Of a stretch of DNA of 64,000 nt, positions 1 to 64,000 are shown one piece after another (position 1 is the first letter of the stretch; every line of letters begins with the position of its first letter). This DNA comes from Burkholderiales bacterium (GTDB taxonomy: Bacteria; Pseudomonadota; Gammaproteobacteria; Burkholderiales; Casimicrobiaceae). The notes under the pieces are model-generated. The model searched no databases, had not been told where the DNA came from, and worked only from the letters and a program-made list of their open reading frames with translations. A program made the translations under genes and the position numbers. The stretch covers positions 54,619 to 118,618 of the forward strand of contig JADZDD010000001.1 of NCBI GenBank assembly GCA_020851235.1, read 5' to 3'.

Positions 1-159
1 GGGTTCGGCAGCTTCGGCTTGAACTACCGGCCGCCGCGCGTCGGCCGTAACCCGAAGTCGGGCGAGAAGGTGCAGGTGCCGCAGAAGTTCGTGCCCCATT
101 TCAAGGCCGGCAAGGAACTGCGCGAGCGCGTCGACTTTGCCGGGGAGGCGCCGAAGTAG
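1..159 (+). CDS. ihfB: Integration host factor beta subunit, C-terminal fragment (5-prime end lies outside the window)
   Basis: Frame 1 reads [45 protein letters not shown], the conserved IHF/HU C-terminal arm. The stop TAG is at 157-159, and lapA-lapB follow as in other proteobacteria. Confidence 0.85.
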
Positions 160-181
160 CGGCAATCGAAGTGGCGGGTCA

Positions 182-219
182 CGGGGCGGCGGAGGCAACT
201 CTCCCGCCCCGTTTTTCTT
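182..219 (+). terminator. Rho-independent terminator after ihfB
   Basis: An 8-bp stem pairs CGGGGCGG (182-189) with CCGCCCCG (204-211). The loop is 14 nt and the stem is followed by TTTTTCTT. Confidence 0.7.
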
Positions 220-264
220 GGCCGCGGCACCGTGGGGCCAACGTCGCGATGGCATAATTCACCG

Positions 265-603
265 ATGGCCTTCGTGCGCTGGATCGTCGTCGCGGTCGTG
301 TTCGTGGCGCTGCTCTACCTCTCGTTGCAGAACAGCGAGCGGACCACGCTGCGCTTCTTCCACGTCGCGCAGTGGGATGCGCCGCTCGTCGTCATCGTCT
401 TCATCGCCTTCGCGTGCGGCGTCGCGGCGGGGCTCCTCGCGGGTGCGATCCGTGCCGCGCGGCTGAAGCGGCAGGTGCATCGCCTGCGTCGCGAGCAGCA
501 TGGCGCCGAGCGGACCGCCGCCAGCGCCGCCACGAGCGACGGCGCGTTGCCCGCCACGCGGGCCGGCTACCCCCACGCCGATCGCGTCATCGACGGACTG
601 TAG
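265..603 (+). CDS. lapA: Lipopolysaccharide assembly protein LapA (YciS/DUF1049-like inner membrane protein)
   Basis: MAFVRWIVVAVVFVALLYLSLQN... shows two TM helices followed by a basic stretch. It sits immediately upstream of lapB. The ATG at 265 was chosen inside track ORF 232-603. Confidence 0.75.
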   Translation: MAFVRWIVVAVVFVALLYLSLQNSERTTLRFFHVAQWDAPLVVIVFIAFACGVAAGLLAGAIRAARLKRQVHRLRREQHGAERTAASAATSDGALPATRAGYPHADRVIDGL

Positions 604-619
604 CGCGCCCGCCGCAGCC

Positions 620-1798
620 ATGGAGTTCGACCTGTGGTGGCTGCTGCCGATCCCGGCGGTCTTCTTTGCGCTGGGCTGGATCGCGGCACGCATCGACATC
701 AAGCACCTGTTGACCGAGTCACGCGCGCTGCCGCTGTCGTACTTTCGCGGCCTCAACTTCCTGCTCAACGAGCAGCCGGACAAGGCGATCGAATCGTTCA
801 TCGAGGTCGTCAAGGTCGACCCGCAGACGGTCGATCTCCACTTTGCCCTGGGCTCGCTCTTCCGGCGGCAAGGCGAGATCGACCGGGCGATCCGCATGCA
901 CCAGAACCTGCTCGATCGCGCCGACCTTCCGCCGGATCGGCGGGTGTCGGCGACCTACGAGCTCGCGCAGGACTTCCATCGGGCGGGCCTGCTCGATCGC
1001 GCCGAGGATCTCTTCACCCGGCTCGACGGCACGCCGCACGAGCACGCGGCCTTGGGCCACCTCATCTCGATCTACGAGACGGAGAAGGATTGGGCGAAGG
1101 CGATCGCCACGACGCAGCGCATGGGCGCGCTCGCCAAGCAGCCGTACTACAAGGAGATCGCGCAGTACCACTGCGAGCTCGCGCAGGCCGCGCTGCTGCG
1201 CGCGGACTATGCGGCGCTTGCCTCCGAGCTCGACGCGGCGTCGCAGACGTATCGTGGTTGCACGCGGGCGATGCTCATCGCCGGCGATGCGCACGACCAG
1301 CAGGGCGAGCCGGCAGCGGCCATCGCCGCCTGGCAGAAGATCGAATCGCAAAATCCCGCTTTCCTGTCGCTTGCCGCCGATCGCATCGCCGACGCGTATC
1401 GGCGCCTCGGTGATGTCGCGCAAGGAGAGCGCGTCCTGCGCAACTACCAGGAGCAATACCCGTCGCTCGACATCCTCAATGCGCTCTTCTCGCTCGTTCT
1501 CGAGCGCGAGGGGCCGGCGGCGGCAGCGGCGCTCATCAAGGACGAGCTCGCCCGCAATCCCACGCTGCTCGGACTCGATCGACTGCTCGAGGCGCAACTG
1601 CTCGCCGCTCCGGCCGAGCACCGTCACGATCTCGCGCTGGTCAAGGGTCTCGTCGCGCAGCACATCAAGCGCCTCGGCATGTATCGGTGCGACCATTGCG
1701 GCTTTCGCGCCAAGCAGTATTACTGGCGCTGCCCGGGTTGCCTCAAGTGGGAGACGTATTCGCCGCGTCGCACCGAGACGCCGGACGGCTACGGCTGA
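620..1798 (+). CDS. lapB: Lipopolysaccharide assembly protein LapB (YciM), TPR protein with C-terminal rubredoxin-like metal site
   Basis: [20 protein letters not shown] is an N-terminal TM helix, followed by TPR-like repeats. The C-terminus [26 protein letters not shown] carries the diagnostic CxxC...CxxC motif. The ATG at 620 lies inside track ORF 500-1798. Confidence 0.9.
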
Positions 1799-1844
1799 TG
1801 GGGGGACCCTGGAGCGCTCCGGGAAAAAACAGGAAGTGGACAAC

Positions 1845-2570
1845 GTGAGTACGACACTGCCGCGCATTTTCGTCGCGCTGGATTGCGCCGATCCGGCGCA
1901 AGCGCTCGACTGGGCGCACCGCCTCGACCCTGCACAGTGCGGCCTGAAGGTGGGCAAGGAACTCTTCGTGACCGCCGGTCCGGATCCCGTGCGCCGGATG
2001 ATCGAGCGTGGCTTTGCCGTGTTCCTCGATCTCAAGTTCCACGACATCCCGAACACCGTGGCGAGCGCCTGTGCGGCGGCAACGCGCCTGGGCGTGGCGA
2101 TGCTCAACGTCCACGCAAGCGGCGGTCGCGCCATGCTCGCTGCCGCACGCACGGCGGTCGACCGCGCCGCCGCCGCTCGCGGCGGGCGCGCGCCCTGCTT
2201 GGTCGCGGTCACGGTGCTGACGAGCCTCGGTGATGGTGACCTCGCCGACGTCGGTGTCGTCGGCACGGCGGCCGCCCAGGTGCAACGCCTCGCCGCGTTG
2301 ACGCGGGATTGCGGTCTCGACGGGGTGGTCTGCTCGGCGCAGGAAGCGCGCGCGTTGCGCGCGGCGTGCGGCCGTCACTTCAGGCTGGTCACGCCCGGGA
2401 TTCGCCTCGCCGACGCCCGTACCGACGACCAGGTGCGCGTCGTCACGCCCGAGCAGGCGATTCGCGACGGCGCCGACCACCTCGTGATCGGCCGCCCGAT
2501 CACGCAGGCGCGCGATCCGCTTGCGACGCTCGCCGCGATCAACGCTGCCGTGTCGAAGGTGAGCGCATGA
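1845..2570 (+). CDS. pyrF: Orotidine 5-prime-phosphate decarboxylase
   Basis: [16 protein letters not shown]...GLKVGKELF...[13 protein letters not shown]...[10 protein letters not shown] are PyrF motifs. The GTG start at 1845 (alternative 1836) is preceded by AGGAAG. Confidence 0.9.
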
Positions 2571-3898
2571 AGATCACGATGATCGGCACGGGTTACGTGG
2601 GGCTCGTGACCGGCACCTGCTTCGCCGAGGTCGGCAACGATGTCCTGTGCGTCGACGTCGATCCCCGCAAGATCGCGATCCTCAATGCGGGCGGCGTGCC
2701 AATCCACGAGCCCGGCCTCGAAGCGATGGTCCGCCGCAACATCGCGGCAGGTCGGCTGCGCTTTTCCACCGACATCGCGGCGTCGGTGGCGCACGGCGCG
2801 CTGCAGTTCATCGCCGTGGGCACGCCTCCCGACGAGGACGGCAGCGCCGACATGCGCCACGTCATCGCCGCCGCGCGCGCGATCGGCGAGCGCATGCAGG
2901 AGCCGAAGATCGTCGTCGACAAGTCGACCGTTCCGGTCGGGACCGCCGATCGGGTGCAGGCGACGATCGCGGCCGCGCTCGCCGCGCGCGGGGTCGCGAT
3001 CCCGTTCTCGGTCGTGAGCAATCCCGAGTTCCTGAAGGAGGGTGCTGCGGTCGAGGACTTCATGCGCCCGGACCGCGTCGTGATCGGCGCCACCGATCCC
3101 GGCGCGATCACCGCGCTGCGCAACCTGTACGCGCCTTTCATGCGCAATCACGACCGGCTCCTCGTCATGGATCCTCGGTCGGCCGAACTCACGAAGTACG
3201 CCGCCAATGCGATGCTCGCCACGCGCATCTCGTTCATGAACGAGCTTGCCAACCTCGCCGAGACGTTGGGTGCGGACATCGAGCTGGTGCGCCAGGGCAT
3301 CGGTTCGGATCCGCGCATCGGCTACCGCTTCCTCTATCCCGGGGTGGGCTACGGCGGCAGCTGCTTTCCCAAGGACGTGCGGGCGCTGCAGCACACCGCT
3401 GCGCAGCACGGGCATCCGCTCGCACTGCTGGCGGCGGTCGAGGCGGTCAACGCGGCGCAAAAGGAGGTGCTCGTGCACAAGATCGTGGCGCGCCTCGGTG
3501 CGGACCTGCGCGGACGCACCATCGCGCTGTGGGGCCTTGCCTTCAAGCCGGACACCGACGACATGCGCGAGGCGCCGTCACGCGTCATCATCGCCGCACT
3601 CGTGGCGCGCGGCGCGCGCGTGGTCGCCTACGATCCGGTGGCGATGGACGAGGCTCGACGGCTCTTTGCCGACGCTTCGGGGATCAGCTTTGCGGCAACG
3701 CCGCTTGCCGCCTGTGACGGCGCCGACGCGCTCGTCGTCGTCACCGAATGGCAGGAGTTTCGCAGTCCCGATTTCATGGACCTGCGCCGCCGCCTGACGA
3801 CGGGGCTCGTCTTCGACGGACGCAATCTGTACCCGCCGGCGGACGTGCGTGCCGCCGGGCTCGAGTACTTCGGCATCGGCCGTCCGGTGCCGCAATGA
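2567..3898 (+). CDS. ugd: UDP-glucose 6-dehydrogenase
   Basis: [26 protein letters not shown] is a Rossmann fold. The catalytic motif [10 protein letters not shown] is present and the length is 443 aa. The ATG overlaps the pyrF stop (ATGA). Confidence 0.9.
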
Positions 3899-4839
3899 CC
3901 GACGCGCCGCGCTTTTCGGCGTTCGCGGCGGCGGCCGGGCACGGCCGCGTGCTCGTCGTGGGTGACGTGATGCTCGACCGCTACTGGTTCGGCGACGTCG
4001 ATCGCATTTCGCCCGAGGCGCCCGTCCCGGTGGTGAAGATCGTCCGCAGCGAGGAGCGCCCGGGCGGGGCGGCGAACGTGGCGCGCAATGCCGCCGCGTT
4101 GGGGGCGAAGGTGAGCCTGCTGTCGGTGGTCGGCGCCGACGAGGCGGGGGCGACGCTCGCGCGCCTGCTTGCCGACGAACGCGTGGTGGCGTCGTTCCAG
4201 CGCGATCCCGGACTTGCCACGACCGTGAAGCTGCGCGTCATCGGCCGCCAGCAGCAGCTCCTGCGCATCGACCTCGAAGCACCGCCATCGCACGAGGTCC
4301 TCGCTGCGAAGCTCGCCGACTACGGGCGCCTGCTGCACGACACCGACGTCGTCATCCTCTCCGATTACGGCAAGGGCGGGCTCACGCACATCGCGACGAT
4401 GATCGACCAGGCGCACGCCGCGGGCAAGCGCGTGCTGGTCGACCCCAAGGGCGACGACTACACGCGCTATCGCCGTGCGACGGTGCTCACGCCCAACCGC
4501 GCCGAACTGCGCGACGTCGTGGGGCAATGGCGCGACGAGGCGGATCTCGTCACGCGCGCGCAGCGGCTGCGCGCCGATCTCGCGCTCGAGGCGCTGCTCG
4601 TCACGCGCTCCGAGGAGGGGATGACGCTCTTCACCGCGCAGGGCGTGCAGACGATCCCGGCGCAGGCGCGCGAGGTCTACGACGTCTCCGGCGCGGGCGA
4701 CACGGTCATCGCGACCGTGGGCGTGCTGCTCGCGGCCGGAGCGACGTTGCCCGATGCCGTGCGCGTGGCCAACGAGGCCGCCGGCGTCGTCGTCGGCAAG
4801 CTCGGGACCGCCGTCGTCCTGCCGCAGGAGCTCGCGTGA
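3895..4839 (+). CDS. hldA: D-glycero-beta-D-manno-heptose-7-phosphate kinase (RfaE domain I type, kinase only)
   Basis: [30 protein letters not shown]...[11 protein letters not shown]...[11 protein letters not shown] are PfkB/ribokinase-family motifs typical of HldA. Length is 314 aa. The ATGA overlaps the ugd stop. Confidence 0.85.
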
Positions 4840-5672
4840 GTGCAGCGGTCGAGCGCGCCCGCGCGCGCGTGGCGGCCACCGGCACCGATCGCTCGCTGCG
4901 AGCGCGACTCGAGCGCAGCCTGGCGGCGCGGTTCTGGTTGCGCTTCCACATGTCGGTGATGCTGGGCGCGGCCTTTGCCCTCGGCTTCGTGACGAATGCG
5001 CTGCTCCTGTGGGCCGACGTCGGCGCGACGTTGCTGCGCTGGCCGGTCAGCGTGCTCGTGGGCTATCTCGGGCTCTTCTTCTGCATGCGCCTGTGGCTCG
5101 CCTACATCGGGGTGCGCCCGCTCTTCGGGCCGCCGCGCCGGACGCGTGACGGCGGGGTCGACCTGCCCGACCTCGGATGGACCTCCCGCGGCGGGCCGGG
5201 TGGGGCAGGGGGCGGGGTGCACGGTGGTGGCGGCGCGTCCGGAGGGGGTGGGGCGTCGGCCTCGTTCGGCGAGGCCACACCACGCCTTGCCCTCACCGGG
5301 ACGCCGTCGCAAGGTAGCAGCACGACCGCGGGGGGCAGCTTCGACCTGGGCGATGGCGATCTCGGTGCGCTCCTGCTCCTGATCGTCATCGTCGTGGCAC
5401 TCACGGTGGCGCTGGGCGGGGGCGTCGTGTATCTCGTCGCCTCGGCGCCGCACCTGTTGACCGACGTCGCCTTCGGCGCCGTGCTCACCGGGGGCATCGC
5501 TCCCGCGGCCCGGCGTGTGGCCAACGCGGACGACGGCTGGTCGGGCAGTGTGTGGAAGGCGACTTCGAAGCCCTTTGTGGCGATCATCGTCGTGGTGGTC
5601 CTGGCGGCACTCGCCTTCGACCATTACTTCCCCGCCGCACGAACCCTTGGCGAGGCGTTCGGGAGCGTGTAG
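4836..5672 (+). CDS. Hypothetical multi-pass membrane protein with a central Gly-rich low-complexity segment
   Basis: The GTG at 4836 overlaps the hldA stop (GTGA). Several hydrophobic helices are present, for example FWLRFHMSVMLGAAFALGFV and LLLLIVIVVALTVALGGGVVYLV. GC3 is high. I recognise no family. Confidence 0.55.
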   Translation: MSAAVERARARVAATGTDRSLRARLERSLAARFWLRFHMSVMLGAAFALGFVTNALLLWADVGATLLRWPVSVLVGYLGLFFCMRLWLAYIGVRPLFGPPRRTRDGGVDLPDLGWTSRGGPGGAGGGVHGGGGASGGGGASASFGEATPRLALTGTPSQGSSTTAGGSFDLGDGDLGALLLLIVIVVALTVALGGGVVYLVASAPHLLTDVAFGAVLTGGIAPAARRVANADDGWSGSVWKATSKPFVAIIVVVVLAALAFDHYFPAARTLGEAFGSV

Positions 5673-7030
5673 TGGCCAGGACCAAGACCGTCTACGCCTG
5701 CACCGAGTGCGGCGGCGCGTCGCCCAAGTGGCAGGGCCAGTGCCCGCATTGCGGCGCGTGGAATACGCTCGTCGAGTCACTCGCCGCGCCGGTGTCGACC
5801 CGCTTCGAGTCGGTCGCAGGGATGCGCTCGACCGTGACGGCGCTCGCGAGCGTCACGGCGCAGGAGAGCGAGCGGATCGCGACCGGGCTCGCCGAGTTCG
5901 ACCGCGTCCTGGGCGGGGGACTCGTTGCCGGGGGCGTCGTCCTCCTGGGTGGCGATCCGGGCATCGGCAAGTCGACGCTCCTCCTCCAGGCCTCGGCGGC
6001 ACTCGGGGCGGCGCGCAAGACGCTCTACGTGACCGGGGAGGAATCGGTCGAGCAGGTCGCGCTGCGCGCGCAGCGCCTGGGACTCGTCCAGGCGCCGGTC
6101 ATGCTTCTCGCCGAGGTCCAGTTGGAAGCGATCGTCGCGGCCATCGGTGAACTCGCTCCCGAAGTGGTCGTCATCGACTCGATCCAGACGGTCTACACCG
6201 AGGCGCTGCAATCCGCACCGGGGAGTGTCGCGCAGGTGCGCGAGTGCGCAGCGCAGTTGACGCGACTTGCGAAGAAGCGTGGCATAGTCATTGTTTTTGT
6301 GGGACATGTTACCAAGGAAGGCGCTCTTGCCGGGCCACGGGTGTTGGAGCACATCGTCGACACGGTGCTGTACTTCGAGGGTGACCCGCACTCGAGTTTT
6401 CGCCTCGTGCGCGCGATCAAGAACCGCTTCGGCGCCGCCAACGAGCTCGGTGTCTTTGCCATGACCGAGCGCGGGCTGCGCGGAGTTGCCAACCCATCGG
6501 CGCTCTTCCTGTCGCAGCACGGCGGACCGGTGCCCGGGTCGGTGGTGACTGCCACGCTCGAAGGCTCCCGGCCGCTCCTCGTGGAAGTGCAGGCCTTGGT
6601 GGACCCCACGCAAGGCGGCATGCCGCGCCGGCTTGCCGTGGGTCTCGACGCGCAGCGCCTCGCGTTGCTGCTCGCCGTCCTGCATCGCCACGGCGGGGTC
6701 GATACGGGGGGTTACGACGTCTTCGTCAATGCCGTGGGCGGGGTGCGCATCGGTGAGCCCGCGGGCGATCTCGCCATCGTGATGGCCGTCGAATCATCGT
6801 TGAAGAACAGACCGTTACCTGACAAATCTATTGTATTCGGTGAAGTAGGGCTCGCAGGCGAGGTGCGCCCCGTCCAGCGCGGCCAGGAGCGCATCCGCGA
6901 GGCGGTGAAGCTCGGCTTCACGACCGTCATCGTTCCGCTCGCGAACCAGCCGCGCCACGCCATCGACGGCGCCCGGATCATGGCCGTGCAGCGCGTCGAC
7001 GAGGCGCTCGACCGGCTGCGCGAGGGCTAG
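5672..7030 (+). CDS. radA: DNA repair protein RadA/Sms
   Basis: The N-terminal zinc finger is YACTECGGASPKWQGQCPHCGAWNT. Walker A is GGDPGIGKSTLLLQ, the KNRFG motif is present, and the Lon-like C-terminus includes FGEVGLAGEVRPV. The GTG start overlaps the preceding stop by 1 nt. Confidence 0.92.
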   Translation: MARTKTVYACTECGGASPKWQGQCPHCGAWNTLVESLAAPVSTRFESVAGMRSTVTALASVTAQESERIATGLAEFDRVLGGGLVAGGVVLLGGDPGIGKSTLLLQASAALGAARKTLYVTGEESVEQVALRAQRLGLVQAPVMLLAEVQLEAIVAAIGELAPEVVVIDSIQTVYTEALQSAPGSVAQVRECAAQLTRLAKKRGIVIVFVGHVTKEGALAGPRVLEHIVDTVLYFEGDPHSSFRLVRAIKNRFGAANELGVFAMTERGLRGVANPSALFLSQHGGPVPGSVVTATLEGSRPLLVEVQALVDPTQGGMPRRLAVGLDAQRLALLLAVLHRHGGVDTGGYDVFVNAVGGVRIGEPAGDLAIVMAVESSLKNRPLPDKSIVFGEVGLAGEVRPVQRGQERIREAVKLGFTTVIVPLANQPRHAIDGARIMAVQRVDEALDRLREG

Positions 7031-7079
7031 CTAACGGGGCGGAGAGGGTCCGGGAACGCCGGCGTGGCCCGGCGAGCCG

Positions 7080-7262
7080 TCAGCGCGGAGCGCCCGCCGT
7101 GGGTTGCACCCACTGCGGGTCGACCTCCGGCGCAGCCCGCCACGCCTGGGTGAAACGGACGAGCTCCTCGAGCCAACGCAGACGTTCGGCCAGCGGAACC
7201 CGCGCGTACGCGTGCAGGCGCTCGTCGGAGATGACGTAGGGGAACGCAGCGCTCGTCCTCAT
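7080..7262 (-). CDS. Hypothetical 60-aa protein downstream of the G8-domain gene
   Basis: An ATG-initiated ORF (MRTSAAFPYVISDERLHAYARVPLAERLRWLEELVRF...) with high third-position GC, 78 nt after the stop of the large gene on the same strand. No obvious SD and no family recognised. Confidence 0.4.
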   Translation of the reverse strand: MRTSAAFPYVISDERLHAYARVPLAERLRWLEELVRFTQAWRAAPEVDPQWVQPTAGAPR

Positions 7263-7340
7263 CGATCGAGACCCAAGCGCTTGAGCGATTCGAGCGCAGC
7301 GATATCGACCAGGTCGAGCGGGCGCCCGGCGGCGCGAGGG

Positions 7341-10300
7341 CTAACGGCCAAGGATCGCCCGGGCCGACGGCGAGAGGAGGGCAGCCGGATTCGCCGTGTC
7401 GCCACGGCAGGTCGGATCCGACCTCACGCCCTTGTAGCCCGCGACCCGATACGGATACGCCGACGCCGGATTCTGGTCGAGCGCCTCGACGATCGCTCCC
7501 GGAGGCCGCGTCCCATCGCCGTCGACGAAGGCGAGCTGGTTGGCGCCGACGACGGGCGGCTGCACGTATGCGGGATTCGTCTCGTAGATCGTCTTCTTGC
7601 CTGGAGCCGCACACGCCGACGGCGCGGGATCGTAGTCCGGGTCGTCGAGGCGCACGGTGTAGGTGAGGCAGCCCTCGGCCGGACAGGCGTAGTAGCTCTC
7701 GGGGTAGGGGTGCCCCGCCGGATTGGGGCAGTAGTCGGGCGGATTGGCAACGTCGCAGCTGCCGAGCGGCGACGTGGAGACGACGTTGGGGCGGTCCTGC
7801 TTCACGTAGAAGAAGAGCATGCCCGTGTCCGCGTCGTAGTAGTAGTGGTCCTTGTTGATGTCGACGGGCCGACCTGTCTTCGGATCGGTGAGGTCGGCGA
7901 TCGACGCCACCGGCGTGTAGTCCGCGGACTTGGGATAGATGCAGATCGGCTGCCGGGTCACGCCGGCCAACGCCTCGGTCGATCCGGCGGGACAACTCGC
8001 GTTGGCGTCACGTCCGAGCACGCCATGCGCGGGACACCCCTTGTACGCCGCCGGGTTGTCGAACGAGAAGCCGTTGAGATTGGCCGGGTTCTGCGCCGAG
8101 AGGTTGTAGCAGACCTCGTTGTCGTAGCTGTTCTGGCCGTCGATCGGCGTGAAGAGCTTGCGGATCTTGCTCTCGGCGAAGTTGACCGGACCTGCTCCCC
8201 ACGAGCGGTAGCCGCGGGTGATCTTGAATTTCCCGTTGGGGCGCAGATGACCCGCCTTCTTCCCCGTGTAGCACACGCCAACGCGCACGTAGAACGGATT
8301 GTCGGTGGAGATGCGCGGCATGACGATGTCGTTCAACCCCACGCTGATGACGTTCGGGATGCCCGGCGTCGTCGTGGCCGCGTCCGCAAGGCCAGGTGAG
8401 CCCTGCGCGCTGCGCACGGTGACGGTGTAGCCGTGCCCGTGCGCGACCTTGGGCTCCCAGATCCCCTGGTTGTTGCGGCTGTGCAGGTCCATCGTCTGGT
8501 GTGCGCCGTAGTCGGTCGTGTCCTTGGCAAACGTCATCCACTGCGTGATCGGCTGCTGCTTCTGGCCAGGGGTCGGTGGCGCCGGGACGAAGCCCGGATT
8601 GCCGGCGACCATGAACGCCTCGAACTCGAGGGTGCCGTAGTTCGCCGGCGAGATGAGCGACGTCGCGCGCAGCTCACCGAAGCCCGGTGCGCGATCCTGG
8701 CCGCCGGTCGCGAGGCACTCGTCGACGGCGTTGATCGCTGCGTTGAACGGCAGGTTGTTGAGCGAGATGGGGTAGTCGTCCACGGTGGGCGAGCCCGCCG
8801 CGGTGACGACCTTGAAGCCGGTGAGCGAGCCGTCGCGATCGATGACCGCCGTGTTCTTGTCGCCGTCGTCGAAATTGCCGAAATTCACCTTCTCGGTGAA
8901 GATCTGGTGGCGCAGGTCGACGTTGTCGAACGTGAGCCCGCGCACGTCCGTGGCCGTGGGATACGCGCTCTGGTTGTTCTGGAACCAGCCGAGCGCCGCA
9001 TCGCCCTCGTAGACCGGCGCGCCGTTGAAGTAGCCGGTGAATTTCTTCTGGATCGCCACGTCCTCGTTGGTGAGGAGCTGGTTGGCGGGGTCGGTCGGAT
9101 CCGCACGGAAGTTGACGAAGCGCACATCGTGGATGCGGGCGGGGCCGTCGTAGATGTAGAAGCCCGCGAAATTCCACGCCGGACTGGGGTAGCTCTTCGG
9201 GACGTAGGTGGCGGCGTCCGCATTCTTGTCCACACACCCCGGGAGCTCGACCTCGTTGCTCGTTCCGGCACACGGACCCCAGCGGTCGACATTGTTGGTC
9301 GACACGCCGACGATCGTCGAATCCTTGAGCAGCCCCCACACGCCGGGTGCGTTGCCGTCGAGGCCGCCGGAGGTCACGAGCGTGACGCCCTCGCGCGAGG
9401 TCGCCACGCGCGCGTGATCGAAGACGAACCAGGTCGGGCGCATCCATACGCCGCGGTTACGGATGCGCGACGCCGTGAAGCCGGTGAACCGGGCGACGAT
9501 GTTCTGCTTGTTGTTGTCGCCGTCGACCTTCGGCTGCAACTGCTGGTCGCCGGCAATGCCGGCTTCGCCTTCGCCGAACACGCCGTCGTAGCACGCGTGC
9601 GCGCGATTGTTGACGAAGGCCCCGACGGGCAGGTTCGCCATCTGGAAGTTGTTCTTGGCCGGATCCTTCCAGTTCTGTGTCGTGGGCGGGATGTACCAGT
9701 ACGCCTTCCCGGTGGCCTGACAGCCGCCGATCGAATTGCCGAGGAGCTCGGTACCCGGATTGACGAGCCAGAAGCCCGACGGGCCCTCGTAGTAGTAGGG
9801 CTGGCCGCCGGGGCAGGTCGGTGGGCTGCCGGCCTGGACGTCGGCGGCGCTGTCAAGGAGCCCGTTCGGTTGCCGCGCAAAGCACTGGCCGTGCACGGCG
9901 AGGCTCTTGTCGTCGGTGTTGAGCACGTACAGGCCGTAGTAACCGTCACCCAGACGCGAGAGGTAATCGCCTTCCCAGTAGCCCTTGAAGACGCCGTTGG
10001 CGTCGGCGGGCGGCGTGATGCCGAACGACTGCACCATCGCGCCCAGGCCCAGGTTGTCGTGGTACTTGATGCCGGTGTCGAAGATCACGCTCCCGGTCAT
10101 CGGGTCGTGGCCCGCCGGGACCTCCTCGTAGAAGAGGTGGCCGATCGCGCGTGCGCAGACGTTGTTCGACAGCGTCACGTCGTTGGTCATGTGGACCGCG
10201 ATGCAGTGGTTGTAGCTGTGGTGAATGCTGTTGCTGTTGAACCTGAACGTTGCGCCCGGGTGGTCGCCCAGCATGTGCAAGTGGATGGGATAGCTGCCCA

Positions 10301-11420
10301 ACGTCTCCTTGCCGAAGCGCTCGATCTCGACGCCTTCGACCTCGACCTTCTTCGCTCCCGCGCAGACCTTGAGCTCGCCACCCCACGCGTAGTCCTTCGC
10401 CTCGTCGGCGCTCGCCTTGTTCCACGGCGTGACCTTGGCAGTGAGCTTGACATTGCGGCTGATGAGGCCGACCTCGGCGCGCTCGTCGACGCCGAAATTG
10501 CGATCCGCGCCTGCCTTCGCGTTGTCGCGACCCGGCCAGCCCGGATCCTTGCTGCCGAAGTGGTAGTGAACGAGCGGGGTGGTCGGGTCGAGCGTCACCT
10601 TGGTGAGGCCTCCGCTCGGCCGCGCCGACGCCACCTTCTCGATACTGCCGATCTTCACGAACTCCGATTCGTACGGACTGAAACTCGTCGTCGCCACGAC
10701 GATCCAGTCGCCCGGTTGCCACGCCGCGCTCACGTCAGCGGCAAGGTAGAGCACCGACTGGCCGCCATTGGCCACCGGCGCGCCGATCCGGTTCGCATTG
10801 GCCTTGGCCGCTGTCGCATCGGCGTACTGGTACTTCGCCGGCCCCGCCGGCTCGGCGAGGTAGGTCCAGCTTCGCGTTCCCGGGTTGGCGCCGCCCACGC
10901 GGGCACTGCGGCGGTCATCGGCGACCACGCCCTTCGCCCCGAGGAGGCTCAAGCTGCCGCCCGCCTGCACGCCGATGCCCTTGGTCATCGTGGTGCAGGC
11001 GTCGTCCGACAGCGGCACGTACGGATCCTTGCCTTGCGGACGCGCACCGGTGAGCCGGATCACCAACAGGTTCTTGGCAATGGGCGTCGGCGCACCGACG
11101 GTCGTCCCCGTCTGCATCGTGCCGCCCGACTGCACGACGATCGAGTTGGCCTCGAACTCGACCGCCGCGTCGTCGAATGCGAGCGCGCCCTCCGCCAGGA
11201 TCTTCACGCTCTTGAAGGCGTACGTACCCGGGGTGCTCACCACGCAGCGGCCGGGGCCCACCTCGAGATCCTTGTCTGCGGACGTGGGAACCTGGAGCGT
11301 CTCACGGCCGTTGACCGGGCACGAGACTTTCTCGTTGCGTTGCGCGAGCGCGTCGGGTGCGCCGGCCGTGAAGAGCGTCGCGACGACGGCGATCGAGAAT
11401 GCGAGGTGCAGTGGGTTCAT
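7341..11420 (-). CDS. Secreted 1359-aa G8-domain / right-handed beta-helix protein (CEMIP/TMEM2-like architecture), putative glycan-degrading or glycan-binding enzyme
   Basis: The Sec signal is MNPLHLAFSIAVVATLFTAGAPDALA-Q. The N-terminal pattern is G8-like (ILAEGALAFDD..VEFEANSIVVQSGGTMQTG....LVIRLTG). A SYPIHLHMLGD motif is followed by beta-helix-like repeats (NSIHHSYNHCIAVH, TLSNNVCA). DGSLTG may mark a GG-domain-like segment. The C-terminal third is Cys-rich. The start ATG at 11420 was chosen inside track ORF 7341-11657. Confidence 0.75.
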   Translation of the reverse strand: MNPLHLAFSIAVVATLFTAGAPDALAQRNEKVSCPVNGRETLQVPTSADKDLEVGPGRCVVSTPGTYAFKSVKILAEGALAFDDAAVEFEANSIVVQSGGTMQTGTTVGAPTPIAKNLLVIRLTGARPQGKDPYVPLSDDACTTMTKGIGVQAGGSLSLLGAKGVVADDRRSARVGGANPGTRSWTYLAEPAGPAKYQYADATAAKANANRIGAPVANGGQSVLYLAADVSAAWQPGDWIVVATTSFSPYESEFVKIGSIEKVASARPSGGLTKVTLDPTTPLVHYHFGSKDPGWPGRDNAKAGADRNFGVDERAEVGLISRNVKLTAKVTPWNKASADEAKDYAWGGELKVCAGAKKVEVEGVEIERFGKETLGSYPIHLHMLGDHPGATFRFNSNSIHHSYNHCIAVHMTNDVTLSNNVCARAIGHLFYEEVPAGHDPMTGSVIFDTGIKYHDNLGLGAMVQSFGITPPADANGVFKGYWEGDYLSRLGDGYYGLYVLNTDDKSLAVHGQCFARQPNGLLDSAADVQAGSPPTCPGGQPYYYEGPSGFWLVNPGTELLGNSIGGCQATGKAYWYIPPTTQNWKDPAKNNFQMANLPVGAFVNNRAHACYDGVFGEGEAGIAGDQQLQPKVDGDNNKQNIVARFTGFTASRIRNRGVWMRPTWFVFDHARVATSREGVTLVTSGGLDGNAPGVWGLLKDSTIVGVSTNNVDRWGPCAGTSNEVELPGCVDKNADAATYVPKSYPSPAWNFAGFYIYDGPARIHDVRFVNFRADPTDPANQLLTNEDVAIQKKFTGYFNGAPVYEGDAALGWFQNNQSAYPTATDVRGLTFDNVDLRHQIFTEKVNFGNFDDGDKNTAVIDRDGSLTGFKVVTAAGSPTVDDYPISLNNLPFNAAINAVDECLATGGQDRAPGFGELRATSLISPANYGTLEFEAFMVAGNPGFVPAPPTPGQKQQPITQWMTFAKDTTDYGAHQTMDLHSRNNQGIWEPKVAHGHGYTVTVRSAQGSPGLADAATTTPGIPNVISVGLNDIVMPRISTDNPFYVRVGVCYTGKKAGHLRPNGKFKITRGYRSWGAGPVNFAESKIRKLFTPIDGQNSYDNEVCYNLSAQNPANLNGFSFDNPAAYKGCPAHGVLGRDANASCPAGSTEALAGVTRQPICIYPKSADYTPVASIADLTDPKTGRPVDINKDHYYYDADTGMLFFYVKQDRPNVVSTSPLGSCDVANPPDYCPNPAGHPYPESYYACPAEGCLTYTVRLDDPDYDPAPSACAAPGKKTIYETNPAYVQPPVVGANQLAFVDGDGTRPPGAIVEALDQNPASAYPYRVAGYKGVRSDPTCRGDTANPAALLSPSARAILGR

Positions 11421-11499
11421 GGTGGAATGGCTCTTCGGAATCGGTGGGGCGCATCGACCGCGCGGGCACGCGCCGACGATACGCGGCGCGCGGACGCGG

Positions 11500-12630
11500 C
11501 TAGAACGTGAGGACGACGCCGAGCGACAGCGTTTGCGCCCAGAAATCGGTCGTGCGGAAATCGAACGACGGTCGCGCGGGTCCGGAAGGATGGAGCGCCG
11601 TCTCGCCGACCCAGGCGACGTTTTGCGTCGTGTTGATCGTGCGGTCCACCTGCTCACCCGGTCGCACGACGTTGTTGGCGTAGAGGAACGCGTAGCCCAG
11701 GAACGCGGTCAGCTGCGGCGTCAGGCGATAGCCGACGTTGAGCGCGATCTCGGGCACGACCGCAAACGTGCTGCGCGAATGGTCGCCGCTGTTCGACGGC
11801 AGGGCGTAGTACCCGCCCGTGAACGATTGCGTGGCGCCGTAGTCGTTGAAGTCGTTGGTCTCGAGGTTCCCGTTGATCGACACCCGCTGCTGCATGCTGC
11901 CGAGCGCGACCTTGCCGGTGACCGCGAAGGTCCACGGACCCCGGTCGAACGCGGCCCGAACGCCCGCCTGCAAACCGTAGAAGCGATTGCGCGCATCGAA
12001 GTTGTCGGTCGTGTTCCAGATGTCGACCGGATTGGGCGCGACGTACGGACTCGAAGTGGTGATGGTGTACGTCTCGCGCAACTGGAGGAAGCGAAACCCG
12101 CCAAACAGCGTCGTGCGCCAGCCGTCACGCGGTGGCAGCGCCCAGGTGGCGTTGAGCTCGAAGCCGCCGAGGTCGTTGTCGAGTGTCGTCTGCGCCTGTC
12201 CGGAATAATCGGGCGCGTCGGAAATGTAGCTCACATCCTCGCGACCGGTCTTCGCATCGATGTAGGGCAGCAGCAGATCGACCGATCCCGGCGCGCCCGA
12301 CGAGCTCACGCCCTGCGTGGTGCTGCGCGATGGCACGTAGAACCCGGACAGCTCGACGCCCCAGCGATTGTCGATGCGGTAGGTCCCCGTCATCCGAAAG
12401 CCGGAGTTGGGGTTGGTGTTGACCGAGCCGCCGCCCAGAAGGGTGTGCGTGCCCGGATCGTCGAGGTAGTAATCGGTGATGATCGGCGTCGGCGTCGGGC
12501 TGTTCGAAAACCACGCCATGAGCATTTCCGCGCTCACCGTCCAGCGATCGTCCGCGCGGGTTCCTTGCGCGGTGGCGGCCATGCTCGTGAGCGCCGCCAT
12601 CGTCATCACACACCATCCCTTCAACTGCAT
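11500..12630 (-). CDS. Outer-membrane beta-barrel protein (BBP7/DUF1551-like porin)
   Basis: An N-terminal signal (MTMAALTSMAATAQG) and alternating amphipathic beta-strands rich in G/Y/N/T are present, with an NRFYGLQAGV motif and a C-terminal aromatic ...LSLGVVLTF. The SD AAGGAA lies 5 nt before the ATG. The gene is 79 nt upstream of the G8 gene on the same strand. Confidence 0.7.
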   Translation of the reverse strand: MQLKGWCVMTMAALTSMAATAQGTRADDRWTVSAEMLMAWFSNSPTPTPIITDYYLDDPGTHTLLGGGSVNTNPNSGFRMTGTYRIDNRWGVELSGFYVPSRSTTQGVSSSGAPGSVDLLLPYIDAKTGREDVSYISDAPDYSGQAQTTLDNDLGGFELNATWALPPRDGWRTTLFGGFRFLQLRETYTITTSSPYVAPNPVDIWNTTDNFDARNRFYGLQAGVRAAFDRGPWTFAVTGKVALGSMQQRVSINGNLETNDFNDYGATQSFTGGYYALPSNSGDHSRSTFAVVPEIALNVGYRLTPQLTAFLGYAFLYANNVVRPGEQVDRTINTTQNVAWVGETALHPSGPARPSFDFRTTDFWAQTLSLGVVLTF

Positions 12631-12808
12631 CGAAAGTTCCTTGCCTCGTTGTCGTCCGGAACCGCGCCGGCGCGCTCACGCATTGTCGGCGCGATCACCT
12701 CACGCTGTCGCACGTCGCGCAAACCGAGGCGACACCGAGTGTACGCCCGAAGCAGATGACCTGCCGCCTTGCTCCGATGAGCGGCCAATGCGCGCCGCTG
12801 TCGCGCCG

Positions 12809-13989
12809 CTATGGAACGGCGTCGAACTCCATGGCCGGCGGCGGTGGCGCAGACGGCAGCGGGCGTTTCGCCGCGGCAGGGATCGCTGCCGCGTTGGCCG
12901 GTGGTTTCGGCAATGCCACGACCCAGCGCACGATCCGATCGGCGAGATCGCCGTAGAAAGGATTCGACGTCAATCGCAACATGGCGTCGGGCGCGACGAC
13001 GAGCGTGCTGCGCTCGCCGCGCAACGCAAGCGTGCCCAGGCGCACACCGAAGTCCTCCTGGCGATCGGGCGCGATGCCGTACAGCGGATCGTCCGGCGGA
13101 AACGGCAGCGCGATGTGCGACAGCGAGAACACCGCCGGTGGAAAGCCCGAGGCGAGCGCCGTCGTCGTCTCGTCGCGTGCGCCGGCAAGCACCGTGCGCG
13201 CCACGGCATCGCTGCTGCCATTGGGAGCGTTGGCGATGACGACCGTCGTGTAGCGGCGCGGCGGCGCGGCGAAGAGGTCGGTCAGCGCGGATTGCGCCGA
13301 GGCGCGCAGCAGCGAGTCGAAGTTGGCGTTGCGATTGACGTCGTAGATGACGATCTCGCTGCCGTTGGCCGGCAGCGCGTCGTAGAGCGCGCGCACGATC
13401 GCCGGGGTGCTCACGGTGAAGTCGACGACCGACTGGAAGGTCAGTATCGGCGCGATCCGGTCGAGGCGCCCGGAGGCTTGCGCGGCCTCGACCGCACGCT
13501 GCACGTCGCGGGTGAGCGCGTACGATTCGCGTGCCGCCTGCACCGGGAACGAGTTGTACTTGAACGGGTTGTACTCGGGCTCGATCCCGAGCCAGGCCGC
13601 CTTGGCGAATGCAGGGAAGAGCGCCGGCCAACCGGCGACGCCGGCAAAGCGCGCGAAGCGCGTGACGCCGATCATCGGCGAGATCAGCACGACCGCTTGC
13701 GGCGGGGCAAGCTTCGGGTCCGCCAGCGCGTCGAGCGCGTACAGCGTTGCCAGCGCGCCACCGTTGAAAATAGCCCACGACAAGCAGTGGGGCAGGGGCC
13801 GGAACGAGGCGTCGCGCGCTCCGTGAGCTTTTCGGAGACCTCGCGGCGCACCGCTGCGAACGCCGCATCCGCGGCAACGAGATACGCCTTCCAGTCCGCC
13901 GCGTCGAGCGCTTCGGCGCTGCGTTCGGGCGACACGACCGTGTGCCACGGCGCCAACGCGGGACCGCGCATCACCTCGAAGGTGCGCAA
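12809..13989 (-). pseudogene. Degenerate alpha/beta-hydrolase-like gene (frameshifted, with no canonical start in front of its TM helix and apparently no nucleophile serine)
   Basis: The homologous reading frame is split between track ORFs 13684-13989 and 12809-13948, switching near 13790-13830. The N-terminal TM helix (LLRRLVVALLLILVGALG, 13990-14046) follows an in-frame TAG at 14083-14085 with no ATG, GTG or TTG in between. The expected G-x-S-x-G position reads AIFNGGA. The C-terminal part (NPFKYNSFP, FQSVVDFTV, SHIALPFPPDDPLYG) is still hydrolase-like. Confidence 0.45.
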
Positions 13990-14104
13990 GCCCAGCGCGC
14001 CGACGAGGATCAGCAGCAGGGCAACGACGAGGCGGCGGAGGAGACGCGAATGCCGGCGCTCAAGGGTTCGGTGGGGGCGTCGCTACGCCGGAGAAGGGCC
14101 ATCG

Positions 14105-15091
14105 TCAATCGAGCGTGATGCGATTGTCACGGACGACCTTGCCCCATTTTTCCGTCTCGCTCCTGACATAGTTCGCGAACTGCGCAGTCGGCTCGCCACC
14201 GGGTTCGGCTCCCTGGTCGGCCCAGATCTTGCGCAGATCCGGGGCTTCGAACGCGCGCGCCACCTCGGCTTGCATCCGGGCCATGATTTCGCGTGGCGTA
14301 CCGGTCGGCGCCCACAGCCCATACCACGACAGCGATTCGAAGCCGGGCACACCGGCTTCGGCCATCGTGGGAATGTCCGGGAAGGCAGGCGAGCGCTTGG
14401 GTGAGGTGACGGCAAGCGCGCGAATCTTCCCCGAGCGGATGTACGATGCGGCGCTACCCAGGCCCTCGAAGATCAGTTCGATCTCGCCACCGAGGAGACC
14501 GGTCATGGCCGGGCCGGAGCCCTTGTACGGAACGTGCGTCATCGTCGTGCCGGTCTTCTGGTTGAAGATCTCGCCGGCGAGATGGCGCGTCGTGCCGTTG
14601 CCGGACGAGCCGAAGTTCACCTTGCTCGGGTTGGCCTTCGCGTACGCGATGAGTTCCGCGACCGTCTTCACCGGCACGTTGGGATTGACGACGAGCACGT
14701 CGGGCACGTAGGCGATGCCGGTCACCGGCACGAGATCGCGATCGAGATCGTACGGAAGCTTCTTGTACGCGGCGACGGCGACCGTGTGGTGGACGGCGCC
14801 GACGAGGAACGTGTACCCATCGGGCGCGGCCTTGGCCACGACGTCGGCACCGATCGTTCCGCCGGCGCCACCCTTGTTGTCGATGACGACCGGCTGCCCG
14901 AGGAGCGTTTGCAGCTTGGCAGCGAGTGGACGGGCGAAGGTATCGGTGCCGCCGCCTGGCGGGAACGGCACGACGAGCCGGATCGGCCGCGTCGGCCAGG
15001 TCGCCGTCTGCGCCTGCGCCGGGCCGGTGACGAACGACGTCGCAACGAGCGCGATGCCGAGCGCCGTCGCACGGATGAGGCCGGTAGCCAT
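14105..15091 (-). CDS. Tripartite tricarboxylate transporter substrate-binding protein (Bug/TctC family)
   Basis: The signal peptide MATGLIRATALGIALVATSFVTGPAQAQ is followed by WPTRPIRLVVPFPPGGGTDTFARP...VIDNKGGAGG...YKGSGPAMTGLLGGE, classic Bug-family motifs. The SD AAGGAG precedes the ATG at 15091. Confidence 0.9.
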   Translation of the reverse strand: MATGLIRATALGIALVATSFVTGPAQAQTATWPTRPIRLVVPFPPGGGTDTFARPLAAKLQTLLGQPVVIDNKGGAGGTIGADVVAKAAPDGYTFLVGAVHHTVAVAAYKKLPYDLDRDLVPVTGIAYVPDVLVVNPNVPVKTVAELIAYAKANPSKVNFGSSGNGTTRHLAGEIFNQKTGTTMTHVPYKGSGPAMTGLLGGEIELIFEGLGSAASYIRSGKIRALAVTSPKRSPAFPDIPTMAEAGVPGFESLSWYGLWAPTGTPREIMARMQAEVARAFEAPDLRKIWADQGAEPGGEPTAQFANYVRSETEKWGKVVRDNRITLD

Positions 15092-15243
15092 GACGCTTCT
15101 CCTTGGGGTGAACTGCCGATGCGGCGGCAACGACACGGGACGCATCGGGTCGCGGCGCGGTATGTGCCGCACGCGCGTGCCGGCGATGGTCGTGGGTTTG
15201 CTGGTCAGGTGCAAGGGGCCTCAGTACCGTCATCCGTATGACG

Positions 15244-15259
15244 CATAATGTGCATTATG
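15244..15259. repeat. Palindrome CATAATG-TG-CATTATG in an AT-rich intergenic island
   Basis: Read directly. The 7-bp arms at 15244-15250 and 15253-15259 are exact reverse complements. The palindrome lies about 150 nt upstream of the Bug gene start and 50 nt downstream of the FAD-oxidoreductase stop. Confidence 0.6.
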
Positions 15260-15310
15260 TAAACTCAAGGAAACACTCACGGGGCGACACGCTGCGTCTT
15301 CCCCAGGCCC

Positions 15311-16585
15311 CTACAGGAGCGCGCCCTGCCGCTGCAGTTCGGTGCGGATCTCGTGCACGTCGTGCGCACCACGTGCGGCAAGCGCCGCCGACACGCCCGC
15401 GGCGTGTCCGGTGGCAAAGGCCGTCCCCATGACGCGGATCGAGCCGTAGACGTGGGCGTCGGCGCCGACGACGCGTCCGGCCAGGCGCAGGTTGGGCGTC
15501 GCGCGGGCGACGAGCGCATCGTGCCGGATGTCGAAGTGTCCTCCGCCACCGATGGGGATGAAGCGGGGCTTGCCCGGCGCGTCGTGGATCTCCATCGGCC
15601 ACGAGGCACGGGCGATGCCCTGGTCGGGATCGAGGGCGCCGCGGTATCCCTCGTCCGCCATGACGTCGCGGACGGCGGCGGGACGGCGTGTCTCGCGGAT
15701 GCCAAGCTGCGGCCCGGTGGCGACGAGGTAGGCACGCTCGCAACCCGGGATCTCGCGTAGCAGCGCGATGAACTCCCAGGCGAGCGCCCGGGACCGGGTC
15801 TCGGCCGCAGTGAGGTCCGCACCAGACAGTCCCGGGGTATCGAGGTCGATGACCATCGTCCAGCGGTCACCGGACAGCGGGAGGGACGCGAGGACGCCGC
15901 CGTCGGCGCGGGTGAGTCCGTCGCCGGTGCGCGCGTTGGACGCGGCGACGAGGCGCGCGAGATGCGTGCGATCGATGGCGGTATCGGGTGGGATGCCGCC
16001 GATCCGCAGCGGCAGCGATGCCGCTTGGACGGGCGAGCCGGTGCCGCTGTCGGTCGTCATCGCCACCCCGGCGTGGTGCGCGAGGTCGGCCTCGCCGCTC
16101 GCGTCGACGAAGGCCGTCGCACGCACCTCGTGCAGCCCCGCGTGGTCGGCGAGCGTGACGCTGACGAGGTTGCCGTCGGCGCGCGCGGCGCCGACGAGAA
16201 GCGTGTGCGACCGCACGACGACTTGCGATGCGATCGCGACGCGGTCGAAGGCCACTTTCACCGCCTCGGTGTCGAGCATCACGATCCAGTTGCCGCTGCG
16301 CGCCCGGATGGGCTCGGTGGGAAGTCGCAGCGCGCGCAGCGCAGCGAGGATCTCCTCGCCTATCCCGAAGACCGTCTGCTCGCGCCCCGCCGCGCCCTCC
16401 TTGAAGAATCCGCAGTAGGAGAGGACCTGTCCCTGCGTGGCGGCGCCACCCAGGAAGCCGTAGCGCTCGACGAGAAGCGTACGCGCGCCGGCACGCGCGG
16501 CACCGGCGGCAGCGGCAAGCCCCCCTGCCCCGCCGCCGACCACCACCACATCGAAGCGCTCCGCCGCCCGTCCCATCGTCGGCAC
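15311..16585 (-). CDS. FAD-dependent oxidoreductase
   Basis: FDVVVVGGGAGGLAAAAGAARAGARTLLVERYGFLGGAAT is a dinucleotide-binding GxGxxG fold at the N-terminus. Length is about 420 aa. The substrate is unknown. Confidence 0.8.
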   Translation of the reverse strand: MPTMGRAAERFDVVVVGGGAGGLAAAAGAARAGARTLLVERYGFLGGAATQGQVLSYCGFFKEGAAGREQTVFGIGEEILAALRALRLPTEPIRARSGNWIVMLDTEAVKVAFDRVAIASQVVVRSHTLLVGAARADGNLVSVTLADHAGLHEVRATAFVDASGEADLAHHAGVAMTTDSGTGSPVQAASLPLRIGGIPPDTAIDRTHLARLVAASNARTGDGLTRADGGVLASLPLSGDRWTMVIDLDTPGLSGADLTAAETRSRALAWEFIALLREIPGCERAYLVATGPQLGIRETRRPAAVRDVMADEGYRGALDPDQGIARASWPMEIHDAPGKPRFIPIGGGGHFDIRHDALVARATPNLRLAGRVVGADAHVYGSIRVMGTAFATGHAAGVSAALAARGAHDVHEIRTELQRQGALL

Positions 16586-16698
16586 CCTCCTTCCCTGCGT
16601 CTCGAGGCGCCGATCATACGGGTTCGGCGCAGCGGTGGCGGGAAGGAGCGATGCCGGAACACGTCTGGAGACGAAGCCGACGCAGGCGCTCGGGGGTG

Positions 16699-17967
16699 TC
16701 AGTCGGCCGCAAGCAGCACGAGCGCGCCCAGCCCCGCACCGATGCCGACGGGAATGCCGTAGCGCTCGAGGTTGCTGACCGAGTCACCGACGATCACTTC
16801 CACGGGAACGCTGGTGAGATCGAGGAGCCGGTTGGTGACCGAGGCCTGGACCATGCGGGTGAGCGAATTCTTGCGCGCGGTCGCGACCACGATGTGGTTG
16901 CACCCGAGACGCTTCGCCTCGTCGGCGATCGTCTCGGCGCGCGGGCCGACCCGCACGTGCTCGGCAAAGGGCAGACGCACGTCGGCAAGCATCTGGCGCA
17001 GCGGCGCGAGCACCTTGTCCGCTTCGGCACGGTGATACTCCTCGCGATCCGCCTTCGGGGTGAAGCGCGCGACGTGCTTGGAGAACGGTGCGCGGACGTG
17101 AAGGAGGTGGACCTCGAAAGTGGGATTCTTTTGGAACTCGGCGATGACGTGACGAACCGCCTGCTGCGCGTTGCGCGAGCCGTCGACGGGGACGAGGACT
17201 TTGACCATGGCAGGGTCTCCAGAGTGGACGTTGGACACAGCGGATGCCGCGGCGGCGGCGGAGCGGAACCTCTTGACGCGGCTGGCGATGCGCGACTCGA
17301 GGCTCCGGTGATTGCGCACGAAGCCTGCGAAGAGGACGCCGCCGACGACCAGCACGTAGAGCAAGGGCGTGACGAGCGGCGAGGTGGCGAGGAAGTCGGC
17401 GGCGAGCGGCTCGGAGGTCATCATCTTGACGCTCGTCCAGGCGAGAACGCCGGCGCCCAGATACACGAAGGCCGGGTACTTCTCGACGAACTTGAGGAGC
17501 AGCGTCGAGCCCCAGATGACGATCGGCACGCTGATGAGCAGGCCCAGGGTGACGAGAAGGAAGCTGCCGTGCGCGGCGCCCGCGACCGCGAGCACGTTGT
17601 CGAGACCCATCACCATGTCGGCGACGATGACCGTGCGCAATGCACCCCAGAAACTCGACGCACCCTGGATCTTCTCCGCGCTGTCCTCATCCTCGGGCAA
17701 GAGGAGCTTGTAGGCGATCCAGACCAGGAGCGCGCCTCCGGCGAAGAGCAGACCCGGAATCTTGAGCAGGGCGACGACGATGAGCGTCATCGACGTGCGC
17801 ACCACGATGGCACCGACGGTTCCCCAGACGATGGCCTTCGTTTGCAGATGTTTGGGGAGATTGCGGGCTGCCAGCGCGATGACGATGGCGTTGTCGCCGG
17901 CGAGGACGAGGTCGATGAGGATGATCGCCAGGAGCGCCGAGGCGAACTGCATCGAGAGGATTTCCAT
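16699..17967 (-). CDS. TerC/YjbE-family integral membrane protein fused to a C-terminal universal stress protein (UspA-like) domain
   Basis: The N-terminus LLAIILIDLVLAGDNAIVIALAA ... and a second VIVADMVMGLDNVLAVAGAA are the two TerC-family DN repeats. The C-terminal 150 aa, MVKVLVPVDGSRNAQQAVRHV...EVHLLHV...GCNHIVVATARKNSLTRMVQASVTNRLLDLTSVPVEVIV, form a Usp fold without the G-x2-G-x9-G-S/T ATP motif. Confidence 0.85.
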   Translation of the reverse strand: MEILSMQFASALLAIILIDLVLAGDNAIVIALAARNLPKHLQTKAIVWGTVGAIVVRTSMTLIVVALLKIPGLLFAGGALLVWIAYKLLLPEDEDSAEKIQGASSFWGALRTVIVADMVMGLDNVLAVAGAAHGSFLLVTLGLLISVPIVIWGSTLLLKFVEKYPAFVYLGAGVLAWTSVKMMTSEPLAADFLATSPLVTPLLYVLVVGGVLFAGFVRNHRSLESRIASRVKRFRSAAAAASAVSNVHSGDPAMVKVLVPVDGSRNAQQAVRHVIAEFQKNPTFEVHLLHVRAPFSKHVARFTPKADREEYHRAEADKVLAPLRQMLADVRLPFAEHVRVGPRAETIADEAKRLGCNHIVVATARKNSLTRMVQASVTNRLLDLTSVPVEVIVGDSVSNLERYGIPVGIGAGLGALVLLAAD

Positions 17968-18116
17968 GGCTCACTCGCGCGTGAAAGGATGACGACGCCA
18001 GTATCGACCGGCGGGAAGGGGTGTGGATTCGAAGTTGATGATGCGATCCATCACGAAGTCGGATGGACGGCTCCGCGCCAGCGATCGACGGACGTCCTTC
18101 AACAGTGTATCGGTGG

Positions 18117-18145
18117 TTGCACCTAAGGGAAATCCCTTATATGAT
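18117..18145 (+). promoter_or_regulatory. Sigma70-like promoter (TTGCAC - 17 nt - TATGAT) reading toward the riboswitch and the LysR gene
   Basis: The -35 TTGCAC is at 18117-18122, the spacer is 17 nt, and the -10 TATGAT is at 18140-18145, in a locally AT-rich stretch. The spacer contains the palindrome AAGGGA-AA-TCCCTT (18125-18138). Confidence 0.55.
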
Positions 18146-18180
18146 GGGCTTGCATTCGGCCTACCGACCGAATGCCCCCT

Positions 18181-18310
18181 CGAAGGGGAGTAGCTTTGGC
18201 AGGGTCGCATGGGCCCTGCTGCGGCATGATCGCCAATCCGGGCGCAGCCTTCGCGGACGTCCCGGTCATGCCGGCACCATCGACACTCGGGTGCAAGCGA
18301 GACCTTTGCC
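18181..18310 (+). promoter_or_regulatory. yybP-ykoY (Mn2+) riboswitch-like aptamer, plus strand
   Basis: GGGGAGTAG at 18185-18193 matches L1. ATCGACAC-TCGG-GTG is at 18280-18293 and CAAGCGAGACCTTTGCC at 18294-18310. P1.1 can pair 18181-18186 with 18303-18308. Internal hairpins are GCAGGG/CCCTGC (18199-18204/18214-18219) and GGCATGA..CCGGG/CCCGG..TCATGCC (18223-18242/18261-18272). The reverse complement lacks these motifs. Confidence 0.7.
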
Positions 18311-18395
18311 GGACCGCAGTCTCGACGATCATGTGTTGGCGTCGGGCCTGCGGGCAGGTAAAGGCCGCCAGACACTCGTCGCACTTTGCGGGTAT

Positions 18396-18428
18396 CGCGG
18401 TCGTTGCAAACGGCAACCGGAGACCGCG
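18396..18428 (+). promoter_or_regulatory. Stem-loop partly sequestering the LysR Shine-Dalgarno sequence (possible expression platform)
   Basis: CGCGGTC (18396-18402) pairs with GACCGCG (18422-18428) and encloses the hairpin GTTGC-AAACG-GCAAC. The SD GGAG (18419-18422) overlaps the 3-prime arm and the ATG is at 18431. GGTAAAGG (18357-18364) could pair with the P1.1 3-prime strand CCTTTGCC. Confidence 0.4.
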
Positions 18429-18430
18429 TC

Positions 18431-19480
18431 ATGCCGCAACCGCGAATTCGCCACTATCTGCGTCACGGCACTCTGCCCCAACTCGCCGTCTTCGAGGCGA
18501 GTGCGCGACTCAAGAGCTTCACTCGTGCCGGTGACGAGTTGCATCTCGCCCAGCCCACGGTATCGGCGCAGATCCGCAAGCTGACCGAGACGGTCGGGAC
18601 GCCGCTCTTCGAGCAGGTCGGGCGCACGCTACGACTCACGGCCGCCGGCCACTGCGTGCACGAGCACTGCCTCGAAATCCTCGCCGTGCTGAGCCACCTC
18701 GAGGAGTCGCTGCAGTCGCTGCGCGAGGTCGCCTCCGGCGACCTGCGCCTCGCGATCGCGGGGACCACCATGAGCTTCGTCACGCGCATGATCGCGACCT
18801 TCGGCGCGCGGCACCCCGACGTCGCGATCACGGTGCGTATCGACAACCGGACGCGGATGCTCGAGCGCCTCGCCGCTCGCGAGGACGACCTGTACCTCTT
18901 CGCGGATCCTCCCGAGGCAGGCGACATCGTCCGGCAGGCGGTGCTCGCGCACCCCCTCGTCGTCGTGGCCGCTCCATCGCACCCCCGGTGCCGCGCGCGC
19001 GGCCTGACGCTCGCCGACCTTGCGGGCGAGCCGCTCGTCGTGCGCGAGCGCGGCTCGGGAACGCGGGCGCGGATCGCGGCCCTCTTCGCGCAGGCGGGGG
19101 TTGCGCCGAACGTGCGGATGGAGCTCGCCTCCGACGACGCGGTACGCGAGGCGGTCCGGCACGGCGCCGGTCTGGGCATCGTGCCGCGCGATTGCGCAAT
19201 GTCGGGCAGCGGGCGTGACGAACTCGTCGAACTCGACGTCGCCGGATTCCCGCTCGTCCGGCACTGGCACTTCGCCTATGCGGCGCAGGCGCGCCTCACG
19301 CCGGCGGCGGGAGCCTTCCTGCAGCACGTGCGCGAGGCGATGCAGGAGAGCGAAGCCCGGGCGGAGCGGATCGACACGCCGGTGGTCGCGTCCGACGATC
19401 TGTACGCGACACGGCCGGCGGCGCTGGCGCTGGCCCGCCGTGCCGTGGCAACGTCCGTATTGGCCGCGCGTCCGACGTAG
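18431..19480 (+). CDS. LysR-family transcriptional regulator (349 aa)
   Basis: LPQLAVFEASARLKSFTRAGDELHLAQPTVSAQIRKLTETVGTPLFEQVGRTLRLTAAG is a LysR wHTH, followed by a substrate-binding domain. The ATG has an SD GGAG 8 nt upstream. Confidence 0.88.
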   Translation: MPQPRIRHYLRHGTLPQLAVFEASARLKSFTRAGDELHLAQPTVSAQIRKLTETVGTPLFEQVGRTLRLTAAGHCVHEHCLEILAVLSHLEESLQSLREVASGDLRLAIAGTTMSFVTRMIATFGARHPDVAITVRIDNRTRMLERLAAREDDLYLFADPPEAGDIVRQAVLAHPLVVVAAPSHPRCRARGLTLADLAGEPLVVRERGSGTRARIAALFAQAGVAPNVRMELASDDAVREAVRHGAGLGIVPRDCAMSGSGRDELVELDVAGFPLVRHWHFAYAAQARLTPAAGAFLQHVREAMQESEARAERIDTPVVASDDLYATRPAALALARRAVATSVLAARPT

Positions 19481-19503
19481 CGACCCGCCGCGTGGCGATG
19501 AAC

Positions 19504-19728
19504 CTAGGGACGCCTGCCCGGCGGCCCGGACGTGATGTGCGACGAATCGAGGTATTCCTGCTCTTCCGCGGTGAGCGGCACGCCACGGGAGGCCGGGGTC
19601 GGGACGCCCTCGGCGCGTGACGGCGCCTGGTGCGGCAACCGCGCGGCCATGAACCGCCGCAGCACCACGACGAGCACGATGGCCCCGGCGAGGATCGCCG
19701 CGATCGGACCCAGGCTAAGCCAGTCCAT
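19504..19728 (-). CDS. Hypothetical small membrane protein (74 aa)
   Basis: MDWLSLGPIAAILAGAIVLVVVLRRF is a single TM helix followed by a polar tail. It lies directly downstream of the secreted-protein gene. The coding call is weak. Confidence 0.4.
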   Translation of the reverse strand: MDWLSLGPIAAILAGAIVLVVVLRRFMAARLPHQAPSRAEGVPTPASRGVPLTAEEQEYLDSSHITSGPPGRRP

Positions 19729-19755
19729 CGTGAGGGCGTCGCGTATCACGCATCG

Positions 19756-20190
19756 TCACACCTCGTCACCGCCTATTCGCTGCAGGGGTCCGAAGCAGGC
19801 GCGAAGATCCTCGCGGCGGCACACGATGAAGCGCTGCCCGCTGCGATCGAAGCGGATGTAGTTGGTCGTCTTGCGCCCGACACCGGTGATCTGGCCGCTG
19901 CAATCGGGCTTGCCATTGTCCTTGACGATCGTGTCGGTCCACGTGTAGAAGCCGCGGTTGCTGGGGGTGGCCGAGACCTTGAATTCGCTTTCCGCGACCT
20001 CGCTGCCGCTGGTGACGATCGATGTGCCGTCCGCGCGAAAACGATAGATCTCGGCACATCCCGTATCCGGGACGTCGAAGCGCCACGTCCCCACGAGCGG
20101 ATGCGCGGCGTAGAGGGAAGTGGCGCTGGCCGCGACGGTGCCGACGAGGCCAAGGGCGACGCTGAAGGTGACGACAACCCACCGGTGCAT
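19756..20190 (-). CDS. Hypothetical secreted protein (144 aa)
   Basis: MHRWVVVTFSVALGLVGTVAASA is a signal peptide. The mature part has two Cys pairs (DTGCAEIY, KPDCSGQ, FIVCRRE, LRACFG). Only the last 145 codons of track ORF 19756-20748 look coding. Confidence 0.6.
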   Translation of the reverse strand: MHRWVVVTFSVALGLVGTVAASATSLYAAHPLVGTWRFDVPDTGCAEIYRFRADGTSIVTSGSEVAESEFKVSATPSNRGFYTWTDTIVKDNGKPDCSGQITGVGRKTTNYIRFDRSGQRFIVCRREDLRACFGPLQRIGGDEV

Positions 20191-20458
20191 GACGTGTTCG
20201 ATCGGCGCCGTCGTGGGCGCCCGTGAAGTCGACGGGGACGGAAGCGGCAAGCGTAGCAGAAGCGTGCACCTGTCGCAGCTTGGGGACCGCAGGCGAGGAC
20301 CCGGGCACCGTGCACGCTCCGCGGGCGCGGCCGCAGCGCGCGCAGTCGGGCGGTACAATCCGCGCTCACGGGCGCCGCGCTCGGCACGCGGGCGTCGGCT
20401 GGCCTTGGCATCGCTACCGCTCTTCTCCCTGTCACCCGCCGCGCAAAAGGCGTGGCTC

Positions 20459-21031
20459 ATGCAGCGCCTCGCGCAGCCGGCTCCGGCCGCGGCTCGCGGC
20501 CTGAGCGACGGCGGTCGCCTGCCCGGACGCGAGGGCCCACCGCGTGATGCCGCAGTCCTCGTGCCGCTGGTGCATCGCGCAGACGGCTTGACGCTGCTCC
20601 TCACCCAGCGCAGCGCCGACCTTCCGGACCACCCGGGGCAGATCGCGCTGCCGGGTGGACGCGTCGAGCCCGGCGACGCGAACCGGGCAGCGACCGCATT
20701 GCGCGAGGCCGCCGAAGAAACGGGCCTGCCCGCGGATCGTGTGAGCATCCTGGGTGAGCTCGCAAGCTATGAGACCGTGACGGGGTATCGGGTGACCCCC
20801 ATCGTCGGTTGGGTCGAGCCGCCATTCGCGCTCACCCCCGACCCGGTCGAGGTCGCCGACGTCTTCGAAGTCCCGCTCGCTTTCGTCCTCGATCCGACGC
20901 ATCAGCAGCGCCACTCCCGGATGCAGGGGGCGCTGCGCCGTGAGTTCTGGGCGATCCCGTATCGCGATCGCTACATCTGGGGCGCGACGGCGGCGATGCT
21001 CGTGATCCTGGATCGCACACTGCGCACGTAG
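20459..21031 (+). CDS. NUDIX hydrolase, CoA pyrophosphatase type (NudL-like)
   Basis: The Nudix box is GQIALPGGRVEPGDANRAATALREAAEETGL, with the upstream motif LLLTQRSADLPDHPGQ typical of CoA pyrophosphatases. The start is uncertain. The ATG at 20459 lies downstream of a TACAAT -10 at 20353. Confidence 0.8.
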   Translation: MQRLAQPAPAAARGLSDGGRLPGREGPPRDAAVLVPLVHRADGLTLLLTQRSADLPDHPGQIALPGGRVEPGDANRAATALREAAEETGLPADRVSILGELASYETVTGYRVTPIVGWVEPPFALTPDPVEVADVFEVPLAFVLDPTHQQRHSRMQGALRREFWAIPYRDRYIWGATAAMLVILDRTLRT

Positions 21032-21078
21032 CCGGCGCGTCGGCCCCAAGCGTTCGCGTGCGGCAGCCAGGCGCTAAC

Positions 21079-22308
21079 ATGCGCGCCATGGATGCACCGC
21101 CGACGGCGCCCCGACGCGACACTCCATCGATCCCTGCCCCAACGTCACGCGTGTTTCGCGACACGGCGCTCGTCCTGCCCGGGGGTGGCGCGCGTGCCGC
21201 ATACCAGGTCGGCGCCTTGTGCGCACTGGCGCGCATCGTCGGGGAACGCGGTCCGCTCCCCTTCCCCGTCGTTTGCGGGACGTCCGCCGGCGCGCTCAAT
21301 GCGGTGGCGATCGCGCAGCACGCCGACGACTTCCGCTTCGGGGTCGCGCGGCTCGCCCGCTGGTGGCGCCGAATCGCGGTGTCGTCGATCTATCGCACCG
21401 ACTTTCGCGCCATGTGGCTGCACAGCGCGCGCTTCCTCGCCGCGGTGCTCATGGGCATGCGGCCGCCGCACGGCGTGGCGGCGATCCTCGACAACGCACC
21501 CCTTGCCGGCGTCATCGCACGCGAGTTCGACTTTCCCCGATTGCGCACGCACATCGCCAACGGCCACCTGCATGCGCTCGCCGTCAATGCCACGAGCTAC
21601 GCCACGGGATCCGCAGTGACGTTCTTCGAGGGCTCGGAGGCGCTACGCGGCTGGCAGCGGATGCGCCGCTTCGGCGCGCCGACGCAGATCGGCGCGTCGC
21701 ACCTGCTCGCGTCCACCGCGATCCCATTCCTGTTCGCGCCCGAGCGCATCGGCGACGACTACTACATGGACGGGTCGGTGCGCCAGCTCGCGCCCCTGTC
21801 GGCGCCGCTCAACCTCGGCGCGCGACGGCTCATCGTCGTCGCGGTCGATCCGTTTGCCGGGGCGTGGTCGCACCGTCCGGAGCGCGTGGGATACCCGTCC
21901 TTCGCGCAAGCCGCCGGCAACGCACTGTCCACCGTGTTCCTCGACAACCTCGTCGTCGACGTCGAGCGTGTCATGCAGGTGAATCACCTCGTCGATCACC
22001 TGGGCGCGCAGGCCGAAGCGACCGGTGCGGCGCACGTCGACGTGCTCGTGCTTGCCCCCTCCAGGGACCTGGGCGAGCTCGCGCTGGGCTTCGTCGATCA
22101 CTTCCCCCGGGCACTGCGCAACCTGTTGCGTGGCCTCGGTAGCACCGAGGGCGCCGGCGGCGATCTCATCTCGTATCTGCTCTTCGATCGCGGGTTCTGT
22201 CGCGCGCTCGCAGCGCTGGGCTACCGCGACACCATGAAGCGACGGCGTAGCGTGACCGCGTTCCTCGAAGCCGAAATCGCGACATCACCCTCGCCGTGGG
22301 CGGAGTAG
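21079..22308 (+). CDS. Patatin-like phospholipase family protein
   Basis: ALVLPGGGARAAYQVG is the oxyanion GGGxR/K motif and VCGTSAGALNA is GxSxG. DGS near YYMDGSVRQL is the catalytic Asp. The start is 21079 (ATG) or 21058 (GTG). Confidence 0.85.
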   Translation: MRAMDAPPTAPRRDTPSIPAPTSRVFRDTALVLPGGGARAAYQVGALCALARIVGERGPLPFPVVCGTSAGALNAVAIAQHADDFRFGVARLARWWRRIAVSSIYRTDFRAMWLHSARFLAAVLMGMRPPHGVAAILDNAPLAGVIAREFDFPRLRTHIANGHLHALAVNATSYATGSAVTFFEGSEALRGWQRMRRFGAPTQIGASHLLASTAIPFLFAPERIGDDYYMDGSVRQLAPLSAPLNLGARRLIVVAVDPFAGAWSHRPERVGYPSFAQAAGNALSTVFLDNLVVDVERVMQVNHLVDHLGAQAEATGAAHVDVLVLAPSRDLGELALGFVDHFPRALRNLLRGLGSTEGAGGDLISYLLFDRGFCRALAALGYRDTMKRRRSVTAFLEAEIATSPSPWAE

Positions 22309-22395
22309 CGTGGGCCGCCGCGTACCCTGCAGTGGCCACCGCGACGCGGGGTGGCACAATGCGCCTCGCGCCTTCACCCGTCCTCGTCTTCGGCC

Positions 22396-23283
22396 ATGCT
22401 GACCCGCACCTCGCCGCGCGCACGCGCCTTCGCCGGGCTTTGTCCCCACGGTTTCCATCGTGTCGCATATTTCGAGTGGGGCGATCCGGCGAACGAGCAG
22501 GTCGTGATCTGCGTCCACGGCCTCACGCGCAATGGTCGCGATTTCGACGTCCTCGCCGAGGCACTCGCGCCGACGCACCGGGTCCTCGCCGTCGACATGC
22601 CTGGCCGGGGCGCGAGCGAGTGGCTGCGCGTTCCCGAGGACTACGTGTTCACGACGTACGTTGCAACGCTCGCCGCGCTCATCGCGCGCGCGAACGTCGC
22701 CGGCGTGTCGTTCGTGGGGACGTCGATGGGCGGCCTGCTCGGCATCGTGCTCGCGGCGCAACCCGGCACGCCGATCGAGCGTCTCGTCGTCAACGACGTG
22801 GGGCCGGTGCTCGATCCCGCCGCCCTGCGGCGCATCGCGAGCTACGTTGGGCAGGACCCCACGTTTGCGTCGTTCGCCGAACTCGAGACGTACATCCGCA
22901 CCGTCTCGGCGCCGTTCGGCCCACACGACGATGCGCAATGGCGCCACCTCGCCGCGACCACGGCGCGCGAGCGTCCAGACGGCCGCTGGGGCCTGAACTA
23001 CGACCCTGGCATCGCCGTGCCGTTCTCGTCGGATCCGGCGCAGGTCGGACTGTGGCCGCTGTGGGATGCGATCCGTTGCCCGGTCCTCGTCACGCGCGGC
23101 GAGTCGTCCGATCTGCTCTCCGTGGCGACCGCGCAGGCCATGACCGAGCGCGGACCGCGGGCGACGCTGCGCACGTTCGCGGGCGTGGGTCACGCCCCCA
23201 CGTTCATGGCCGCGGATCAAGTGGCCGCGGTGACCTCCTTTCTGCGCGACGCACCCGCGCCAGCGCCCGCCACTCCGGGCTAG
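22396..23283 (+). CDS. Alpha/beta hydrolase
   Basis: VVICVHGLTRNGRDFDVLA is the HG oxyanion motif, FVGTSMGGLLG is the nucleophile elbow, and GVGHAPTF is the C-terminal His motif. Confidence 0.85.
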   Translation: MLTRTSPRARAFAGLCPHGFHRVAYFEWGDPANEQVVICVHGLTRNGRDFDVLAEALAPTHRVLAVDMPGRGASEWLRVPEDYVFTTYVATLAALIARANVAGVSFVGTSMGGLLGIVLAAQPGTPIERLVVNDVGPVLDPAALRRIASYVGQDPTFASFAELETYIRTVSAPFGPHDDAQWRHLAATTARERPDGRWGLNYDPGIAVPFSSDPAQVGLWPLWDAIRCPVLVTRGESSDLLSVATAQAMTERGPRATLRTFAGVGHAPTFMAADQVAAVTSFLRDAPAPAPATPG

Positions 23284-23448
23284 TCCCGGGGTGCGCTCGT
23301 CGCGGGAGGCGATGCGGGGGCGATTGGTTCGCTGGCGAGGGTCGTGCCCCGTGGCACGGATGTCGCTTGCGAACGTGCGATGTGATCGCCACGGTGGCGT
23401 GCCCATCGCCGTTGCCTACAATACGTGGATCACGTCGCCGGACTGCCC

Positions 23449-24993
23449 ATGGCGCTCGCGCTCAAACTTCCTCCTGTCGATCCGCATCCCGCGCACGCGC
23501 CCGAAACGCGACCCGCCAAGGTCGGGCCGTGGCTCGACGCGGCGCGTTCGCGCGACCCCATCGACGCCGCGCGCATCATCGGCGATGCCCTGGCCGCCAC
23601 CAACCGTGTCGCCATCAGCGACGGTCGGCGGCTCGAACTCGCGGAACAGTACTGGAACGCGGCCACCGCGCTGTGGCCGGTGCTCGAGCGGAGCTTCGAC
23701 GCAACACAACACCCGTTGACGGGCGCCGCCCTCGAAGCCACCAAGGCCGGCCTGACGCTGGCGAGCGAGCTTGGGGTCGCGTACAAGCGCCTGCTCGAGA
23801 ACGAGGCCGCGAAGCGGATCTCGCTGGGAGGGCAGCGCCTTCTGCTCGCACTCGTCCAGCGCTGCGTGCAGTGCACGGCGCGCGTCCTCGTCAACAGCTA
23901 CCTCGCGTACGCGCCGGTCCCGCCGCGGACCTGGTTCGACGCGCACGCGGTGTATGCGTTCGCCCGCGAGCGCAATCTCCATCTCGTGCCGCTGGGCGCA
24001 GACGCGCCCGACGTGACCGTGGAAGCGCTCGTCATCCAGTCGTTGCTGCTCGCGCTCGCCAATCCGTACGGCTTCCTCCCGGGCCAGCTCGGGCAGGTGC
24101 TGCGCTACGTGCAGCAGCACGCGCACTGGGCGAAGCTCACCGACGTTGCGCCGGTGCATCGCATGGCGAAGGCCGTGGCGATCGTTCCGATCGGGCACGA
24201 TTTTCCGCCGTTTGCCGCGAACAAGGGCGGCTCGATCGACGGCAACAAGTTCTTCCTGCTGACCTTCGACCTCGCGTTTCAGATCCAGGAGGAATTGCGC
24301 GCGCTGGCTGCAGGTGGCGCCCTTCCGGAGGGCGTCGGGCGCGATCCCGCAGCGCGCACCCGCTATCGCGCGCTCCTCGAACGCCTCCTCCGACAATGGG
24401 CGGTCCCTCCGGCGCGCCAGTTCAATCGGCTGCCGTCGCGCGCGCGCGTCGTGACTTGCGCGGGTCTCACCGGCGTGTGGCAATACAGTCGCGGCCCGCA
24501 TGCACTGGATCCGCGCACGCCCGCGGGCCTGCCCCCGATGGCGCGCTGCCAGGTCATCAATCACACCCCCGCCGGCTACGCGCTGCGCCAGATCGACACG
24601 GCACCGGCGACGCTTCGCATCGGGGATCTGGTGGCGCTGCGCATCGAGGGCCGCACGAGCCTGCAGGTGGCGATGGTGCGCTGGTTCCGGAACACGCTGA
24701 AGTCGAGCGGGCTCGAGTTCGGTTGCGAACTTCTCTCGGAGAATCCGGAAGCGGCAACGGCAGCGGCCGAGGACGCCGGGCAGGCGACACCGCAACCGGC
24801 CGTGGTTCTCCCCGACGAAGGCAGCGCGGGCGGTGACTCGGCGCCGGCGCAGATCATCGTGCCGGCTGGGGCATTCGGCGTCGAGCAGGGGATCACGCTG
24901 CGTCGGGGCAACGCCACGGGCTTTGCCGTTCTCACCAAGCTCGTCGAGCAGGGCCCGGGCTTCGAACTCTACGAATTCGTGCCTGTCGGTTGA
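23449..24993 (+). CDS. Conserved hypothetical protein with a C-terminal PilZ-like (possible c-di-GMP binding) domain
   Basis: A 514-aa ORF with high GC3. RQFNR (RxxxR, about 24415-24429) is followed about 40 aa later by VINHTPAGYALR (D/N-x-S/T-x-x-G-like, about 24553-24588). A TACAAT -10 lies at 23416-23421, just upstream. Confidence 0.7.
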   Translation: MALALKLPPVDPHPAHAPETRPAKVGPWLDAARSRDPIDAARIIGDALAATNRVAISDGRRLELAEQYWNAATALWPVLERSFDATQHPLTGAALEATKAGLTLASELGVAYKRLLENEAAKRISLGGQRLLLALVQRCVQCTARVLVNSYLAYAPVPPRTWFDAHAVYAFARERNLHLVPLGADAPDVTVEALVIQSLLLALANPYGFLPGQLGQVLRYVQQHAHWAKLTDVAPVHRMAKAVAIVPIGHDFPPFAANKGGSIDGNKFFLLTFDLAFQIQEELRALAAGGALPEGVGRDPAARTRYRALLERLLRQWAVPPARQFNRLPSRARVVTCAGLTGVWQYSRGPHALDPRTPAGLPPMARCQVINHTPAGYALRQIDTAPATLRIGDLVALRIEGRTSLQVAMVRWFRNTLKSSGLEFGCELLSENPEAATAAAEDAGQATPQPAVVLPDEGSAGGDSAPAQIIVPAGAFGVEQGITLRRGNATGFAVLTKLVEQGPGFELYEFVPVG

Positions 24994-25322
24994 TTCCGCG
25001 CCTCGGCGTCGCGGGCCTCGCCGCGCTCATCCTGCTCGAACTCCTCTGGGGGCTCGTTCTCGCCCCGTTGCCGGGCGCGCGCTTCCTGGCCGTCAAGGCG
25101 TTGCCGCTCGCGCTGCTCTTTCCGGGCGTCGCGCGCGGCGCCCGCAAGCCGCGCCAGTGGCTCGTCCTGCTGCTGCCGTTCTATTTCGCCGAAGCGCTGG
25201 TGCGGGCGCTGACCGAGCCGATGCGTCACGCGCTGGTCGCGAGTCTTGCCGCCGCGCTCGCCCTGACGACGTTCGTCGGCATGCTCCTGTGGCTCCACGC
25301 CGAGAGGCCCCGGCGTCGCTGA
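24990..25322 (+). CDS. DUF2069-like small membrane protein
   Basis: LELLWGLVLAPLPGARFLAVKALPLALLFPGVARGARKPRQWLVLLLPFYFAEALVRA matches the DUF2069 pattern as I remember it. The TTG start overlaps the upstream stop (TTGA), but the start is uncertain. Confidence 0.6.
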   Translation: MIPRLGVAGLAALILLELLWGLVLAPLPGARFLAVKALPLALLFPGVARGARKPRQWLVLLLPFYFAEALVRALTEPMRHALVASLAAALALTTFVGMLLWLHAERPRRR

Positions 25323-25345
25323 CGTTTGCGGCTTGCGACTGCGGC

Positions 25346-26311
25346 CTATCGTTTTCCGGGTTCGCGCTCGCTCGCCTTGGCGTGCGCCTCGCCGCTCAAG
25401 CCGCGTGGCAGCGGAAAGACGACGTTCTCGGCGGTACCCTTGAGTTCGGTGACGCCGCGCGCACCCAGTTCGCGCAAGCGTGCGATGACCTGCTGGACCA
25501 GGATCTCGGGTGCCGACGCGCCGGCGGTGACGCCGACGCGCTTCATGCCGGCGACCCACTCCGCACGCAACTCCTCGGCACGATCGACCATCCACGCCGG
25601 CACACCGCGATGTGCGGCCACCTCGCGCAGGCGATTCGAGTTCGAGCTGTTCGGGCTGCCGACGACGATCACCACGTCGACCTGGGGCACGATCGCACGC
25701 ACCGCATCCTGGCGGTTCTGCGTCGCGTAGCAGATGTCGTCACGCTTCGGACCGACGATATCGGGGAAGCGCGCCTTGAGCGCCGCCACGATCGCCGCGG
25801 CGTCGTCGATCGATAGCGTCGTCTGCGTGACGTACGCGAGCCGGTGTGGGTCGCGCACCACGAGCGCATCGACGTCGGCGACGGAGTCGACGAGGTGGAT
25901 CCCGCCGTCCACCTGTCCCATCGTCCCCTCGACCTCGGGATGCCCGGCGTGCCCGATCATGACGATGTCGCGGCCCTGCTCGCGCATCTTGGCGACCTCG
26001 ACGTGCACCTTGGTGACGAGCGGACAGGTGGCATCGAACACGCGCAGGCCGCGCGCCTCGGCTTCGGCCCGCACCGCCTTCGATACGCCGTGCGCCGAGA
26101 AGACGACGGTGGCTCCGACCGGGACGTCCGCGAGTTCCTCGACGAAGATCGCGCCTTTCGCCTTCAGGCCATCGACGACGAAGCGATTGTGCACGACCTC
26201 GTGGCGGACGTAGATCGGCGCGCCGAACTGCGCGAGCGCCTGTTCGACGATGGCAATCGCACGATCCACCCCGGCGCAGAAGCCGCGCGGATTGGCAAGC
26301 AGGATGTCCAT
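25346..26311 (-). CDS. ispH: 4-hydroxy-3-methylbut-2-enyl diphosphate reductase
   Basis: [19 protein letters not shown]...VRHEVVHN...[10 protein letters not shown]...IGHAGHPEV...SSNSNRL are IspH/LytB motifs including the three Fe-S cysteines. Confidence 0.92.
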
Positions 26312-26322
26312 GGCAAGACCCG

Positions 26323-26817
26323 TCACTTCGCGGCCGCGCGCCGCGGTTCGCGAAAGCTGTCGAAGATGAGGAGCGCCGCGCCCACGGTGATCGCAGAATC
26401 GGCGACGTTGAACGCCGGCCACGACCAGCCGGCGTAATGGAAGAGCAGGAAATCGGTGACGCGTCCGGCGCCGATGCGGTCCCACAGGTTCCCGAGCGCA
26501 CCACCCAGGATGAGCGCGAAGCCGCACGACAGCACGCGGCTGCCACCGCGTCGCAGCATCCACACGAGGAAGACGCTGGCGACGAGCGCGATGGCGATGA
26601 AGAACCACCGCTGCCAGCCGTCGTGGTCGGCGAGGAAGCTGAACGCGGCACCGGTGTTGTAGGCGAGCACCAGGTCGAAAAACGGCGTCACGCGCATCGA
26701 CTCGCCGTCGCGAAACGTCGTCTCGACCAGGAGCTTGGTCGCGCGATCGAGCGCGACGACCGCCGCCGACAGCCACAACCATCGCGTCCAGCCGGGAGCC
26801 GATGCCGTGCCTTGCAT
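26323..26817 (-). CDS. lspA: Lipoprotein signal peptidase II
   Basis: LDRATKLLV...[16 protein letters not shown]...GALGNLWDR...VTDFL...FNVADSAI are LspA motifs. The position between ileS and ispH is the conserved one. Confidence 0.9.
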
Positions 26818-26857
26818 GCGTGCGCTCGCGCCCGGTCGCGTCAGCGGCGCCGGCGCA

Positions 26858-29704
26858 TCAGGCGCACCGACGCGGCTCGCCGGCGCCGAAGAGGTTCGAC
26901 ACGCAGCGCCCGCACAGCGTCGGGTGCGCGGTATCGTGTCCGACGTCGGCCCGCCAATGCCAGCACCGCTCGCACTTCACGTGCGGGCTCGGTGTCACGC
27001 GCACGGCGAGCGCGTCACCCCGCGCCACCGACGCGGCCGAGGTGATGGTCACGAAGCGCAGGTCGTCGCCGAGCGAGGCGAGTGCCGCGTGGGCCTCGTC
27101 TGGCGCCACGATCGCCACTTCGGCCTGCAGCGACGAGCCGATCGCGCCGGACTGGCGCACCGTTTCGAGCTCCTTCAGCACGGCGGCGCGCGCGGCGAGA
27201 ATCGTCTCCCACTTGGCGATGAGCGCGGGCTCGTCCGCGACGGCGCCTCCGGCGCTGCGCCACTCGTGCACGAAGATCGTCGTGTCGTTCGGGTGGACGA
27301 TGCGCCACGCCTCCTCGGCGGTGAACGAGAGGATCGGCGCCAGCAGTTTCAGCAGCGTGTCACGGATCACGACCAGTGCAGTCTGCGCCGAGCGGCGCGC
27401 CCGCGAATCGCGCGCGGTCGTGTACAGGCGATCCTTCAGCACGTCGAGGTAGAAGCCGCCGAGATCCTCCGAGCAGAAATTGGTGAGGCGCTGCACCGCA
27501 AGGTGGAATTCGTAGCGGCCGTAATCGTCGGCCACGGCGCGTGCGAGCATCTCGGTCCGGGCGATCGCGTAGCGATCGACTTCGAGCAGTTCGCCGCCCG
27601 CCACCGCGTGCGCGGCAGGGTCGAAATCCGAGGTATTGGCGAGGAGGAAGCGCAGCGTGTTGCGGATGCGCCGGTAGCTCTCGACGACGCGCTTCAGGAT
27701 CTCGTCGCTGATGTTGAGCTCGCCCGAGTAGTCGGTGGCCGCGACCCACAGGCGCAGGATCTCGGCGCCCAGCGTGTCGGCGACCTTTTGCGGGGCCACC
27801 ACGTTGCCCTTCGACTTCGACATCTTCTTGCCGTCACCATCGACGACGAAGCCGTGCGTGAGCAGCGCCTTGTACGGCGGCACCCCGTGCAACATGCACG
27901 ATTCGAGCAACGACGAATGGAACCAGCCGCGATGCTGGTCGGAGCCTTCGAGATAGAGGTCGGCCGGGAATCGCGTCCACTGCGCGTGCGAACCCATGCG
28001 CGAGCGCGCGGCGTCGGGCCCGCCCATCACGGTCTGGAAGGTGGCGCCCGAGTCGAACCACACGTCGAGCGTGTCGGTGAGCTTGCGGTACTTCTTCGCA
28101 TCGACGCCGAAGTCCTCCGCACTCGCCTCGAACCACGACTCGATGCCGCCCCCCTCGACCCGCGAGGCCGCGAGTTCGAGGAGCGCGAGCGTGTCCGGGT
28201 GCAACTCGTCGGTTTCGCGATCGACGAAGAATGGCAGCGGCACGCCCCACGAACGTTGCCGCGACAGCGTCCAATCGGGCCGGTGCGCGATCATGCCGGT
28301 CAGCCGAGCCTTGCCCCACGCCGGATAGAACGTCGTCGCCTCGATCCCGCGCAGCGCCGTGGTGCGCAGCGACTCCGCGGGCCGCACGCCACGGTACCCG
28401 GGCACCTCGTCCATCCCGGCGAACCACTGCGTCGTCGCGCGATAGATGATCGGCGTCTTGTGCCGCCAGCAGTGCATGTAGCTGTGCGTGAACTTCTCGA
28501 CATGGAACAGCGCGCCGACTTCGCGCAGCTTGTCGACGACGAGCGGATTCGCCTTCCAGATGCTCAACCCTCCGAAGAACTCGAGACTCTTCGCGTAGGT
28601 GCCATCGCCGGTGACCGGGTTCACGATCTCGTCGTCGCGCATGCCGTAGTGGCGGCACGACACGAAGTCCTCGACGCCGTAGGCGGGGGATGAGTGCACG
28701 AATCCGGTGCCCTGTTCGAGCGTCACGAAGTCGCCAAGGTAGACCGGCGAGATGCGATCGTAGAACGGGTGGCGGAAGCGGATGCGCTCGAGCGCGGCGC
28801 CTCGTGCCGTCGCGACCACCTCGCCGGTGAGGCCGTAGCGGGCGAGCGTCGGGTCGACGAGTTCACGCGCGAGGACGAGCTGGCCGCGTGCCGTGGTGAC
28901 GAGCGCGTAGACGAGATCGGGATGCGCGTGCAACGCCTGGTTGGCGGGGATCGTCCACGGCGTCGTGGTCCAGATCACCGCGTAGACCTCGCCCTCCGGG
29001 GCGAGCGGAAGACCGAAGGCCCGGCCGAACACTTCGCGATCCGCGGCGTCGAGGGCGAAGCCGACGTCGATGGCAAGGTCGGTGCGATCCTCGTACTCGA
29101 CTTCGGCCTCGGCGAGCGCGCTCTGGCAATCGAAGCACCAGTTCACCGGCTTCAATCCCCGATACACGTAGCCCTTCTCGAGCACCGTGCCGAGCGTGCG
29201 CAACTCGTCGGCCTCGTTCTTGTAGGCCATCGTCGTGTACGGGTGATCCCAGTCACCGAGCACGCCGAGGCGCTTGAATTGCTCGCGTTGCTTGTCGATC
29301 TGCTCGGTCGCGTAGGCGCGGCACAGGCGCTGCGTTTCGGCTGCGGACAGGTTCTTGCCGTGCGTCTTCTCGATCTGCACCTCGATCGGCATGCCGTGGC
29401 AGTCCCAGCCTGGCACGTACGGAGCATCGAAGCCGGCAAAGCCCTTGCTCTTGACGATGATGTCCTTGAGGATCTTGTTCACCGCGTGGCCGATATGGAT
29501 GTCGGCGTTGGCGTACGGCGGACCGTCGTGGAGGACGAATCGCGGCCGGCCGGCCGCCGCGGCGCGGATCGCCTCGTACACGCGCGTGCGTTGCCACTCG
29601 GCGATCCAGCCCGGTTCGCGCCGGGCGAGGTCACCGCGCATCGGGAACGGCGTGTCGGTGAGGTTGAGGGTGCTGCGGTAATCGGGCTTGGAAGCGTCGG
29701 GCAT
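26858..29704 (-). CDS. ileS: Isoleucine--tRNA ligase
   Basis: [39 protein letters not shown] (HIGH), KMSKSKGN (KMSKS) and the C-terminal zinc motif CERCWHW...CGRC are present. The ATG at 29704 is preferred over the track start at 29737. Confidence 0.93.
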
Positions 29705-29733
29705 GGGTACGGGTGGAAAGGCGTGGGGTGCGC

Positions 29734-30678
29734 TCACGCGGTGGACGCAGGAAGCGCGGCACCGGGCGTTGCGAAATATGCGCGCGCGGCCTGAACGTCG
29801 GCGCGGATCTGATGGGTGAGTGCCGCGAGATCCTCGTACTTCTCCTCGTCGCGCAGCTTGTGCAGGAATTCGACGCGCACGCGACGTCCGTAGATCGTCT
29901 CGGCGAAGTCGAAGAGGTAGACCTCGAGGATCGGCTGGCCGTGGGCGGTGATCGTGGGCCGCACGCCGACGCTGGCAACGCCAGGCAGCGGCTGAGCCCC
30001 GAGTCCGTGCACGCGCACGGCGAAAATGCCCGACACCGGCGGGCGCCGACTCAGCGACAGGTTGGCCGTGGGAAAGCCCAGCGTGCGTCCGCGCTTCTCA
30101 CCGTGTGCGACGCGACCGTTGATCGTGTAGTTTCGACCGAGGAGGTCGGCAGCGCGACGCAAGTCGCCGCGAAGGAGCGCATCGCGCACCAGCGTCGACG
30201 AGGCACGCTCGCCGTTCACGAGCACGGTGTGCATGGCTTCGACGCTGAAGGTCTTCGCATGCTGGCGCAGGAGGCCCAGGTCCCCTGCCCTGCCGCGGCC
30301 GAAGCGGAAGTCGTTGCCGACGAGGACCCAGCGCACGTCGAGGCGACGCACGAGGACGTCCTCGATGAACGCCTGCGCGCTCAGTTGCGCGAGCGCTGCA
30401 TCGAAGCGGGCGACGTAGGTTCGGGCCACGCCGAAGGCCCGGAAGACCTCGAGCTTCTGCGCGAGCCGGGTCAGGCGCGGCGGTGCCGTCTCCTTGGCGA
30501 AGAACTCGCGCGGATGGGGATCGAACGTGAGGACCGCCGGCGTCAGGCACAGGTCTTCGGCGGCTTCACACAGCCGCAAGAGCATCGCCTGGTGACCGCG
30601 ATGCACACCGTCGAAGTTGCCGATCGTGAGGGCAATCGGACCATCGGCGCGGGACGGGAGTCCGCGATAGAGCCGCAC
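29734..30678 (-). CDS. ribF: Bifunctional riboflavin kinase / FAD synthetase
   Basis: [28 protein letters not shown] and the C-terminal kinase motifs GFPTANL and E.YLFDF are present. Confidence 0.9.
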
Positions 30679-30782
30679 GTGAGGGGGACCGCCGGCAGGA
30701 CCGATCGCGTCAACGCCTCGGGCCGCCGGCAGGATGTCGAGCCAAAGCGTTGAATTCTATCGCATTTGCAACGTGTCCGGGG

Positions 30783-33700
30783 CTACGGCAGCGGCACCGT
30801 CGCCGACGGCGGCACGTAGGCCCACTCGCGCCAGCCGCCGGGCACGAGCGGATAGTAAAGAGCGAGGCGGATCGGGCGAGCTTCGAGCGCATGCACGAGC
30901 CGGGCGTAGCGGGTGAGTTGCGCCTCGTAGCGCGTCACCTCCTGCGCCAGGAAGGTCTCGGCGTCGGCGCCTTCATGGCGCCCGGTCTTGAAGTCGACGA
31001 TCCAGCGCTGCCCGTCGGCGATGAACGTGCGATCGAGGACCACGTGCACGATCGCCCCGCCGTCGAGGCCCGCCAGCGCCCACTCGCTGTGGGCGTCCGT
31101 GTGTGTCGGGTCGAAGAGCCAGCGCCCCCGCGGGTCGTCGTTCACGGCGGCAAGGACGGCGAGCACGTCGGCGACCGCGTGGTCGAGCGCGTGCGCCGCG
31201 ACACCCTCGGCGGCAAGCTCCGCACGCACGTGCGGCGCGAGCGCTTCGCGCGCGGCGGCATCGCGCGCCGAGCCCGGGTCGGTCGCCCGTCGCGCGAGAT
31301 GGCGATGCGCCACCGTACCGATGATGGCGGCTTCGGCGCGGGCCCACTCGAAGTCCGGCCCCGGCGCGCGCGCGGCGCGGGATCGTGCCGGCGCGATCGT
31401 CTCCGGCAGGCGCGGCACGACGAAGTCGGCGGCAAGGCGCACGAGAGGCGGTGCTCCCGGGCGTTCGCTTCGCGTTTCGCTCGGGGCCTCGGGCGCCGCG
31501 GGGAGCGCGTCGACCACCCCCTCCCAAAGCTTGCGCAACGCCGTGCCGCGGCGCGGTGTGCGCCACCGCGCCCTGCCGGCGTCGGCATCGATCTCGACCG
31601 TGGAGGTGGCCACGAGGTGCAGGCGACGACGGGCACGCGTGACGCCGACGTAGAGCATCCGGCCGACCTCATGATCGGCCTCGGTACCCGCAAGCGATCC
31701 CAGATAGTCGTAGATGGGATCCGGGCCGCCGCGTGGTCCGCGCGGGGCCAGCAGCAATCCCCGCGGCCGCGTGCGCCAGCGCAGCAGCGGCGGCGCGTCG
31801 TTGCGCGCTGCGCGGGCCAATCCGGGGATCACGACCGTGTCGAATTCGAGCCCCTTCGCCTTGAAGAGCGTCATGATCTTGACCGCACTCGCGGCCTCAT
31901 CCGCCGACGTCACGAAACGCGCGGCGAGTTCGTCGCGCACGGCGTCCCAGTCGTCGACGTCGCCACCGCGAGCGTGGTCGCGCAACACGGCGAAGCTGTC
32001 CTCCACCGCGGTGAAATCGATCGGTTCGGCGAGCGTGGCCGGGCCGCCGAGCGCGAGCCACGTTCCGCGCACGCGATCGGCGAGGAGCCCGGTTCCATGC
32101 TCGGCGAAGGCAGGCGCGATGACGGTTGCAAGACGCGCGAGGCGCTGCCGGCCGTCCGTCGACAGGCCCTCGATGGTGGGCAGGGCGGCCAGCAGACCCG
32201 GCAGCCCGTGATCGAGATGGGCGCTTGCGACCAGGAGATCGGCGAGCAGGATGCCGCACCACGGGGCGCGCAACACGGCAAGGGCTGCCAGCCGGTCGGC
32301 CGGCTGGATGAGGGCGTGCGCCAGCGCCATCACGTCTTGCACCGCTTGCCGGGCGGCGAGCGCGTCGAGTTCCACGGCGGCGAAGCCGATCCCCTCGGCG
32401 CGCAGCGCCGGCAGGATCGAGACAAGATCGCCGCGCGCCCGGACGAGGATCGCGATGTCGCTGGAACCTTCGGCGAGCGCCTCGCGAACGCGAGCCACGG
32501 TGCACGCCGCCTCCTCCTCGCGGCTCGTGGCCACGTCGAGCGTCGGCGGCAGCGCGGGCGTCGCATCGTCCGCAACCGCGGCGGCCGCGAAGGCCACGGC
32601 GCCACGCCACGGCTCGTTGCGCGCCCCGAGGATCGCGGGAAAGACGCGATTGACCCACGCGACGAGCGCGCCCCGCGAGCGGAAATTGCGGGCGAGATCG
32701 AGAAACTCGACGGCAACCGATCCGATGCGGCCTTCGTCGATGGCCTGCAGGAAGAGCCGCACCTCGGCGTTGCGGAAGCGATAGATCGACTGCATCGGGT
32801 CGCCGACCGCAAACAGCGTGCGTCCATCCCCCGGCGTCCAGCCTGCGGTCAACAGGTCGATGAGGTCGAACTGCAACTGCGAGGTGTCCTGGAATTCATC
32901 GATGAGCAGGTGCTCGATCGCGAGATCGACGCGCAGCAGGAGTTCGCTCGGCGCATCGACGGCGCCCAGCGCCGCGACGGCGGCGAGCGCGAGCTCGGTG
33001 AAATCGGTTGCCCCCTGCCGCGCGCAGACCAGGCGAAACTGCGCCACCGCGCGCGGCAGGATGTGCAGCAAGGCGAGCACCGTGTTCCAGGTGGCATCGG
33101 CGATCGTCGCCGGGGGCAATGTGCGCACGAGATCGAGCGCGACCACGAATTCGGGGGCGCTCGCCAGTGCCGCGAGCATCGCGTGCGCCTCGTCGCGCTG
33201 CGTGCCTCCACCCGCGCTCGGCGGCCGCACGCCCTCGCGGCGCGTGTGGCGCTGCCGCGGCGCTCCATCGCGGGTCAGGAGCCAATTCGCGACCGCGCAC
33301 CAGTGACCAAGCTCGGCGTGTGCCGCGGGGGGAAGTCCGCCGTGCGCCGCGCACCGCGCGAGCGCGGCAGCGAGCGCTGCATCGCCGTCTTCGGCCATGA
33401 GCTCGTCGGCGGCACGCTGCGCGCATTGCGCGATCCTCGCCATGAGTTCCGCCGGAGCGCGGGCGCGGGCGGCGCCAAGCTCGGCTTCGATTTCGGCCTG
33501 CAATGCGGACTCGAGTTCGGTGCGCAACGCCGACGGGTCCCGATCGACGAGATGGGCAAGCCATTGCTCACGCCGGGCGAGCATCGACGCAACGAGGTCG
33601 ACGACGACGGCGGCGTCGTTGTCCAAGGCCGCAAGCAATCGTCCCCAGTGCGGATCCTGCGGTTCGGCCGCGACCAGCGTCGCTCGCGCCGCCAGGGCGT

Positions 33701-34169
33701 AGAGCGCCTGCGGCCGCTCGACGACGCGCACCGAGGGTCCGAGCCGACTCATGAGCGGCGCCTGGCTTGCGAGCGTCGCGCACAGCGCGTCGATCGTGTA
33801 GATCGCAAGCTGCGCGGGGTGGTCGAGCAGTGACCATCCGAGCCGGTCCGCCTGCGCCAGGACCGCCATGGCGAGCTGTCGGGTCGTCGCCTCGTGCGGC
33901 ATCGTGACTGGCACGCCGTCGCGCGCCATCTGCAGCGCGGTGACGACGCGCTCGCGCATCTCGCTGGCGGCCTTGCGGGTGAACGTCATCGCCACGACGC
34001 GCTGCGGCGCGTCGACGCCGGCGAGGAGTGCCAGGTAACGCTGGATGAGCAGTTCGGTCTTGCCCGAGCCGGCGGGCGCCTGCACGAGAAACGAGGCGTC
34101 CGTCGCGAGCGCGCGGCGCCGGTGGGCCGCGTCGCGGGCGAGACGCTCGGCGTTGGCGTCGTCAGTCAT
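30783..34169 (-). CDS. addA: AddA-type UvrD-family helicase with C-terminal PD-(D/E)XK nuclease domain
   Basis: Walker A is FLVQAPAGSGKTELLIQR, followed by MTFTRKAASEMRERV, IDEFQDTS and VGDPMQSIYRFRNA. The C-terminus includes IVDFKTG (nuclease motif). The ATG at 34169 overlaps the addB stop (ATGACTGA). Confidence 0.85.
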   Translation of the reverse strand: MTDDANAERLARDAAHRRRALATDASFLVQAPAGSGKTELLIQRYLALLAGVDAPQRVVAMTFTRKAASEMRERVVTALQMARDGVPVTMPHEATTRQLAMAVLAQADRLGWSLLDHPAQLAIYTIDALCATLASQAPLMSRLGPSVRVVERPQALYALAARATLVAAEPQDPHWGRLLAALDNDAAVVVDLVASMLARREQWLAHLVDRDPSALRTELESALQAEIEAELGAARARAPAELMARIAQCAQRAADELMAEDGDAALAAALARCAAHGGLPPAAHAELGHWCAVANWLLTRDGAPRQRHTRREGVRPPSAGGGTQRDEAHAMLAALASAPEFVVALDLVRTLPPATIADATWNTVLALLHILPRAVAQFRLVCARQGATDFTELALAAVAALGAVDAPSELLLRVDLAIEHLLIDEFQDTSQLQFDLIDLLTAGWTPGDGRTLFAVGDPMQSIYRFRNAEVRLFLQAIDEGRIGSVAVEFLDLARNFRSRGALVAWVNRVFPAILGARNEPWRGAVAFAAAAVADDATPALPPTLDVATSREEEAACTVARVREALAEGSSDIAILVRARGDLVSILPALRAEGIGFAAVELDALAARQAVQDVMALAHALIQPADRLAALAVLRAPWCGILLADLLVASAHLDHGLPGLLAALPTIEGLSTDGRQRLARLATVIAPAFAEHGTGLLADRVRGTWLALGGPATLAEPIDFTAVEDSFAVLRDHARGGDVDDWDAVRDELAARFVTSADEAASAVKIMTLFKAKGLEFDTVVIPGLARAARNDAPPLLRWRTRPRGLLLAPRGPRGGPDPIYDYLGSLAGTEADHEVGRMLYVGVTRARRRLHLVATSTVEIDADAGRARWRTPRRGTALRKLWEGVVDALPAAPEAPSETRSERPGAPPLVRLAADFVVPRLPETIAPARSRAARAPGPDFEWARAEAAIIGTVAHRHLARRATDPGSARDAAAREALAPHVRAELAAEGVAAHALDHAVADVLAVLAAVNDDPRGRWLFDPTHTDAHSEWALAGLDGGAIVHVVLDRTFIADGQRWIVDFKTGRHEGADAETFLAQEVTRYEAQLTRYARLVHALEARPIRLALYYPLVPGGWREWAYVPPSATVPLP

Positions 34170-36861
34170 CGGCGACCTCGTCGTCGCTCCATCCGCCCTC
34201 ACGGGCCGCGTCGATCCGGCACAGGGATTGCCGCGCGCAGCGCTCACACGGGCGGTGGGGGCGTTCGCGCGGAGTCACGCTCGCCACGCCGTCGCGGATC
34301 TCGGCGGCAAGCGCGGACAAGTGCTGCGCGTAATACTGCGCGATGCCCGCCCAGCCGGGCGGGTTGGCCAGTCGTGTCGCATCGGCCAATGCCGGCCATT
34401 GCGCAACGTCCTCGGCGAAGCCGACAAGCCCGATGTCGCCGGCCTTGACGCTCCCGTAGGCGACCGCCCGCACCGGGGTGGAGGGCGTCTGTGCCTCGAG
34501 CGCCAGCCAGTACATGCCAAGCTGCGGAAAGCGCGGGCGCGAGGCAAACCAGCTCTTCACGGATTCGACCTTGCCCGTCTTGTAATCGATGATGGCAAGA
34601 CCGCCCCCGGCCAGCGCATCGACCCGGTCGAGCGTGAGGCGGAACACGAGACCGTGCAGTTCCACGCCGGCCTTGACCTCGGTGCGCTCGACCGTGAAGC
34701 CGGGGCGCGGCCGCTCGACCTCTTCGATCCACGCCGCGGCCACGGCGGGGAGGCGCTCGCGCTCGATGCTCGCGACCGCCGGCGGCAGCGACGCCCAGCG
34801 CGCCGCATCGAGAGTGGAGAGCGCCGTGCGTGTGGCCGCTTGCAGTCGTGCGTGGAGCGCGTCCGCGTCGAGCGCCACGAGCCCGTCGTGGCTGCCCACC
34901 GCTCGCCAGAAAGCCGCCATGAGCGCGTGCACGAGTTGCCCGCGTTCGTGCGGGGCAAGGCCGGTCACCGGGGTGGGCCAGGGATCCGCACGGAGCCGAT
35001 AGCGCGCAAGGGCCATGAACGGGCAGTCGGACTGCGCTTCGATGACCCCACTGCCACCGCGAACCGCTCCGGGCGGGAGCGCGGGAGCCTGCGCGTCGAG
35101 CCGTGTTTCGACCGCTCGAGCGGCGGCGATGCGCCGTGCGCTGCCGTCGTCTTGCAAGGCCACCGGCGCGGGCCACGCGCCGCTGACGAGCGCGGTCGGG
35201 CGGGCGGGCGCGTGGGCGAGCGTCGCCGGCGCGCTCAACACGACCTCTGGTGCGTTGGCCATGAGCCGCGCGGTGATGCGCGAGGCAAAGGCGCGTTCGC
35301 GCGCAGCGCTCGCGCGCGGAACTTCGTGCTCGCGCTGCCAGGGCAGCGGCAGCAGCGGATTCGGCTGCGGTGCAGGAGGCCAGTGCTGCCCCGACAGTCC
35401 CGCGACCCACAGGGCGTCGCAGGGAACCGACGCGGCCTCGATGAGGCCCATGAGCAAGACGGGTCCGCCCTGCCCTTGCGGCTGGAAAACCGTCGACCCG
35501 GCCTGATCGACCAGGAGCGCCAGGGCTTCGCCCGGCGGCAGGCGCGCGGTCAGCGCGTCGAGCCGGACGAATGCGTCGAGCAATCGCCCGAAGGCATCGC
35601 GCGCCTCGTACGCCGCGCCCGCGAGTGACGCCTCGCCCGGCCAGCCGCAGCGATCGAGGAAATCGCGCCATTGGGTGACCCAGGCGCGGGCGCTGCGCGG
35701 CCGTGAGCAGTCGAACGCGGCCATTGCATCCGCGAGTCGCTGCGCTGCCGTTGCATCGACCGTGGCGAGGGAGGCGACGGCGTGACGCGCCGTGATCGTC
35801 TCCTCGCCGCGCTCGAGCCAGTCCCGTTCGAGACCCGCGCGAGCGACCCATCGCCCCGGCCCGTACGGCGAGCGGAAGAGCGCTGCCGCGACGGCGCGAT
35901 CCAGCGCGCCATGCGCAAGGCCGATCCAGCCGAGCGCCGCCGCCACGATCGGCGCATCGGCGAGCGGGGCGCCCAGCGAGATGTCGTACGGTCGTCGTGC
36001 CGCGGCATTCCCGGGCCGTTGCAACTCCGGGCAAAGCACATCCTCGGCGAGGCTGCGCACCTCGTCGCGCCGCGCCGCGAGCCCGTCGATCGCAATGACG
36101 ATCGTCGCGTCCGGGGTTCGCAGCGCGCGTTCGCGGGCCCATTGCAGCGCGAGCACGATCTCGTCGCGCGGGGTGGGCGCAACGACGCGACTCGCCATAG
36201 CGCGCGCCGCCGGCTCGGCCGCCACGGCCACGTCCATCCCAGCACCGCGCAGGGCGGTGCACAGGCGATCCTGCTGCGGCGTGAACTCGAGGAAGCCCGC
36301 GAGGAGCACGGCGTTGTCACGGTAACCCTCGTGGTGTCCCGCGTCTTCGGCGAGGACGTCGGCGAGCGTCGCGTCGTCGAAGGCCCGACGACTGTCGAGT
36401 TCCCGGCGATAGCGTTCGGCCCACGCGATGAAGGCGTGGGGATCGGACGCGGCCGGAGCGAGCCAGGTATCGCGCCAGGCGCGCCAGCTCGGCCCTCCCG
36501 CGCCCCAGGCATGGACGAGCGCCCATGCCTCCCGCGCGAGGTCCGCGAAGCCGCGAGCGTCGATCGTGCCGGGCGGCAGTGCCGGGTCGTCGTCGACGAT
36601 CTGCCGCCACAAATGGCGTGCCTCGATCGGCGCGACGAGCCGCTGCGTGGTGCGACCGGCGTCGTGTGCCTCCTGCCACAAATGGAGGAGCCACGCCGGC
36701 CACGGCAGCACGCGACCCGCAGGCCACGCCGTCTTGCCCGAACGCAGCATTGCGGCGTCGTGACGCGCCGAGAGCACCCGGGCGAGCCGCCGGTTCGGCG
36801 TGACGACGAGCGCGCCGGCGGCGAGGGCATGCAAGGGATCTGCTGCAGGTGTCGACATCAT
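34162..36861 (-). CDS. addB: AddB-type PD-(D/E)XK nuclease subunit with Fe-S cysteine cluster
   Basis: The protein is 899 aa and sits directly upstream of addA. The nuclease motif IIDYKTGK is present. Cysteines at SDCPFMA and the C-terminal CERCARQSLC fit the AddB iron-staple pattern. Confidence 0.8.
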   Translation of the reverse strand: MMSTPAADPLHALAAGALVVTPNRRLARVLSARHDAAMLRSGKTAWPAGRVLPWPAWLLHLWQEAHDAGRTTQRLVAPIEARHLWRQIVDDDPALPPGTIDARGFADLAREAWALVHAWGAGGPSWRAWRDTWLAPAASDPHAFIAWAERYRRELDSRRAFDDATLADVLAEDAGHHEGYRDNAVLLAGFLEFTPQQDRLCTALRGAGMDVAVAAEPAARAMASRVVAPTPRDEIVLALQWARERALRTPDATIVIAIDGLAARRDEVRSLAEDVLCPELQRPGNAAARRPYDISLGAPLADAPIVAAALGWIGLAHGALDRAVAAALFRSPYGPGRWVARAGLERDWLERGEETITARHAVASLATVDATAAQRLADAMAAFDCSRPRSARAWVTQWRDFLDRCGWPGEASLAGAAYEARDAFGRLLDAFVRLDALTARLPPGEALALLVDQAGSTVFQPQGQGGPVLLMGLIEAASVPCDALWVAGLSGQHWPPAPQPNPLLPLPWQREHEVPRASAARERAFASRITARLMANAPEVVLSAPATLAHAPARPTALVSGAWPAPVALQDDGSARRIAAARAVETRLDAQAPALPPGAVRGGSGVIEAQSDCPFMALARYRLRADPWPTPVTGLAPHERGQLVHALMAAFWRAVGSHDGLVALDADALHARLQAATRTALSTLDAARWASLPPAVASIERERLPAVAAAWIEEVERPRPGFTVERTEVKAGVELHGLVFRLTLDRVDALAGGGLAIIDYKTGKVESVKSWFASRPRFPQLGMYWLALEAQTPSTPVRAVAYGSVKAGDIGLVGFAEDVAQWPALADATRLANPPGWAGIAQYYAQHLSALAAEIRDGVASVTPRERPHRPCERCARQSLCRIDAAREGGWSDDEVADD

Positions 36862-37063
36862 GAGGAAGCGCCCAAGGCGCGCCGCCCGACGGCGGTGGAC
36901 GCGCGCACGGCAAGACGAACGTTAGCAGCTTCCCGCATCCATCCGGCGCGCACTGGCCCGGCTGTCGTGGTGGGTCGGGGCCGCGCCGATGCCCGTGGCG
37001 CCACGCATCGCTTGCGTCGCGCGGCCGACGCCGCGTCGCGATGCGAGCGGCAACTTCAGCCCG

Positions 37064-37537
37064 TCAGTCGGCGCTACCGGCGACCGGCAAGACCCCCAGA
37101 TCCGCCGCGGTCGTACGCGCGCCGACCTCGGTTGCGCTTGCGGCAGGCCGTGGGACCGCGCTGCCGGCCGCCAGGGTCGCGCTGCCGAAGGTGGCTTGGG
37201 CGGTGCGCGGAAGTGCGGCTCCCGGGCCCGGCGCGCCCGTCACGGGGCGCACCGGCCTCATGCCGGCGTGCAACGTCGCGGGCGGTGCGCCGGACGACAG
37301 CATGGCGCCAAGGCGATCCGCAGGCGGGCGGCCTTCGGTGCGCGGTATCGCGGCCTTCCACTCACCGCACCAGTCGTCGTCGCGCACGTGCGGCCACACG
37401 CCTTCGATCATGAAGGACTTCTGGTTCACCGGGTGCAGTCGGGGTGCCGAGCGCCGGCATTGGCCCCAGCGGATCCCGCCCGTGGTGGCCTGGCCGTGAT
37501 CGCGATCATAGAAGTGACATCCGACGCACTTTTCCAC
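37064..37537 (-). CDS. Hypothetical protein with an N-terminal four-Cys domain and an Ala/Pro-rich tail (157 aa)
   Basis: The GTG start has a strong SD (GAAGGAG, 9 nt spacing). The N-terminal 60 aa read VEKCVGCHFYDRDHGQATTGGIRWGQCRRSAP...VWPHVRDDDWCGEWK, with Cys at positions 4, 7, 27 and 57. GC3 is high. No family recognised. Confidence 0.5.
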   Translation of the reverse strand: MEKCVGCHFYDRDHGQATTGGIRWGQCRRSAPRLHPVNQKSFMIEGVWPHVRDDDWCGEWKAAIPRTEGRPPADRLGAMLSSGAPPATLHAGMRPVRPVTGAPGPGAALPRTAQATFGSATLAAGSAVPRPAASATEVGARTTAADLGVLPVAGSAD

Positions 37538-37742
37538 GGCTGGGGACTCCTTCTCAATGCAGGTGACGCGGTCGCCACTCCGGCTCGATGTGGGCCTCGG
37601 GGCGAATCCGGCGTGTGGCGATACGCGCGCGCTGGCGGGCGTGACGTTGCGTGGCGTCGCGCACGGCCGCGCTGCGGGCGCCGGGTTTGCGTCGCCGCGC
37701 TGGGGCCGCGCCGGCACGCCGGACCACACGACACCGAAGGGG

Positions 37743-37811
37743 GGTTACGGCCGCCGACCGCATCGCTGTTTGCAGTACTGGAAATGGACCACTTTCCCGG
37801 CGGCCGTAACC
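37743..37811. repeat. Perfect 14-bp inverted repeat (GGTTACGGCCGCCG / CGGCGGCCGTAACC) with a 41-nt loop
   Basis: Read directly, with arms at 37743-37756 and 37798-37811. The loop contains the palindrome CAGTACTG. The repeat lies 23 nt downstream of the J-like gene stop on the minus strand. Confidence 0.85.
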
Positions 37812-37833
37812 GTTGCCGCAGACACGTGCACGC

Positions 37834-38169
37834 TCATGCTGCGAGCGGTGCGACGATGCCGCGCAGCGCCCCTGGGACGTCTTGCACCAGGCGCGTGCCC
37901 GCAGCAGGCTGCGTGTCCAGCATCGCCTTGAGCTCGGCATCGGCAAGTGCCGCTTGCTGCGCGAGCTCGGCATCGTAGGTCTTGCGCTTGTCTGGTGACG
38001 AGAGCACCTCGTAGGCGGCGTGGATCTTGCGCACGAGGCCCGAAAGATCCTGCCCCGCCTCCGTCACGCCGTAGGCGAAGCGCTCGAGAACTGCGGCGTA
38101 GGCTGCCTCGATTCGCGCGGTACTCGCACCGGGGGCGAGATCGAGATAGTCATAGTGCGTGTAGTTCAA
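37834..38169 (-). CDS. J-domain-like small protein lacking the HPD motif (111 aa)
   Basis: The TTG start has an SD AGGAG 6 nt upstream. YDYLDLAPGASTARIEAAYAAVLERF....LVRKIHAAYEVLSSPDKRKTYDAEL follows the DnaJ helix II/III pattern, but ERFAYGV replaces K-x-HPD. Confidence 0.55.
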   Translation of the reverse strand: MNYTHYDYLDLAPGASTARIEAAYAAVLERFAYGVTEAGQDLSGLVRKIHAAYEVLSSPDKRKTYDAELAQQAALADAELKAMLDTQPAAGTRLVQDVPGALRGIVAPLAA

Positions 38170-38313
38170 GGGCCTCTCCTGTCGTCGCCGGCCCGCGTAC
38201 GGGCCCGATGCGATCCTTTCAGCAGCAAGCGTGCCAAGGATGCCGCGGACGTTGCCATCAGCCGATGGACGTAGGTCGCCATCGCCTTGTGATCGACAGG
38301 AAGTCATGCGCAC

Positions 38314-38379
38314 GACCGTTCGTGTCGCGCGTGACGACTCCATCCCCGAGGGCAGTCCGTCTGGCGCGGACGAACGGTC
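38314..38379. repeat. Long imperfect inverted repeat (GACCGTTCGTGTCGCGC ... GCGCGGACGAACGGTC)
   Basis: Read directly, with arms at 38314-38330 and 38364-38379. It has a one-base bulge and a 33-nt loop. It lies between the lexA-like stop (38500) and the J-like start (38169). Each arm contains a CGAACG/CGTTCG half-site. Confidence 0.75.
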
Positions 38380-38499
38380 AGGTGCGCAGTCCCTTGCGCA
38401 CGTCGTCGCGCGACGGCGGGCGTGGCGTGGCGCGAGCCGCCGTGCGTGACCCGCCCGCGGCGCAGGGTCGCCGCGGCGCGGCACTCGGGGAGCGCGGGC

Positions 38500-39075
38500 T
38501 TACAGCTTGCGCACGAGCCCGACCATCACGCCGAAGATTTCGAGTTCGCCTTCCGGACGAATCGGCGCGAAGGCCTTGTTCTCGGCCTTGAGAATGAACC
38601 GGCCGGCCTCGAGGTCGAGCCGCTTCAGCGTGAACTGGTTGTCGACGATGGCGACGACGATGTCGCCCTTCTTCGCGCTGGGCTTCTTCTCGACGACGAC
38701 GAGGTCGCCGTCGAAGATGCCAGCGTCGATCATCGAATCACCCTTCACCCGAATGAGCACCGTGGATGAAGGATGCTCGATCAGGTAATCGTCGATCGTG
38801 AGCGCCTCGGCGTCACCGCCCTCGATCGCCTCGGGCAAGCCGGCGCGCACCGGGGCCTCGGCCAAGGGCCGCGCGAAGAACCGTCGCGTCGGGGCGAGTC
38901 GACGGTCGGGGGTCGACTCCAGCATTCCGGCAAGCTTCAGCCGGGCCACCAGCGCCGCGACCGACGATTTCGAACGCAGGCCCAGGAGGCTGCCGATCGA
39001 CGAGTACGAAGGCAGCGCGCGGTGCCGGGCGTAGTAGTCCTGGAGCGCGGTGAGGTAGGAACGATCGTTCGCCAT
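38500..39075 (-). CDS. LexA-like S24-peptidase transcriptional repressor (191 aa)
   Basis: The N-terminal wHTH is LTALQDYYARHRALPSYSSIGSLLGLRSKSSVAALVARLKLAGML. The C-terminal S24 domain includes VKGDSMIDAGIFDGDLVVV (Ser nucleophile) and VVAIVDNQFTLKRL (Lys). The ATG is at 39075. Confidence 0.85.
   Translation of the reverse strand: MANDRSYLTALQDYYARHRALPSYSSIGSLLGLRSKSSVAALVARLKLAGMLESTPDRRLAPTRRFFARPLAEAPVRAGLPEAIEGGDAEALTIDDYLIEHPSSTVLIRVKGDSMIDAGIFDGDLVVVEKKPSAKKGDIVVAIVDNQFTLKRLDLEAGRFILKAENKAFAPIRPEGELEIFGVMVGLVRKL
39059..39070. promoter_or_regulatory. GAACGATCGTTC palindrome (GAAC-N4-GTTC) inside codons 2-6 of the lexA-like gene, candidate operator 2
   Basis: A perfect palindrome read directly from the sequence. 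It is 30 bp centre-to-centre from operator 1. Confidence 0.55.
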
Positions 39076-39081
39076 GGCAGA

Positions 39082-39110
39082 AGCATACGAACGAGCGTTC
39101 GTCGCGTCAA
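39082..39110 (-). promoter_or_regulatory. Sigma70-like promoter of the lexA-like gene (TTGACG - 17 nt - TATGCT), predicting a leaderless mRNA
   Basis: On the minus strand the -35 TTGACG is at 39110-39105 and the -10 TATGCT at 39087-39082. The ATG begins 7 nt after the -10 and there is no SD. Confidence 0.55.
39089..39100. promoter_or_regulatory. GAACGAGCGTTC palindrome (CGAACGAGCGTTCG, Cheo-box-like), candidate operator 1
   Basis: The half-sites are perfect. The palindrome lies entirely inside the 17-nt spacer of the predicted lexA-like promoter. Confidence 0.6.
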
Positions 39111-39367
39111 GGGGTGGGTACACGGCGCGTGGGAAGAGCAGGACGTGGCAGTGCATCTGCGGCACGTCGGCGGCACCCGCAGCGCACGCGACCGTCCGGG
39201 CCAAAGGCCGGGCGTGAGCCGGGCACTTGGAGCCGCGAGCCCCGGCGAGCGACAATCCGGCGCTCGGCGGCGCCTGACCGTCGAGAGGGCAAACCGTGCG
39301 TTGGTCGCGGTCGATGCCCTGCCCTTGCGTCACGTCGTGCGCTGTCGCACAAGAGGAGAACGCGATC

Positions 39368-39559
39368 ATGAAGACATTGGCCCACGTCGCAGCCGTACTG
39401 TCCTTCGGATTCTGTCTGCTCGCGGGGCTATGGATCCTGCTGCAGGCGAACTTCAAGGACGAGGTCCTCGGTACCGGAATCGGGTTCTACTTCGTTGGCA
39501 AGGCGTTCTTCGTCGGCCCGATGCTCTGGCTCGCCGGCGACCGGCTCGGCAGCCGCTAG
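39368..39559 (+). CDS. Hypothetical small two-TM membrane protein (63 aa), divergent from the lexA-like gene
   Basis: The ATG has a good SD (AGAGGAGAA, 8 nt). MKTLAHVAAVLSFGFCLLAGLWILL and GIGFYFVGKAFFVGPMLWLAG form two hydrophobic helices. Confidence 0.55.
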   Translation: MKTLAHVAAVLSFGFCLLAGLWILLQANFKDEVLGTGIGFYFVGKAFFVGPMLWLAGDRLGSR

Positions 39560-39687
39560 ACGACGTCGCGCGTCGCGCCGCCGCACGCGACGACCGGGCA
39601 TGAACGGCCGGCGCAGCGTGCCGGGTTCGGCACGGGGAACCGTCTTGCAGGTGACGTGGGGAACGCCGTCGGTCGTCGCGTGGAAAC

Positions 39688-39763
39688 TGGCGTCCCCAGG
39701 GGGATTCGAACCCCCGTACTCACCGTGAAAGGGTGATGTCCTGGGCCTCTAGACGATGGGGAC
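39688..39763 (-). tRNA. tRNA-Glu (anticodon UUC)
   Basis: The reverse complement GTCCCCATCGTCTAGAGGCCCAGGACATCACCCTTTCACGGTGAGTACGGGGGTTCGAATCCCCCTGGGGACGCCA gives a cloverleaf with anticodon loop CUUUCAC. It is near-identical in pattern to proteobacterial tRNA-Glu. CCA is encoded. Confidence 0.93.
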
Positions 39764-39811
39764 GCGGCCTTCCAGCGTACGACTCGCGCGGCAGGAGCCG
39801 CGATGGTGCAG

Positions 39812-39887
<76 letters not shown>

Positions 39888-39901
39888 ACAGCAAGCGGAA
39901 G

Positions 39902-39930
39902 ATTATAGCGTGCGGCCATGACGCTGGCAA
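39902..39930 (-). promoter_or_regulatory. Promoter of the tRNA-Ala/tRNA-Glu operon (TTGCCA - 17 nt - TATAAT)
   Basis: On the minus strand the -35 TTGCCA is at 39930-39925 and a perfect -10 TATAAT at 39907-39902. The -10 ends 14 nt before the tRNA-Ala 5-prime end. Confidence 0.6.
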
Positions 39931-40032
39931 ACCGCATTCGCTGCAAGGACCGTCCACACGCGTCGGGACCGGCGCCGTGCAGCCGTGGGCTATCATCGCT
40001 GCGGCCTTCACCTCCGCGCTGCACGCAACCTC

Positions 40033-40821
40033 ATGGCGAGCCCTCTTCCCATTTCCGCCGCACCGTCGCTCGCCGACCGCGTCGTGTTCGTGACGGGCGC
40101 GAGCGGAGGGCTCGGCAGCGCCCTCGCCCGCGCCTGCGCCGCAGCGGGCGCCACCGTGGTCCTGCACGGCAAGACGCAGCGCAAGCTCGAGGCGCTCTAC
40201 GACGAGATCCGTGCCGCCGGACACCCCGAGCCCACGATCCTGCCGCTCGATCTCGCGAAGGCGGGCGCGGAGGACTTCAGCAACGTCGCCAGCGCCTTGC
40301 AAGTGCAGCTGGGCCACCTCGATGCGCTCGTGCACACCGCCGCGGCGCTGGGCACGCTCGGTCCGATCGAGCACCAGTCGTTCGATAGCTGGCTCACGCT
40401 GCTGCGCGTGAACGTCGCCGCTCCGATGGGACTCACGCGCGCGCTCCTGCCGCTTCTCGACAACGCGGCGGATGCCAGCGTGGTCTTCACGCTCGACGAT
40501 CGCGGCGAGACGCCGCGTGCGTACTGGGGGGGCTACGCGGTGACCAAGGCGGGCGTGGGAACGCTCGCGCGCGAACTCGCCGACGAGTGGGAGAACCGCG
40601 AGCGGTTGCGCGTGAATGCCGTCGTCCCGGGCCCCATCCACTCGCCGCTGCGGGGACGCACGCATCCGGGTGAGGACAAGTCGCGCCTTCCCACGGCCCA
40701 GGCGCTGGTGCCGCTGTATCTGCATCTCGTCGCCGGGCAGGCCAAGGCCGAGAGCGGACAACTCGTGTCGGCTCAGGCGTGGCTTGCCGGAGCGCCTTGC
40801 ACCACGCCGCTGCGCGCGTAG
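40033..40821 (+). CDS. SDR-family oxidoreductase, YciK-like
   Basis: VVFVTGASGGLGSALA is TGxxxGxG, YAVTKAGVGTLARELADEW is YxxxK, and the C-terminus resembles YciK proteins. Confidence 0.85.
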   Translation: MASPLPISAAPSLADRVVFVTGASGGLGSALARACAAAGATVVLHGKTQRKLEALYDEIRAAGHPEPTILPLDLAKAGAEDFSNVASALQVQLGHLDALVHTAAALGTLGPIEHQSFDSWLTLLRVNVAAPMGLTRALLPLLDNAADASVVFTLDDRGETPRAYWGGYAVTKAGVGTLARELADEWENRERLRVNAVVPGPIHSPLRGRTHPGEDKSRLPTAQALVPLYLHLVAGQAKAESGQLVSAQAWLAGAPCTTPLRA

Positions 40822-41240
40822 CGCAGGAGAATGCGCAGTCGCCGGAATTCTTCAGCCGGGAGCATGTCCGGCAGCACGACCACGGCGCGCAGGCGCGAGC
40901 CGCCGTCGGGCCGCCAGACGATCGTCGTCAGCAGCGAGGACACGTACGTCGCGTGGTGCAGGTGCCCGGCGACGATCCGCCCGTCGCGGTGGTGCACGAC
41001 GACCAGGCGATCGCCCGCGAGGTGGACGGCAGACACGCCGTTACCCCCCGCTCGCCGAAAGACGGTACGCACCGTCGACGCAGCCCAGGCGAGAACCACG
41101 GCGCCGAGGACCGCCTGGAGGCTCACGCCAATGGGCAGCGTGAGCACGACCGCGAGGGTGGCGACGGCGGCCGTGGCCGTCGCGACCGCTCCGGTCCACG
41201 ACGGTTGCAACGCGATATCGATGGACGGAGCGTGGCGCAT
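40773..41240 (-). CDS. YgfX/CptA-like inner-membrane protein
   Basis: Two N-terminal TM helices are followed by TIVWRPDGGSRLRAVVVLPDMLPAEEFRRLRILLRY, which matches the YgfX (toxin CptA) family pattern as I remember it. The 3-prime end overlaps the convergent SDR gene by 49 nt. Confidence 0.55.
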   Translation of the reverse strand: MRHAPSIDIALQPSWTGAVATATAAVATLAVVLTLPIGVSLQAVLGAVVLAWAASTVRTVFRRAGGNGVSAVHLAGDRLVVVHHRDGRIVAGHLHHATYVSSLLTTIVWRPDGGSRLRAVVVLPDMLPAEEFRRLRILLRYARSGVVQGAPASHA

Positions 41241-41375
41241 GCACGCATTGGACGCCGGTGCCTGCTGCCGCGGCCATCGGCCATCGGGATGACGCCGCGC
41301 CCCGGCCCGCCCGGTGGCACCCCGTGCGCGACGTCACCGTGGCGGCGGCCGCGAGGCGGCCGGCGCCACGGCGGA

Positions 41376-42269
41376 TCACGTGCGCGGACTGGTCCGGGGC
41401 AACAGGTGTCCCGCGCGGCGCGCCTGCCGCCACAGGGTGGCGGCTACCGCAAGGCACAGCACGACGCTCACCAGCGAGGCTTCCGGTCCGAAGATGCCGC
41501 CGGTGAGCCACTCGGGCCCGCTGAGCGATCCGACGAAGACGCCCTGGGCACGCGTGCCGGAGACCGCCACGCCGAAGATGCCGCCTTGCACGAAATTCCA
41601 CGCGGCATGCAGGCCGATCGGAAGCCAAAGCCGCCGCGTCAGCGCATACGCGCAGGCGAGGAGAACACCGGCCTCCAAGGCGACGGCGACGAGCCCCAGC
41701 ACGGTGGCGTTGGGTGAAAGGAAGTGCAGTGCACCGAACAGCGCGGCCGAGACGCCGAGTGCGACGGTGGATCCCGCGGCGCTTTCGAGGAATCGGAAGA
41801 CGATGCCACGGAAGACGATCTCCTCGGTCACCGCCGCGGCGACGCTCGTGCCCAGCGCCGTGACCACGTCGGTGGCGCTGCCCCGCCCGGCAATCGTGTA
41901 GCTTCCGGCCAAGGCGAGCACGGCGATCACCGTCGCAAAGAGCACGCCGCCCAGGAGCGCGCCGGCCGTGATCTCGCGGACGGCACCCCGAGCCCAAAAT
42001 TCAGCCACCGGGCGAGCTTCGACGCGCCGCACGTATTGGCGGTACGCGAGCACCGCCACGACGGCGCTGGTCAGCGCCGCGGGCAACGGGCCGTCGAGGC
42101 CAAGCTTGCCCGTGAGCCACGAGACGGCAACGCCCGTCGCGACGATCGGCAGGATGAGCAGCGGCGCGGTCCAGGCGAGCCGGCGCAGGACGACCCGAAC
42201 CGGAACGCGCTCCGGGGGCAGCATGCCGGCTACGGCGATGTCGCCGTCAGCGCGCGGCAGCTCACGCAC
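41376..42269 (-). CDS. CPBP-family (CAAX/Abi) intramembrane glutamic protease
   Basis: AAVTEEIVFRGIVFRFL is the EExxxR motif, FGALHF is FxxxH, and HAAWNF is the HxxxN motif. It is a multi-pass membrane protein. The start is GTG 42269 or ATG 42224. Confidence 0.8.
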   Translation of the reverse strand: MRELPRADGDIAVAGMLPPERVPVRVVLRRLAWTAPLLILPIVATGVAVSWLTGKLGLDGPLPAALTSAVVAVLAYRQYVRRVEARPVAEFWARGAVREITAGALLGGVLFATVIAVLALAGSYTIAGRGSATDVVTALGTSVAAAVTEEIVFRGIVFRFLESAAGSTVALGVSAALFGALHFLSPNATVLGLVAVALEAGVLLACAYALTRRLWLPIGLHAAWNFVQGGIFGVAVSGTRAQGVFVGSLSGPEWLTGGIFGPEASLVSVVLCLAVAATLWRQARRAGHLLPRTSPRT

Positions 42270-42285
42270 GTGCGCTCGGGCGGAT

Positions 42286-44673
42286 CTACGCGGCGCGCGC
42301 CTTGGCGAGCGCGAGCCACGTCTCGACGACGGTATCCGGATTGAGCGACATGCTCTCGATGCCCTGGTCGACGAGCCACTGTGCGAGGTCGGGATGATCC
42401 GACGGGCCTTGCCCGCAGATGCCGACGTACTTGTCCGCCTTCTGACAGGCCTTGATCGCGAGCGAGAGCATCGCCTTCACCGCATCGTCGCGCTCGTCGA
42501 ACGTCGCCGCGATCGCCCCGCCCGCGTCGCGATCGATGCCCAGCGTCAGCTGCGTCATGTCGTTGCTGCCGATCGAGAAGCCATCGAAGTGCTCGAGGAA
42601 GCGGTCGGCCAGCACCGCATTGGACGGCAGCTCGCACATCATCACCACGCGCAGGCCGTTGCGCCCGCGCTCGAGGCCGTTTTTCGCGAGCAGCCGCAGC
42701 ACCGCCTCGGCCTCACCCAGCGTGCGCACGAACGGCACCATGATTTCGACGTTGGTGAAGCCCATGACGTCGCGCACGCGCTTCATGGCCTCGCATTCGA
42801 GAGCGAAGCAATCGTAGAACTCCGGCGCGATGTAACGCGAGGCGCCGCGAAAGCCCAGCATCGGATTCTCCTCGTGCGGCTCGTAGCGATCGCCCCCCAG
42901 AAGATTGCTGTACTCGTTCGACTTGAAGTCGGACAGCCGCACGATCACCTTCTTCGGGAAGAACGCCGCCGCGATGGTGGCGACGCCCTCGACGATCTTT
43001 TGCACGTAGAACTCGGTCGGGCTCGCGTAACCGCCGATGCGTTCCTCGATCTCCTGGCGCAGGTTCGCGGGCTGCGTGGCGAACTCGAGCAGCGCCTTGG
43101 GATGGATGCCGACGTTGCGGTTGATGATGAATTCGAGGCGAGCGAGCCCCACCCCTTCGTTCGGGAGCCGCTGGAAGGCGAAGGCGAGCTCGGGGTTGCC
43201 GACGTTCATCATGATCTTGGTGGGGACGCTCGGCATGCGATCGAGCGCGATGTCGACCACTTCCACCGGCAGCAGCCCCGCGTAGACGTGCCCGGTGTCA
43301 CCTTCGGCGCAGGAGACGGTGACCTCGGCGCCGTCGGTGAGCGTCTCGGTCGCGTCGCCGCAACCCACCACGGCCGGGATCCCCAACTCGCGGGCGATGA
43401 TCGCAGCGTGACAGGTGCGCCCGCCCCGGTTGGTGACGATCGCCGCCGCGCGTTTCATCACCGGCTCCCAGTCGGGATCGGTCATTTCGGTCACGAGCAC
43501 GTCGCCCTCGGCGACGCGATCCATCTCGGCGGCCGAACGGATCGTGCGCACGCGCCCCTGGCCGATCTTCTGGCCGATGGCGCGGCCGGTGGCAAGGACG
43601 GGAGCGGTGCGGCCGAGCCGATAGCGGCGCAGGCGATCCGCACCCTCCTCCCGCGACTTCACCGTTTCCGGGCGCGCCTGCAGGATGTAGAGTTCGCCGT
43701 CGACGCCGTCACGACCCCATTCGATGTCCATCGGCCGCCCGTAATGCTGCTCGATGGTCACGGCGGCCCGCGCGAGCGCCTCGGCCTCGGCGTCGGAAAT
43801 GGCAAAACGGATGCGCTCGGGAGCGGGCACGACCTCGGTCACCGTCGAGCGGCCCGCGGCTCGCGTGGCGGCGAAGACCATCCGCAGCGCCTTGCCGCCC
43901 ACGGACTTGCTGAGGATCGCCGGCCGGCCGGCGGCCAGATTGCGCTTGTCGACGTAGAACTCGTCGGGATTGACCGCACCCTGCACCACCGTCTCGCCCA
44001 AGCCGTACGCCGCGGTGATGAAGACGACCTGGTCGAAGCCCGACTCGGTGTCGAGCGTGAACATGACACCGGCTGCGCCCAGGTCGCTGCGCACCATGCG
44101 CTGCACCCCAGCCGACAGCGCGATCTCGCCGTGCGAGTAGCCCTGGTGGACACGATAGGCGATGGCGCGGTCGTTGTAGAGGGAGGCAAACACTTCCTGT
44201 ATCGCATGAATTATGTTGTCCAATCCATTGATATTAAGAAATGTTTCCTGCTGCCCTGCAAAGGATGCATCAGGCATGTCCTCGGCGGTGGCGGAAGACC
44301 GGACGGCAAAAGACGCGTCGGGAGTCCCTTCGGCCAGCGGACGATAGGCCTCGCCGATGGCCTGCACCAGCGCCGGCGGCAGTGCGCCCCGGGTCACCCA
44401 GCCGCGAATCTCCTTTCCCGCCGCGGTCAGCGCCGCGACGTCGGCGACGTCGAGATCGGCCAGACGCGCGGCGATCCGCTCGGTGAGGCCGTTGTGCGCA
44501 AGGAAGTCGCGGAACGCGGTGGCGGTCGTGGCAAAGCCGCCCGGAACACGGATCCCGGCGTGCGCAAGCTGCCCGATCATCTCGCCCAGCGAGGCATTCT
44601 TGCCACCCACCTCCTCGACGTCGGACATGCGCAATTGGGCCAAGGGGACGACGAGCGGGCGGGATGAACTCAT
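42286..44673 (-). CDS. ppsA: Phosphoenolpyruvate synthase
   Basis: [33 protein letters not shown] aligns with the E. coli PpsA N-terminus. [14 protein letters not shown] is the phosphohistidine motif, and a C-terminal PEP-utilising TIM barrel is present. Length is 795 aa. Confidence 0.95.
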
Positions 44674-44687
44674 GGCGAGCGGACGCG

Positions 44688-44710
44688 AAAAAAGATGCGC
44701 CGGATGGCGC
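44688..44710 (-). terminator. Intrinsic-terminator-like hairpin (GCGCC-ATCC-GGCGC followed by AUCUUUUUU) 15 nt upstream of the ppsA ATG
   Basis: Read on the minus strand. The stem is at 44710-44697 and the U-run at 44693-44688. Only 14 nt with no SD follow before the ATG at 44673. Confidence 0.5.
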
Positions 44711-44735
44711 GACAGTGAGGATCTTACCCGTAGCT

Positions 44736-44754
44736 GGCCGGGCGCCGCCCGGCC
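44736..44754. repeat. GC-rich hairpin GGCCGGGC-GCC-GCCCGGCC
   Basis: A perfect 8-bp inverted repeat between the HTH gene stop and the ppsA leader. Confidence 0.6.
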
Positions 44755-44857
44755 ACGCGCAACCTCGGGCCGCGATCTCGCGCCGCGGAAGGACTCGTTT
44801 GATGCGCTGCAGCGAACGCGCCGCAGCGAGGCGGCGCGGACCGCGGTGCAGCGGTGC

Positions 44858-45256
44858 TCAGGGTCGCGACGTATCCGGCAGCGGTGTTTGCAGCAGCGAA
44901 TCGTCGTCGTCAGTGTAGCCACCGGATTCGCTCTCCGGGCCGGATGGCAGTCCGCTGTCGCTGCCGCCACGGCGGCGGCTTCGCACCGCGCGGCGCAGGG
45001 TCCGGTACAGGTCCGGATGCGATTCCTTGAGGTAGCCGATGATCTCGAAGTCGACGCGCTTGACCTGCGACAGGTCGAGCTGCTCGACGTGCACGAGTCG
45101 CAACAACTCCTTGACCGGGCGTGGCATGTCGCGACCGCTCTCGTAGCGCGAACCGCCGCTTTGCGTGACCCCGATCTGCGTCCAGAACTGTTCCTGATTG
45201 AGGCCCAGGCGACGCCGGATTTCGCGGGGATTGAGGACGCGGTCGAGGATCTTCAC
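44858..45256 (-). CDS. XRE-like helix-turn-helix protein with an acidic/Ser-rich tail (132 aa)
   Basis: The GTG start has GAAGG 8 nt upstream. [48 protein letters not shown] is an HTH pattern. These are the last 133 codons of track ORF 44858-46207. Confidence 0.65.
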
Positions 45257-45439
45257 GTGAGAAACCTTCGGCGAAGCGCCAGCTGGCGCGTGGTGGCACG
45301 CTATACCAATGGCATATCTTTGACTCTTTTGCGCCGAAACGCAAGTCGCGCGGACGGGCGGGCGCGTCGCGATTGCTACAATGCCGGCCACGCAGCGCCG
45401 CGCGCTGCCCGCGCCCGCCGCCGCAGCGACCGATTCCAG

Positions 45440-46267
45440 GTGACACCCGACCTCCACGCGCATTCCACCGCGTCCGACGGCTTGCTGACGCCGGCCGCGC
45501 TCGTCGCGCGCGCGGCCTCCCGCGGCGTCGACGTCATCGCACTGACCGACCACGACGACACCCTCGGCCTCGCCGCAGCCGGGCAAGCCGCGGCGGCCGC
45601 AGGCATCCGCTTCGTTCCCGGAGTCGAAATCTCGGCGACGTGGGAGCGGCACACGGTCCACGTCGTCGGATTGCACGTCGATGCCACCGATGCCGTCCTC
45701 ACGCAAGGGCTCATGCAGGTGCGTGCCGGGCGCGAGACGCGAGCGCGGCACATCGGACAGGCGCTGGCGCGCGTCGGGATCGGGGGTGCGTACGAAGGTG
45801 CGCGCGAACTCGCGGGCGGCGATCACCTCATCTCGCGCGCGCACTTCGCGCGCTACCTCGTCGCGCAAGGCAAGGCGTCGTCCACCCGCGACGTCTTTCG
45901 CAGCTACCTCGTTCCGGGCAAGCCCGGCCACGTGCCGCACGCCTGGGCGCCACTCGTGGACGCGATCGCCTGGATTCACGCCGCCGGCGGGCAGGCCGTT
46001 CTCGCGCATCCCGGACGCTATGCGGTCACCCCGACCGGCATGCAGCGCCTCCTCGCGACGTTCCGTGACGCGGGCGGCGATGCGCTCGAGGTGATCTCCG
46101 GCACGCACACGCGCACCGAGTGCGAGACCTTTGCCGGCCACGCGCGAAGCTTCGGACTCCTCGCCTCGACCGGCTCCGACTTCCACGGCCCCGACGAGAG
46201 TCCGCACGACCTGGGCAGCCTCCCCGCGCTCATGCCCGGGACGACACCGGTGTGGGCGCGATGGTAG
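45440..46267 (+). CDS. PHP-domain phosphoesterase (TrpH/YciV-like)
   Basis: DLHAHSTASDGLLTPAALVARAASRGVDVIALTDHDT, GVEIS, HVVGL, LAHPGRY and GSDFHGP are PHP metal-binding His/Asp motifs. The GTG start is at 45440. Confidence 0.85.
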   Translation: MTPDLHAHSTASDGLLTPAALVARAASRGVDVIALTDHDDTLGLAAAGQAAAAAGIRFVPGVEISATWERHTVHVVGLHVDATDAVLTQGLMQVRAGRETRARHIGQALARVGIGGAYEGARELAGGDHLISRAHFARYLVAQGKASSTRDVFRSYLVPGKPGHVPHAWAPLVDAIAWIHAAGGQAVLAHPGRYAVTPTGMQRLLATFRDAGGDALEVISGTHTRTECETFAGHARSFGLLASTGSDFHGPDESPHDLGSLPALMPGTTPVWARW

Positions 46268-47109
46268 GCAACGGCAGCGGCCGGCGCGACAAGCGCACGG
46301 TGTTCTTCATCTCGGATCGCACCGGCATCACGGTGGAGATGCTCGGCAACAGCCTGCTCACGCAGTTCGACCAGTTCGACTTCGAGCGCGTGACGTTGCC
46401 GTTCGTCGACACCCCCGAGCGCGTCGCCGATGCCGTGCGCGTCGTCAACGAGACGGCGCACGCGGAAGGCCATCGACCGATCGTCATCAGCTCGATCGTC
46501 GACGAGGCGATGAGCGAGATCGTGCGCCGGGACGTGGACGCGCTCACACTCGATCTGTTCCAGGTCTTCATCCAACCCCTGGAAAGCGAGTTGCGCACGA
46601 AGAGTTCGCACGCGGCCGGGCGCTCGCACGGGATCGCCAACAGCCACGGCTACTTCGCGCGCATGGAGGCGATCGCCTTTGCGCAGTCGCACGACGACGG
46701 CGCGAGCACGCGCGAACTCGACAAGGCGCAGGTCGTGCTCGTCGGCGTCTCGCGCTGCGGCAAGACGCCGACCTCGCTCTATCTCGCGCTCCAGTTCGGC
46801 ATCCGCGCCGCCAATTTTCCCCTCACCCCCGAGGACTTCGCGGCACGCCGGCTGCCGGCCTCGATCGTTCCCTTTCGCGCCAAGCTCTTTGGGCTCACCA
46901 TCCAGCCGCAGCGACTCCACGAGATCCGCGAGGAGCGTCGGCCGCACAGCAAGTACGCCGCGGTCGACCACTGCCGGCACGAGGTGCGCGAGGCCGAGGC
47001 GCTGATGATCCGCGAGAACATTCCGATGCTCGACACGACGACGAAGTCGATCGAGGAGATCGCCACGACGATCCTGCATCGCGCGCGATTGCAGCGGCAC
47101 ATCTACTAG
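46261..47109 (+). CDS. ppsR: PEP synthase regulatory protein (bifunctional kinase/pyrophosphorylase, DUF299)
   Basis: RTVFFISDRTGITVEMLGNSLLTQF, VVLVGVSRCGKTPTSLYLA (P-loop) and IPMLDTTTKSIEEIA are present. The ATG overlaps the PHP stop (ATGGTAG). Confidence 0.9.
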   Translation: MVGNGSGRRDKRTVFFISDRTGITVEMLGNSLLTQFDQFDFERVTLPFVDTPERVADAVRVVNETAHAEGHRPIVISSIVDEAMSEIVRRDVDALTLDLFQVFIQPLESELRTKSSHAAGRSHGIANSHGYFARMEAIAFAQSHDDGASTRELDKAQVVLVGVSRCGKTPTSLYLALQFGIRAANFPLTPEDFAARRLPASIVPFRAKLFGLTIQPQRLHEIREERRPHSKYAAVDHCRHEVREAEALMIRENIPMLDTTTKSIEEIATTILHRARLQRHIY

Positions 47110-47139
47110 GTGCGCCGAGGTGTCCTGGCGGCGCGCGGC

Positions 47140-47973
47140 TCAAAGGCCGTAGAAGCGACGCGCGGTCCCACCCAGGAGCCATCCGCGTTCGACTGCCGAA
47201 AGCCCGGCGGCGAGTTCGAGGGTGGCGGCACGCCAGCGTTCGTACGTGCCCGCGAGATTGACGACCGGCCAGTCGCTGCCCCACATGAGGCGTTGCGCGC
47301 CGAAGCACTCGACCAGGTGATCGAAGTAGCGGCGCAGGATCGCCGGAGTCCAACCGGGACCCGCTTCGGTGACGAGCCCCGAGATCTTGCAGCAGACGTG
47401 AGGGTGTGCGGCGATGGCGCGCATCTGACTCGCCCAAGGCTCCCACTCGCCGGCGCGAATGTCGGGCTTCGCGGCGTGATCGACGACGACGGCGAGGTCG
47501 GGGTGGCGCTCCAGGAGCGTCGGTAGCGCGCCGCGTTGCGCCCGCTTGACGAGGGCGTCGAAGCGCAAGCCAAGACGCGGCAGTGCGGCGAGCGCGCGCC
47601 CCACGTCGGCGCGCAGGATCCAGCCGGGATCGGGCAGGTCCTGCAGCATCGGACGGACGCCCTTGAGCAACGGGTCGCCGGCGAGATCGGTGAGCGTTGC
47701 GATCGCCTCGGGGTCGGCGAGATCGACCCAGCCGACCACGCCTCGGACAAGCCCGCCGCCTTCGCGTGCGACATCGAGGAGGTAGCGCGTCTCGGCAACG
47801 GTTGGCGCGGCCTGGACCAGGATCGTCGCGCCGATTCCGGCTGCAGTGAATGCCGGCCGGGCATCGGCCAGCGAAAAATCGCGATGGATCGGCGCCAGGT
47901 CCACAGTGAGCCAGCCGTAGTCGCCGCGGGCGAGCGACCAGACGTGATGGTGCGCGTCGACGTCGGTGCTCAC
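47140..47973 (-). CDS. Amidohydrolase-2 family protein (sugar lactonase-like, e.g. fuconolactonase type)
   Basis: VDAHHHVW, VVDHAAKP and WGSDWPV are the metal-binding motifs of the PF04909-type lactonases/decarboxylases. The GTG start overlaps the upstream stop (GTGA). Confidence 0.85.
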   Translation of the reverse strand: MSTDVDAHHHVWSLARGDYGWLTVDLAPIHRDFSLADARPAFTAAGIGATILVQAAPTVAETRYLLDVAREGGGLVRGVVGWVDLADPEAIATLTDLAGDPLLKGVRPMLQDLPDPGWILRADVGRALAALPRLGLRFDALVKRAQRGALPTLLERHPDLAVVVDHAAKPDIRAGEWEPWASQMRAIAAHPHVCCKISGLVTEAGPGWTPAILRRYFDHLVECFGAQRLMWGSDWPVVNLAGTYERWRAATLELAAGLSAVERGWLLGGTARRFYGL

Positions 47974-48995
47974 GGCGCGGCAGGCGGCAGTGGCGCGTCG
48001 GCCGCGACGAGTCCGCGCCCCTGCAGTTCATGCCAGAAAGCGGCAGGGATGGGGAACCGACGCATGGTCACGAGGTCGTCGACTTCCTCCTCGCTGCGCG
48101 CCCCCGCGAGCACCGTCGCGGCCGCCGGATGCGCCGCGACGAACTGCAAGGCCGCGGCCCGCAGCGGCACGTGGTGACGCGCGCACACCGCTTCGATGGC
48201 AGCGACGCGCGCAACGATCGCGGCGGGCGCCGGGGCGTAGTCGAAATACGCGACGTCGCCGGCGCGCGGGTGCGCGCCGGTGGCGAGGATGCCCGAGTTG
48301 TACGGCCCGCCCAGGACGAGGGCCACGCCGCGCCGCCGGCAGGCGGGCAGCAACGTCGCCGCGGCCGAGGTGTCGGCGAGCGTGTAGCGACCGGCGAGGA
48401 GGATCACGTCGAGGTCGGCGTGCTGCAGCACGTCGTGACAGATCGCAACGCCATTGACTCCGATGCCGTAGCCTGCGATGTCGCCGCGACGCTTCAACTC
48501 GGCCAGCGCCGGCAGGCCGCTGTCGAGAAGGTCGCGGTAATGCCGCTCGAACGCGGCACCGTGCGTGGCGCGATCGAGATCGTGCACGTAGACGATGTCG
48601 ATGCGCTCGATGCCGAGCCGGACACGACTTGCCGCAAGCGAGCGCAGCACGCCTGCTCGCGAATAGTCGTAGCTCTGCACGTACGGTGGCAGGTCGACGT
48701 AGCCGTGCTGCGTGGCGGCGGCGTCCGGCGCCGCATGCAGCAAGCGACCGACCTTGGTCGACAGCAGATACTCCCCTCGCGGCCGCGCCCGCAGCGCGGC
48801 GCCGAAACGCCGCTCGGAGAGCCCGTTGCCATAGTGCGGCGCGGTGTCGAAATAGCGGATGCCGCGTTGCCACGCGCGATCGAGCAGCGCCTGCGCGGCA
48901 ACATCGGTGACGGGCCGGAAGAGGTTGCCGAGCGGCGCCCCACCGAGTGCCACGGCGGCCGTCGCCGTGGCTTGCCGAAGTCGATTTCCAAGCAC
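47970..48995 (-). CDS. Aldo/keto reductase (aldose 1-dehydrogenase-like)
   Basis: GIRYFDTAPHYGNGLSERRFG, LSTKVG and IVYVHD are AKR catalytic Asp/Tyr/Lys/His context. Length is 341 aa. Confidence 0.88.
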   Translation of the reverse strand: MLGNRLRQATATAAVALGGAPLGNLFRPVTDVAAQALLDRAWQRGIRYFDTAPHYGNGLSERRFGAALRARPRGEYLLSTKVGRLLHAAPDAAATQHGYVDLPPYVQSYDYSRAGVLRSLAASRVRLGIERIDIVYVHDLDRATHGAAFERHYRDLLDSGLPALAELKRRGDIAGYGIGVNGVAICHDVLQHADLDVILLAGRYTLADTSAAATLLPACRRRGVALVLGGPYNSGILATGAHPRAGDVAYFDYAPAPAAIVARVAAIEAVCARHHVPLRAAALQFVAAHPAAATVLAGARSEEEVDDLVTMRRFPIPAAFWHELQGRGLVAADAPLPPAAP

Positions 48996-49106
48996 TGGTT
49001 GCGCGCTAACATGTCAGTCGCTAGACTGCGCCCATCCTACGCGACCGGTGCACGCACGTGCAAGCCGACTCGCGAGGCTCTTCGCTTTCGCCAAGGAGAT
49101 TTGCCG

Positions 49107-50099
49107 ATGGAACGTACGCGTCGTTTGGCTCTCGCTGCGCCCGCCCTCGTCGTGGCGGCCCTTGCCTGGCCGGTGAGCACGCTCGCGCAGGAAATCGTGC
49201 TGCGCTGGTCGGACGTGGTCCCGGCCTCGCACCCGTCGGTGCAGATGATCGACCGCATCGCCGCCGAAGTGAAGGCGAAGTCCGGCGGGCGCATCGCGAT
49301 CCAGTCGTTTCCGGGCGGCCAGCTCGGCTCGTCGCGGGACACCATCGAGGCGGTGGCCAACGGCACGCAGCAACTCGTGACCGAAGGTGCCGCGAACTTC
49401 GGCGCCTGGGTCCCCGCGATCTCGGTCGTCGAGAGTCCGTACATCTGGCGCGACGGCGATCACCTGGTGAAGGCCATGGCGGGCCCCGTCGGCAAGGCGT
49501 TCAACGACGAGCTCATCGCCAAGCGCGGCATGCGCATCCTGGGCACGACCTACTACGGCACGCGCCACCTCACGACGACGAACAAGGAAGTGCGCACGCC
49601 GGCGGACCTCGTGGGCTTCAAGCTGCGCGTGCCCGAGAACGACGTGTTCAAGGCCATGGCCGAGGCCTGGGGCGCACGGCCGACGCCGATGAACTTCGGC
49701 GAGCTCTATCTCGCGCTCAAGCAGGGCGCGGTCGACGGTCAGGAGAATCCGCTGCCGACGATCAAGTCGGGGAAGTTCGACGAGGTGCAGAAGTATCTCG
49801 TGCTCACCGCGCACATCGTCACGCCGCGCATCATTGTCGTGAACGAGAATTTCTGGAAGGGCCTCAAGCCCGCCGACCAGAAGATCATCCAGGATGCGAT
49901 CGACGCCGGCATCAAGTGGCAGAACGCCGAGCTCGCGAACCAGGAGAAGGCCCTCGTCGAGGCGTTCAAGGCGAGCGGGATGACGGTCATCCCGGTGGAC
50001 ATCGAGGCGTTTCGCAAGCCGGTGGTCAACGCCGTGGTGCCCAAGTTCGAGGCGCGCTGGGGCAAGGGCACGTACGAGAAGCTGCAGCAGATCAAGTGA
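49107..50099 (+). CDS. dctP: TRAP transporter substrate-binding protein (DctP family)
   Basis: A signal peptide is followed by LRWSDVVPASHP... and RVPENDVFKAMAEAWGARPTPMNFGELYLALKQGAVDGQENPL. The SD AAGGAG lies 8 nt before the ATG. Confidence 0.9.
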   Translation: MERTRRLALAAPALVVAALAWPVSTLAQEIVLRWSDVVPASHPSVQMIDRIAAEVKAKSGGRIAIQSFPGGQLGSSRDTIEAVANGTQQLVTEGAANFGAWVPAISVVESPYIWRDGDHLVKAMAGPVGKAFNDELIAKRGMRILGTTYYGTRHLTTTNKEVRTPADLVGFKLRVPENDVFKAMAEAWGARPTPMNFGELYLALKQGAVDGQENPLPTIKSGKFDEVQKYLVLTAHIVTPRIIVVNENFWKGLKPADQKIIQDAIDAGIKWQNAELANQEKALVEAFKASGMTVIPVDIEAFRKPVVNAVVPKFEARWGKGTYEKLQQIK

Positions 50100-50106
50100 G
50101 GCAGGC

Positions 50107-50601
50107 GTGAAGGCGGCGCTACGGCTCGCCGAGCGCGCGATCGACGCTGCCGCGATCGCCAGCTTCACCGGGATCCTCCTGTGCGTGCTGGCGCAGGTGA
50201 TCTTTCGTTACGCGCTCAACGATCCCCTCACCTGGAGCGAGGAGCTCGCACGCTATCTGTTCATCTGGTGCGCGTTTCTGGGCTGGATCATCGCTTCGCG
50301 CCGCCGCAGCCATCTCGCGATGACCTTCGTCGTCGAGCGGCTGCCGGCGCCGGCCCAGACCGCCACCGCCGTCGCGATCCAGGGCGCCACCCTCCTCTTC
50401 GCCTGGCTCCTGGGCTCGCGCGGCGTTGCCCTCGTGCGCAACAACTGGGACGTCGAGAACGTGGCGGTTCCGTTCAATCTCGGCGTCGTCTATCTCATCG
50501 AGCCGATCGCCGCGCTGGCGATCGCGGTGTACGCGCTCATCGCGCTCGCCGAGGTGCTGCGTGGCCGGCGCGTGCCGACGGTGGGCGGCGATCCCGCGTG
50601 A
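50107..50601 (+). CDS. dctQ: TRAP transporter small permease (DctQ family)
   Basis: A four-TM, 164-aa protein between dctP and dctM, with the motif LTWSEELARYLFIWCAFLG. Confidence 0.8.
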   Translation: MKAALRLAERAIDAAAIASFTGILLCVLAQVIFRYALNDPLTWSEELARYLFIWCAFLGWIIASRRRSHLAMTFVVERLPAPAQTATAVAIQGATLLFAWLLGSRGVALVRNNWDVENVAVPFNLGVVYLIEPIAALAIAVYALIALAEVLRGRRVPTVGGDPA

Positions 50602-50611
50602 AGGTGCTGCG

Positions 50612-51898
50612 TTGACCACGCTCATGCTGTCGATCCTCGCGGTGTGGTTCGTCGCGATCTTCCTCGGGCCGCCGCTGTGGCTCGCGATGTCGCTCGCCGG
50701 CTGGGCGTTCCTCGTGCTCGCCGGGATTCCGGACCTCGCGCTCGCGCAGCGCATCGCCAAGGCCGCGGATTCGTTTCCGCTCCTTGCCGCACCCCTGTTC
50801 ATCCTGATGGGCAACGTCATGAACACCGCCGGAATCACGCGGCGGATCTTTCGCTTTGCGACGGTGTGCGTGGGCTGGATGCGAGGCGGCCTGTGCCACG
50901 CCAACATCGTGGCCAGCGTCTTTTTTGCCGGCACCTCGGGCTCGGCCGTCGCCGACGCCGGTGGGCTCGGCACGCTCGAGATCAAGGCGATGACCGACGA
51001 GGGGTACTCGGTCGACATCGCCGCCGCGGTCACCGCGTCGTCGGCGACCATCGGCCCCATCATTCCGCCGTCGCTGCCGATGATCGTCTACGGCGTCTCG
51101 GCCGAGACGTCGATCGGCGGCCTGTTTCTCGCCGGCGTCGTGCCGGGCGTGCTGATGGCGGGCGCGCTCATGCTCATGGTTCGGGCCATCGCCCGCAAGC
51201 TCGACTTGCCGCGGCACCCCTTTCCGGGGCTGCGCGACCTGTGGCGTGCGTTCCTCGATGCGTTCTGGGCTCTGATGACACCGGTGATCCTCTTTGCCGG
51301 CCTCTTCGGCGGTGTCTTCACGCCCACCGAAGCGGCCGGCGTCGCCGTCGCGTACGCGATCGTGCTGGGGCTCTTCATCTACCGCGACTTCCGCCTCGCC
51401 GACCTGCCCCGCATCATCCTCGATACCGTCGAGACGACGGGTGTGGTGCTCGCTCTCGTGATGTCCGCCGCCCTGCTCGCGTACTGCCTCGCGCTGTCGC
51501 AGGTACCGCAGGCGGCCGGTGCGTACCTGACGAGCCTCGCGGCGAGCCCCGTCGTCTTTCTCCTGCTCGTCAACGTCATCCTCCTCGTCGTCGGCTGCTT
51601 CATGGAGGGTCTCGCGGCAATGCTGATCCTGATTCCGATTCTGGTGCCGGTCGCGCTCAAACTCGGCGTCGATCCGATCCAGTTCGGCCTCATCTTCGTG
51701 CTCAACCTCATGATCGGCACGATCACACCCCCGGTAGGCATCGTGCTCTACGTCACGGCGAAGGTTGCGAACATCTCCTTCGAGCGGGTGACGCGCGCCA
51801 CGATGCCGTTCCTCGCACCGCTGCTCGTCGTCCTGCTGCTGGTCACGCTCTTTCCGCCGTTGTCGACATGGCTTCCCGAGCTCCTGCTCACGCGATGA
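50612..51898 (+). CDS. dctM: TRAP transporter large permease (DctM family)
   Basis: A 428-aa polytopic membrane protein with LFILMGNVMNTAGITRRIF and FFAGTSGSAVADAGGLG motifs. The start is TTG 50612 or ATG 50624. Confidence 0.9.
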   Translation: MTTLMLSILAVWFVAIFLGPPLWLAMSLAGWAFLVLAGIPDLALAQRIAKAADSFPLLAAPLFILMGNVMNTAGITRRIFRFATVCVGWMRGGLCHANIVASVFFAGTSGSAVADAGGLGTLEIKAMTDEGYSVDIAAAVTASSATIGPIIPPSLPMIVYGVSAETSIGGLFLAGVVPGVLMAGALMLMVRAIARKLDLPRHPFPGLRDLWRAFLDAFWALMTPVILFAGLFGGVFTPTEAAGVAVAYAIVLGLFIYRDFRLADLPRIILDTVETTGVVLALVMSAALLAYCLALSQVPQAAGAYLTSLAASPVVFLLLVNVILLVVGCFMEGLAAMLILIPILVPVALKLGVDPIQFGLIFVLNLMIGTITPPVGIVLYVTAKVANISFERVTRATMPFLAPLLVVLLLVTLFPPLSTWLPELLLTR

Positions 51899-52569
51899 GG
51901 GCCCTTGCACCGCGAGCCGCGGCGCCGCAACGGCAGTTGCGCTGGCAGGCCTACGACCGCTTCCAGCAGCAACTCCTGGCGGCGCGCATCCGCCCCGGAC
52001 AGTTCGTCTCGCAACGCGAGCTGGCCGCGCTCATCGGGCTGCCGCTGGGAGCGGTCCGCGAAGTGATCCCGCGCCTGGAAGCCGAGCGCCTGCTCGTCAC
52101 CGTCCCGCAGCGCGGGCTGCAGATCGCCAACGTCGACGTGAAGCTCGTGCGTAACGCCTTCCAGCTCCGGGTGGCGCTGGAGAAGGAAGCCACCGCGCAG
52201 TTCGCGCTCACGGCAACCGCGGCGCAACTCGATGCGCTCGAGGCGGCGCATCGCGACATTCTCCGACGCGCCGCGCGACGGATGTCCCCGGCCCTGCTCG
52301 ACGCCGCGCAGGCGGTCGACTGGGGCCTGCACGACACGATGATCGACGCCCTCGGCAACGAGATCATCTCGTCGATCTATCGTGTGAACAGCCTGCGCAT
52401 CCGACTCATCCGGCTCGATCGCGTGACCTTGAGCACCGATTCGCTGCAGCCAGCGATGGAGGAGCACCTGAGTCTGCTCGCCGCGCTGCGCGCGCGCGAT
52501 CCGGAACGCGCCATCGCTGCCATCGAAGCCCATCTCACCCACGCGTGCCACCGCGCGCTGGGTCTTTGA
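51895..52569 (+). CDS. GntR-family transcriptional regulator (FadR/FCD type)
   Basis: The wHTH is GQFVSQRELAALIGLPLGAVREVIPRLEAERLLVTVPQRG, with an all-helical C-terminal domain. The ATGA overlaps the dctM stop. Confidence 0.85.
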   Translation: MRALAPRAAAPQRQLRWQAYDRFQQQLLAARIRPGQFVSQRELAALIGLPLGAVREVIPRLEAERLLVTVPQRGLQIANVDVKLVRNAFQLRVALEKEATAQFALTATAAQLDALEAAHRDILRRAARRMSPALLDAAQAVDWGLHDTMIDALGNEIISSIYRVNSLRIRLIRLDRVTLSTDSLQPAMEEHLSLLAALRARDPERAIAAIEAHLTHACHRALGL

Positions 52570-52579
52570 GGACACCCCC

Positions 52580-53479
52580 ATGCCTTCCCGTTCCCCACGT
52601 CTCGTCGCCGGCTTGTGGTGCGCGACGCTGACGCCATTGACCGCCGACGGCGGCATCGACCACCCGCGCCTGGTCGAGCACGTGCAACACTTGCTGGCGC
52701 ACGGGGTCGCCGGTGCCGCTCCCTTCGGGACGACCGGCGAAGGACCTTCGCTGTCGGTCGCGCAACGACGCGCCGGGATCGACGCCTTGCTTGCCGCCGG
52801 CGTCGCCCCGACACGAATCCTGCCCGGCACCGGTTGCGCGTCGCTGGCGGAGACGATCGAACTCACCCGCCACGCCGTGACCGCGGGTTGCGTGGGGGCG
52901 CTCGTGCTGCCGCCGTTCTTCTGGAAGGCGCCGAGCGACGACGGCATCTTCGCCTGGTACGCACGCATGATCGAGGGCGTGGCGGACGCGCGCCTGCGGG
53001 TGCTCCTCTACCACTTGCCGCAGTTCTCCGCGGTGCCGCTTTCGGTCGACCTCGTCGCGCGCCTCGCCGCCGCATTCCCCGGCACCGTGGCGGGCGTCAA
53101 GGACAGCGGCGGCGACTGGAACCACACGCAAGCACTGCTCGCGCGACTGCCGGAGCTTTCGATCGTCATCGGCCACGAACCCGACCTGCCGCGGCTGATG
53201 CGCGCCGGCGGCGCCGGCACCATCTGCGGCGTTGCCAACGTCTTCCCCGATCTCGTCGCGGCGCTGCTCGCGCCCAACGTGACGGCGCCCACCGAGGCCG
53301 GAATCGCGCGATTCATCGAGATCCTCTTTGCGCAGCCGTTCCTGCCGGCGCTGAAGAGCATCCTCGCCGACCAGCGTCGTGATCCTGCCTGGCGCGCGGT
53401 GTGCCCGCCGCTGGTTGCACTCACTGCCGCGCAGCAGGCGTCACTGCGAGACACGCTGCGCGCTGCCGGGTTTGCGTGA
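52580..53479 (+). CDS. Dihydrodipicolinate synthase-family aldolase (probable 2-keto-3-deoxy-sugar-acid aldolase)
   Basis: FGTTGEGPSLS is the GTTGE motif, LLYHLPQFS carries the Tyr, and GVKDSGGD carries the Schiff-base Lys. Confidence 0.85.
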   Translation: MPSRSPRLVAGLWCATLTPLTADGGIDHPRLVEHVQHLLAHGVAGAAPFGTTGEGPSLSVAQRRAGIDALLAAGVAPTRILPGTGCASLAETIELTRHAVTAGCVGALVLPPFFWKAPSDDGIFAWYARMIEGVADARLRVLLYHLPQFSAVPLSVDLVARLAAAFPGTVAGVKDSGGDWNHTQALLARLPELSIVIGHEPDLPRLMRAGGAGTICGVANVFPDLVAALLAPNVTAPTEAGIARFIEILFAQPFLPALKSILADQRRDPAWRAVCPPLVALTAAQQASLRDTLRAAGFA

Positions 53480-53538
53480 CACGGCGGCACGCCCGACGCT
53501 AGAATGGCCGGCCTGTCTTCCGCGAGCCGCTCCCGACC

Positions 53539-54330
53539 ATGACCGCATTCCTCCGTCTGCGCACGTTGCTCCTCGCCGTCCTCGCTGCCTTCGCCTTCGT
53601 GCGACCCGCGGCGGCCGTCGACTACACCGACATCTGGTGGAATCCGGGCGAGTCGGGCTGGGGCGTCAATTTCATCCAGGCGACCGATTTCATCTTCGCG
53701 ACGTTCTTCATCTACGGGGAGAACCAGCAGCCGACCTGGGTCACCGCACAGCTCACCCGTGGTAGCAGCAACGTGTGGACCGGGCCGTTGTACTACACGA
53801 CGGGGTCGTTCTACGGCGCAGCGTGGAATCCCAACCAGCAAACGACCGCGCAGGTGGGCACCGCCACCTTCGTGCCGACCGATTCGGCCACGGGGCAACT
53901 CACCTACGTCGTCGGCACGGTCACCGTGGTCAAGACGATCACGCGCCAGACGCTCAAGCCGTTCTTCGCCGGCGGCCAGTACGCTGGTGCGGTGCAACTC
54001 GTCTACAGCGGATGTGCGAACAACGGGACCTCGACGTACTGGACGCAACTCACGGTGACGCAGCGCCCGAACGGGTCGATGCGCTTCGCCTGGCTTGCCT
54101 ACGACGCCAACGGCAATCCGTTCACCTTCGCGATGGACGGCGCGTCGGCGCAGCAGGGGGTGCTCTACCGGTTGCCCAATGCGACGTACACCTTCGACGG
54201 GAACACGCTGAGTGCGGACATGTCGCAGATCCGCGTGACGACCCAGGGGATCGAGGGCACCTGGTTCTCGAACTTCGGCCAGGGCTGCACGGAGAGCGGT
54301 TACTTCTCGCTGCTCTGGGTGCAGCCGTAA
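53539..54330 (+). CDS. Hypothetical secreted protein (263 aa), DYTDIWWNPGESGWG family
   Basis: The signal peptide is MTAFLRLRTLLLAVLAAFAFVRPAAA. The mature N-terminus is VDYTDIWWNPGESGWGVNFIQ. GC3 is high. The function is unknown. Confidence 0.7.
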   Translation: MTAFLRLRTLLLAVLAAFAFVRPAAAVDYTDIWWNPGESGWGVNFIQATDFIFATFFIYGENQQPTWVTAQLTRGSSNVWTGPLYYTTGSFYGAAWNPNQQTTAQVGTATFVPTDSATGQLTYVVGTVTVVKTITRQTLKPFFAGGQYAGAVQLVYSGCANNGTSTYWTQLTVTQRPNGSMRFAWLAYDANGNPFTFAMDGASAQQGVLYRLPNATYTFDGNTLSADMSQIRVTTQGIEGTWFSNFGQGCTESGYFSLLWVQP

Positions 54331-55118
54331 TTTGCCGTCCGCTGCCGGCGGACGAGTTCGAAGAGAACGACCGCCGCCGCCGCTGCGGCGTTGAGCGATT
54401 CCATGCCTCCGGGCATCGGGATCGTGACGGTGCAATCGGCAGTTGCCGCGAGCGCCGGCGACAGTCCGGCACCTTCGTTGCCGATCGCGATGGCCCACGG
54501 GGCGGCGAGCGGCGTCGCGTACAGGTCGCTGCCGCCGGCAACACCGGTCGCCACGACGGTGCCACCGGTGGCCCGGAACGCCCGAGCCCACGCGACGAGG
54601 TCGACATCCTCGGTCACCGTCAGGAGGAAGTGCGCGCCCTGCCCGGCGCGCAGCGCCTTCGGCGACCACGCCGACGCCCCTTCCTTCGACAGGAGAGCCG
54701 CATCGACACCCGCGGCAGCCGCGGTGCGCAGGATGGTGCCGAGGTTGCCCGGGTCCTGCACCCCGTCGAGAAGGATGTGGCGCGCCTGCGCGGGATCCGC
54801 GCGTGGTGGCGGCAGCGACACGACGGCGAGCACGCCAACGTCCGGTGAGGTGGCCGCAACGCTGGCCATGATCGACCGCGGCGCGTGAATGACGTCCTTT
54901 GGCGGCAGCGCGCGCACGAGTGCCGCCACCGCCGGTCGCGTCTCGACGCCTTCCAGCACGACGAGCGTGCGAGGCACGTTGCCCCGGGCGAGGCAGAGCG
55001 TCACGAGGTGCTCGCCCTCGAGCACGCAACGGCCGCTCTTGCGGCGCGCGCGCGCCGAGGTGAGGAGGCGGCGAACTTCGACGAGGCGCGGATTGTCGCG
55101 CGAGCTGACGTGCGGCAC
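54300..55118 (-). CDS. TrmH/SpoU-family RNA 2-prime-O-methyltransferase
   Basis: LLDGVQDPGNLGTILRTAAAAG, IAIGNEGAGLS and IPMPGGMESLNAAAAAAVVLFE are SpoU motifs 1-3. The GTG start at 55118 was chosen so as not to overlap ftsB. The 3-prime end overlaps the convergent gene by 31 nt. Confidence 0.8.
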   Translation of the reverse strand: MPHVSSRDNPRLVEVRRLLTSARARRKSGRCVLEGEHLVTLCLARGNVPRTLVVLEGVETRPAVAALVRALPPKDVIHAPRSIMASVAATSPDVGVLAVVSLPPPRADPAQARHILLDGVQDPGNLGTILRTAAAAGVDAALLSKEGASAWSPKALRAGQGAHFLLTVTEDVDLVAWARAFRATGGTVVATGVAGGSDLYATPLAAPWAIAIGNEGAGLSPALAATADCTVTIPMPGGMESLNAAAAAAVVLFELVRRQRTANYGCTQSSEK

Positions 55119-55132
55119 GGCCCGGCGTACCG

Positions 55133-55456
55133 CTAGCGCGCGGTCCCTCGCGGCGGTGCCTTCGCCGCCGGTGCCGGAAGGGTGGCCCCACGCTGGAGCT
55201 GGAAGAACACCTCGTCCGACCGGATCATGCCGAGTTCCGCGCGGGCGCGTTCCTCGATCGCTTCGGAGCCGGTCTTCAGATCGCGCACGTCGGCGTCGAG
55301 CGCCGCATTGCGTGCCTTGAGCCCGAGGTTGGTCTCGCGCTGGAGCGCGAGCTGGCGATCCGTCTCGCGGACCTGCAGCCAGCCGCCCTTCCCGAGCCAC
55401 ATCGGGTATTGCAGCCCGACGATCAGCGCCACGAAGACGAGGGCGAGCCAGCGCAC
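55133..55456 (-). CDS. ftsB: Cell division protein FtsB
   Basis: [26 protein letters not shown] is followed by a coiled coil. The position immediately downstream of eno is the conserved one. Confidence 0.88.
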
Positions 55457-55462
55457 GGCGTG

Positions 55463-56764
<1,302 letters not shown>

Positions 56765-57640
56765 CTAGGATCGGGATTCGGTGGCGACACCTCGCGCCGG
56801 CGCGAGCAGGTCGGCTTCGGCGAAGGCGCGGCGCTTCACGACGGCGTCGAGTTCCAGCAAGGTCTCGAGGAGCTCGCGCATGCGCGACAGCGGCCAGGCA
56901 TTGGGGCCGTCCGACAGCGCGGCGTCGGGGTTGGGGTGCGTTTCCATGAACACGCCGGCCACCCCGGCGGCGACGGCCGCGCGCGCGAGCACCGGCACGA
57001 ACTCGCGGCGTCCGCCCGAGGCCGTGCCGCGGCCGCCGGGAAGCTGCACCGAGTGGGTGGCGTCGAAGACGACGGGACAGCCGGTCTCCCGCATGATCGC
57101 AAGCGAGCGCATGTCGGAGACGAGATTGTGGTAGCCGAACGACACGCCACGCTCGCACACCATGATGTTGTCGGTGCCACTTGCCGCACGCGCCTTGCGC
57201 ACGACCTGGAGCATGTCCTCGGGAGCGAGGAACTGGCCCTTCTTGATGTTCACCGGCTTGCCCGCCGCCGCGACCGCCTGGATGAAGTCGGTCTGCCGGC
57301 ACAAGAACGCGGGCGTTTGCAGCACATCGACGACTTCCGCCACTGCCGCGACCTCGTCGCTCGTGTGGACGTCGGTGAGAACCGGCACCTCGACGTGCTT
57401 GCGCACGTCGGCCAGGATGCGCAGGCCCGCGTCCATGCCGAGACCGCGAAAGGCATCGACCGCGCTCCGGTTCGCCTTGTCGTACGACGACTTGAAGATG
57501 AACGGCAGGTCGAGCGAGGCGCAGATCGCCTTCAGCTCCCCCGCGACGTCCATCTGGAGCTGGCGCGACTCGATCACGCACGGCCCGGCGATGACGAAGA
57601 GGCGCCGATCGAGCCCGACCTCGTAACCGCAAAGCCTCAT
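56765..57640 (-). CDS. kdsA: 3-deoxy-8-phosphooctulonate synthase
   Basis: [53 protein letters not shown] and FMETHPNPD are present. Confidence 0.94.
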
Positions 57641-57718
57641 CGGCCACCCGCGAACGGAAGCGATGGGTCGTGGTGATGCCGGGGCTTCGTACCTGCCTGC
57701 ATCGCGGATGGGGCCTTT

Positions 57719-59494
<1,776 letters not shown>

Positions 59495-60889
59495 TCAGAC
59501 GCTCGCGAGCCCCGCGACGATCCGCGCGCGCACCGTCTCGCGCGGCAGCAGCGCGAGCACGGCGTCGATGGCCGGCGTGTGTCCGGTCCCGCTCACCAGC
59601 CAGCGCACCGGCATCATGATCTCGCCCGCCTTCACCTTGTGCTCGGCGGCGACCGCCTTGAGCAGTGCGCCCAGCGCTTCCCGGGTCCACGCGACCGCAC
59701 CGAGTCGTTGCTCGAGGTCGGTGACGCCGGCGCGCACCGCCGGCGTCAGGAGTTCGCGCAGCCCGTCGCGGGGCACCGCCGGCGTCCGGTAGAAATAGTG
59801 CGCGGCATCCGCCATCGCGACGAGGGTCGACACCCGGTCGCGCAGCAGCACGGCGACGGCGCCGGCATCGGGGCCGGCCGCCGGGTCGAGACCGGCACGC
59901 ACGAGATACGGGATGAGGCTGCGCCCGAGCGCTTCGGGCGCCATGCGCTTCATGTGCTCCTGGTTGACCCAGGCGAGCTTGTCGGCGTTGAAGCGCGACG
60001 GCGCCGGGCTGATGCCGGCCAGGTCGAACCACGCGACGAGCTCGTCACGGCTGAAGATCTCGGCGTCGCCGTGCGCCCAGCCGATGCGCGCGAGGAAGTT
60101 GACCATCGCGGCCGGAAGATAGCCGCTCGCCTCGTACTCCATGACGCTCACCGCACCGTGGCGCTTCGACAGCTTGGCGCCGTCCTCCCCGAGTACCGTG
60201 GGAACATGCGCGTACTGCGGCGGCACGAGGCCGAGCGCGCGGAAGATGTTGATCTGCCGTGGCGTGTTGTTGACGTGGTCGTCGCCGCGGATGACGTGCG
60301 TGATCTGCATGTCGGCGTCGTCGACCACGACGCAGAAGTTGTAGGTCGGCGTGCCGTCGCTGCGGGCGATGACGAGGTCGTCCAACTCGGCATTGGCGAA
60401 CTCGATGCGCCCCTTGACGGCATCGTCCCAGACGACACTGCCGGCGTCCGGATTGCGGAATCGGATGACCGGTGCGACGCCGGTCGGCGGCGCGCGCCCC
60501 GCCGCCCGCTCCGGACGCCAGCGACCGTCGTAACGAGGCTTTTCGCCACGTGCCATCTGCGCGTCGCGCAGCGCCGCCAGCTCGTCGGGGGTCATGTAGT
60601 CGCGATAGGCGAGACCGCGAGCCAGCATGTCGTCGATCACGGCGCGATAGCGCGCCATCCGCTCGCTTTGATAGAACGGCCCCTCGTCGTAGTCGAGACC
60701 GAGCCAGGCCATGGCGTCGAGGATCGCCTGCACGGCCTGCGGCGTCGAACGCTCGCGATCGGTATCCTCGATGCGCAGGATGAAGGCGCCCTGCTGGTGG
60801 CGGGCGAAGGCCCAAGCAAAAAGCGCGGTGCGGGCGCCGCCGAGATGCAGGTAGCCGGTCGGGCTGGGAGCGAAGCGGGTGCGAATCAT
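59495..60889 (-). CDS. gltX: Glutamate--tRNA ligase
   Basis: MIRTRFAPSPTGYLHLGGARTALF is the HIGH-type motif. RIEDTDRERS and KLSKRHG (KMSKS-type) are also present. Length is 464 aa. The ATG is at 60889. Confidence 0.93.
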   Translation of the reverse strand: MIRTRFAPSPTGYLHLGGARTALFAWAFARHQQGAFILRIEDTDRERSTPQAVQAILDAMAWLGLDYDEGPFYQSERMARYRAVIDDMLARGLAYRDYMTPDELAALRDAQMARGEKPRYDGRWRPERAAGRAPPTGVAPVIRFRNPDAGSVVWDDAVKGRIEFANAELDDLVIARSDGTPTYNFCVVVDDADMQITHVIRGDDHVNNTPRQINIFRALGLVPPQYAHVPTVLGEDGAKLSKRHGAVSVMEYEASGYLPAAMVNFLARIGWAHGDAEIFSRDELVAWFDLAGISPAPSRFNADKLAWVNQEHMKRMAPEALGRSLIPYLVRAGLDPAAGPDAGAVAVLLRDRVSTLVAMADAAHYFYRTPAVPRDGLRELLTPAVRAGVTDLEQRLGAVAWTREALGALLKAVAAEHKVKAGEIMMPVRWLVSGTGHTPAIDAVLALLPRETVRARIVAGLASV

Positions 60890-61151
60890 GGCAGGAGGAG
60901 GAAGGAGTCGGCCGTCATTGTCGCAAATACGCCCGTCCCCGCCGCCCGCCGGGAACACGATCCGGCCCAGACGCCAGGCCGCGCCGGCGGTGGTTGCAGA
61001 CGATCCGGCGACGGACTTTGCGTTGCAGACCAAGCATTTGGTGCGAAATCGGTTCGTCCGACGATACGATTGGGCGGTCGATCGTGCGCAATGTGCACCG
61101 ACATGGTGCACGATTGTCCTGGACAAATCGGAGGACGACCGGCCGGGACAT

Positions 61152-61180
61152 TTGCCGAAGCCCGGCCGCTATGGTTAAAT
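61152..61180 (+). promoter_or_regulatory. Possible promoter of tRNA-Val (TTGCCG - 17 nt - TTAAAT)
   Basis: The -35 is at 61152-61157 and the -10 at 61175-61180, 24 nt before the tRNA 5-prime end. Prediction is by eye only. Confidence 0.45.
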
Positions 61181-61203
61181 CCAAGCTCCTGTCTGGGTTC
61201 GCG

Positions 61204-61278
61204 GGGCGTTTAGCTCAGCGGTAGAGCACTCCCCTCACACGGGAGGGGTCGCTGGTTCGAACCCAGCAATGCCCACCA
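61204..61278 (+). tRNA. tRNA-Val (anticodon CAC)
   Basis: GGGCGTTTAGCTCAGCGGTAGAGCACTCCCCTCACACGGGAGGGGTCGCTGGTTCGAACCCAGCAATGCCCACCA gives a cloverleaf with anticodon loop CUCACAC and TPsiC GGTTCGAAC. CCA is encoded. Confidence 0.93.
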
Positions 61279-61289
61279 CACTGAACCGA

Positions 61290-61319
61290 GGGTTGCGCGC
61301 AAGCGCAACCCTTTTTTTT
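61290..61319 (+). terminator. Rho-independent terminator after tRNA-Val
   Basis: GGGTTGCGC-GCAA-GCGCAACCC is followed by TTTTTTTT. Confidence 0.85.
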
Positions 61320-61391
61320 GGTTCTTCGCGCGGCGCTGCGAGCGGGTCGCCGCACCGCTCGACCCGCATCGCGTCTCGCGCCACCGGTGAC

Positions 61392-62159
61392 CTACGGCAT
61401 GAGCTGGCCACCGTTGACCTCGATCACCTGTCCGGTGACGTAACCCGACAGTGCGTCCGAGGCGAGGTAGAGCAAGGTCCCGGCGCATTCCTCGGCGGTG
61501 CCGATCCGGTTCATCGGGATGGTCGCCTGCATCGCCGCCATCTGCGCCGGCGTCGAATAGCGATCGTGGAACGGGGTGGCGATGACCCCCGGGGCGAGCG
61601 CGTTGACGCGAATGTTGTCGTTGACAAGTTCCTTCGCCCATCCGTGCGTCGCGGTCGAGACGAAACCCTTGGCGCTCGCGTAGAGAACCGACCCGCCGCC
61701 GCCGCCGTTGCGCGCCGCAATCGACGTCACGTTGATGATGTTGCCGCCCTTTTGCCGCTTCATGATGGGCACCACCTCGCGCACGAACACCGCGACCTGC
61801 GTGCAGTTGAGCGCCAGGACGCGATCGATGTGCTCGACCGTGTAGTCGGCGATCGCCACACGCCCGAGCATGCTGCCGGCGTTGTTGACGAGGACGTCGA
61901 TGCGCCCGCCGAAGGCGGCCAGCGATTCGGCAACGATGCGCTTGATCTCGTCCTCGCGCGTCACGTCGCCGCCGACGGCGACCGCCTGGCCACCCTGCGC
62001 CTTGATGTCGGCGACCACCTTGGCCGCGGCGTCGCGGCTCGCGTTGTAATGCACGATCACCTTGGCTCCCGCGCCGGCGAACGCGCGGGCGGCGGCGGCA
62101 CCGATGCCGGTCGACCCCCCCGTGATGAGCACCACCTTGCCTGCGATATCGCTTGTCAT
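61392..62159 (-). CDS. SDR-family oxidoreductase (255 aa)
   Basis: VVLITGGSTGIGAAAA, NNAG and YASAKGFVSTATHGWAKE (YxxxK) are present. The SD GAGGAGA precedes the ATG at 62159. Confidence 0.88.
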   Translation of the reverse strand: MTSDIAGKVVLITGGSTGIGAAAARAFAGAGAKVIVHYNASRDAAAKVVADIKAQGGQAVAVGGDVTREDEIKRIVAESLAAFGGRIDVLVNNAGSMLGRVAIADYTVEHIDRVLALNCTQVAVFVREVVPIMKRQKGGNIINVTSIAARNGGGGGSVLYASAKGFVSTATHGWAKELVNDNIRVNALAPGVIATPFHDRYSTPAQMAAMQATIPMNRIGTAEECAGTLLYLASDALSGYVTGQVIEVNGGQLMP

Positions 62160-62241
62160 CGTTGTCTCCTCTTCGGTTGATGTTGGGATGGATGCGCCCT
62201 CGCCGCGCGGGCCCGACGGGCCGCCGCGGGGGCGCGCTGGA

Positions 62242-63153
62242 TCAGGATGCGACTTCGCTCGCCTCGTGCTCGCTGCGGCACGCGGCCACCGCCTCACGCA
62301 GCGCAGTCACCGCATCCGGCCGCGGAAAGCTGCGCCGGTACGCCAGTGCGATGCGCCGCGTCGGTGCGGGGCGGGCAAACGGCACCGGCACCACGAGGCG
62401 GCTGTGATACTTGGGCGTCAGGGCGTCGCGCGGGAGCACCGAGATGCCGAGCCCCGACGCCACCATGTTGCGGATGGTCTCGAGCGAATTGGTCCGGGGC
62501 ACGTGCGTGTCGGCGCGATTGAGTTCGGGGCACGAATCGAGCACCTGGTCGCGAAAGCAGTGCCCGACGTTGAGCAGGATCGTGTTCTCGCCGGCGAGTT
62601 CGGAGGCCTGGACCGCCTTGCGCCTTGCCCACTTGTGCGCGGCGGGAACCACGACCTGAAACGGCTCCTCGTAGAGAAACTCGGTGACCACCCCGGGTGG
62701 CGCGAACGGCAGCGCGACGACCGCGACGTCGAGGCGGCCGGACTTGAGCCCGACCTCCAGGTTCTCGGTGAGGTTCTCCTCGATGTCGAGCGGCATCTGC
62801 GGCGCCCGTTCGTGCAGCGCCGGAATGAGGTCCGGCAGGAGGTAGGGCGCGACGGTGTAGATCACCCCGAGCGCCAGCGGGCCATTGAGCTGGTTGCGGC
62901 CGGACTGCGCGATCTCGCGAATCCGCGACGACTCCTCGAGCACCCGCTGCGCCTGCTCGACGATCCGCTCGCCGACGGGGGTCACCGTCACCTCGCTCTT
63001 GCCGCGCTCGAAGACCTGCGTGCCCAGCTCCTCCTCGAGCTTCTGGATCGCGACCGACAACGCGGGCTGGCTCACGAAGCACTTCTGCGCGGCACGGCCG
63101 AAGTTGCGCTCCTGCGCGACGGCGACGAGATAGCGAAGTTCGTTGAGCGTCAT
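62242..63153 (-). CDS. oxyR: Hydrogen peroxide-sensing LysR-family regulator OxyR
   Basis: MTLNELRYLVAVAQERNFGRAAQKCFVSQPALSVAIQKLEEELG is collinear with E. coli OxyR. The redox pair is conserved in GHCFRDQVLDSCPEL (Cys199/Cys208 equivalents). Confidence 0.85.
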   Translation of the reverse strand: MTLNELRYLVAVAQERNFGRAAQKCFVSQPALSVAIQKLEEELGTQVFERGKSEVTVTPVGERIVEQAQRVLEESSRIREIAQSGRNQLNGPLALGVIYTVAPYLLPDLIPALHERAPQMPLDIEENLTENLEVGLKSGRLDVAVVALPFAPPGVVTEFLYEEPFQVVVPAAHKWARRKAVQASELAGENTILLNVGHCFRDQVLDSCPELNRADTHVPRTNSLETIRNMVASGLGISVLPRDALTPKYHSRLVVPVPFARPAPTRRIALAYRRSFPRPDAVTALREAVAACRSEHEASEVAS

Positions 63154-63178
63154 GGCGCGTGGCGGGACGGCGTGGCGC

Positions 63179-64000
63179 CTACTTGCCCCGCGCGGCGAGG
63201 AAGCGCGCGAATTCCTCGCCCGTCTCGGGGTGCTTCAGCCCGAGCTCGACCGTGGCCTCGAGATAACCCTGCTTGCGCCCGCAGTCGTAGCGGCGCCCGT
63301 CGAAGCGATACGCGACGACGCGCTCCTTCGCCATGAGGCGGGCGATGGCGTCGGTGAGCTGGATCTCGCCGCCCGCACCCGTGCCGAGCGCGCGCAGGTG
63401 CTCGAAGATGGTCGGCGTCAGCACGTAACGACCGACGACGGCAAGGGTGGACGCCGTGGTTCCCGGCTTGGGCTTCTCGACGATGCGCGTCATCGCCGCG
63501 ACGCGCTCTCCCGGGCGCATCTCGCGCGTCTCGACGATGCCGAAGCTTCCGACGTCGGCGGCGGCCACGTCCATCACGCCGACCGTGGACACGTTCTCGC
63601 GCCGCGCGACGTCGACCATCTGCCGCATGACGGGAACCTCGGCGTCGATGAGGTCGTCGGCGAGGATCACCGCGAAGGGCTCATCGCCCACGACCGGCGC
63701 CGCGCACAGCACCGCGTGACCCAAGCCCAGCGCTTCGGCCTGACGGATGTAGATGCAGTTGATGCCCGGAGGCGTCGCGTCGCGGACCTGTTCGAGCAGC
63801 GCGGACTTGTTGCGCAGGGCGAGCTCGGTTTCGAGTTCGTAGGCCTTGTCGAAGTGATCCTCGATCGCGCGCTTGTTGCGCCCGGTGATGAAGATCATGT
63901 CGGTGATGCCGGCCGCCGCCGCCTCCTCGACGGCGTACTGGATGAGCGGCTTGTCGACGACCGGCAGCATCTCCTTGGGGCTCGCCTTGGTGGCGGGAAG
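63179..64000 (-). CDS. galU: UTP--glucose-1-phosphate uridylyltransferase, 5-prime end outside the window
   Basis: ...[27 protein letters not shown]..., VEKP and the C-terminal [11 protein letters not shown] are present. The reading frame is open to the window edge. Confidence 0.9.

Follow-up and report, generated by a model that had tools for sequence, protein, structure and literature searches.

A divergent yybP-ykoY-type aptamer precedes a LysR-type regulator gene and may place it between metal sensing and a divergent TerC-Usp exporter gene

The 64,000-nt window analysed here (the whole stretch of DNA, to which all coordinates refer, with (+) and (-) denoting its strands) contains a TerC gene of the YjbE type with a C-terminal Usp fusion (16699..17967, (-); Pfam TerC 3e-48, Usp 5e-19), and divergent from it a gene for a LysR-type transcriptional regulator (18431..19480, (+)). 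The TerC-Usp protein matches the NCBIfam model TIGR03717 R_switched_YjbE with 226 bits against a cut-off of 134.8. The regulator combines an N-terminal HTH_1 domain (Pfam, 3.6e-19) with a C-terminal LysR_substrate domain (3e-48); it reached no NCBIfam equivalog, and its closest models are CbbR-like and phn_lysR. Both gene calls agree with an earlier sequence-only reading of this DNA, which proposed that a plus-strand yybP-ykoY-type aptamer between the two genes feeds LysR rather than TerC, possibly as the first step of a cascade. Every comparative test that we carried out agrees with this central proposal. Why, then, should an RNA of this class stand before a transcription factor gene with its back to the exporter gene?

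The minimum free-energy (MFE) fold of 18181-18308 (+) is a four-way junction of P1.1/P1.2, P2, P3.1/P3.2 and P4, and the same junction was recovered independently as the RNAalifold consensus. Read directly, the closing helix P1.1 pairs CGAAGG (18181-18186) with CCTTTG (18303-18308), exactly where it had been placed before. The remaining elements, all on (+), are L1 (18187-92 and 18299-18302), P1.2 (18193-96/18295-98), P2 (18198-18220), P3.1 (18223-29/18266-72), L3 (UCGCCAAUCC, 18230-18239), P3.2 (18238-43/18261-65) and the variable hairpin P4 (18274-94). Across 30 genomes 97.1% of cells pair and 14 pairs carry double changes, a value reached by 0 of 500 shuffles; among 113 independent metagenome copies 95.3% pair, with double changes in 26 of the 34 pairs. 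The L1 loop (GGGGAGUAG on its 5' side, GAGACC on its 3' side) and the 'CA' of L3 (C18234, A18235) are invariant in the 30 genomes. Three conserved blocks had been named earlier: the outer two, GGGGAGTAG at 18185-18193 and CAAGCGAGACCTTT at 18294-18307, stand, while the middle one, 'UCGACA', is really TCGACA at 18280-18285 (off by one), lies in the variable P4 loop and is unconserved in relatives. The true conserved middle block is L3. The aptamer is placed on the plus strand because of its abundant G-U pairs and the strand of every model match, as the earlier reading had it.

The Rfam model of the class, RF00080, has no match on either strand of the window, whether at the gathering score of 45 bits or at E<=10, so that the plus-strand hit suggested as a check is absent and the minus strand is likewise empty. 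The closest relative, L002, scores 21.5 bits. However, the validated mntP riboswitch of E. coli, used as a control, also scores below threshold (41.6 bits), which makes the threshold over-strict in the present release. A model built from this group's sequences alone (R1) picks up E. coli alx with 39.7 bits (E 5e-9) and E. coli mntP with 34.9 bits (E 9e-8), both over their full length, and the next best match has 14.4 bits. We therefore discounted the RF00080 negative on the strength of the mntP control and of the R1 matches. A chance resemblance devoid of riboswitch function would fit the silence of RF00080, but the covariation, the reciprocal model matches and the conservation of the group in more than 140 loci refute it, and we give it practically no credence. 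These data confirm 18181-18308 (+) as a genuine structured RNA and, judged by sequence and structure, a divergent member of the yybP-ykoY class.

The position of the aptamer relative to its neighbours identifies its likely target. In about 29 of 32 related genomes it shares the strand of LysR and precedes the LysR start by 170-245 nt, and a census of metagenome copies collected by aptamer first found a LysR orthologue downstream in 70 of 112. In 39 of the 112 it directly precedes a TerC, P-type ATPase, Na_Ca_ex, GDT1 or CitMHS gene. The recurrence that the sequence-only reading had proposed to look for is thus present in both collections. One carrier, Ramlibacter sp. AN1133 (locus L023), is available in culture. 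Among the LysR-linked copies, 53 of 55 (96%) have a TerC, P-type ATPase or Usp gene as their divergent neighbour, and these divergent genes fall in the classical target classes (TIGR03717 R_switched_YjbE and PMR1/SERCA-like ATPases). On the exporter side of the window no minus-strand aptamer was found before TerC-Usp (best score 7.4 bits), and none of the ATPase-Usp neighbours has an aptamer of its own.

The leader region holds a promoter (TTGCAC 18117-18122, 17 nt, TATGAT 18140-18145, (+)) that the sequence-only reading had located correctly. A single-sequence scan of the leader called neither this promoter nor any terminator, and the promoter was recovered instead by positional conservation: the best sigma70-like match ends 28-34 nt 5' of the aptamer in 28 of 30 loci, usually with a spacer of 17 nt and an extended -10 of the TGn kind. 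Its spacer contains a palindrome, TAAGGG-AAAT-CCCTTA, at 18124-18139. Facing it is an inferred TerC promoter, a -10-like block at 17999..18004 (-) (plus-strand letters CAGTAT; GATACT/ATACTG in the direction of TerC), which is invariant in six TerC-type intergenic regions and stands 32-37 nt from the TerC start codon; the TerC transcript should for this reason not reach the aptamer. This bears on the idea that the plus-strand RNA acts on TerC by antisense pairing or transcriptional interference, with LysR a bystander. The two genes diverge across an intergenic region of only 210 nt, and the element had been described as antisense to any long TerC leader. With a conserved promoter-like block so near the gene such a leader is unlikely; moreover, the aptamer-LysR spacing is conserved, as is a platform ending at the LysR start codon, and the module is identical where the neighbour is a P-type ATPase. 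We consider action on TerC very improbable.

Between the promoter and the LysR start codon the leader is densely folded. A 5' hairpin at the transcript start (18152..18175, (+); GCAUUCGG, loop, CCGAAUGC) is present in nearly all loci with differing stem sequences. Downstream of the aptamer, the MFE fold contains an anti-P1.1 hairpin (18302..18365, (+)) in which ACCUUUGCC, the P1.1 3' strand, pairs with GGCAGGUAAAGG (18357-18364) around an inner stem CCGCAG/CUGCGG. The segment GGTAAAGG at 18357-18364 had already been singled out as a competitor for that strand, and its coordinates are correct. The homologous hairpin is a terminator stem in transporter-linked copies; the leader in the window has no terminator. 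At the end of the leader CGCGGUC (18396-402) pairs with GACCGCG (18422-28) in a stem over the ribosome-binding site (RBS; 18396..18439, (+)), seen both by direct reading and in the fold. This stem is flanked by UUGCGG with CCGCAA and buries the Shine-Dalgarno sequence (SD) GGAG (18419-22) ahead of the ATG at 18431, again as first described, and an equivalent stem is kept in 21 type-B leaders. Helix H3 of the type-B platforms suggests, by analogy, a candidate relay helix, GGCCGC (18363-68) with GCGGUC (18397-18402; 18363..18402, (+)), which may rival both the anti-P1.1 hairpin and the start-codon stem; it is longer in L003/L004. Two platform folds that exclude each other are both paired in about 95% of cells, with modest covariation (double changes in 3 and 5 pairs), and are iso-energetic (-45.6 vs -44.8 kcal/mol), whereas the start-codon stem differs between them (-12.0 vs -5.5). 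This comparison shows the leader platform to be a conserved bistable relay of mutually exclusive hairpins. A conserved upstream AUG was also considered as the start of a leader peptide or of an N-terminal LysR extension, and was rejected since its frame is unconserved between loci.

These features suggest how the leader could work. The LysR mRNA would begin at about 18152 and hold the aptamer in its 5' leader. With metal bound, P1.1 would retain the strand CCUUUG; with metal absent, this strand would pair with the downstream GGUAAAGG box in the long hairpin. The choice would be relayed through mutually exclusive helices to the stem over the SD and start codon, so that high Mn2+ would lead to more LysR synthesis, probably by translational control. 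LysR would then bind a T-N11-A dyad between the divergent genes and switch on the TerC-Usp exporter gene, which in the present genome has no riboswitch of its own. On balance we favour this model as a whole, from Mn2+-class riboswitch through LysR to the TerC-Usp exporter.

The direction of switching was assessed in two ways. Folding at equilibrium, with the 3' strand of P1.1 either free to pair or kept out, gave no consistent difference in RBS accessibility between closed and open P1.1 (mean difference 0.008, 30 leaders), because the competing folds are iso-energetic, and the case for the ON direction is therefore a kinetic one. The parity of the relay predicts Mn-ON for each of the three platform architectures, L018 with its direct anti-SD among them, and nine transporter-linked copies build terminators on the P1.1 3' strand, the classical ON design. 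To our knowledge, the characterised members of the class are ON switches. LysR-type proteins are established as repressors as well as activators, and together with the equal energy of the two folds and the lack of direction from equilibrium folding this leaves room for the opposite sign, in which Mn2+ lowers LysR and LysR represses the exporter or regulates other genes, for instance in uptake. That arrangement is unlikely: the riboswitches described in PMC11672702 and PMC8632737 turn on Mn2+ export, the terminators of the transporter-linked copies would be disrupted by P1.1 formation, and the three architectures that agree on ON are independent. We thus take the LysR leader to be probably Mn-ON. 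A clean split between terminator platforms for transporters and relay platforms for LysR proved only partly true, terminators being found in 9 of 39 transporter-linked and 3 of 70 LysR-linked copies.

As for the ligand, the class makes its Mn2+-specific contact with an invariant L3 adenine, through N7 (PMC11672702). By alignment, rather than by structure, A18235 would be the counterpart of this adenine; the L1 residues of the group equal those of E. coli alx and mntP in the model alignment, and the L3 core GUCA..CGGG is common to the group and alx (CGUCAUUACG). It is conceivable that the aptamer is instead a specificity variant for a different cation, Ca2+ being the most plausible. The group goes unrecognised by Rfam's model, the associated pumps include PMR1/SERCA-like 'calcium' ATPases and Na_Ca_ex proteins, the S. 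pneumoniae member responds to Ca2+ as well, and McCown et al. expect there to be rare variants whose specificity is altered. The L1 and L3 core with its invariant adenine is nevertheless canonical and closest to that of E. coli alx, and among the targets TerC and GDT1 are typical exporters of Mn2+; we regard a change of ligand as quite improbable, and Mn2+ as the probable ligand.

The last step, from LysR to the exporter, draws on the intergenic region. A candidate LysR site, a T-N11-A dyad (CCATCACGAAGTCGGATGG, 18048..18066), is found some 65 nt upstream of the presumed start of TerC transcription, near 17992 (-), within a conserved block, ATGC..TCCATC.CG..GAT.G, at 18041-18066; its arms are degenerate and only 5 bp long. 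A 19-nt score with shuffles, which replaced a strict 15-nt search that was too narrow, found LysR-box-like dyads of at least 7/8 in 14 of 30 loci against 6.7% of shuffles, so that a strong dyad occurs in fewer than half of the loci. In 14 contigs, moreover, a second aptamer precedes TerC, and LysR is therefore not needed merely to make TerC Mn-responsive. Both observations would suit a riboswitch-controlled LysR with targets elsewhere, next to an independent exporter whose adjacency reflects shared function. This too we find rather improbable. The divergent adjacency, at 96%, spans two unrelated exporter families, the conserved dyad sits some 65 nt upstream of the inferred TerC start, and LysR-family regulators are classically transcribed away from their targets. 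That the aptamer-LysR pair consistently faces an exporter gene in about a hundred related bacteria points to a cascade from RNA sensor through protein regulator to exporter, in which LysR would activate the exporter. We also considered whether loss of the TerC-side riboswitch was tied to the Usp fusion and rejected this, as in the double-riboswitch contigs TerC is likewise followed by Usp.

The RF00080 members (E. coli alx and mntP, B. subtilis yybP/ykoY, L. lactis yoaB and S. pneumoniae mgtA) share with the present group the same four-way junction, the L1 sequence GGGGAGUAG...GAGACC, an L3 loop with a GUCA core and an invariant adenine, the use of the P1.1 3' strand as switching strand, and an association with genes for TerC, type IIA P-type ATPases and GDT1. 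The group differs in that it scores under the Rfam gathering threshold, that the next gene here encodes a transcription factor and not a membrane protein, and that a multi-step hairpin relay replaces a single terminator or SD sequester. Our literature search found no regulator as a yybP-ykoY target, the known targets being transporter or membrane-protein genes, and no link of any kind between yybP-ykoY and LysR; its scope ended short of the gene-context tables of Dambach 2015 and Price 2015. This points to a riboswitch-regulator-exporter cascade as unreported for the class.

The regulator itself resembles other divergent LysR-type regulators in its HTH_1 and LysR_substrate domains, its divergence from a presumed target and its candidate intergenic T-N11-A dyad. 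Within the family, NhaR is a cation-responsive example (cf. PMC9337991). Here, by contrast, the regulator's own mRNA leader carries a metal riboswitch, so that part of the signal would come in ahead of protein synthesis. E. coli mntP likewise joins transcription factors and an Mn2+ riboswitch on one exporter system: MntR and Fur work at the promoter, and the leader carries the riboswitch (PMC8632737). There the inputs act in parallel on the same gene, whereas we propose a series of riboswitch, regulator and exporter; the 14 double-riboswitch contigs would act both in series and in parallel.

RNA sensors upstream of regulatory proteins are known elsewhere: a c-di-GMP-I riboswitch precedes tfoY in Vibrio cholerae, and AdoCbl riboswitch-controlled RNAs act on PocR or EutV in Listeria and Enterococcus. 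These are cascades of a like kind with different ligands and mechanisms, and we know of none among them that has a metal-ion riboswitch or drives a LysR-type regulator beside its target. More tentatively than the model itself, we suggest that a metal riboswitch was recruited to gate a dedicated LysR-type regulator of Mn2+/Ca2+ efflux, with the two sensors in series and a five-helix relay between them. If so, metal riboswitches can stand atop a regulatory hierarchy, and a large group of soil and water Burkholderiales gains a candidate manganese-efflux regulator. An RNA sensor and a ligand-binding regulator in series could serve as an AND gate or an amplifier, a natural two-input circuit of RNA plus protein for study or reuse; the back-to-back relatives would form a coherent feed-forward loop with two copies of one RNA sensor, and the five-helix platform would be an unusually long kinetic switch.

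For annotation, the present Rfam model misses no fewer than 150 copies of this aptamer group. The anti-P1.1 hairpin is also picked up by miRNA models, and the microRNA-family matches in the window reflect this long platform hairpin only.

Direct reading of the plus strand located the features on which the sequence-only reading had based a Mn2+ (yybP-ykoY) riboswitch-like leader, namely GGGGAGTAG at 18185-18193, CAAGCGAGACCTTT at 18294-18307, the closing helix P1.1 (18181-18186 with 18303-18308), a promoter-like TTGCAC-17-TATGAT (18117-18145), GGTAAAGG at 18357-18364 and a CGCGGTC/GACCGCG stem around the LysR SD (18396-18402 with 18422-18428). The exception is UCGACA, which had been taken for a conserved block; it lies at 18280-18285, within the loop of the variable hairpin P4, and is not conserved among relatives. 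Comparison with these relatives identified the true conserved middle block as the L3 loop, UCGCCAAUCC, at 18230-18239. On the minus strand the element is flanked by a TerC+Usp fusion gene (16699-17967), and on the plus strand by a gene for a LysR-type regulator (18431-19480).

The significant plus-strand match to the Rfam yybP-ykoY model RF00080 (Rfam 15) anticipated by the earlier reading was not obtained: no RF00080 match reached the gathering threshold in the window, and neither strand of 17900-18500 gave a match at E<=10. Among nine related loci, the sole match was a weak but correctly placed one of 21.5 bits in the closest relative. The validated E. coli mntP riboswitch (L001, 2462-2558), used as a control, scored 41.6 bits, itself under the model's threshold of 45, and homology was therefore tested in three other ways. 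The plus-strand fold is a four-way junction, with P1.1 around the L1 loop and then P1.2 and three hairpins; RNAalifold recovered the same junction from 30 sequences. In this alignment 97.1% of cells pair, compared with 35-42% when partners are slid, both partners have changed in 14 pairs, and none of 500 shuffles equalled the observed value on any of five measures. A further 113 distinct metagenome copies, absent from model building but with their alignment fitted to the model, gave 95.3% pairing and double changes in 26 of 34 pairs. Frequent G-U pairs fix the strand of the aptamer. Model R1, a covariance model built from this aptamer group only, matched the E. coli leaders of alx (39.7 bits, E 5e-9) and mntP (34.9 bits, E 9e-8) over their full length, the latter at the position of Rfam's own match; the best background score was 14.4 bits. 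L1 is invariant, and L3 holds an invariant CA (C18234 and A18235) in the relatives' alignment. An invariant L3 adenine provides the Mn2+-specific contact of the class (PMC11672702). The element is thus almost certainly a structured RNA homologous to Mn2+ riboswitches, a divergent but genuine class member missed by the curated model. RF00080 (Rfam 15) misses the entire betaproteobacterial group, at least 150 copies. The sole Rfam gathering-level matches within the window are three tRNA genes (39691-39763 and 39815-39887, minus strand; 61204-61275, plus strand).

The pairing of aptamer and LysR noted in the window recurs in relatives. A genome search with the LysR protein returned 32 loci from Burkholderiales and other betaproteobacteria, and about 29 of these carry the aptamer on the LysR strand, 170-245 nt upstream of the start codon; two exceptions are cut by contig ends. 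To avoid the bias of LysR-based loci, we also searched metagenome contigs with the conserved ends of the aptamer, which yielded at least 120 contigs. Among the matches listed, 112 copies had downstream room: a LysR orthologue came next in 70, a transporter gene lay directly downstream in 39 (CitMHS-type permease 21, TerC 10, P-type ATPase 4, Na_Ca_ex 3, GDT1 1) and another gene in 3. Some genomes thus use this aptamer type in the ordinary way, and it stands before LysR more often, with the same L3 core in both settings. The aptamer very probably acts in cis on LysR expression. CitMHS-type (ArsB/NhaD superfamily) permeases, the commonest direct transporter target (21/112 among the matches listed; L043, L044, L059, L063, L073, L087, L096, L110, L121, L126 and others), are not known to be among the classical Mn2+ riboswitch targets.

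Of 30 loci, 28 have a sigma70-like promoter whose end lies 28-34 nt ahead of the aptamer; most of these promoters have a 17-nt spacer and an extended -10. The window's copy was not called by a single-sequence promoter scanner. A 5' hairpin of variable stem sequence follows (18152-18175, plus strand). The promoter spacer contains a perfect palindrome, TAAGGG-AAAT-CCCTTA (18124-18139), a possible operator, for instance in autoregulation; L003, L004 and L006 have AAGGGTA-N3-ACCCT at this position and ATPase-type loci, those with a divergent P-type ATPase, have none. Between 18175 and 18188, CCCCU (18175-18179) can pair with AGGGG (18184-18188) at the expense of P1.1 and L1; the YCCCUCC-AAA-GGGGAG arrangement is conserved across loci.

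Downstream lies a GGU(G/A)AAGG box with which the P1.1 3' strand can form an anti-P1.1 hairpin. Such a hairpin with a U-tract is a classical terminator, whose formation metal binding would prevent. Among the matches listed, at least 9 of the 39 transporter-linked copies have a U-tract after the hairpin, versus 3 of 70 LysR-linked ones; the window has none. The 21 ATPase-type leaders support two mutually exclusive global folds, each pairing in about 95% of cells (33-55% in slid controls); double-change pairs number 3 and 5, and the terminal start-codon stem has an energy of -12.0 kcal/mol in one fold and -5.5 kcal/mol in the other. These folds are iso-energetic on average (-45.6 vs -44.8 kcal/mol), and equilibrium folding accordingly showed no consistent change in ribosome-site accessibility. 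Fold choice would have to be kinetic. With P1.1 closed, box 1 would pair with the next segment, leaving box 2 free to pair with the 5' strand of the start-codon stem; with P1.1 open, the local anti-P1.1 hairpin would form first, followed by the strong start-codon stem. The simpler one-box platform of the window (plus strand; 18302-18365, then 18363-18368 with 18397-18402, then 18396-18402 with 18422-18428) has Mn-ON parity too, as does L018, whose SD is itself the pairing partner of the P1.1 3' strand. We infer that relay platforms would switch in the Mn-ON direction.

The divergent neighbour in related loci is either a TerC-Usp fusion, as in the window, where the TerC domain belongs to TIGR03717 'R_switched_YjbE', or a PMR1/SERCA-like P-type ATPase of ~1100 residues that also ends in a Usp domain. 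Among the matches listed, 53 of the 55 LysR-linked copies with upstream room have a divergent TerC, P-type ATPase or Usp gene. A Usp domain, C-terminal or adjacent, accompanies every divergent exporter of either type (window 16699-17967; L019 1151-4735; L023 1208-4552; all minus strand). In six TerC-type intergenic regions, invariant blocks adjoin TerC: CAGTAT (17999-18004), -10-like on the TerC strand, TTCGAA (18028-18033) and ATGC..TCCATC.CG..GAT.G (18041-18066), which contains a T-N11-A dyad as candidate LysR site. This dyad precedes the inferred TerC start by ~65 nt, where textbooks place a LysR recognition site. Dyads of at least 7/8 occur in 14 of 30 loci versus 6.7% of shuffles; the arms of the window's copy are only 5 bp long, and the dyad evidence therefore supports a LysR site here but does not settle it. 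The entire cascade, Mn-ON with LysR activating the divergent exporter, is on balance the reading we favour.

The window's TerC-Usp has no aptamer (best minus-strand score 7.4 bits, filters off). At least 14 metagenome contigs carry a pair of back-to-back aptamers on opposite strands, separated by 230-400 nt; one member reads into LysR, its partner into TerC(+Usp), TerC_alx or Usp/ATPase (L045 12117-12692; L050 2463-2946 and 4456-4555, with a third copy; L051, L054, L056, L061, L081, L098, L101, L105, L114, L139, L042 and L132). The TerC gene of the window thus has orthologues with a riboswitch of their own, and the window, with the LysR-side copy only, is the form in which the LysR arm alone remains. 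These contigs weaken the simplest reading, that LysR exists only to relay the Mn signal to TerC, and suggest instead that the arrangement is feed-forward or that LysR receives a second input via its ligand-binding domain.

Described targets in the reviews and primary literature examined are transporter or membrane-protein genes only, and our full-text literature search, which did not extend to the gene-context tables of the two 2015 discovery papers, found no link of yybP-ykoY to LysR or any transcription factor. The system combines a known sensor with a new wiring of its output, and its relay platform is unusual.

The window's LysR protein reached no named equivalog; an identical protein occurs in GCA_009612875.1 (contig WBZR01004632.1) and two Logan assemblies. 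Among genomes, the nearest relative is L002, an uncultured Burkholderiales MAG with 74% identity in LysR and 86% in TerC-Usp. LysR matches are split over two frames in L028, L030, L032 and L033 (MFD-series MAGs), likely through sequencing indels rather than as pseudogenes. The rearranged locus L031 (1858-5726) has TerC and Na_Ca_ex genes on either side of its aptamer (3165-3295, minus strand; 81.9 bits), and a nearby LysR homologue matches from residue 60 onward only, without the HTH region.
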